Assembly (NCBI RefSeq): GCF_916618885.1
Contig: NZ_CAKAKH010000001.1
Span: 1,381,005 to 1,413,004 of the forward strand
DNA length: 32,000 nucleotides
Reading direction: 5' to 3'
From: Marinilactibacillus sp. Marseille-P9653
GTDB lineage: Bacteria > Bacillota > Bacilli > Lactobacillales > Carnobacteriaceae_A
Shown in pieces: positions 1-32,000 of the stretch (positions are counted from its first letter, which is position 1; each line of letters opens with the position of its first letter). The position numbers and the translations under genes were made by a program. A model generated the notes under the pieces. That model was not told where the DNA came from and searched no databases. It worked only from the letters and a program-made list of their open reading frames with translations.

Positions 1-44
1 TAATCTTAAAGTTTTATTTTAATATTAAAGCAAAAAACAAACAT

Positions 45-1094
45 TTGTCAGAAATCAACAACTTGGCGCTAGAGTTAACCGGGAAATACTCTCAAAAAGA
101 AATTTTAAGTAACTACATAAAGTCTTGGGCAGTTATTTTCACTGCTCAGAAAATTAGTTATTTTGAAGCATCAGAAAATATGAAGATTACTAAAGTTTAC
201 GATTATGAAGTGGATTCTAAAGAAATCCATCAGGTAAATTCTGAGTATCTAATTTGTCCAGATATCATCAAAGCGTCTTGGTTAACTAACAGAATGATGG
301 TCTTCAATTCTTCTGATGAATGGGCCATGGATTTCCCTTTAAGCTATAAGCCTGAGAGTATCCTGGTTTTGCCTGTGACTAGAGCAGAGAGAATTGTCGG
401 TTTTTTAATGATGGTAGATTCTAAAAGAGACGCCTACAAAGATATAGATGTGGTTTCATCTATTAGAGTTCTTCATAGTTACTTGAATATTGCTCTAGAG
501 AATGCATTTAACTTTGAAAAGCTACAATTTAATAGTCGTACAGATCATCTGACTGGACTGACAAATCTCAGAGCTTTTGAGAATGAATTGAAACAGTTTA
601 CGACAATTAATACAGAGCGCCGATTTTCCATTATCATAATTGATTTGGATCATTTTAAGAGAGTTAACGATACTTATGGCCACCAAGCCGGTAATGAATT
701 GCTCAAGCAAGTTTCTATTTTATTAAGTACTTTTGTATATGAAGATGAAAGACTAGCTCGATATGGTGGCGAAGAATTTATTTTCTTCATACCCGATAAG
801 ACAGCAGATGAAACGCGGATCCTTGCTGAAAAAATTAGAGAAAAGATCGAAGAAACGAATTTTAATACGCACAACTATTTATCTAAAAGAGAACTGATTA
901 CTGTAAACATCACTGCCAGCATCGGCTTAGCTACTTATCCGGATCAATGCAGTAAAGTAAAGGACTTGGTGACACTTGCGGATAGAGCAATGTATGTCGG
1001 TTCAAAACAAAGAGGCAGAAATAGAGTCGCATCAATATTTGGAGGAGAACAGGATGAGTCTGAAAAAGAACTGGAGCTCGAAACGGTTTTATAG
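45..1094 (+). CDS. Diguanylate cyclase: N-terminal GAF-like sensor domain plus GGDEF domain (GGEEF active site)
   Basis: 349-aa ORF. The C-terminal half carries canonical GGDEF-domain blocks: RTDHLTGLTN, IIIDLDHFKRVNDTYGH, RYGGEEF, ASIGLATYP, ADRAMYVGSKQRGRNRV. The N-terminal ~165 aa look GAF-like (ILVLPVTRAERIVGFLMMVD), unverified. The TTG at 45 has no clear SD, so the start is uncertain (alternative ATG at 180). The 3' end overlaps the next gene by 41 nt. Confidence 0.85.
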   Translation: MSEINNLALELTGKYSQKEILSNYIKSWAVIFTAQKISYFEASENMKITKVYDYEVDSKEIHQVNSEYLICPDIIKASWLTNRMMVFNSSDEWAMDFPLSYKPESILVLPVTRAERIVGFLMMVDSKRDAYKDIDVVSSIRVLHSYLNIALENAFNFEKLQFNSRTDHLTGLTNLRAFENELKQFTTINTERRFSIIIIDLDHFKRVNDTYGHQAGNELLKQVSILLSTFVYEDERLARYGGEEFIFFIPDKTADETRILAEKIREKIEETNFNTHNYLSKRELITVNITASIGLATYPDQCSKVKDLVTLADRAMYVGSKQRGRNRVASIFGGEQDESEKELELETVL

Positions 1095-1527
1095 AGATCA
1101 AACGGGTGCTACGTTGGTAGAATTAATAGCCTCAATCGCTATTCTAGCTTTAGTTGTTACCTCTTTTTTGACATTCTTTATACAGTCTTCCAAAGCGACT
1201 CAATCATCCGAACAGGTGACTGCAGCAACTTATTCTGGGCAAAAGCAAATGGAATATCTCTATCATTTATCTGAGACTTTGACCATTGAAAAAACTGTTC
1301 TGGAATTAGAAAACAAAGCTCAATCTTCAGTTAGTAAAGGGTTGGAAAAATCTTATACTTATCAAGAAGATGGTATTTCTTATTTAATAAAAATGACTCT
1401 ACCTGATTCTAAAACTTCAAAACAACCGAATCTAATAAAATTCCTCATAGAGGGATCAAAAGACGGTAAGAAAGTCATCCAGCTTGAGAATAAAATACCT
1501 TTTAAAGTAGGTCTGCTAGATGAGTAA
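1054..1527 (+). CDS. Minor pilin-like protein with a class III (prepilin) signal peptide and an atypical G|A cleavage site
   Basis: ATG at 1054 lies 6 nt after GGAGGAG (1041-1047). The N-terminus is MSLKKNWSSKRFYRDQTG|ATLVELIASIAILALVV: Gly at -1, Glu at +5, and a hydrophobic helix. The longer ORF from 976 has no RBS and lies inside the cyclase gene. Confidence 0.7.
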   Translation: MSLKKNWSSKRFYRDQTGATLVELIASIAILALVVTSFLTFFIQSSKATQSSEQVTAATYSGQKQMEYLYHLSETLTIEKTVLELENKAQSSVSKGLEKSYTYQEDGISYLIKMTLPDSKTSKQPNLIKFLIEGSKDGKKVIQLENKIPFKVGLLDE

Positions 1528-1951
1528 ACTAAAAAAAGTGTGTTCTCAAGAAGGTTTTACTTTAGTAGAATTACTCGCAACGCTCGCACTATTATCTGTA
1601 GTAATCGTACTTGCTGGATCGATACATTTGTTTGGTCAGAAGCAATTCTCTCAACAAACAGATCAAGTATCTCAAATTAGTGATATCCGATTTACACTCT
1701 CATCCATTGAAAAGGATGTTCGTCAAACCGTTCCCTCAGAAATTTCTTATGATGGGCAGTTACGAGTTGGTGAAAATGTTTATTCAATAGAAGATAACAC
1801 TTTGAGAAAAAACGGTGGAATAATTAGTGATCAAATTTCTAGTTTCGATGTTTCTTTAACAGAAGAACGTATTGAATTAAAAATAAAAAGCTCTTCAGAA
1901 AAAAATCGTCCAATTGAAGAAATCTCTACTACAATCTATTTCAGGAGGTGA
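1520..1951 (+). CDS. Minor pilin (prepilin-type N-terminal cleavage/methylation domain)
   Basis: N-terminus MSKLKKVCSQEG|FTLVELLATLALLSVVIV is a canonical G|FTLVE prepilin motif with Glu5. The start overlaps the upstream stop by 8 nt. Confidence 0.8.
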   Translation: MSKLKKVCSQEGFTLVELLATLALLSVVIVLAGSIHLFGQKQFSQQTDQVSQISDIRFTLSSIEKDVRQTVPSEISYDGQLRVGENVYSIEDNTLRKNGGIISDQISSFDVSLTEERIELKIKSSSEKNRPIEEISTTIYFRR

Positions 1952-1955
1952 CTCA

Positions 1956-3470
1956 GTGTCTAAATTAAAAGATGAACAAGGATCAGGATTAGTTTTGACA
2001 TTAATGGTCTTAACGGTGCTCGCAGTTTTAGCAGCCGCACTGGCCACTGTCACCCTTGGAAGTTATCGATTGACCGCCAATAATAGAGATTCAGTTTCAG
2101 CTTATTATATTGCAGAAGCTGATTTAAATGAAAAATATGAAGTCGTTGAGTCTGTTGTGCAAACTACCTATGACATGGATACAAATCAAGACACTTTTTA
2201 TGCTTTAATTGAACAGTCTTTTAAGGAATTGGAAGGTAAAAACTCTGATGGGTATGCTACTCAATTTGGAAAGAGTCCTTTTTCAAACGTAACGATAAAA
2301 AAAGTTTCTTCAGGAAATCCGAGGACATACACTCTGACTTCCGAAGGCGAAGTTGGAGATTCTAAAAGAACAATTGCTAAAGACTTTACTGTTGGTTATA
2401 TAGAAAAAAATCAAGGTGGAGGATTGCCTGCATTACCTAAAAATGCAGCAGCAATAGTGAAGAATAAAATTGAATTGACTGGTAGTGGAAAGATTATAGG
2501 AGATGTTCATTTTGATTCTTTAGAAGCTAAATCGATTGTAATGAACGGAGACTCTTCTATAAATGAAGGATTTACATTCGTTAAAAATATTGAAAAAGGA
2601 AATAAACTACTAGACATCCCTCCCAAAAATACTGGATTTCAAGAAAAAAATGGTCCTTTTTTAAAACAAACTAACATTAACATACCATGGGAATCATACT
2701 ATGAGTTTATTAAAACATTCCCTGATGTCCCAGTATATGATTCATTGCCTGACGAAACAATATCATCTTCCGATGGAAGTAATCAGCATAAGTTTATAAA
2801 TCAAGAATCTTTCTATTACAATAGTTGGATTTTTAACAATAAGAATTTTATCTTTAAAGTAGCTGGAAATAGTTCTTTTAAAGAGTTCAAAGTTGATAGC
2901 GATGTGCCACTTAAGATAGATACCATGGGAAAAGATATTACAATTGTAGTAGATCATTTGAACCTCAATAGAGGAAGTTTAGAGTTAGTCGGTGAAGGCT
3001 CTGTCACCTTTTATGTAAAGAGTAAGTTTAACCTTAACTCTAGTGGTGATAGTAATCTTAATAAAAATGGCAAAACTGAGCAATTAAAAATTCTATATGC
3101 AGGTACAGATGATTTTATTATGAATGGTGGAATTGTCAATGGCTCTATATTTGTAAAAAATGCAGTCGTCAACGTTAATTCAGCTCATGGAATCAATGGA
3201 TTACTGATAAGTGGTGGGCCGAAGGTGACTCATAACGGTGGTACGTCTACAAAAGCTATTGTAATTGCGCCCTCAGCAGACTTTGATTTTTCAGGTAGTG
3301 GAAGCATAGAAGGTGCTGTTATTGGTAAACAGGTTATTTTATCTGGAGCAGGAGAAATAAAGGTTGGAAAACCAATTGTTGATTTAAATATTTTTAATAC
3401 TAGTTCTAAAAAACAGTCTGATAAACCAAATTTTGATCTTATAAAAAGCGACGCATCCATAGAAAAATAG
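1956..3470 (+). CDS. Large PilX_N-type pilin-like protein without Glu5, with C-terminal glycine-rich beta-helix-like repeats; putative pilus tip or adhesin subunit
   Basis: An in-frame GTG at 1956 lies 7 nt after AGGAGG (1943-1948) and 4 nt after the upstream TGA. The N-terminus SKLKDEQG|SGLVLTLMVLTVLAVLAAALATV resembles PilX/GspK/ComGG-type pseudopilins that lack Glu5. The C-terminal region (KAIVIAPSADFDFSGSGSIEGAVIGKQVILSGAGEIKVG) fits the G-x-I-x-AP...G...I-x-G pattern of PilX/TadG-like C-terminal domains. Confidence 0.65.
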   Translation: MSKLKDEQGSGLVLTLMVLTVLAVLAAALATVTLGSYRLTANNRDSVSAYYIAEADLNEKYEVVESVVQTTYDMDTNQDTFYALIEQSFKELEGKNSDGYATQFGKSPFSNVTIKKVSSGNPRTYTLTSEGEVGDSKRTIAKDFTVGYIEKNQGGGLPALPKNAAAIVKNKIELTGSGKIIGDVHFDSLEAKSIVMNGDSSINEGFTFVKNIEKGNKLLDIPPKNTGFQEKNGPFLKQTNINIPWESYYEFIKTFPDVPVYDSLPDETISSSDGSNQHKFINQESFYYNSWIFNNKNFIFKVAGNSSFKEFKVDSDVPLKIDTMGKDITIVVDHLNLNRGSLELVGEGSVTFYVKSKFNLNSSGDSNLNKNGKTEQLKILYAGTDDFIMNGGIVNGSIFVKNAVVNVNSAHGINGLLISGGPKVTHNGGTSTKAIVIAPSADFDFSGSGSIEGAVIGKQVILSGAGEIKVGKPIVDLNIFNTSSKKQSDKPNFDLIKSDASIEK

Positions 3471-3495
3471 AAATTTAAAAGGAGGAAGAAACTAA

Positions 3496-5115
3496 ATGGC
3501 TACTCAAAGAAAAAAGCTAGGCGATCTATTAAAAGAAGCAAATTTAATCACCGAGGAAGATATCGTCAAAGTTCTTGAATTGAAGAAAAAGAATCAAAAG
3601 CTTGGAGATGCACTAGTAGAACAAGAGTATATCACTGAAAAAGAGTTGCTGGATGTTTTAGAAATTCAGCTAAAGCTAGAAAGTATTTCTCTATACCAGT
3701 ATCCAATCGATACTAGTCTGATTGATTTAATCTCTAAAGAATTTGCTCGAGAAAATGTTTTACTCCCAATCAAACAAGAAGCACATCGCCTGATTGTAGC
3801 CATGCATGACCCGTTAGATTTTTATGCGATTGAAGACCTGGAACTTTCAACTGGATTCAGTGTACAACCTGTTATTGCGACTAAAGATGATATCTTACAA
3901 ACTGTGAATCATTTATATGATTATGATGAAAGCTCTGAATTAATAGAAGAAGAATTCAATGCTTCTGCAGTTAACATATTAGATCAAATCCTTGAAGCTG
4001 GTGTAACGATGCATGCTTCTGATATTCACCTTGACCAGACCGAGACTTTGGTAAATGTACGCTACCGAGTAGATGGCGTACTAAGAAACGAAAGAACCCT
4101 TCCAAAATCTGCTATGAATTCCTTAGTAGCCCGAATCAAAATACTGGCTGGTTTGAACATTACCGAGAGTAGACTTCCTCAGGATGGTCGAATTAGTTTA
4201 ACGATTATGGAAAAATCTATCAATTTACGGATTTCGACATTACCAACTGTGTATGGTGAAAAAATCGTTATCCGAATACTTGATTTGACAAATATCCTCA
4301 AGAAATTGAATGATTTGGATTTGACTGAAGGTACGCTTGAAGAATATAGAAAGATCATTCAAGAGCCTTCTGGTTTAGTTTTGATTACCGGTCCTACTGG
4401 ATCTGGGAAGTCGACCACACTTTACGGATCTATCAACGAATTGAATAACGCTCATGTCAATATCCTGACGATTGAAGATCCGGTTGAGTATCAACTAGAT
4501 GGTATTAACCAAGTACAAGTGAACTCAAATATCGGGCTGAATTTTGCGACGGGACTTAGATCCATCTTAAGACAGGATCCGAACATCATCATGGTTGGTG
4601 AAATAAGAGATAGAGAAACAGCAGATATAAGTATTAGAGCTTCTCTAACAGGTCACCTTGTATTCAGTACGTTACACACCAATAGTGCAATTGAAGCGAT
4701 TCCAAGGCTTTTTGATATGGGTGTAGAACCTTATTTGGTTGTTTCTTCGCTTTCTGGAATTATGGCACAGCGATTAGTCAAAAAAGTTTGTAAAGATTGT
4801 CAGTATAAAAGAGCGGCGACTCAGATAGAGAAAGAAATTTTCCGAAAAAGAGGTAGAGAAATCGACGAAATATGTTTGGGTAGAGGGTGTAACCGATGTA
4901 GATTCACTGGTTATAGAGGTCGAATGGCGATTCATGAATTGATTGTGATCGATGATCATATGAAAGAAATGATGATGAACCATGCTTCTCTGCAAAAGAT
5001 TAAACAGTATGTCGAAAACAAGCAGATTCCGTTTTTAATTGACGATGGATTAGACAAGGTCCAAAAAGGCTTTACAACTATTGAAGAAGTATTAAGAGTC
5101 GCAACATTAGATTAG
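3496..5115 (+). CDS. pilB: Type IV pilus assembly (extension) ATPase PilB, GspE family
   Basis: 539 aa, with AGGAGG RBS. It has a T2SSE_N-like N-terminus, Walker A GPTGSGKST, Asp/His boxes (LRQDPNIIMVGEIRD, TGHLVFSTLHTN) and the tetracysteine motif CKDC...CNRC. Confidence 0.95.
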   Translation: MATQRKKLGDLLKEANLITEEDIVKVLELKKKNQKLGDALVEQEYITEKELLDVLEIQLKLESISLYQYPIDTSLIDLISKEFARENVLLPIKQEAHRLIVAMHDPLDFYAIEDLELSTGFSVQPVIATKDDILQTVNHLYDYDESSELIEEEFNASAVNILDQILEAGVTMHASDIHLDQTETLVNVRYRVDGVLRNERTLPKSAMNSLVARIKILAGLNITESRLPQDGRISLTIMEKSINLRISTLPTVYGEKIVIRILDLTNILKKLNDLDLTEGTLEEYRKIIQEPSGLVLITGPTGSGKSTTLYGSINELNNAHVNILTIEDPVEYQLDGINQVQVNSNIGLNFATGLRSILRQDPNIIMVGEIRDRETADISIRASLTGHLVFSTLHTNSAIEAIPRLFDMGVEPYLVVSSLSGIMAQRLVKKVCKDCQYKRAATQIEKEIFRKRGREIDEICLGRGCNRCRFTGYRGRMAIHELIVIDDHMKEMMMNHASLQKIKQYVENKQIPFLIDDGLDKVQKGFTTIEEVLRVATLD

Positions 5116-5124
5116 AGGGATACA

Positions 5125-6156
5125 ATGGATTATTTACATCGAGTACTAACAGCAGCTTATTACAAAGAAGCTTCAGACATACACTTAACAGCAGGTTCTG
5201 AACCCGTTTATCGTATTGACGGTAGATTGATTCCGCAGAAAACGGAAGAAAAGCTCATGCCAGATGATTTAGAAGCAATTGTCAAAGAAATGCTTACTGA
5301 AAAATTATGGGAAGATCTCCAGAGAAATAGAGAAGTAGACTTGTCTTACGGAATTAACGGTATATCAAGATTTCGGGTAAATGTCTTTTACCAAAGAAAC
5401 GCGCTCTCCATAGCTTTTAGAATCATTTCCAAAGAGATTCCATCACTAGACGATTTAGGGCTACCCAATATCTTGAAAGAACTCGCAAAAAAACCTCACG
5501 GACTTATTTTAGTAACTGGTCCAACAGGTAGCGGAAAAAGTACTTCTCTGGCAGCTATGATCGACTATATGAATCAAAATATGAATCGGCATATCATTAC
5601 CTTAGAAGACCCTATAGAATATTTGCATTCTCACAATCAGTCCATCATTGTTCAACGAGAAATCGGATTCGATGCATTGTCTTTTAAAGATGGTTTGAGG
5701 GCCAGTCTAAGACAAGACCCTGATGTGATTCTTGTCGGGGAGCTTAGAGATTTAGAAACCATTTCTACGGCTATCACGGCAGCAGAAACGGGCCACTTAG
5801 TTTTAGGTACCTTACACACGCAAGATGCTTCGAGTACGATTGACCGTATGATCGATGTCTTTCCAGCACATCAAAGAGACCAGGTGCGTACGCTACTAGC
5901 CAATATTCTAGTCGGTATCTTGTCACAAAGATTATTCCCTAAAGCTAGAAGCACCGGTAGAATTGCCTGTACGGAAATGCTGATTAACAATGCAGCAATC
6001 AAAAATCTGATCAGAAGTGAAAAAATGCATCAGATACCAAATACCTTGCAGACATCTAGGGATCAGGGGATGCATACAATGGAAATGGACATGAAATTAA
6101 AGTCGCAAGAGGGGCTAATCAATTCTGTTGAACTTGTTCCCTATTCGAATGTTTAA
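5125..6156 (+). CDS. pilT: Type IV pilus retraction ATPase PilT
   Basis: 343 aa with no N-terminal T2SSE_N domain. It has Walker A GPTGSGKSTS, LRQDPDVILVGELRD, TGHLVLGTLHT and AIKNLIRSEK, a variant of the PilT signature AIRNLIRE. Confidence 0.93.
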   Translation: MDYLHRVLTAAYYKEASDIHLTAGSEPVYRIDGRLIPQKTEEKLMPDDLEAIVKEMLTEKLWEDLQRNREVDLSYGINGISRFRVNVFYQRNALSIAFRIISKEIPSLDDLGLPNILKELAKKPHGLILVTGPTGSGKSTSLAAMIDYMNQNMNRHIITLEDPIEYLHSHNQSIIVQREIGFDALSFKDGLRASLRQDPDVILVGELRDLETISTAITAAETGHLVLGTLHTQDASSTIDRMIDVFPAHQRDQVRTLLANILVGILSQRLFPKARSTGRIACTEMLINNAAIKNLIRSEKMHQIPNTLQTSRDQGMHTMEMDMKLKSQEGLINSVELVPYSNV

Positions 6157-6181
6157 AGAAAGATTACAGGTGAAATGACTT

Positions 6182-7384
6182 ATGACAATGTATGCTTATA
6201 AGGCAAAGAAAACGGATGGAACAATCACTAAAGGTAAGTTGGAAACTTCGAATAAAAAAGAAGCACTCATTGAGCTAGAACATTTGAATTTGATTGTATT
6301 TAGCATTAAAGAATTAAACTCCTTTCTTTATAAAGACGTTCACATCGGTAAACCAATTAAATCAAAAGATTTTGTTCTATTCCTTAGACAATTCTCTACC
6401 TTAATAGAATCAGGTATATTGTTATTAGATGCTTTAGAAATACTTTCTAAACAGATTGATAATAAAATTTTAAAAGAGGCTTTAGAACAAATTGCGCTTC
6501 AAGTTAGGGAAGGTATCGCACTATCAGCTGCACTTAGTAAGTTTCCTAAGCTATTTCCTAATTTATTAGTTAATATGATTCAATCAGGTGAAGCGAGCGG
6601 GCGTTTAGACGACGTCCTAAAAAGAATGGCAGATTATTACGAAAAGCAACACAGATTAAGACAAAAAGTATCTACGGCGTTAACTTATCCAGCTGTAGTA
6701 GGAAGCATGGCTGTATTAATTACTATATTTCTATTAGTATTTATTGTTCCGATATTCGCTGACTTATTTTTGAGTTTTGGTGAAGATTTACCTGCTTACA
6801 CTCAGTTCGTATTAAATTTAAGCCAAGTTATTCAAAACTACTGGTGGATAATTCTTTTGATTGCAATCATACTTTTATCTGGTTTCAAAGAGCTAACTAA
6901 ACGAGAATCAACTGCATTCATCATAGATGGCTTTTTACTCAAGATACCAGTTGTAGGTGTCTTTATTCAAAAATCCATCTTAGCGAGAATGACACAAACC
7001 TTGAGCTCACTCTTATCAAGTTCAGTTCCCATACTTGAAGCAGTAGATATCACTTCTAATGTTATGAGCAATCGTGTGGTCAAAAGGGTACTCCAAGAAA
7101 GTAAAGATTCCCTTGAAAGAGGAGAGTCGTTATCTATCCCCATGCAAAGACATTGGATGTTTCCAGATTTAATTACTCAGATGATTACAGTTGGAGAATC
7201 CAGCGGAGCACTTGACGAAATGTTGCATAAAGTAGCGGAGGTATACGATCAAGAATTAGAAGAAGCATCGAATAAACTGCAGTCACTAATTGAGCCGATA
7301 TTGATTGTTTTTTTAGCCGCGATTGTTGGTGCTATCGTATTAGCTATTATCATTCCGATGTTTTCACTATTTGAAACATTTTAA
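6182..7384 (+). CDS. pilC: Type IV pilus inner-membrane platform protein PilC (GspF family)
   Basis: 400 aa with two GspF-type repeats (FLRQFSTLIESGILLLDAL and MTQTLSSLLSSSVPILEAV) and three hydrophobic segments. It sits between pilT and the pilin gene. Confidence 0.92.
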   Translation: MTMYAYKAKKTDGTITKGKLETSNKKEALIELEHLNLIVFSIKELNSFLYKDVHIGKPIKSKDFVLFLRQFSTLIESGILLLDALEILSKQIDNKILKEALEQIALQVREGIALSAALSKFPKLFPNLLVNMIQSGEASGRLDDVLKRMADYYEKQHRLRQKVSTALTYPAVVGSMAVLITIFLLVFIVPIFADLFLSFGEDLPAYTQFVLNLSQVIQNYWWIILLIAIILLSGFKELTKRESTAFIIDGFLLKIPVVGVFIQKSILARMTQTLSSLLSSSVPILEAVDITSNVMSNRVVKRVLQESKDSLERGESLSIPMQRHWMFPDLITQMITVGESSGALDEMLHKVAEVYDQELEEASNKLQSLIEPILIVFLAAIVGAIVLAIIIPMFSLFETF

Positions 7385-7394
7385 ATTAAAGACA

Positions 7395-7424
7395 TTGAAA
7401 GGGGGAATGGGTATACGTTATAAG
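7395..7424 (+). promoter_or_regulatory. Candidate sigma-A promoter for the major pilin gene
   Basis: TTGAAA (7395-7400), an 18-nt spacer, then TATAAG (7419-7424), in the 115-nt pilC-pilA gap. Motif match only. Confidence 0.35.
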
Positions 7425-7438
7425 CAAAAAGACAAGTC

Positions 7439-7458
7439 GATCAGTACTTATACTGATC
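7439..7458 (+). promoter_or_regulatory. Perfect 8-bp inverted repeat (GATCAGTA-cтta-TACTGATC) in the pilA 5' leader; operator or RNA hairpin
   Basis: GATCAGTA (7439-7446), a 4-nt spacer CTTA, then TACTGATC (7451-7458), 41 nt upstream of the pilA ATG. No U-tract follows, so it is not a terminator. Confidence 0.4.
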
Positions 7459-7499
7459 AAAAGAAAATATCACTTATAAAATATTAGGAGGAAGAAAAT

Positions 7500-7844
7500 A
7501 TGAGAAATCAAATCAAGAAACTAATCAAAAAGGAAAATGGATTTACATTAGTCGAGCTACTTGCAGTTTTAGTTATTTTAGGAATTATCGTAGCAATCGC
7601 AATCCCAGCAATCGGAAATGTTGTTGAAAACGCGAATGGTAAAGCTGAAACAGCTGAAGAAGCTTTAGTTATTGATGCAGCAAGACTATACGACATTGAA
7701 CATACTATCGGCAGTACCGGCGTAACTGTCGAAACTCTTAAAACAGAAGGATATTTAGAGATCAGAGATAGTGAAAGTCTTTCAGATTCAACAACTGTTA
7801 CTGTTAAAACTGAAGGAAAACAGAAAACTTACGTAATCGAGTAA
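7500..7844 (+). CDS. pilA: Major type IV pilin (prepilin)
   Basis: 114 aa, with AGGAGG RBS. The N-terminus is MRNQIKKLIKKENG|FTLVELLAVLVILGIIVAIAIPA. It has its own upstream gap and candidate promoter and sits just upstream of pilD. Confidence 0.85.
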   Translation: MRNQIKKLIKKENGFTLVELLAVLVILGIIVAIAIPAIGNVVENANGKAETAEEALVIDAARLYDIEHTIGSTGVTVETLKTEGYLEIRDSESLSDSTTVTVKTEGKQKTYVIE

Positions 7845-7859
7845 TAATTATTAATAATT

Positions 7860-7882
7860 AGAGAAGTTAATAAAGCTTCTCT
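7860..7882 (+). terminator. Weak hairpin after pilA (possible partial terminator or attenuator)
   Basis: AGAGAAG (7860-7866), a 9-nt loop, CTTCTCT (7876-7882), then TTAT. The stem is short and the U-tract poor. Confidence 0.3.
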
Positions 7883-7902
7883 TTATACATAGGAGAACCA
7901 GC

Positions 7903-8655
7903 ATGCAAACTTTCATAGCCATCATTTTTTTCGTATACGGACTAGTACTTGGATCATTTTATAATGTTGTTGGCCTCAGGGTACCTATAGGAACATTCTG
8001 GAAACAGAAACAATCTTATTGCTATACCTGTAAGAGAAGTTTGTCTTGGACTGAATTGATACCCGTCATCTCTTATTTGAATCAAAAAGGAAAGTGCAAA
8101 GGATGCGGTGAACCTTTCTCTGCACTCTATCCAATAATGGAGTTCAGTACTGGAATCCTCTTTGCACTTTCTTACTTGGTTTTTGGATTTACGCTAGAAA
8201 CGATATTTAGTTTGATTGTTGTTTCGATGGTCATAATCATTACAGTGTCTGACATAGCTTATCAAAAGATTCCGAATAAAATCTTACTATTTTTTGCTCC
8301 TTTGATTTCGATTCTCCTTATAGTTATATCAAACATTACGTTTCTATCAGCCTTAATTGGGGCTGGGTTAGCTTTTGCACTTATATTTCTTATTATCATT
8401 CTATCAAAGGGTGGTATGGGTATGGGAGATTTGAAGTATTTCACTTTATTTGGATTTATTTTTGGCTGGAAACTGTTTTTATTACTTTTCTTACTGTCAA
8501 CTATTTATGGGGCTGCAGTCAACAGTGTATTATTAATAACCAAAAAAGTTTCTAGAAAAACGAAAGTCCCTTTTGGACCTTATATCGGAGCAGCGGCACT
8601 TACCGTACTGTTTTTCGGTAACACACTATTAGACTGGTATCTATCACTCTTATAG
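7903..8655 (+). CDS. pilD: Prepilin peptidase / N-methyltransferase PilD (A24 family)
   Basis: 250-aa polytopic membrane protein. It has the N-terminal Cys pairs CYTC...CKGC and the two catalytic Asp contexts VSDIAYQKIPN and GMGMGDLKY. Confidence 0.92.
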   Translation: MQTFIAIIFFVYGLVLGSFYNVVGLRVPIGTFWKQKQSYCYTCKRSLSWTELIPVISYLNQKGKCKGCGEPFSALYPIMEFSTGILFALSYLVFGFTLETIFSLIVVSMVIIITVSDIAYQKIPNKILLFFAPLISILLIVISNITFLSALIGAGLAFALIFLIIILSKGGMGMGDLKYFTLFGFIFGWKLFLLLFLLSTIYGAAVNSVLLITKKVSRKTKVPFGPYIGAAALTVLFFGNTLLDWYLSLL

Positions 8656-8699
8656 TCCAGAAAAATTGTATTGAGAAAGATGACCTATGGAGGACTTAC

Positions 8700-9743
8700 A
8701 TGCTATTTAGAAAAAAACAAATACTTTATATTCAATTTAAATATAAAAGTATCTATTATATGATCATTGATCCACAGAAAAATGAAATTATAGAACACGA
8801 TTCGCTCTCACTCGATATTCCTGTATTGATTGAAGGACAACTGACAAATGAAATGCTGGTGCAAAAAACACTAGAATTGTTCGTGCGCGAAAAAAAACTA
8901 AGAAATACTGTGGTTCATTTCATTTTACCAGATCACTTTTCTGTCATACGTAAAGAACAAGTTCCCCTTCAACTGGAGCAAAAAGAAATCAAGGAATACT
9001 TGTATCTTCAACTAGACAGCAAGATTAAATTACCTTTTGATTCTCCGGTATTAGATTTTCAGTTGTTAGAAACTCTAGAAGATGCTCAAGAAATTCTCTT
9101 AGTTGCTTATCCAGAGGAATATATACAGTCTTTCCAGAAGTTGTTTGAATCCGTACAATTAGTTCCGGAAATTGCTGATCTTTCATATCTGAGTGTTTAC
9201 CGTTTATTTAAAAAAGATCAATCTAACGAGATTTCTCCTGACGAGCATTTATTATTGATTCAATGGCATCCATATGATAGCTCACTAACTGTGTTCCATA
9301 AAGATGTTCCTCAATTCAATCGACAGACTAATTTCCAAAGAATAGCTCAAAGCTGGGAACAAGATAGTCTTTCTAAATGGGAATGGACTGGTTCTGAGGA
9401 AGAATTAGAGGTAGCTATTGAAAATCATATTGACACAATTGAACGTTTCTTGGATTTTTATAAGTATTCGATTATGAATGGAGAAAAGATGGTTACGCGT
9501 ATTATACTTACTGGAGACTTCCCAGAGTACGAGCTTTTATATGAACGAATTAGTAATCGAATTGATATCCGGTTATCTAAAATAGAGGTACCTTCAAACT
9601 TCACAAGAGGGTTTGTACCGCTGATAGGACTGAAATATAAGGATACTATCGTAACACCAAAGTCTAAATCTATAAATAATCATAGAAAAGGACTATTTAA
9701 TAGACCGTTTAAAAAAACCGTTGAGGAGATTGATGCAGGATGA
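8700..9743 (+). CDS. pilM: Type IV pilus assembly protein PilM (actin-like ATPase fold)
   Basis: 347-aa soluble protein with GGAGG RBS. It is followed by PilN/PilO-like bitopic proteins with an ATGA stop/start overlap. The call rests mainly on size, position and operon logic; sequence motifs are weak by eye. Confidence 0.65.
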   Translation: MLFRKKQILYIQFKYKSIYYMIIDPQKNEIIEHDSLSLDIPVLIEGQLTNEMLVQKTLELFVREKKLRNTVVHFILPDHFSVIRKEQVPLQLEQKEIKEYLYLQLDSKIKLPFDSPVLDFQLLETLEDAQEILLVAYPEEYIQSFQKLFESVQLVPEIADLSYLSVYRLFKKDQSNEISPDEHLLLIQWHPYDSSLTVFHKDVPQFNRQTNFQRIAQSWEQDSLSKWEWTGSEEELEVAIENHIDTIERFLDFYKYSIMNGEKMVTRIILTGDFPEYELLYERISNRIDIRLSKIEVPSNFTRGFVPLIGLKYKDTIVTPKSKSINNHRKGLFNRPFKKTVEEIDAG

Positions 9744-10285
9744 TCAATATAAACCTTTTCGAGAAAAAAGAAATCAATAGACTACCGTTTGTAATTATCA
9801 TAATATTTTTAATCCTATTATCTGGCTTGTTTATTTATTTATTTGGAATGAATCGTTTCTATACATTAAAAGATAATAGAAATATGCAGGTCATTGAAAA
9901 TCAAGTTAGCGAAATTCAGGATGCAAGAAGTATTGAACTATTGAATAATCAAGTTATTCAGTTGAATGAAAGTCTTACTTCTCTTGAATCAGCTCGATAT
10001 CAGATTCCATTTTTAATTAAAGATCTTCATACCTATGTACCTGAAGAAAGTCAAATAGCAGAGTTTGTATTATTAGAAGATTTCACACTAGTATTAAAGG
10101 TTTCAGGTGTGGACTATGATGCTTTAACTGCATTAATTAAAGAACTCAACGAGATTGACTACGTTAATTCAGCAGAACTGTCGACATTGTCAGTTACTGA
10201 ATCAGATACAAATACTTTCGATTCAGAAATTCTACTGACCTTAGACCAACTTTTATTGAGAAAGGAAAATAATAATGAAAATTAG
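9740..10285 (+). CDS. pilN: Type IV pilus assembly protein PilN
   Basis: 181 aa. The N-terminus MININLFEKKE (the INLL/INLF motif that binds PilM) is followed by one TM helix (LPFVIIIIFLILLSGLFIYLFG) and a coiled-coil-like ectodomain. Confidence 0.7.
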   Translation: MININLFEKKEINRLPFVIIIIFLILLSGLFIYLFGMNRFYTLKDNRNMQVIENQVSEIQDARSIELLNNQVIQLNESLTSLESARYQIPFLIKDLHTYVPEESQIAEFVLLEDFTLVLKVSGVDYDALTALIKELNEIDYVNSAELSTLSVTESDTNTFDSEILLTLDQLLLRKENNNEN

Positions 10286-10823
10286 CTGGTCTAAGCAAAG
10301 TTTGCTATTGATCCTTCTTCTAACTACGACACTATGTATACTCTTCTATTACGGAAAAAAAACAGTGGTGGATATCCCAAGACAGGCTTACTTAAGTTCT
10401 GAGCGTATTATTGAGGATCAACAAGATCTTCTTAACAAAGTTGAATCGATTGATGGTTCAGAAGATAGTCTTTCAAAACAATTAGCTGAACTAAATAACA
10501 GTATTCCAAATAATATAGATCCAAGCACTTGGATGGATGAAATAAAACATATAGCTGATGCAAATCAAGTTACGATTCAACTACTAAACAGTATGGAAAC
10601 AACGGTAAATTCTGAAGCTGAATCAACTATAGATTCTATTGACTCCAATAACTTTCAATTGGATCTGATTTACGATGATAGGACAGCTCTAGAGTCTTTT
10701 ATAGAAGATGTATACCAAATGACTCAAATCACAGACATTTCATCTTTGTCCTATGAACAGACTGAATCAAATACCGGAACTTTGTTTCTTAGAACTTATA
10801 CTCAACCAAGTAATTTAGAATAA
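10275..10823 (+). CDS. pilO: Type IV pilus assembly protein PilO-like (bitopic)
   Basis: 182 aa with a single N-terminal TM helix (LLLILLLTTTLCILFYY). It overlaps pilN by 11 nt and is the last gene before the terminator. Assigned by topology and position. Confidence 0.55.
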   Translation: MKISWSKQSLLLILLLTTTLCILFYYGKKTVVDIPRQAYLSSERIIEDQQDLLNKVESIDGSEDSLSKQLAELNNSIPNNIDPSTWMDEIKHIADANQVTIQLLNSMETTVNSEAESTIDSIDSNNFQLDLIYDDRTALESFIEDVYQMTQITDISSLSYEQTESNTGTLFLRTYTQPSNLE

Positions 10824-10831
10824 CTTCGGAC

Positions 10832-10862
10832 AAACGTCTAATACCTTAGGCGTTTTTGTTTT
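10832..10862 (+). terminator. Rho-independent terminator closing the pilus operon
   Basis: AAACGTC (10832-10838) pairs with GGCGTTT (10849-10855), including one G-U pair, across a 10-nt loop. TTTTTGTTTT follows. Confidence 0.65.
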
Positions 10863-10981
10863 ATCCAAATACGAAGAGTGCATGACGTTTAGTACTGGAT
10901 ATGATAAGATAGGAAGAGTATTTTCAAAGAACAGACTTTATAATATTAAACATAAAAAATGTATTTTCAGGAGGAGAAAGC

Positions 10982-12247
10982 ATGTCTTACTCTCAAAAAA
11001 TGATTGATGCTTTACAGAACGAACAACTAGAAAAAGCAAATCAGCATCTTGAACAGGCACTCAAGAGTGACTCAATTGATGATCTTTATCAACTGGCAGA
11101 TTCTCTATATCAATTAGGATTCTTAGAAGAAACAAAAAGAGTCTTACATTTTCTACTTGATCAGTCAAATGACGATGAAATTAAAGTGAATCTAGCAGAA
11201 ATCGCAATTGAAGAAGGTAAGGAACTTGAAGCCATTGAATGGCTTCAAGCTGTAGAGAAAACGAGCGAGGTTTATCCTCAAGCTTTACTTGTATCTGCTG
11301 ATTACTATCAAGTACTAGACTTGCCAGAAGTTTCTGAACAAAAACTACTAGAAGCTCAGTCCATTTTAGAAAATGAACCCGTTATTCTATTTGCTTTAGC
11401 AGAACTGCATTTCACAATGGGTAAACATGCCCAAGCGATTAGAGAATACGAGCAGTTACTGACAGATGGGGAAGATACCTTTGCTGGCGTTTATCTAGTA
11501 ACGCGACTAGGGAGTGCTTATAGTGCGTTAGGTGACTGGGAGAATGCAATTGGGTATCTTGAGGAAGCTGTTGAAGTCGACGATCAAATCGATACGTTGT
11601 TCCAATTAGGATTCACCTATTTCCAGATCAAAGAATTTCAGCGATCCAATGAAACTTTCCATAAAGTAAAAGAAATGGATCATTCTTATACATCGGTGTA
11701 TCCTTATCTTGCTAAAGGATTGGATGAAGAGAATCAAATCGAAAAAGCTGCTGAGGTTGTGCGCGAAGGATTGCTTCAAGATAAAACCAATTATCAACTC
11801 TATCTAATCGGTGCTGATATCGAGATCAAGCGAAGCAATAGTGATAAAGCTGAAGAATACTATAAGCTAGCGATGGAATTGGATCCAGAAAATGAAGCCA
11901 TTTCCTTACAATATACGAATTTCTTGAATCATCAGGAAAGATATGATGAAACGGTTGAGTGGATTCAGCAAGCCTTAACAGAATTAGATGCGGATCCGCA
12001 ATTTTACTGGAATTTAGCGACTGCTCAAGATGCACTGGAAGAATTTGAAGCTGCTGGAAGAGCGTTTGAAAAAGCTTATCCTTATTTTGATTCAAATGCT
12101 GAATTTATGAAGCAGTATTTCTTCTTTTTAAGAGAAGAAGGACGTTTAGCGGAATCCCGTAACGTAGGTACGAAGTATCTTGAACTCCAAAGTGACGATT
12201 TAGAAATTCAAGAAATCTTAAACAATGAACAGACAGATACTGAGTGA
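10982..12247 (+). CDS. ypiA: TPR-repeat protein (YpiA family)
   Basis: 421 aa, with AGGAGG RBS. It has repeated 34-aa TPR-like units (e.g. LGSAYSALGDWENAIGYLEEAVEVD) and sits directly upstream of ypiB, as in Bacillus and Listeria. Confidence 0.75.
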   Translation: MSYSQKMIDALQNEQLEKANQHLEQALKSDSIDDLYQLADSLYQLGFLEETKRVLHFLLDQSNDDEIKVNLAEIAIEEGKELEAIEWLQAVEKTSEVYPQALLVSADYYQVLDLPEVSEQKLLEAQSILENEPVILFALAELHFTMGKHAQAIREYEQLLTDGEDTFAGVYLVTRLGSAYSALGDWENAIGYLEEAVEVDDQIDTLFQLGFTYFQIKEFQRSNETFHKVKEMDHSYTSVYPYLAKGLDEENQIEKAAEVVREGLLQDKTNYQLYLIGADIEIKRSNSDKAEEYYKLAMELDPENEAISLQYTNFLNHQERYDETVEWIQQALTELDADPQFYWNLATAQDALEEFEAAGRAFEKAYPYFDSNAEFMKQYFFFLREEGRLAESRNVGTKYLELQSDDLEIQEILNNEQTDTE

Positions 12248-12318
12248 TTTTTGTTATACTATAATAGTAGAAATACTTGAATATTTAATGTGTCTGTTCT
12301 AAAAGGAGGGAAGTCAAA

Positions 12319-12885
12319 TTGAATAATCGAGTACAGTTAAATGATAAAAAACAATTTTTGAAATGGTTCTTACAGAGACACCAAATGAAGCGCAGAGAAT
12401 CTATGTGGATATTAAATTATTTATTGAATCATGATATTGTGTTAAACAAAGCAAAATTTGTCGAACGTGCTGAAAAGACACCTCGTGGGATTAAAATGGC
12501 AGCTGTCGGATCAGAAAATGAAGCGTTCAAATTCTATAAAGACGGTCATTCGTTTGATAACCCAGAACAAGCTTTTCACGAAGTGAGATTGAACTGGCAT
12601 ACAGATCTTTATATCGAATTATTGTTTTCAGATGCATGGATGTCTGCTGAGTATCTAGCTGTATTAGAAGATAATCCTTTTTCTAGCTGGAACGATTCCA
12701 TTTCAAATGACCTTAGTCTTGAAGTTAACGAAGCAATCGACTATTTTCAATTAAGTGAGAAGCGAAATGATCTCATTCATCATATTGATATCGCACTTGA
12801 AAATGATGAAAAAGAACAATTCTTGATGTTAACAAGAGAACTTAAAGAAATAGAAGAAAAGTTAAGCAACGAATTACCGTATTGA
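12319..12885 (+). CDS. ypiB: UPF0302 / YpiB (ReoY) family protein
   Basis: 188 aa with a TTG start after AAAGGAGGG. The N-terminus (DKKQFLKWFLQRHQMKRRESMWILNYLLNHD) closely matches the conserved YpiB N-terminal block. The C-terminus is IDEAL-like. Confidence 0.8.
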   Translation: MNNRVQLNDKKQFLKWFLQRHQMKRRESMWILNYLLNHDIVLNKAKFVERAEKTPRGIKMAAVGSENEAFKFYKDGHSFDNPEQAFHEVRLNWHTDLYIELLFSDAWMSAEYLAVLEDNPFSSWNDSISNDLSLEVNEAIDYFQLSEKRNDLIHHIDIALENDEKEQFLMLTRELKEIEEKLSNELPY

Positions 12886-12913
12886 TAAATTTGTTTGTTT
12901 AAGGAAATTCAAT

Positions 12914-12955
12914 AGAGTACAACCATTTTCAAATGATTGTACTCTTTGACTTTTC
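12914..12955 (+). terminator. Rho-independent terminator after ypiB
   Basis: AGAGTACAA (12914-12922) pairs with TTGTACTCT (12937-12945) across a 14-nt loop. TTGACTTTT follows. Confidence 0.65.
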
Positions 12956-12986
12956 TATTCTTTCAAATTGAAAGGTGGTATGATGT

Positions 12987-13319
12987 GTGACGGATACAAG
13001 AGACATGCAAAAAGAAGTAGATGATTACATAAATCAATTCAAGGCGGGATACTTTTCACCGCTGGGCCAGCTAGCAAGACTTACAGAAGAAGTAGGAGAA
13101 TTAGCTAGAGAGATCAGTCATCATTATGGAGAAAAGCAGAAAAAGCCAGAAGAAGCAGACAAGAAGCTGGAAGAAGAACTTGGTGATGTTTTGTTTGTCA
13201 TCATTACTTTGGCAAATTCTCTTGAGATTGATCTTTCAGAAGCTTTCGCGCTGACGATGAATAAATTCAACACCCGAGATCGTGATCGTTTTGAACGAAT
13301 CGATGACGAATCGATTTAG
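12987..13319 (+). CDS. ypjD: MazG-like nucleotide pyrophosphohydrolase (YpjD family)
   Basis: 110 aa. The GTG start lies 8 nt after AAAGGTGG; the nearby ATGs are out of frame. It has the EVGELAREI...EEELGDVLFVIITLAN motifs of MazG-type all-alpha NTP pyrophosphatases. Confidence 0.8.
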   Translation: MTDTRDMQKEVDDYINQFKAGYFSPLGQLARLTEEVGELAREISHHYGEKQKKPEEADKKLEEELGDVLFVIITLANSLEIDLSEAFALTMNKFNTRDRDRFERIDDESI

Positions 13320-13383
13320 TGTGTTTAAAAAGGAGAGAATGGTTGTATGCTAGTCAATATATGCTGGATGCAACCTTACTATC

Positions 13384-14604
13384 ATGCAAAATAAACTGGT
13401 TTTAACAGAAGTTTTCACAAATGCATTACCCGTTTTGGAGGTCCTCGAGCAAGCTGGATTTGAAGCTTATTTTGTTGGCGGGAGTGTACGAGATGCTATG
13501 CTCGGTAAAGACGTTAATGATGTCGATATCGCTACAAGTGCATTTCCCAATGAAATCCAAGACTTGTTCAAGAAGACGATAGATGTGGGTATAGAGCATG
13601 GTACGGTCATGGTGCTATGGGAAAAAGAAACTTATGAAATCACGACATTTAGAACCGAATCAACTTACCAGGACTTTAGACGTCCAGATTCGGTTACTTT
13701 TGTGCGTTCTTTAGCAGAAGATTTGAAAAGAAGAGATTTTACCATCAACGCTTTGGCAATGGATAAAGACGGATATATCACTGATTTGTTTGATGGTATG
13801 GATGATCTGAATCAACAAGTCATTCGAGCAGTAGGGATACCTGATGAACGTTTTGGTGAAGATGCACTTAGAATGATGAGAGCGACAAGGTTTTCGGCTC
13901 AACTTGGATTTGATATTGAAGAAGAGACCGTGCTCGCATTGAAAAAAAATACTGCTTTACTTGAACATATTGCCATAGAACGGATCCAAGTAGAATTTAT
14001 TAAGATGTGTCTTGGTCAATTCAAACAAAAAGGACTGGCATATTTTATTGAGTCAAACTTGTATGAATTTTGTCCCGGTCTAAAAAAAGAAGCTTTAAGA
14101 AAATTTTCTGCAATTTTGCCTTCACTAGACAATGAGAGACAAGTCTGGACTTCGTATCTTTTGCTAGACGAATATGATACGAATCGGCTTAATGCTTTTA
14201 TGAAATCATGGAAACTATCAAATAAACTCATCCAGCAGGTAATGTCTTTATTCCGATCGGTAAAATTTAGAATGGAGTCTTCTGCGGACGTGCTCTATAT
14301 TTATCATCTTGGGAAAGAATTAGCACTTGAAACAGAGAATATCCTCTCTTACTTGCAGTATCCAGCGGACTCAGAAGCTGTTCTCTCTATCTATGAGAGT
14401 TTACCAATTTATTCTAAGCAAGATCTGGCAGTAAAAGGAAAGGATCTTCTTGAGCTAACGAGTGCAAAAGCAGGTAAGTGGTTAGGTGATGCTTTGAACC
14501 ATATCGAAGAAGCGGTTGTCCTTGGGAAACTGAATAATTCGAAACAAGAAATTATCACCTGGGCAAAACAGCATACGCTGATTCCAGAAACGGACAAACA
14601 TTAA
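13384..14604 (+). CDS. cca: CCA-adding tRNA nucleotidyltransferase
   Basis: 406 aa with FVGGSVRDAMLGKDVNDVDIAT (GGxVRD and DxD) and RRDFTINALA. The RBS is poor, so the start is less certain. Confidence 0.92.
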   Translation: MQNKLVLTEVFTNALPVLEVLEQAGFEAYFVGGSVRDAMLGKDVNDVDIATSAFPNEIQDLFKKTIDVGIEHGTVMVLWEKETYEITTFRTESTYQDFRRPDSVTFVRSLAEDLKRRDFTINALAMDKDGYITDLFDGMDDLNQQVIRAVGIPDERFGEDALRMMRATRFSAQLGFDIEEETVLALKKNTALLEHIAIERIQVEFIKMCLGQFKQKGLAYFIESNLYEFCPGLKKEALRKFSAILPSLDNERQVWTSYLLLDEYDTNRLNAFMKSWKLSNKLIQQVMSLFRSVKFRMESSADVLYIYHLGKELALETENILSYLQYPADSEAVLSIYESLPIYSKQDLAVKGKDLLELTSAKAGKWLGDALNHIEEAVVLGKLNNSKQEIITWAKQHTLIPETDKH

Positions 14605-14643
14605 ATTGAAAATAACTTTGAGGTTATTGGGAAGGAGGGGAAT

Positions 14644-17442
14644 ATGAAGAAAGATCAAATTTATGCAATTGTAGATATCGAATCAACCGGTGGAAGTATT
14701 GGTAAAGATCGGATGATTCAATTTGCTTGTGTACTGATGAAAAATGGAGAGATCATTGAAACTTTTGACACTTTCGTAAATCCTCTTAAAAGCGTCCCTA
14801 AGCGTATCCAGGAATTAACAGGCATTCATCCTAGAGAGTTGAAAACAGCGCCTTATTTCGAAGATATTGCCCTTTTACTTCGTAATATGTTGGAAGAAAC
14901 GATATTTGTTGCACATAATGTTGGGTTCGACTTTCAGTTTTTAAATGAAGAATTTAAAAGAGTTGGGGTTTCTGAACTAACAATTCCTGCAATAGATACG
15001 GTGCAACTTTCTCAAATTCTTTTTCCAACGTCAAACAGTTATGCGCTTCAAGAAATTGTTGAATGGCTTGGCTATGATCTAGATCGTCCGCACAATGCGC
15101 TTTTTGATGCAGAAGCAACAGGTTTTTTGCTGAACCAGATAGACTCAAAACTCCGAACGCTTCCACTTACAACGGTGGAGAAACTAGCGGAACTTTCCGT
15201 ATACTGTATCGCAGAAACTCGTATGTTTTTTGAAGAGGCTTTAGAAGAAATGAAGTCACAACCGACAGATTTAAATCAGCAATTAATTGTCGTTGAAGGT
15301 ATTGCGCTTCAAGATCCTTCAATTTCATTAAACGCGTATAACTATAGAACTGATAAGCAGTATCCTGCTTCTTCACTAGACAAAATCAATTTATTGGATG
15401 AACAATATTCTAAAAGAGACGTTCAAGAAGAAATGATGGATAGTGTTTACCATTATTTAAAAAATTCTTCTCCAGAGTCTGGTCTGGCGATTGAAGCCCC
15501 TCCTGGTACTGGGAAATCACTTGGATACCTGCTACCGGCCAGTTTTGAAGCAAGTCCAGAAGCCCCTATTTTAATTAGCACTAAAACAACGGTGTTACAG
15601 CGTCAGATGATTGAAGAGAGCCTTACTTACCTAGAAAGACTCGTACCATTTGAATTAGCGATTGCTTCAGTAAAGGGGAAACACAATTATCTTTCCTTGG
15701 CGAATTTCGACTATAAGTTAAGCGTGATTAATAAAGAAGACATTGAAACGCTTTTCAGTATGCGTGTTCTGGTCTGGTTGACTGAAACAGTCACTGGAGA
15801 TATCGATGAAATTGGTGCTGGTGGGCACAGTAGCCATGATTTTTGGTCTGAGGTCCGTATAGGTAAATCTGAACTTTCAAAAGATCGAATGGAAAAGTGG
15901 GTACCTTATGACTTTTTCCTACGTGCAGAAAAAAGACTCAAACAAGCTTCTATTATCGTTACGAATCATGCTTTCCTCGTTCAGGACTGGAAAAAAGAGC
16001 AACCATTGTTTTCTAATGTCAACAAGCTCATTATCGATGAAGCGCATTTCTTTCCTGACGTTATTCAAGACGCAGCTAATACCTCCATATCAGCTGCATC
16101 ATTCGCTACGCATCTAAAAAAATTAGGTAGTCAAGATAGAGAGCAATCGATTATGGCTATGCTTTATGATCTAGTGACTAGAGATGTGATCAAAGATTAT
16201 CAAGTACGGGCGATTGAATCTAATCGGCAGTTATTTGAATCTGAATGGAATGACTTTATAGATCAATGGATCAGTCAATTGTCGATACCTATTGAACCGA
16301 AACAATCTATCGTTAAATGGAAAGAACACTCTATTCAGCTTTCGAACTTAACGATTTCTTTGAAGCGCCAACTTAAAGAACTGACGAGATTGATATACGA
16401 AATCGTCTATGTAGGAAATCACATTTATCAGAGCAGTGAATTAGACGCCAAAAATCTGACCGCTACTGAAAAGTTCAATCTAGGTATTTTTAAAGAGGTT
16501 CTTGATACAATTTCTACTGATGCTCATCGCCTAAAAACGGTGTTCAATCAGAATGATCATGCAGATTATTCTTGGGTTTCCTATTACTCTAAACATCCAG
16601 AAAAAACATTGAGATTTCATCGAGCGAGTTTTGAAGTAAAAGAAGCACTGCAAAAACAATTAGAGCGTTACACTCATGCAATCTACACAAGTAGTTCACT
16701 GTCTTATGATGGATCGATTCATTTCTTTCAAAAGCAAATTGCTGCCAAAAATCTGGAATTTATCGAACTTTCTTCTCCATATCACTATAACGAACAGGTT
16801 AGAGTTTACGTACCTGAACAATCAAAATCTTTTTCTGATTATACAAAAGAAGACTTTTTGAAGTATCTGATCGATTCAATCGAGCAGTCAGTTAAACAAA
16901 CTTCAGAAAATGCTTTGATCCTTTTTAAGTCAAATGATTCTTTACAACAAGTATATAGAGGATTACAGAACAAGAAATCGCTCGAAAAGAAATTGATATT
17001 AGCTCAAAATTTATCTGGAACGAAGTCAAAGCTAATCAAGCAATTCAAGAAAAGTAAAAATGCCATTTTACTTGGTGCAGATACGTTCTGGGAAGGTGTT
17101 GATCTTCCTGGTGAAACGTTAAAAATTGTAATTATTACGAAACTACCTTTTGATTCACCCGACCAACCCTCCGTTAAGTTAAGGCTGAAAAAACTAACAG
17201 ATCAGAATCAAAATGCTTTTGTTCAAGACATGTTACCTCGAGCGGTTATGAGGTTGAAACAAGGTTTTGGACGGCTAATTCGATCTGAGAGTGATAAAGG
17301 TGTATTGATTGTTTTGGACTATCGCTTTCTTCATTCAAGTTATGCGAAGGTTTTAAGACAAGCGTTGCCTAAGGAAGTTGAAATCGAAAAAATAGACTTA
17401 TCTCAGATGGCTGAAAAAGTAGAAGACTTTTTAGGAAAATAG
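14644..17442 (+). CDS. dinG: DinG-family protein: N-terminal DnaQ-like 3'-5' exonuclease fused to an SF2 helicase domain
   Basis: 932 aa. Exonuclease motifs are IVDIESTGG, FVAHNVGFDFQFL and HNALFDAEAT. Helicase motifs are APPGTGKS (Walker A) and IIDEAHF (DEAH). Confidence 0.93.
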   Translation: MKKDQIYAIVDIESTGGSIGKDRMIQFACVLMKNGEIIETFDTFVNPLKSVPKRIQELTGIHPRELKTAPYFEDIALLLRNMLEETIFVAHNVGFDFQFLNEEFKRVGVSELTIPAIDTVQLSQILFPTSNSYALQEIVEWLGYDLDRPHNALFDAEATGFLLNQIDSKLRTLPLTTVEKLAELSVYCIAETRMFFEEALEEMKSQPTDLNQQLIVVEGIALQDPSISLNAYNYRTDKQYPASSLDKINLLDEQYSKRDVQEEMMDSVYHYLKNSSPESGLAIEAPPGTGKSLGYLLPASFEASPEAPILISTKTTVLQRQMIEESLTYLERLVPFELAIASVKGKHNYLSLANFDYKLSVINKEDIETLFSMRVLVWLTETVTGDIDEIGAGGHSSHDFWSEVRIGKSELSKDRMEKWVPYDFFLRAEKRLKQASIIVTNHAFLVQDWKKEQPLFSNVNKLIIDEAHFFPDVIQDAANTSISAASFATHLKKLGSQDREQSIMAMLYDLVTRDVIKDYQVRAIESNRQLFESEWNDFIDQWISQLSIPIEPKQSIVKWKEHSIQLSNLTISLKRQLKELTRLIYEIVYVGNHIYQSSELDAKNLTATEKFNLGIFKEVLDTISTDAHRLKTVFNQNDHADYSWVSYYSKHPEKTLRFHRASFEVKEALQKQLERYTHAIYTSSSLSYDGSIHFFQKQIAAKNLEFIELSSPYHYNEQVRVYVPEQSKSFSDYTKEDFLKYLIDSIEQSVKQTSENALILFKSNDSLQQVYRGLQNKKSLEKKLILAQNLSGTKSKLIKQFKKSKNAILLGADTFWEGVDLPGETLKIVIITKLPFDSPDQPSVKLRLKKLTDQNQNAFVQDMLPRAVMRLKQGFGRLIRSESDKGVLIVLDYRFLHSSYAKVLRQALPKEVEIEKIDLSQMAEKVEDFLGK

Positions 17443-17538
17443 GGAATGTGAAAATAGAATGTGTTACCGGATATTTATTTCCATTCATTATTTTGCTATA
17501 CTTAGATAGTTGAAAATCTGGACTGCGAGGAAATCACT

Positions 17539-18012
17539 GTGAAAAAATTCTTTATAGGACTTTCTGTTTTTCTAATTGTGCTCATTATTGGTTCAGTTGT
17601 TATATACAGACGATCTGTTGCGCTATACAACGATACTGAAGAACAAGCTATTGAGTATGCCATAGCTAACTCTGAAATCGTTTCAGCTACAGACTTTTAC
17701 TGGTATAACGATACAGAAACAACCTTTACTGTCGTAGGTGAAACAGGAGAAGGCGAGTCTCTTGTCGTGTTTACAAATCAGGAAACTCAGGAAACAACAA
17801 CTCTGAATGTTTCAGATATAATTCCTAAACAGCAAGCTGTTCAAATGACTCGTGAAGCTAGACAGCCTAAGAAGATACTAAACGCTCGAATGGGTATAGA
17901 TAATCAGAGACCCGTATGGGAAATCAGTTACCGTAACCAAAATGGACGATTAGGGTATTATATCCTTTCGCTGGAAGATGGCGAATGGATCCGCACAATC
18001 GATAATATTTAA
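17539..18012 (+). CDS. ypmB: YpmB-like membrane-anchored PepSY-type protein
   Basis: 157 aa with a GTG start after GAGGAAA. It has an N-terminal TM helix and lies between dinG and asnS, as B. subtilis ypmB does. Confidence 0.65.
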   Translation: MKKFFIGLSVFLIVLIIGSVVIYRRSVALYNDTEEQAIEYAIANSEIVSATDFYWYNDTETTFTVVGETGEGESLVVFTNQETQETTTLNVSDIIPKQQAVQMTREARQPKKILNARMGIDNQRPVWEISYRNQNGRLGYYILSLEDGEWIRTIDNI

Positions 18013-18047
18013 ATTTAAAAATTGAATTAGGATAAGGAGATTGAACA

Positions 18048-19343
18048 TTGAAAAAAATCAGAATCATAGAAGCATCTAAGCATATCGGTGAAAAAGTAAC
18101 CATAGGAGCTTGGATCGCAAATAAAAGATCAAGTGGGAAAATTGCCTTCCTACAACTAAGAGATGGATCTGCTTATTTTCAAGGTGTTGTCATCAAGAGT
18201 GATGTAGAAGAAACGGTTTTTGAACAGGCTAAAAACCTAACACAAGAAACTTCAGTTTGGATCACGGGTACGATTCAAGAAGATACACGTTCTAAATTTG
18301 GTTATGAAATTCATGTTGACGGTATCGAAGTCATTAGTGAATCCAAAGACTATCCTATTACACCGAAAGAACATGGGACAGAATTCTTAATGGATCATCG
18401 TCACTTATGGTTACGTTCTTCTAAACAGCATGCAATCATGCAAATTCGTAACGAAGTGATTAGGGCTACTTATGAATTCTTCAATAAAGAAGGTTTCTTA
18501 AAAGTCGATCCTCCTATCTTAACCGGTAATGCAGCAGAAGATACGACTGAGTTATTCCATACGAAATATTTTGAATATGATGCTTTCTTGTCTCAAAGTG
18601 GTCAACTTTACATGGAAGCCGCTGCGATGGCATTAGGAAAAGTATTTTCATTTGGACCGACTTTTAGAGCTGAAAAATCTAAAACAAGACGCCATTTAAT
18701 TGAATTTTGGATGATCGAACCTGAGATGGCTTTTATGGATCAGGATCAATCTTTGGAAATTCAAGAACAATATGTTGCTTACCTAGTACAAAGTGTTCTA
18801 GATAACTGTGATATGGCACTTGACGTATTAGATCGCGATAAAGACTTATTAAAAAAATACACTAGTTTACCTTATCCTCGTATTTCATATGATGAAGCGG
18901 TTGAATTGCTTCAGAAAAATGATTTTGATACGACTTGGGGTGAAGATTTTGGATCACCAGAAGAAACATTTATTGCAACCCAGTACAATCAACCTGTATT
19001 CATTTTGAATTATCCAAAAGCAATTAAACCTTTTTATATGAAACCACATCCAGATCGTGAAGATATCGTTCTTTGTGCGGATATGATCGCTCCAGAAGGT
19101 TACGGAGAAATCATCGGTGGTAGTCAGCGTGAAGATAACTACGAGGCGTTAGAAAAAGAACTTGAGAAACACAACCTAGCCATTAAAGATTACGAATGGT
19201 ATCTTGAGTTGCGTAAATATGGTAGTGTACCGCATTCAGGATTCGGATTAGGTCTTGAACGTGTGATCACTTGGTTATCAGGAACAGAGCACATTAGAGA
19301 ATCGATTCCATTCCCACGTTTGTTGAATAGAATCTACCCGTAA
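18048..19343 (+). CDS. asnS: Asparagine--tRNA ligase
   Basis: 431 aa. The TTG start lies 8 nt after AAGGAG. It has [21 protein letters not shown], the class II motifs [12 protein letters not shown] and GFGLGLERV, and is near-collinear with the Bacillus AsnS N-terminus. Confidence 0.96.
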
Positions 19344-19357
19344 AGTGACTTGGAAGG

Positions 19358-20080
19358 GTGAAAACGTTGAACGAAGCATTAATGAAAAAGTGGTTAAAGT
19401 CAAAAAACGTTTCGATTTCTACCCTTTTGCTTGAGAATTACAAGAAAATTGGATTAACAAATGACCAACTCGTTTTCCTAATACAATTAAAATCTTTTGT
19501 AGATCAAGGAGAAGGATTTCCTGATGTCTCTTTAATTGCAGAACGGATGGAGCTGACACGAGAGGCTGCTTTCAAAGAAATTCATAACTTGATCAATAAG
19601 AGTGTATTATCTATTGAAACCAATACTGGTCAAGATGGCAAGAGTCAAGATGAACTGTCATTTGATCTCCTATGGGAAAAGTTGATCTTGCTTATGAAAC
19701 AAGATCAGGAGCGACAGGAACAAGAAACCTCTGGGCTGACTTCAAAGGATTTATATAATTTATTTGAACAAGAATTCGGTAGACCGTTATCTCCAATTGA
19801 AATTCAAACGTTAAATATGTGGATCGATGAAGACCATTACGATCCTGAACTCATTCAAATGGCTTTAAGAGAAGCGGTATTGAGCCAGGTTTATAGCCTG
19901 AAATATATTGATCGTATCTTATTGAGCTGGGAAAAGAAAAATATTAAGAATAAAGACCAAGTTCTTAAAGAATCTCAGAATCACAGAAATAACCAACATA
20001 AATCAAATGATTCTGGTCAAGAGAAATCCTCTGCTAAGCCGGTTCCCATGTATGACTGGCTCAAAGAATACAAAGATTAA
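19358..20080 (+). CDS. dnaD: DNA replication initiation / primosome protein DnaD
   Basis: 240 aa. LYNLFEQEFGRPLSPIEIQTLNMWI...ALREAVLSQVYSLKYIDRILLSWEKK matches the DnaD C-terminal domain. The start is ambiguous: GTG 19358, TTG 19367 or ATG 19382. Confidence 0.88.
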   Translation: MKTLNEALMKKWLKSKNVSISTLLLENYKKIGLTNDQLVFLIQLKSFVDQGEGFPDVSLIAERMELTREAAFKEIHNLINKSVLSIETNTGQDGKSQDELSFDLLWEKLILLMKQDQERQEQETSGLTSKDLYNLFEQEFGRPLSPIEIQTLNMWIDEDHYDPELIQMALREAVLSQVYSLKYIDRILLSWEKKNIKNKDQVLKESQNHRNNQHKSNDSGQEKSSAKPVPMYDWLKEYKD

Positions 20081-20101
20081 AGATTGAAAAAGGAGCTTTT
20101 C

Positions 20102-20743
20102 ATGTCTGATAGTGAAATTTTACTGACTAGTACAGAGACGACTAAGTTGATTGAAGCTATGGGGAAGTTATTTCCGAATGCTAAAGCTGAGTTAATCCAC
20201 AAGAATTCTTTTGAACTGCTTATCTCTGTCATAATGAGTGCACAGACAACAGATATCGCCGTAAATAAAGTGACGCCAGCACTCTTTGAAGCTTATCCTA
20301 CCCCAGAATTGATGATGGAAGCTCCACTAGATGACATCATGAACAAAATCAAAACCATTGGACTTTACCGTAATAAGGCAAAATTCGTTAAAAACTGTTC
20401 TCGTGAATTGATAGAACGGTTTGATGGGATTGTACCGTCTACACATAAAGAGCTGGAAAGTCTGCCTGGTGTTGGACGGAAAACAGCTAATGTAGTGATG
20501 AGTGTTGCTTTCGATAAACCAGCTATTGCCGTTGATACACATGTAGAAAGAATTAGTAAGAAATTCAATATTTGTTCGCAGCAGGCAACCGTTCGTCAAG
20601 TAGAAGATAGCTTGATGGAAAAACTACCAGAAGATTTGTGGAGTATTGCTCATCACCGTATGATTTTCTTTGGACGCTATCAATGTCCTGCTAGAACGCA
20701 TGATCATAATCAATGTATTCAGCGAATCAAAGAACATTTATAA
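20102..20743 (+). CDS. nth: Endonuclease III (HhH-GPD DNA glycosylase/AP lyase) with a non-canonical C-terminus
   Basis: The ATG at 20102 lies 6 nt after AAAGGAG and is preferred over the TTG at 20084. It has the HhH motif LPGVGRKTANVV plus the catalytic Lys/Asp region (VDTHVERI). The C-terminus has C-X9-C instead of C-X6-C-X2-C-X5-C. Confidence 0.9.
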   Translation: MSDSEILLTSTETTKLIEAMGKLFPNAKAELIHKNSFELLISVIMSAQTTDIAVNKVTPALFEAYPTPELMMEAPLDDIMNKIKTIGLYRNKAKFVKNCSRELIERFDGIVPSTHKELESLPGVGRKTANVVMSVAFDKPAIAVDTHVERISKKFNICSQQATVRQVEDSLMEKLPEDLWSIAHHRMIFFGRYQCPARTHDHNQCIQRIKEHL

Positions 20744-20749
20744 CTAAAA

Positions 20750-20779
20750 GGCAGAGTATGATGTACTCTGTCTTTTTTT
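20750..20779 (+). terminator. Rho-independent terminator after nth
   Basis: GGCAGAGTA (20750-20758) pairs with TACTCTGTC (20764-20772), including one G-U pair, across a 5-nt loop. A run of seven T follows. Confidence 0.8.
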
Positions 20780-20887
20780 AGAATGAAATTTAACTGAAGA
20801 ATTTCTTTAATTCTATTAAATACGATATACTAATAGCATAAATCTTTCCATCATATACTTATTTAAGATCATTATAGGAGGATCCGT

Positions 20888-22159
20888 ATGGATAATCATC
20901 AACAGACTTCGAGATTAGAACAAGTTCAAGAGCAATACAAGGCTTATCAAAATAGACCATTTGAAATTACGATAGCAAGGGGGATTCCGTCCACTAAGCA
21001 ATTAGAGTTAGCAAAACCATTGTTAGACAAACTGGTAGGTTCCGATTGGCTTAGTGAAGATGAACAAGATATTCGTAACTACGGTGGACTAATGGGGATC
21101 AAGGAAGCTCGATCACTATTTAGTGATTTACTTGGTACGTCGATTGAAGAAACGATTGTCGCAGGAAATTCTAGTCTTCAATTAATGTATAGTGTGCTCA
21201 TCATGCACATGTACACAGGAAAATCAAAATGGAATAATGAAGAAAAAGTTAAGTTCCTTTGTCCAAGTCCTGGTTATGATAGACATTTTTCTATGCTCGA
21301 AAGGTTAGGTATTGAGATGATCCCAGTAGAACTGACCGGTTCAGGACCTGATATGGAAGTAGTAGAAAAAATTGTTTCACAAGACGCTTCCATTAAAGGC
21401 ATTTTCTGTGTCCCTACCTATAGCAATCCTACTGGTGAAACATATTCTGATGAAGTCGTTGAACGCTTAGCAGATATGCACACGGCAGCGGAGGACTTTT
21501 TGATCATGTGGGACAATGCTTATACAGTTCACCATCTATTTGATGAAAAAGAACAAGCCATCAATATATTAGAAGCCTGCAAAGAAGCGGGTGTACCGGA
21601 TCGTCCCTTTATGTTCGTGTCCACCTCTAAAATGACTTTTCCAGGTGCTGGTGTTGCAGCAGTAGGTGCTTCAGAGACAAATATCCTAAGATTCGCTGAA
21701 GAGCTCAGCAAACAAATTATTAGTTTTGATAAGCTGAACCAGAAGAGACACGTGGACTTTTTGAAAGATCAAAAAACGATAGAACGATTGATGGAGAAAC
21801 ATGCAGACATTTTGCGTCCTAAATTTGAATGGATACAAGCGATTTTTGAAGCATACTTTGCAGGAGAGAGAAGTCGGCTTCTGAAATGGACAGAACCTAA
21901 AGGTGGATACTTTGTTCATCTGACAACCGCAAACGGCTGTGCAACCGAAATAGTGGACAAAATGGAACAAATTGGAATACAATTAACACCAGCGAATGCA
22001 ACTTATCCATACGGTATCAATCCTCTTGATAATAGTATCAGACTGGCACCAAGTTATATCGGATTAGATAAACTAGAAGTTGCTTTAGAGGCTTTGTGTA
22101 CTTGCGTCGAGCTTGTAACACTTGAGAAATATGGAGAAAATTTTTTAGGAGGCGAATAA
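20888..22159 (+). CDS. PLP-dependent aminotransferase (class I/II fold), substrate unknown
   Basis: 423 aa with AGGAGG RBS. It has the STSKMTFPGAG PLP-lysine context and an NPTG motif (YSNPTGETYS). Confidence 0.8.
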   Translation: MDNHQQTSRLEQVQEQYKAYQNRPFEITIARGIPSTKQLELAKPLLDKLVGSDWLSEDEQDIRNYGGLMGIKEARSLFSDLLGTSIEETIVAGNSSLQLMYSVLIMHMYTGKSKWNNEEKVKFLCPSPGYDRHFSMLERLGIEMIPVELTGSGPDMEVVEKIVSQDASIKGIFCVPTYSNPTGETYSDEVVERLADMHTAAEDFLIMWDNAYTVHHLFDEKEQAINILEACKEAGVPDRPFMFVSTSKMTFPGAGVAAVGASETNILRFAEELSKQIISFDKLNQKRHVDFLKDQKTIERLMEKHADILRPKFEWIQAIFEAYFAGERSRLLKWTEPKGGYFVHLTTANGCATEIVDKMEQIGIQLTPANATYPYGINPLDNSIRLAPSYIGLDKLEVALEALCTCVELVTLEKYGENFLGGE

Positions 22160-22163
22160 TAAT

Positions 22164-22484
22164 ATGTCAAAAGGAAGTTTTGGATTAGGCGTTATTTTAG
22201 GAAGTACGATAGGAGTAGCTTCGGCTTATTTATTAGCTCAGAAATCTGGAGATGCGCTTCAAGAAGATCTTAAAGATAAAGTAAGTGACTCCAAAAATAA
22301 GATGGTTATCAAACTGGATGAAATGTTAGATGAAGCAGAAACTACCGTATCTGAAAAATTAACAGACACTGACTCATATAATCCACCTGTTCAATACGAG
22401 GTTACACCAGAAACGGTCGCTGGACCTCCAGAGAATACAGCACTGGTAGATGATCCTATCGTTGTACCTGATGTTAAACTATAA
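22164..22484 (+). CDS. YtxH-domain protein (small membrane-associated, stress-type protein)
   Basis: 106 aa. The N-terminus (FGLGVILGSTIGVASAYLLAQKSGDALQEDLKDK) resembles the YtxH signature. The RBS lies within the upstream gene's 3' end. Confidence 0.6.
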   Translation: MSKGSFGLGVILGSTIGVASAYLLAQKSGDALQEDLKDKVSDSKNKMVIKLDEMLDEAETTVSEKLTDTDSYNPPVQYEVTPETVAGPPENTALVDDPIVVPDVKL

Positions 22485-22508
22485 ACGTACTTGGTTTAGA
22501 TAAACTAT

Positions 22509-22574
22509 AGAACTTTGATGAACGTACCTTCGACGCTTTCTAGCTCGTGTATGCTCAATCAAGGTTCTTTTTTT
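22509..22574 (+). terminator. Candidate terminator with a large loop, downstream of the ytxH-like gene
   Basis: AGAACTTTGAT (22509-22519) pairs with ATCAAGGTTCT (22558-22568), including one G-U pair. A run of seven T follows. The 38-nt loop makes it atypical. Confidence 0.4.
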
Positions 22575-22594
22575 GTTTAAACTTCCAGTCATTA

Positions 22595-22608
22595 TGTATA
22601 AAAATTCA
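22595..22608 (+). promoter_or_regulatory. ARG box (ArgR/AhrC operator) upstream of arcA
   Basis: TGTATAAAAATTCA matches the core consensus TGAATwwwwATTCA at 13 of 14 positions. It lies ~108 nt upstream of the arcA ATG. A weaker half-match, TGAATCTTTTACCA, is at 22625-22638. Confidence 0.45.
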
Positions 22609-22715
22609 AATAATAGCTTTAGAGTGAATCTTTTACCATTTGTTCCTTTTGATTGTTTTTCCAAGTAAAAGTCTTTATTATAGTGGTTATAACTACTTGT
22701 TACAGGAGGACAAAA

Positions 22716-23945
22716 ATGAGTATGATCTTCAACGTGAAATCTGAAATTACTAAATTAAATTCTGTTTTATTAAAGCGACCTGGTAAAGAAGTAGAGAATC
22801 TGACCCCTAACACAATGCATGATCTTTTATTTGATGATATTCCCTATTTACCAATTATACAACAAGAACATGATGCCTTTGCACAGCTTTTAAAAGATAA
22901 TGGCTCAGAAGTATTATATCTTGAAAAACTTGTAGCAGAAGCAATTGACGCTGCTGGAATTAGAGAAATGGTCATTGATAAATTTATGACTGAATCTGGC
23001 GTTTATGAGTCAGATATAACAAAGGAATTAAAAAATTATCTGATGACATTTTCTACGCAAGACCTAGTAGATAAAATTATGGGTGGCGTACGTAATGATG
23101 AAATTGATATTGAATCGAACTCATTATCTTGGATAGCCGACCATGAGAAGAGCTCTTTATTTTTAATGCAACCAATGCCTAATTTGTATTATACGAGAGA
23201 TCCCGCAAATATACTCGATAATGGAATTTCTATTAACAATATGACGTATAAGGCCAGAAAACGTGAATCTTTATTCATGGATATTATTGTTAAATATCAT
23301 CCTGAATTCAAGCAGTCTAACTTGGAAGTCTGGAGAGACAGAACCGTTTCTACCTCGATAGAAGGAGGAGATGTACTCGTATTGAGTGACGATGTTTTAG
23401 CAATCGGTATTTCCCAGAGAACTTCGGGGCTTGCTATTGAAGAACTGGCACGAACTTTGTTCGAAAAGCATGCGACCTTCTCAAAAGTTGTTGCGATTGA
23501 AATCCCTAGAGTCCGGGCAATGATGCACCTGGACACGGTTTTTACAATGATTGATAAAGATAAATTTACAATTCATCCAGGAATTCAGGGACTTGATGGT
23601 AAAATGTCTGTTTATATCCTAGAACCCGGCAAGTCAGACGGTGATATCCACTTAACACAACATTCAGACTTGACTGAAGTGCTTAAACAAGTTTTAAATT
23701 TATCTGAAATTGCCTTGATTCCTTGTGGAGGTGGCGATGCTATCGCTGCGCCTCGAGAGCAATGGAACGATGGATCAAACACTTTAGCGATAGAACCAAG
23801 TGTAGTCGTCACATATAATCGTAATTATGTTTCAAATGATCTTATGAGAGAACACGGTGTTAAAGTATTGGAAATTCCTTCAAGTGAGTTATCAAGAGGA
23901 CGGGGCGGACCTAGATGTATGAGTATGCCTTTAAATAGAGATTGA
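22716..23945 (+). CDS. arcA: Arginine deiminase
   Basis: 409 aa from the ATG at 22716, 6 nt after AGGAGGA. It has the family-typical N-terminus (SEITKLNSVLLKRPG) and the C-terminal catalytic Cys context GGPRCMSMPL. The 21-codon upstream extension of the ORF has no RBS. Confidence 0.95.
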   Translation: MSMIFNVKSEITKLNSVLLKRPGKEVENLTPNTMHDLLFDDIPYLPIIQQEHDAFAQLLKDNGSEVLYLEKLVAEAIDAAGIREMVIDKFMTESGVYESDITKELKNYLMTFSTQDLVDKIMGGVRNDEIDIESNSLSWIADHEKSSLFLMQPMPNLYYTRDPANILDNGISINNMTYKARKRESLFMDIIVKYHPEFKQSNLEVWRDRTVSTSIEGGDVLVLSDDVLAIGISQRTSGLAIEELARTLFEKHATFSKVVAIEIPRVRAMMHLDTVFTMIDKDKFTIHPGIQGLDGKMSVYILEPGKSDGDIHLTQHSDLTEVLKQVLNLSEIALIPCGGGDAIAAPREQWNDGSNTLAIEPSVVVTYNRNYVSNDLMREHGVKVLEIPSSELSRGRGGPRCMSMPLNRD

Positions 23946-23950
23946 TTAAT

Positions 23951-24002
23951 AAAAACCATCTTAGCGTTACCTTATAAGGTAGTCTAAGATGGTTTTCTTT
24001 TG
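23951..24002. terminator. Bidirectional terminator between convergent arcA and ydaT
   Basis: AAAACCATCTTAG (23952-23964) pairs with CTAAGATGGTTTT (23984-23996), a perfect 13-bp stem, with an inner TACCTTA/TAAGGTA palindrome. It is T-rich on the + side and A-rich on the 5' side, giving a U-tract on the - strand. Confidence 0.8.
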
Positions 24003-24007
24003 CGATT

Positions 24008-24439
24008 TTAAACTTGTTTTTTTCCGTCTTTAGTGTATGAGATAACATTGGATTCTTTGTTCTCTGCAATTTCTTTGGCGCGATTTGTAGCATCCTTTTT
24101 TGTTTCAAACGTGGAATCAGGTCTTTTTGCTTTTTTTGTCCGAACTTTCCATTCATTTTCTTCGAAGTACACCAGTACATCATTGTCTAATAAATCAGCG
24201 TTTCCAGTGTGTTCATGGTCGTCGTCTTTTTTCGGTTTCTGTTCGGAATCAAAAGCTTTTATTTCATCCTGATCTGACTTTTCATACCATTCTTCTGCTT
24301 GGCTTATAGCGATTGGTATGGCACGATCTTCTGGGTAATCATTGTCCAATAAGGCGTTAGCAATATCAATAGCTTTTTTGCGTACGACATTTTTTAAATT
24401 TTTCATAGCGTCTGGGTAGTCTTTAGTATCCCATGGCAT
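24008..24439 (-). CDS. ydaT: YdaT-like protein (DUF2188 family)
   Basis: MPWDTKDYPDAMKNLKNVVRKKAIDIANALLDNDYPEDRAIPIAISQAEEW is near-collinear with B. subtilis YdaT. The ATG at 24439 lies 8 nt after AAAGGA; the upstream ATG at 24448 abuts the RBS and is rejected. Confidence 0.8.
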   Translation of the reverse strand: MPWDTKDYPDAMKNLKNVVRKKAIDIANALLDNDYPEDRAIPIAISQAEEWYEKSDQDEIKAFDSEQKPKKDDDHEHTGNADLLDNDVLVYFEENEWKVRTKKAKRPDSTFETKKDATNRAKEIAENKESNVISYTKDGKKQV

Positions 24440-24555
24440 ACAAATCATCCTTTCATATTTTCTGTTTTCGTTATATCATGAATATAGAATTAACACGAAT
24501 ATTTAGACTTCATGTTTTAGAGTAATATGAAGTAAAACAAGTAAAAGAGGTTACT

Positions 24556-25383
24556 ATGAAAAAGATAGAAAAATCAGCTCATTTCCTAAGAGAAAATAGT
24601 GCATTATTTCAATGTCCGGTATGTCAGGATGATTTCCTAGAAGTGAATAGCCATCAAATGATTTGTATTCAAGGTCATTCATTCAATCTTTCAAAAAAAG
24701 GAACGGTTCATTTCCTTTTGAAACAGCCGCACAATGATTATGGTAGTGAAATGCTTAAATCTAGAAGAATCATTGCCCAAGACGGGCTTTGGCATCCAAT
24801 GCTACAAGAAGTCTTTCAGACTGTTTCAAAAAAAGATGGTGTTCACCTAGATGTTGGCTGTGGAGAAGGTTCTCATCTTCACCATTTACATGAAATGGGA
24901 TTAGAGGGTCTAAAAATTGGTTTTGATATTTCTAAAGATGCCATACAGCTAGCAGCTGCTTTATACACTGAAGCATTCTGGAGTGTGGCTGACTTGGCTC
25001 GATCACCTTTTGCATCTAATGCTTACGATACCATCTTCAACATTCTTTCTCCGTCAAATTATAGTGAATTTGATCGATTGTTGAAAAAAGGCGGTCAGGT
25101 TATTAAAGTTATTCCATCAGAGCGTTATCTTATTGAGGTAAGAGAATTAACGGGGAATGACGAGAAACCTTATTCTAATCAAGACGTAGTAGAAAAATTT
25201 TTTGATCACTATCCAGGTGCTGAAAAAATCAGTATCCAATACAAACATGATTTGAAACCATCTCTTGCTCCATTGTTGGTTGAAATGACTCCACTAGGAT
25301 GGAATGCAGCTGAACAAATAGATTTGAAAGGTCTGAAAAGTGTGACGGTTGAAATGGAAATATTAGTTGGTACGAAAGCGTAA
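24556..25383 (+). CDS. rlmA: 23S rRNA (guanine-N1)-methyltransferase, RlmA/RrmA family
   Basis: 275 aa with an N-terminal Zn-ribbon (CPVC...CIQGHSF), the NLSKKGTVHFL motif and the SAM motif LDVGCGEGSH. Confidence 0.85.
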   Translation: MKKIEKSAHFLRENSALFQCPVCQDDFLEVNSHQMICIQGHSFNLSKKGTVHFLLKQPHNDYGSEMLKSRRIIAQDGLWHPMLQEVFQTVSKKDGVHLDVGCGEGSHLHHLHEMGLEGLKIGFDISKDAIQLAAALYTEAFWSVADLARSPFASNAYDTIFNILSPSNYSEFDRLLKKGGQVIKVIPSERYLIEVRELTGNDEKPYSNQDVVEKFFDHYPGAEKISIQYKHDLKPSLAPLLVEMTPLGWNAAEQIDLKGLKSVTVEMEILVGTKA

Positions 25384-25488
25384 TGTTGAGAAAAAAATGA
25401 TTGAATGGATTTTTTGTAAACCTATTTACAAAAAGTTCACAATATTGTTGAACTTTACCTTAATTTCGAGATTAATTCCGCCAGTACC

Positions 25489-25517
25489 TTGCATTCGCTA
25501 TATTCCAGTGTTATCAT
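25489..25517 (+). promoter_or_regulatory. Candidate sigma-A promoter inside the rlmA-queG gap
   Basis: TTGCAT (25489-25494), a 17-nt spacer, then TATCAT (25512-25517). No long ORF lies downstream before a strong terminator. Confidence 0.45.
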
Positions 25518-25523
25518 ATGAAA

Positions 25524-25652
25524 CATAAGCTGATTTGATTCATTGGTTTTTATCAGTCACCCCATCAGAAGCTGATAAAAAAATGTGAAATAGCAACAGC
25601 TTAATTAACGTATCGCTTCGCAGTGCTTGACACCGAGGCGATACGTTTTTTT
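25524..25652 (+). ncRNA. Candidate small RNA or orphan leader of about 130 nt, family unknown
   Basis: Bounded by the promoter above and the strong terminator at 25607-25652. It contains a 10-bp hairpin, TTTTTATCAG (25547-25556) with CTGATAAAAA (25572-25581), with competing ATCAG/CTGAT copies. The only ORF is a 6-codon one. The boundaries are inferred, not measured. Confidence 0.3.
25607..25652 (+). terminator. Strong rho-independent terminator 90 nt upstream of queG
   Basis: AACGTATCGC (25607-25616) pairs with GCGATACGTT (25638-25647). The stem extends by TTCG/CGAG to about 14 bp with a 13-nt loop. TTTTTTT follows. Confidence 0.8.
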
Positions 25653-25677
25653 GTGTAATGAATTTTACATTATGATG

Positions 25678-25706
25678 TTTAAGTTCAAGGGAAAATAAGT
25701 TATAAT
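25678..25706 (+). promoter_or_regulatory. Candidate sigma-A promoter for queG
   Basis: TTTAAG (25678-25683), a 17-nt spacer, then TATAAT (25701-25706), 38 nt upstream of the queG ATG. Confidence 0.45.
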
Positions 25707-25743
25707 TTATACCGATTACCCATTATGAAAGGAGGTACCCATA

Positions 25744-26895
25744 ATGACTTTAGCGCTTAAAGAAAAAATACAATTGAAGGCTCAAGAAATTGGAATAGAT
25801 AAAATTGGATTCACACATGCAGAGCCCTTTTATGACCTAGAAGATAAATTACATAAACAAAAAGAAAAAGGTCATACGTCCGGCTTTGAACATGATGTAA
25901 TTGAAGAACGGATCTATCCTGATAGAATTTTTTCTGAGCCTAAGTCCATTATTGCGATAGCTGTAGCTTATCCTTCAAAGATGGGTACCAAGCCTCCGAG
26001 AGTCAAAGGGGAGAGACGTGGGGAATTTGCTCGAGCGTCATGGGGAACGGATTATCACGATGTACTAAGAGACCGAATGGATCGCTTAATTGAGTACATT
26101 CGAGAAGAGACAAGCTCAGAAACTGAATTCAAGCCAATGGTCGATACTGGTGAACTAGTCGACGTTGCAGTAGCTCAAAGAGCAGGACTTGGATTTATCG
26201 GTAGAAATGGATTGCTGATCACAAAAGAGTTTGGATCATACGTATATCTAGGTGAAATTATTACAAATATTGAATTTGATCCCGATGAAGAGGTCGCTTT
26301 CGGCTGCGGGGACTGTACACGATGTGTAACGGCTTGTCCTACTGGAGCGTTACTCGGAGACGGGCGGATGAATGCTCAGAAATGTCTTTCTTTCCAGACT
26401 CAGACCAAAGGTTACATGCCCAAAGAGTATCGTCGCAGAATGGGTCATGTCATTTATGGATGTGATATCTGTCAGATTGTATGTCCATATAATAAAGGGA
26501 TTGATTCTCATTTTCATGAAGAAATGGAACCTGAACCCGAAAAAACAATGCCATTATTAAAACCTTTACTAACCATATCTAACAAAGAATTCAAAGAGAC
26601 TTATGGAGAAATGGCAGGTTCTTGGAGAGGGAAGAAGCCTCTGCAAAGAAATGCGATTATCGCATTAGCCAATTACCGTGACCGTACAGCAATCCCAGAG
26701 TTACTGAAAGTGGTTGATCAAGATCCACGTCCAATGATCAGAGGAACGGCTGCCTGGGCAATTTCCATGATTTTGAAAAGGGAAGCGAATCCCGATGTCA
26801 TCTTTTTCCTTGAAGAAGCTCTAGCTAAAGAAACGGATCCAGAAACAATCGAAGAATTCACTACAGCAATCGCTTCAATGAAGGAAAATCTGTAA
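25744..26895 (+). CDS. queG: Epoxyqueuosine reductase
   Basis: 383 aa with AAAGGAGG RBS. It has two 4Fe-4S ferredoxin motifs ([12 protein letters not shown] and [11 protein letters not shown]) and a C-terminal HEAT-like region. It is followed by trmL, as in Bacillus. Confidence 0.92.
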
Positions 26896-26934
26896 AACAT
26901 AATATATATTTTTACGAATTAAGGAGATAATGAA

Positions 26935-27444
26935 ATGCCCAATCATATCGTATTATATGAACCACTGATACCAGCGAACACAGGTAATATTTCCAGAACA
27001 TGCGCAGGTACAAATACGCACTTACATTTGATCAAACCGCTAGGGTTTAGTACCGAAGATAAACAATTAAAACGAGCAGGACTCGATTACTGGAACGAAG
27101 TTGAAATTACTTATCATGAAAATTTGGAAGCCTTTATTGAGTATGCAAAGAATGGGAAGTTCTATCTGATTTCTAAATTTGCGAATAAGGTTTATTCAGA
27201 TGAAGACTTCACGGATACAACTCAAGACCACTTTTTTATCTTTGGAAAAGAAACAACGGGTTTACCAGAAGCATTTATGAAAGAATATGAGGAAGATTGT
27301 TTGCGTATTCCAATGAATGACCAACATGTGAGGTCGTTGAATTTATCTAATACAGCGAATATTTTAATTTATGAAGCACTTAGACAACAAAAGTTTTTGA
27401 ATCTTGAATTGACGCACACTTATGAAAATGACAAATTGAAGTAA
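26935..27444 (+). CDS. trmL: tRNA (cytidine/uridine34-2'-O)-methyltransferase TrmL (SpoU/TrmH family)
   Basis: 169 aa. [23 protein letters not shown]...LHLIKPLGF...KRAGLDYW and the C-terminal [14 protein letters not shown] are typical of TrmL/CspR. Confidence 0.92.
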
Positions 27445-27445
27445 G

Positions 27446-27479
27446 AAAAAAAGACTTTCCAGTTGGAAAGTCTTTTTTC
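27446..27479. terminator. Bidirectional terminator between convergent trmL and argS
   Basis: AGACTTTCC pairs with GGAAAGTCT around an AGTT loop (27452-27473). An A-run lies 5' and a T-run 3'. Confidence 0.85.
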
Positions 27480-27480
27480 A

Positions 27481-29175
27481 TTACATTTTATCAGGTGTTT
27501 CGACCCCTAATATAGTAAGGTCTTGTTTCAATAGTTCTGTAACAGCGTAGACAAGGGCAAGTCTTGATTCTTTTTCTGGATGTTCATCCAACACTCGCAC
27601 GTTAGCATAAAACTTGTTGAAAGCCTGGGATAAATGAATCGAATGTTTAGCAATAATAGAAGGCTCATATTGTTTGTAAGCACGAATCAAAGTTTCAGGG
27701 AATTCTTGAATCAGTTTAACGACTTCCCAGCTATAAGAGTCAGTTAAGCTATATTGTTCAGAAGAAGAGAACGATTCTTTTTCTGCTTTTTTAAGGATAC
27801 TCAAACCGCGTGCACGAGTGTATTGCACATAAGGTCCTGTTTCTCCTTCAAATTGAACAACTTCTTCAATCGTGAAGTCAAAATTATTTAAACGGTCATT
27901 TTTAAGGTCATGGAAGACAACTGCACCAACACCAACTTGCTCGGCCACAACTTCTTTGTTTTCAAGTGAAGGATTTTTGTCTTCAATTTGTTGAAGTGCT
28001 AGGCTCGAAGCTTCATTTAACACTTCTTCTAGAAGAACGACTTTACCTTTTCTGGTTGATAACTTTTTACCGTCTTTAGTAATTAGACCAAATGGAATAT
28101 GATGGATATTTTCAGCCCATTCATAACCCATCTCCGTAAGAACGCCTTTTAATTGTTTGAAGTGATTTGATTGTTCTTGACCAACGACATAAAGGGCTTG
28201 AGAGAAGTCATAGTTTTCTTTACGGTAAAGTGCAGCTGCTAAGTCTCTGGTCATATACAGCGTTGCACCATCAGATTTTTTAATAAGGGCAGGGTTTAGA
28301 TTATATTTTTCAAGATCAACAATATGTGCACCTTGATTCAGCGTTAATAGATTTTTCTTGTCTAACAACGAAACAACCGAATCCATTTTATCATTATAAA
28401 AAGCTTCACCTTTATAAGAATCAAACTGAATATTCAAGCGATCATAAACTTTTTGAAATTCAGCTAATGATTCTTCTCTAAACCATGTCCATAGGGAAAT
28501 CGCTTCTTCGTTACCATCTTCTAGCTTTTTAAACCAAGCACGGCCTTCATCTTCAAGTTCAGGATGTTCTTCAGCTTCTTCATGGAATAAGACATATAAT
28601 CTTAACAATTCTTTGATTGGGTTTGCTCGAACGTCTTCTTCAGTACCCCATTTTTTGTATGCAGAGATGAGTTTACCGAATTGAGTTCCCCAGTCACCAA
28701 GGTAATTAATGCGTACAGGGTTATAACCAACTCTAGATAAAATATTTGATAAAGCATTACCAATAACAGTAGATCTTAAGTGGCCCATTGACATCGGTTT
28801 GGCAATGTTAGGGGAAGACATATCGATAGGAACATTTTGCCCGTTACCGATATTGACTGCACCGTAGTGTTCCTTCTGTTCAAGTATTTCTTTTAGAACA
28901 AGCTGACTAACTTGATCTTTTTTCAAAAAGAAGTTCAAGTAAGGACCGACTGTTTGAACCTTTTCAATAATTGGTGAAGACACTTGATCTTGTAATTCAG
29001 CAGCGATTTGTGCTGGATTCTTTCGGAAAAGTTTAGCAAGTTGAAAAGTTGGGAAAGCTAAATCTCCATGTTCAACCATTTTTGGTTTTTCTAAAAGTTG
29101 ATTGATTTCGTTTAATTCTAATTGATCTTTTAAGACGTCGTGTAGCGACTGGGCTACAAGCAATTTATAATCCAA
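27481..29175 (-). CDS. argS: Arginine--tRNA ligase
   Basis: 564 aa with a TTG start 5 nt after AGGAGGA. It has the class I HIGH-type motif (PNIAKPMSMGHLRS) and an anticodon-binding C-terminus (HSIHLSQAFNKFY). Confidence 0.96.
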   Translation of the reverse strand: MDYKLLVAQSLHDVLKDQLELNEINQLLEKPKMVEHGDLAFPTFQLAKLFRKNPAQIAAELQDQVSSPIIEKVQTVGPYLNFFLKKDQVSQLVLKEILEQKEHYGAVNIGNGQNVPIDMSSPNIAKPMSMGHLRSTVIGNALSNILSRVGYNPVRINYLGDWGTQFGKLISAYKKWGTEEDVRANPIKELLRLYVLFHEEAEEHPELEDEGRAWFKKLEDGNEEAISLWTWFREESLAEFQKVYDRLNIQFDSYKGEAFYNDKMDSVVSLLDKKNLLTLNQGAHIVDLEKYNLNPALIKKSDGATLYMTRDLAAALYRKENYDFSQALYVVGQEQSNHFKQLKGVLTEMGYEWAENIHHIPFGLITKDGKKLSTRKGKVVLLEEVLNEASSLALQQIEDKNPSLENKEVVAEQVGVGAVVFHDLKNDRLNNFDFTIEEVVQFEGETGPYVQYTRARGLSILKKAEKESFSSSEQYSLTDSYSWEVVKLIQEFPETLIRAYKQYEPSIIAKHSIHLSQAFNKFYANVRVLDEHPEKESRLALVYAVTELLKQDLTILGVETPDKM

Positions 29176-29298
29176 AAAAATCCTCCTAATTTATATTGTC
29201 CTATTTAATGGTTCAACGTATAATCATTAACTATTCACTTAATTCAGATGAATTATAGTAGTAAACACCTATTTTTACGTTTATGCATAAGCATTTGT

Positions 29299-29327
29299 AT
29301 TATAGCAAAGCTAGATACCGCTAGCAA
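29299..29327 (-). promoter_or_regulatory. Near-consensus sigma-A promoter for argS
   Basis: On the - strand: TTGCTA (29327-29322), a 17-nt spacer, then TATAAT (29304-29299). This predicts a 5' leader of about 115 nt. Confidence 0.6.
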
Positions 29328-29449
29328 CAGTATTCGGTACAGAGTTGATTAGAAAGCGTTTTAATACAAATATAGTGAATTTCTATACGTAATCAGTTAT
29401 AGTAGATAGTATCGAAGTATCTTAAAAATGTACAAGTGGGAGTGACTTT

Positions 29450-29914
29450 ATGAAAAAATCTGAACGACAAATGATGATTAAACAGATGGTGTTAAACGAA
29501 GAGATCGGAACACAAGACGATTTGTTGATTAGACTTAAAGATAAAGGTCTTGAAGCAACTCAAGCAACGATTTCTCGAGATATAAAAGAATTGAATTTAG
29601 TTAAAACACCTAGCTCTAGAGGCGGAACCAAATATACGATTTATCAAAACAATCAACTCACAATAGAAGATAAACTGTCTTCTACTTTGAAAGAAGTTGT
29701 TGAATCGATTACCCGAGTACAATTTATGAATGTAGTAAAGACTATTCCAGGGAATGCGCATGTAGTGGGTGCTTTAATGGATGATATTGATTTTTCCGAA
29801 GTAGTGGGTACGGTTGCAGGCAACGATACAATTATGATCATTTCAAAAGATGAAGAACATGCCACAAATATGTATCAATACCTTTCAAAAAGAGCGAATT
29901 TACTTAATAGATAG
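29450..29914 (+). CDS. argR: Arginine repressor ArgR/AhrC family
   Basis: 154 aa. It has an N-terminal winged helix (TQDDLLIRLKDKGLEATQATISRDIKEL) and a C-terminal oligomerisation/arginine-binding block (VVGTVAGNDTIMII). It is divergent from argS. Confidence 0.92.
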   Translation: MKKSERQMMIKQMVLNEEIGTQDDLLIRLKDKGLEATQATISRDIKELNLVKTPSSRGGTKYTIYQNNQLTIEDKLSSTLKEVVESITRVQFMNVVKTIPGNAHVVGALMDDIDFSEVVGTVAGNDTIMIISKDEEHATNMYQYLSKRANLLNR

Positions 29915-30184
29915 ACTATCCATCTTTATATTTGAACAAATAAAAAATAACAAGCGCTATTATTTGTATTATCTGTATATCCTTATAAAATTTGAAAGTG
30001 TAAGTACTCAATGCATACTTATTCTATAGAGGAGGATATACGATTATGGAAGAAAAAGATTTAAAAATTGCTCATAATATGATGAAATTAAAGTTAAAGA
30101 AATTAGCGGAACAGGTCATTGTAATCACTGGTACGTCAAGTGGGATAGGTTTGGCTACTGCTAGAATGGCAGCAGATAACGGAG

Positions 30185-30206
30185 CTCGTTTGGTCCTCGT
30201 TTGGTC
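30185..30206 (+). repeat. Perfect 11-bp tandem duplication (CTCGTTTGGTC x2) inside the SDR gene
   Basis: Read directly. The units are 30185-30195 and 30196-30206, followed by a 7-nt partial third copy, CTCGTTT. With one copy removed the text reads GARLVLVSRNEEAL. Confidence 0.95.
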
Positions 30207-30905
30207 CTCGTTTCACGAAATGAAGAAGCTTTAAAAACTCTCGTCGAAGAACTTGAGGAGAAGGGTCAGAAAGCCATATACGTAAAAGCAGACGTTGGCG
30301 TTGAAGAGGATGTAAAACGGGTTGCTGAAGAAGCCATAGCAGCGTTCGGACGCTTCGATACATGGGTCAATAATGCCGGCGTTTCTATTTTTGGTCATGC
30401 CATTGATGTAACAATACCAGATATGAAAAAAGTATTTGATACTGTCTACTGGGGAGTCGTTTATGGCTCTAGAGAAGCTGTAAATCATTTTAAAAAAATC
30501 GAGAAGAACCGGGTGCGTTAATTAACGTGGGAAGTCTTTTTGGAGATAGAGGAACTACTGTACAATCAACCTATTCTGCTGCAAAATTTGCTGTCCATGG
30601 CTGGACTGAAAATCTTAGAATGGAGGCAGAAAAAGACCGGATACCTGTATCTGTCACATTGATTCATCCTGGACGAATCGATACACCCTATAATGAACAT
30701 GCTCAAAGCTATTTAGAAAAGCAACCAGGTCATAGAGGGATGATTTATCCTCCAGAAGCTGTAGCGGAAGCCATTCTTTTTGCTGCTGAGCATCCAAAAA
30801 GAGATATGTTTGTCGGGGGACAAGCAAAACTATTGAGTATTTTGGGTAAAGGATTTCCTAGACTAATGGATAAAATAGAAGAATATTATGCATATCCAAC
30901 ACAAC

Positions 30906-30939
30906 ATATTAGCAAACCTTCAATATTAGCAAACCTTCA
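30906..30939 (+). repeat. Perfect 17-bp tandem duplication (ATATTAGCAAACCTTCA x2) inside the SDR gene
   Basis: Read directly. The units are 30906-30922 and 30923-30939. With one copy removed the text reads PTQHISKPSKPKDDSALHKAGYGMHERG... and continues to the stop at 31104. Confidence 0.95.
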
Positions 30940-31126
30940 AAACCAAAAGACGATAGTGCTTTACACAAAGCTGGATACGGCATGCATGAGCGCGGTACAA
31001 GCGAAGGTTGGAGAAGAAAATCAAGCCTTTATGTAAAAGCCTCTAAACATTCTGTACTCTCAACAGTAGTATTAGGAAGCGTAGCCTCACTGCTCATGGA
31101 TTAATCAAAAAAAAATAATGATAAAA

Positions 31127-31178
31127 AAAGGTCAGAGAGTTTGAGGAATAAATTCCTACTCTCTGACCTTTCTTGTTT
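31127..31178. terminator. Bidirectional terminator between the SDR pseudogene and zwf
   Basis: AAAGGTCAGAGAG (31127-31139) pairs with CTCTCTGACCTTT (31159-31171), with an inner AGGAAT/ATTCCT stem. An A-run lies 5' and a T-rich tract 3'. Confidence 0.8.
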
Positions 31179-32000
31179 TTATTTTTCTGGATTCCAAACC
31201 CATTGATGTCCTAGTTTTTCCAAAAGCATGTCCGCTTCATCCGGTCCCATTGTTCCGGCTTCATATTTAGCAGGATTTTCAGAGTCCTTATCCCATGCTT
31301 CACGGATAGAGTCGACGTATTTCCAAGAATTCGAAACTTCTTCCCAGTGAGCAAAATGCGTTCTGTCCCCATTCAAACCATCTAAAATCAGCTTTTCATA
31401 AGCTTCAGGGCTTTCCTGAATGGTTCCTTCAGTTCTAAGATGATCAAATTGCATTGTTGTCGTATCCATACTCATTCCGATTTTTTTCTCGTTTAATTGA
31501 ATAGAAAATCCTTCGCTCGGTCCAAGATACATCGTGATGACGTTAGCATCTGTAGACTTGTCAGTGTAAAGAGAGTGGGTAGTTTTTTTGAATACTACGT
31601 TGATTTGAGCTTCTTTTTTAGTCATTCTTTTTCCAGTTCTTATATAGATTGGAACACCTGACCAGCGATCATTTTCGATTTCGATTTTACCGGCTACATA
31701 CGTTTCAGTTGTTGAATCTTCAGAAACATTTTCTTCTTCTAAATAGCCTTGTAGAGACTTTTTGTCAGAGTGAGTATATTGCGCACGTACAAAGTTATCC
31801 TTAACGTCTTGAGGGGATAAAGCTTTAAGTGATTCTAAAACATTCATTTTTTTCTCTCTAATTTCATCTGAATTAAAAGAATGGGGTGCTTCCATTGTCA
31901 ACAGACTGAAAATCTGCATAATATGATTTTGAACCATATCTCTTAAAGCACCACTTTTATCATAATAACCAGCACGTTCTTCGACGCCTAATTCTTCGCT
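31179..32000 (-). CDS. zwf: Glucose-6-phosphate 1-dehydrogenase (C-terminal part; the N-terminus lies beyond the window edge)
   Basis: The reading frame stays open to position 32000 (..EERAGYYDKSGALRDMVQNHIMQ..). It has the conserved G6PD block RDMVQNH and the C-terminal dimerisation domain. The listed Met at 31937 is internal. Confidence 0.95.
   Translation of the reverse strand, partial: SEELGVEERAGYYDKSGALRDMVQNHIMQIFSLLTMEAPHSFNSDEIREKKMNVLESLKALSPQDVKDNFVRAQYTHSDKKSLQGYLEEENVSEDSTTETYVAGKIEIENDRWSGVPIYIRTGKRMTKKEAQINVVFKKTTHSLYTDKSTDANVITMYLGPSEGFSIQLNEKKIGMSMDTTTMQFDHLRTEGTIQESPEAYEKLILDGLNGDRTHFAHWEEVSNSWKYVDSIREAWDKDSENPAKYEAGTMGPDEADMLLEKLGHQWVWNPEK

Follow-up and report, generated by a model that had tools for sequence, protein, structure and literature searches.

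A type IV pilus operon of Marinilactibacillus predicted to be led by the gene of a membrane-bound GGDEF cyclase

The 32,000-nucleotide stretch analysed here (the window), from the chromosome of Marinilactibacillus sp. Marseille-P9653, a marine lactic acid bacterium of the Carnobacteriaceae, begins within a GGDEF cyclase gene that runs into pilus genes. Twelve co-directional ORFs fill positions 1-10823 and end at a terminator-like structure, as the preliminary description had stated. The features were assigned as follows:

1..1094, + strand, 3' part of the sensor cyclase gene (residues 220-582: end of the 7-TM domain, GAF-like domain, GGDEF domain)
693..695, + strand, Asn codon at the GGDEF base-selectivity position (PleD Asp344 / Hypr GacA Ser348), from alignment
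765..779, + strand, GGEEF active-site motif of the cyclase, from sequence reading and family alignment
1054..1527, + strand, minor pilin 1, leader ending DQTG/ATLVE (N_methyl, 20.7 bits)
1520..1951, + strand, minor pilin 2, leader ending SQEG/FTLVE (N_methyl, 27 bits)
1914..3470, + strand, large PilX-like minor pilin or tip protein (PilX_N and DUF7305), start TTG 1914 or GTG 1956
3496..5115, + strand, PilB extension ATPase (T2SSE, 431 bits; MshEN, 77 bits)
3514..3669, + strand, putative MshE-type c-di-GMP motif, PilB residues 7-58, 53 residues (NF053729)
5125..6156, + strand, PilT retraction ATPase (TIGR01420)
6182..7384, + strand, PilC platform protein (T2SSF, 224 bits, two domains)
7392..7408, + strand, conserved box TTGAAAGGGGGAATG just 3' of pilC, from conservation
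7500..7844, + strand, major pilin, leader MRNQIKKLIKKENG/FTLVELLAVL (N_methyl, 34 bits)
7903..8655, + strand, PilD prepilin peptidase / N-methyltransferase (A24_N_bact, 94 bits; Peptidase_A24, 59 bits)
8700..9743, + strand, PilM (PilM_2, 37.8 bits, cut-off 27)
9740..10285, + strand, PilN-like bitopic protein beginning MININLFEKK, one TM helix (homologue profile)
10275..10823, + strand, PilO-like bitopic protein (homologue profile)
10832..10862, + strand, intrinsic terminator-like hairpin (10832-10855) followed by a T-run, at the operon end

Profile searches supported the earlier assignments of GGDEF, three minor pilins, PilB, PilT, PilC, the pilin, PilD and PilM. PilT matched TIGR01420 with 469.9 bits (cut-off 319.1) and contains the AIKNLIRSEK motif, and its homologues carry the name PilT at NCBI. 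PilB possesses an N-terminal MshEN domain, the Walker A sequence GPTGSGKS and a CxxC...CxxC zinc motif; the PilB/GspE equivalog models scored strongly on it, yet below their cut-offs, and TIGR01175 on PilM (59.9 bits) was also below cut-off. Three proteins were supported by the N_methyl profile, whose cut-off of 21.2 bits was just missed by minor pilin 1, a protein with orthologues in four related genomes (L001-L004) and in L081. Minor pilin 2 matched TIGR02532 with 25.4 bits (cut-off 16.3), as did the major pilin (about 100 aa when mature, without Cys) with 30.8 bits. The PilX-like protein reached 35.1 bits for PilX_N and 52.6 bits for DUF7305, an architecture also present in Amphibacillus and Gracilibacillus. 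The PilN-like and PilO-like proteins had no Pfam match of their own and were connected to the Myxococcus xanthus structure 3jc8 through profiles of their homologues. The profile of 33 PilN-like sequences had M. xanthus PilN (3jc8_Na) as its best PDB match (E=9.8e-4), seven of the 33 matched Pfam PilN (PF05137), and the orthologue from a Bacillus sp. (L083) begins with the classic INLLP. A profile of five PilO-like sequences matched M. xanthus PilO (3jc8_Oa) over residues 47-177 (E=6.8e-5). From these matches the operon is predicted to encode a complete monoderm type IV pilus set including PilT, as had been claimed for it; the pilus would be T4aP-like and is probably retractile.

The competence models ComGA (265/300), ComGB (178/240) and ComGC (43/75) all scored below cut-off and a ComG identity was rejected, in agreement with the preliminary description. 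A prepilin peptidase, a ComGA-like ATPase fold, a ComGB-like platform and a small ComGC-like pilin are shared with ComG, whereas PilT, PilM, PilN and PilO, all four encoded here, are missing from ComG operons and T2SS-like systems. It appears very improbable that the block is a recently acquired island beside ypiA encoding a DNA-uptake or secretion pseudopilus instead of a motility or adhesion pilus, even though its small pilin weakly resembles ComGC. The downstream order ypiA-ypiB-mazG-cca-dinG-tseB-asnS-dnaD-nth is core synteny, as described before, and is common to Carnobacterium sp. 17-4 and Atopococcus tabaci, which lack pil genes and have ypiA directly after hup. This direct junction would fit an island, as would the closest pil genes from outside the family, which belong to alkaliphilic Bacillaceae and lie at another locus, valS-folC. 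However, the G+C content of the block matches its flanks, no integrase, tRNA or repeat was noticed at its boundaries, and Marinilactibacillus shares its location with Alkalibacterium, which makes any transfer an old one. The earlier view of an accessory insertion is therefore weakly supported, given the unremarkable composition of the block and its presence in both of these genera.

The short or overlapping junctions were all found as previously given. The ATG of minor pilin 1 (1054), preceded by a GGAGG ribosome-binding site at 1038-1042, overlaps the cyclase gene, whose stop codon ends at 1094, by 41 nt; further overlaps join minor pilins 1 and 2 (8 nt, 1520/1527), pilM and pilN (ATGA, 9740/9743) and pilN and pilO (11 nt, 10275/10285), and the PilX-like gene follows after a 4-nt gap if it starts at GTG 1956, or with a 38-nt overlap if at TTG 1914. 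The overlap of cyclase and first pilin is kept at 41-47 nt in the four related genomes, which belong to two genera, and a shared transcript of cyclase and pilus genes is very probable. Directly upstream of the cyclase, L001 and L003 encode an EAL phosphodiesterase whose degenerate motif reads SEDEF, and L004 has a GGDEF-EAL gene there. In L001 a terminator-like hairpin stands behind the phosphodiesterase gene and a promoter-like site, TTGACA-17-TAAGAT (10/12 match), ahead of the cyclase, in line with the proposed position of the cyclase as first cistron. Within the operon, the box TTGAAAGGGGGAATG is nearly invariant in four Marinilactibacillus sequences, in a stretch otherwise about 74% identical; judged from this conservation, the box may supply the -35 element of an internal promoter for pilA (TTGAAA-18-TATAAG). 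As a separate observation, the window differs strongly from sister strains in the pilC-pilO half, a divergent allele with a sharp 3' boundary at the terminator.

The cyclase is an unusual signalling enzyme bound to the membrane. Its start had been placed at position 45, which was wrong: the frame is open back to base 3 of the window, and comparison with the identical 582-aa protein P0001 of Marinilactibacillus sp. Marseille-P9653 places TTG 45 at Leu234, so that the window cuts off the first 219 residues and the gene begins about 700 nt upstream of it. These residues constitute a multi-pass membrane domain, and seven membrane helices were predicted in the N-terminal domain by a TM scan and an AF2 model. 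The GGDEF domain scored 130 bits with Pfam, while GAF_3/GAF_2 remained sub-threshold in this protein and were found in its homologues.

The family alignment revealed an intact GGEEF motif together with intact metal-binding Asp residues and an intact sugar-face Asn, whereas the I-site position before GGEEF reads YEDE, without RxxD. The base-selectivity position was located by HMMER alignments to the solved cyclases 3ign, 9t28 and 6d9m. Canonical cyclases have a guanine-selecting Asp at this position, whereas Asn was found in the window's cyclase, in 23/23 aligned family members and in 113 of the 120 best homologues, which makes the product uncertain. An Asp-to-Asn exchange in the NKxD motifs of GTPases moves specificity away from GTP and may be a parallel for an altered substrate. 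Moreover, the product of Hypr GGDEF enzymes (GacA, Bd0367) is determined by this position, where their natural substitution is Ser/Thr with GGDEF instead of Asn with GGEEF (PMC6456294), and V. cholerae MshEN binds cGAMP too, weakly (PMC5013675). Nevertheless, a switch to cGAMP or another mixed dinucleotide, or a non-catalytic role of the domain as sensor or scaffold, is unlikely: Asn is isosteric with Asp and still able to hydrogen-bond guanine, an inactive domain would hardly have kept its active site so strictly conserved, and the upstream neighbour is a c-di-GMP-type EAL phosphodiesterase. The product is most probably c-di-GMP.

A candidate reader of this product is encoded within the operon: PilB passes the curated model of the MshE-related c-di-GMP motif (NF053729, 48.6 bits, cut-off 38). 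Such binding has been established for the N-terminal two-part MshEN of the extension ATPases C. perfringens PilB2, V. cholerae MshE and M. xanthus PilB (PMC5013675; PMC11656802). Compared with these and with relatives, the motif of the window's PilB, as read from its sequence, has Lys for Arg in both halves, Asn and Glu for the turn glycines and a shifted first Gln; as these deviations fall on residues reported to be important in the work that defined the motif (PMC5013675), the putative binding is not assured. No c-di-GMP riboswitch class of Rfam reached its gathering score anywhere in the window, so control is more likely post-translational.

The cyclase might instead be a global switch, whose co-expression would raise cell-wide c-di-GMP and stop flagellar swimming or start matrix formation when cells are piliated. 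The imperfect motif of PilB would suit this, as would the occurrence of the cyclase family without adjacent pil genes and the flgG-like flagellar and MCP chemotaxis genes just upstream of the phosphodiesterase-cyclase pair in L001, L003 and L004. We consider it doubtful, as the window showed no PilZ or other alternative receptor, the curated model is passed by PilB, and a pilus-specific role agrees with the tight overlap between cyclase and pilin genes and with the recurring pil synteny across families. Both roles could nevertheless coexist.

The cyclase-plus-pil arrangement is widespread but not universal. Alkalibacterium and three further Marinilactibacillus genomes keep the layout from cyclase to pilO to ypiA, with the overlap. 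Members of this cyclase family also lie beside pil operons at valS-folC in Amphibacillus, Halobacillus, a Bacillus sp. and Sporosarcina (here as two tandem copies); four of the positive Bacillales loci were found with the cyclase as query, which biases the count. The Gracilibacillus pil locus is without the cyclase, and in Tuberibacillus and Sulfoacidibacillus the cyclase has no pil genes next to it, so the link is not obligatory. Among unrelated pilT loci, only 2 of 76 had any GGDEF match within 10 kb. Bacillales pil operons with pilT were already reported in 2011 for Geobacillus, Bacillus sp. NRRL B-14911 and Exiguobacterium (Imam et al. 2011, PMC3244431), and no paper describing the pairing of cyclase and type IV pilus was found; the arrangement proved widespread in relatives, Bacillaceae and Sporosarcina, with no characterisation found.

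The pil loci of Amphibacillus, Gracilibacillus and Halobacillus share the gene set and nearly the order seen here (two small minor pilins, PilX-like, PilB with MshEN, PilT, PilC, pilin, PilD, PilM, N, O), and the Amphibacillus proteins are 70% (PilT) and 67% (PilB) identical to those of the window. They differ in location, valS-folC...radC-mreB instead of next to ypiA in a lactic acid bacterium, and in the window the cyclase is joined to the operon by an overlapping stop and start. To our knowledge, the cyclases of the C. perfringens, V. cholerae and M. xanthus MshEN systems are encoded elsewhere, unlike the specific cyclase family adjacent to or co-operonic with pil in Marinilactibacillus. 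The pilA1 cluster of Clostridioides difficile, another Gram-positive type IV pilus system under c-di-GMP control, is governed by a c-di-GMP-II riboswitch, whereas in Marinilactibacillus control would act at the protein level. Within the Lactobacillales, Streptococcus sanguinis is the studied model of retractile type IV pili, and its pil locus likewise includes PilT; we know of no cyclase in that locus. The Marinilactibacillus pil genes have their nearest counterparts in alkaliphilic Bacillaceae.

Taken together, we favour, with a probability of roughly 60%, a pilus operon in which a local cyclase signal would drive PilB-dependent extension, with retraction by PilT. A promoter in front of the cyclase would drive the whole operon. 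PilD, by its family role, would cleave and methylate the four prepilins. Priming the fibre and capping its tip would fall to the large PilX/DUF7305 protein together with the two small minor pilins, and PilB, docked on PilC and a PilM-PilN-PilO scaffold, would polymerise the fibre from the major pilin. PilT would depolymerise the fibre, which could thus retract. The 7-TM/GAF-like/GGEEF cyclase, lacking an I-site, would sense a membrane or small-molecule cue and make a cyclic dinucleotide, which the MshEN motif at the PilB N-terminus would read to license extension. In relatives, a PAS-GGDEF(degenerate)-EAL phosphodiesterase, whose gene lies just upstream, would reset the signal.

The cyclase gene and the eleven pil genes behind it form twelve co-directional frames at positions 1-10823 of the window (+ strand), as had been claimed in the preliminary description. 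The close junctions listed there were recovered: a 41-nt overlap between the ATG at 1054, with GGAGG in front of it, and the cyclase stop at 1094, an 8-nt overlap at 1520/1527, an ATGA overlap at 9740/9743 and an 11-nt overlap at 10275/10285. The 4-nt gap holds with GTG 1956 as the start of the third pilin-like gene, which has an alternative start at TTG 1914. The terminator at 10832-10862 combines a ten-pair hairpin with a T-run behind it, and none of the intergenic sites inside the block was terminator-like and comparably placed. One detail had to be corrected. The cyclase does not start at position 45, since its reading frame extends uninterrupted as far as base 3 and TTG 45 corresponds to Leu234 of P0001, the full-length protein of Marinilactibacillus sp. 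Marseille-P9653 (582 aa), which is identical across all 349 compared residues. The N-terminus of the cyclase, located outside the window, contains seven hydrophobic segments.

Several small elements were observed in and around the block. A TTGAAAGGGGGAATG box (7392-7408) lies directly 3' of the pilC stop and is near-invariant in four Marinilactibacillus sequences, within a poorly conserved spacer; it may be an RBS-like element or belong to a pilA promoter (TTGAAA-18-TATAAG), in which it would supply the -35 region. A leaky terminator could be formed by a weak hairpin 3' of pilA (about 7860-7882, AGAGAAG...CTTCTCT). Two further candidates were dropped, namely a pilC-pilA spacer hairpin (7437-7460), which is not conserved in the relatives, and a 26-codon ORF behind a conserved GGGGG box, which is not kept in the matching loci L001-L003. 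Searching the whole window against Rfam at gathering thresholds revealed no c-di-GMP riboswitch (GEMM-I/GEMM-II) upstream of the pil genes. The sole Rfam match in the window was a 23S-methyl RNA motif (58.9 bits, gathering score 50) in the following surroundings:

24556-25383, RlmA-like methyltransferase gene, 5' of the motif
25537-25652 (+), 23S-methyl RNA motif
25744-27444, queG and SpoU-family methylase gene, 3' of the motif

Proteins were assigned by Pfam and NCBIfam profile searches with model cut-offs. These searches supported the GGDEF protein, the pilins, PilB, PilT, PilC, PilD and PilM, whereas PilN and PilO, also named from the sequence in the preliminary description, had no Pfam match of their own. 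The 539-aa extension ATPase of the GspE/PilB family matched T2SSE (431 bits) and MshEN (77 bits), an N-terminal domain that binds c-di-GMP in some other ATPases of this kind; its score with the PilB equivalog model (533 bits) lies under the cut-off of 676, as expected for a distant lineage. The 343-aa ATPase contains AIKNLIRSEK and is of the PilT type (TIGR01420, 469.9 bits vs. a cut-off of 319.1), as proposed earlier. The platform protein possesses two T2SSF stretches (224 bits), the prepilin peptidase matched A24_N_bact (94 bits) and Peptidase_A24 (59 bits), and the PilM protein matched PilM_2 above the cut-off. Prepilin N-methylation motifs are present in three proteins: the major pilin and minor pilin 2 gave N_methyl/TIGR02532 matches and minor pilin 1 scored slightly below the N_methyl cut-off (20.7 vs. 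21.2 bits), while class III signal peptides (Gly at -1, a hydrophobic residue at +1 and Glu at +5; G|FTLVE, G|ATLVE) were read directly from the sequence. A 518-aa protein (1914-3470) with PilX_N and DUF7305 has no annotated fold over its C-terminal part and is the likeliest candidate for a tip or adhesin component. This protein evolves fast, with 35% identity to its M. piezotolerans counterpart compared with 87% for PilT.

The last two proteins of the block were identified through profiles of their relatives. Neither the single PilN-position protein nor a five-sequence profile had a Pfam or PDB sequence match. An exhaustive search yielded only 34 relatives, and among solved structures the profile of 33 sequences matched M. 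xanthus PilN best (3jc8, a structure with PilN/PilO; E=9.8e-4). Pfam PilN (PF05137) was matched by seven of these 33 relatives, and the orthologue in Bacillus sp. (L083) has the classic INLLP start. PilO had no direct Pfam match; the profile of five PilO-position proteins matched M. xanthus PilO in the same structure at E=6.8e-5. The two proteins are therefore designated probable PilN and PilO. A ComG competence pseudopilus was considered for the whole block and rejected, in agreement with the earlier claim, because all three equivalog models remained below their cut-offs: ComGA (NF041000, 264.9 bits, cut-off 300), ComGB (NF041012, 177.9 bits, cut-off 240) and ComGC (NF040999, 43.2 bits, cut-off 75). 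As judged by protein families, the block is predicted to be a pil-type system and not a competence pseudopilus.

Three further Marinilactibacillus genomes and Alkalibacterium pelagium carry the same locus (loci L001-L004). All four show the order cyclase, eleven pil genes, ypiA-ypiB-mazG-cca-dinG, and in 4/4 the cyclase and first pilin genes overlap. Directly 5' of the cyclase lies a (PAS-)GGDEF-EAL gene (L001 2087-3889, L003 2028-3824, L004 2445-4037); in the L001 and L003 proteins EAL is intact and a degenerate SEDEF stands in place of the GGDEF motif. This gene is preceded by an MCP gene in L003 and L004 and by flgG-like and ftsE-like genes in L001. A putative synthesis/degradation pair would hence flank the pilus operon beside motility genes. 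The phosphodiesterase gene of L001 ends ahead of a long hairpin with seven Ts, and a TTGACA-17-TAAGAT site is located 55 nt ahead of the cyclase start. This terminator-like and promoter-like pair supports the proposed place of the cyclase as first cistron of the operon.

In Carnobacterium sp. 17-4 and Atopococcus tabaci, which lack pil genes, ypiA stands directly behind cmk-rpsA-der-hup, so that the block is absent from the hup-ypiA site in related genera. Downstream of ypiA, the gene order of these pil-less relatives matches that of the window, in agreement with the core synteny noted in the preliminary description, where an accessory insertion was also suggested. A recent insertion is disfavoured by the unremarkable composition (G+C 0.32-0.40 in the block vs. 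0.32-0.41 in the remaining window), by the identical site in two genera, Marinilactibacillus and Alkalibacterium, and by the fact that no mobile-element genes were noticed among the ORFs examined. The closest PilT proteins outside these two genera (about 70%) belong to alkaliphilic Amphibacillus and Gracilibacillus. An old transfer or relocation of the block is possible. The hup-ypiA gap, where the cyclase-pil block is located in Marinilactibacillus, is filled in Carnobacterium sp. 17-4 by an oppositely oriented PAS-GGDEF gene (325 aa; L087 8835-9812, -).

The distribution of the pairing was assessed with a PilT-based scan, using one genome per species, and by looking up the genome neighbourhoods of cyclase homologues from other families. 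At valS-folC, the cyclase stands beside a pil operon with matching gene content in Amphibacillus xylanus, Halobacillus litoralis, a Bacillus species and Sporosarcina beigongshangi, the latter with two tandem cyclase copies; since these Bacillales cases were found by the cyclase search, their frequency is biased. Tuberibacillus calidus carries the cyclase with two unknown genes at valS-folC and no pil genes, and Sulfoacidibacillus has it at another location. Gracilibacillus kekensis, found from the pilus side, has all eleven pil genes between folC and radC-mreBCD and lacks the cyclase. As background, a GGDEF match within 10 kb was found at only 2/76 pilT loci from unrelated phyla. These loci and their exceptions argue that the cyclase-pil pairing is probably common and old in Bacilli, yet not obligatory.

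In the Bacillales loci from Bacillaceae and Sporosarcina (L081, L082, L083, L084, L086 and L089), the whole pil block lies between valS-folC and radC-mreBCD-minCD, with Tuberibacillus lacking pil genes there. In B. subtilis this position presumably contains only comC, a prepilin peptidase gene. The presence of the pil block at the same position in other Bacillales suggests that comC is a remnant of an ancestral pil operon. It also suggests an old Bacilli feature at valS-folC, which would then have been lost repeatedly.

Within Marinilactibacillus, the distal half of the operon differs markedly. Nucleotide comparison with L001 and L002 revealed about 88-94% identity in the flanks and the first operon half. 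Across window positions 6000-10800 (pilC to pilO), identity is 80% at pilC, 63-75% in the pilA-pilD-pilM stretch and close to 55% in pilN-pilO, with a return to 91-94% right at the terminator (10801 onward). L001 and L002 are 78-93% identical to each other throughout. At the protein level, identity to the sisters is 97-98% for PilB, PilT and YpiA compared with 73% for PilA and 50% for PilO. Because identity drops from pilC to pilO while L001 and L002 stay close, the distal half in Marseille-P9653 is, by this comparison, a divergent allele with a sharp putative recombination boundary at its 3' end.

The cyclase itself combines a membrane domain, a GAF-like middle part, which is sub-threshold here and recognised in many homologues, and a GGDEF domain. 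No Pfam family covers the membrane domain. A confident AlphaFold2 model built from 15 family members (pLDDT 87.8, pTM 0.84) predicted a helical membrane bundle, and the best Foldseek matches in the PDB were S components of ECF transporters (E of 0.13 or worse), a hint that the modelled domain may be a small-molecule-binding sensor. Orthology to B. subtilis DgcP/YtrP, which has a similar length, was ruled out by its description as a soluble GAF-GGDEF protein with a GGEEL motif (PMC5422440).

The GGDEF domain (PF00990, 130 bits; TIGR00254, 136.8 bits vs. a cut-off of 37.4) contains GGEEF (765-779), DLDHFKRVND and intact metal ligands; the inhibitory-site RxxD is absent. Within DLDHFKRVNDTYGHQAGNELL, an Asn (693-695) occupies the position aligned to Asp344 of PleD, with the register set by HMMER alignments to 3ign, 9t28 and 6d9m. 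Canonical solved cyclases have a guanine-selecting Asp at this position and the Hypr enzyme GacA has Ser. Asn was found in 23/23 aligned family members and in both Sporosarcina paralogues. Of the 120 best homologues, 113 have Asn and seven have Asp, the latter with other lengths or architectures. The PleD-344-equivalent residue touches the base at its Watson-Crick face. In Hypr enzymes, which are defined by Ser/Thr at this selectivity position together with GGDEF, not GGEEF, it determines which product is made (PMC6456294). A Hypr GGDEF enzyme (cGAMP synthase) was excluded by the Asn and the GGEEF motif. As Asn is isosteric with Asp and the neighbouring gene encodes an EAL enzyme, the most likely product of the putative cyclase is c-di-GMP. 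No mention of Asn at the selectivity position was found in the literature searched, a 2016 survey that reportedly tabulates residues at this position (Hallberg, PNAS) lying outside that search.

The presumed receptor is the N-terminus of PilB, which matched the NCBIfam model of the MshE-related c-di-GMP motif (NF053729, 48.6 bits, cut-off 38). The MshEN motif is defined as two 24-residue RLGxx(L/V/I)(L/V/I)xxG(L/V/I)(L/V/I)xxxxLxxxLxxQ units with a short spacer. Binding of c-di-GMP to MshEN, with effects on piliation, is established for V. cholerae MshE, C. perfringens PilB2 and M. xanthus PilB (PMC5013675, PMC11656802). In PilB of this lineage the motif deviates: Lys replaces both Arg, and Asn and Glu replace the two turn Gly. 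In addition, the first Gln is shifted and the spacing is shorter by one residue. It is rather improbable that the pil-linked seven-helix/GAF/GGEEF family represents a distinct class of GGDEF enzymes which would use another purine substrate or make a different or additional cyclic dinucleotide, read by the divergent MshEN of the adjoining PilB. Under this reading, a second-messenger channel reserved for T4P would exist in many Bacilli.

According to the established model for these protein families, the pilins would be matured by PilD, the fibre started by the minor pilins and the PilX/DUF7305 protein, extended by PilB on PilC/PilMNO and retracted by PilT. The simplest reading of the gene arrangement is a local circuit, in which the putative sensor cyclase would make c-di-GMP locally, the MshEN of PilB would read it and allow extension, and the neighbouring EAL protein would reset it. 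As a reasonable alternative, or in addition, the cyclase may act globally, for example as a brake on the nearby-encoded flagella.

To our knowledge, the T4P of Bacilli have hardly been studied apart from clostridia and a few streptococci. Operons of pil genes with pilT were reported for Bacillales in 2011, when none of the Lactobacillales surveyed had one (PMC3244431). The NCBI pipeline already names the Marinilactibacillus and Alkalibacterium proteins PilT. No paper on T4P in Marinilactibacillus or Carnobacteriaceae and no description of a cyclase-pil operon in Firmicutes was found in the literature searched; the arrangement itself turned out to be widespread. While the pilus machine and the MshEN logic are known, the conserved, often co-operonic cyclase family with its non-canonical selectivity residue is, as far as we found, new, and the family-wide Asn poses a concrete biochemical question. 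A single operon encodes a putative sensor enzyme, the entire output machine and, at the N-terminus of PilB, the presumed receptor, with a phosphodiesterase gene adjoining; it may offer a compact test system for local, pathway-specific cyclic-dinucleotide signalling in a Gram-positive bacterium.
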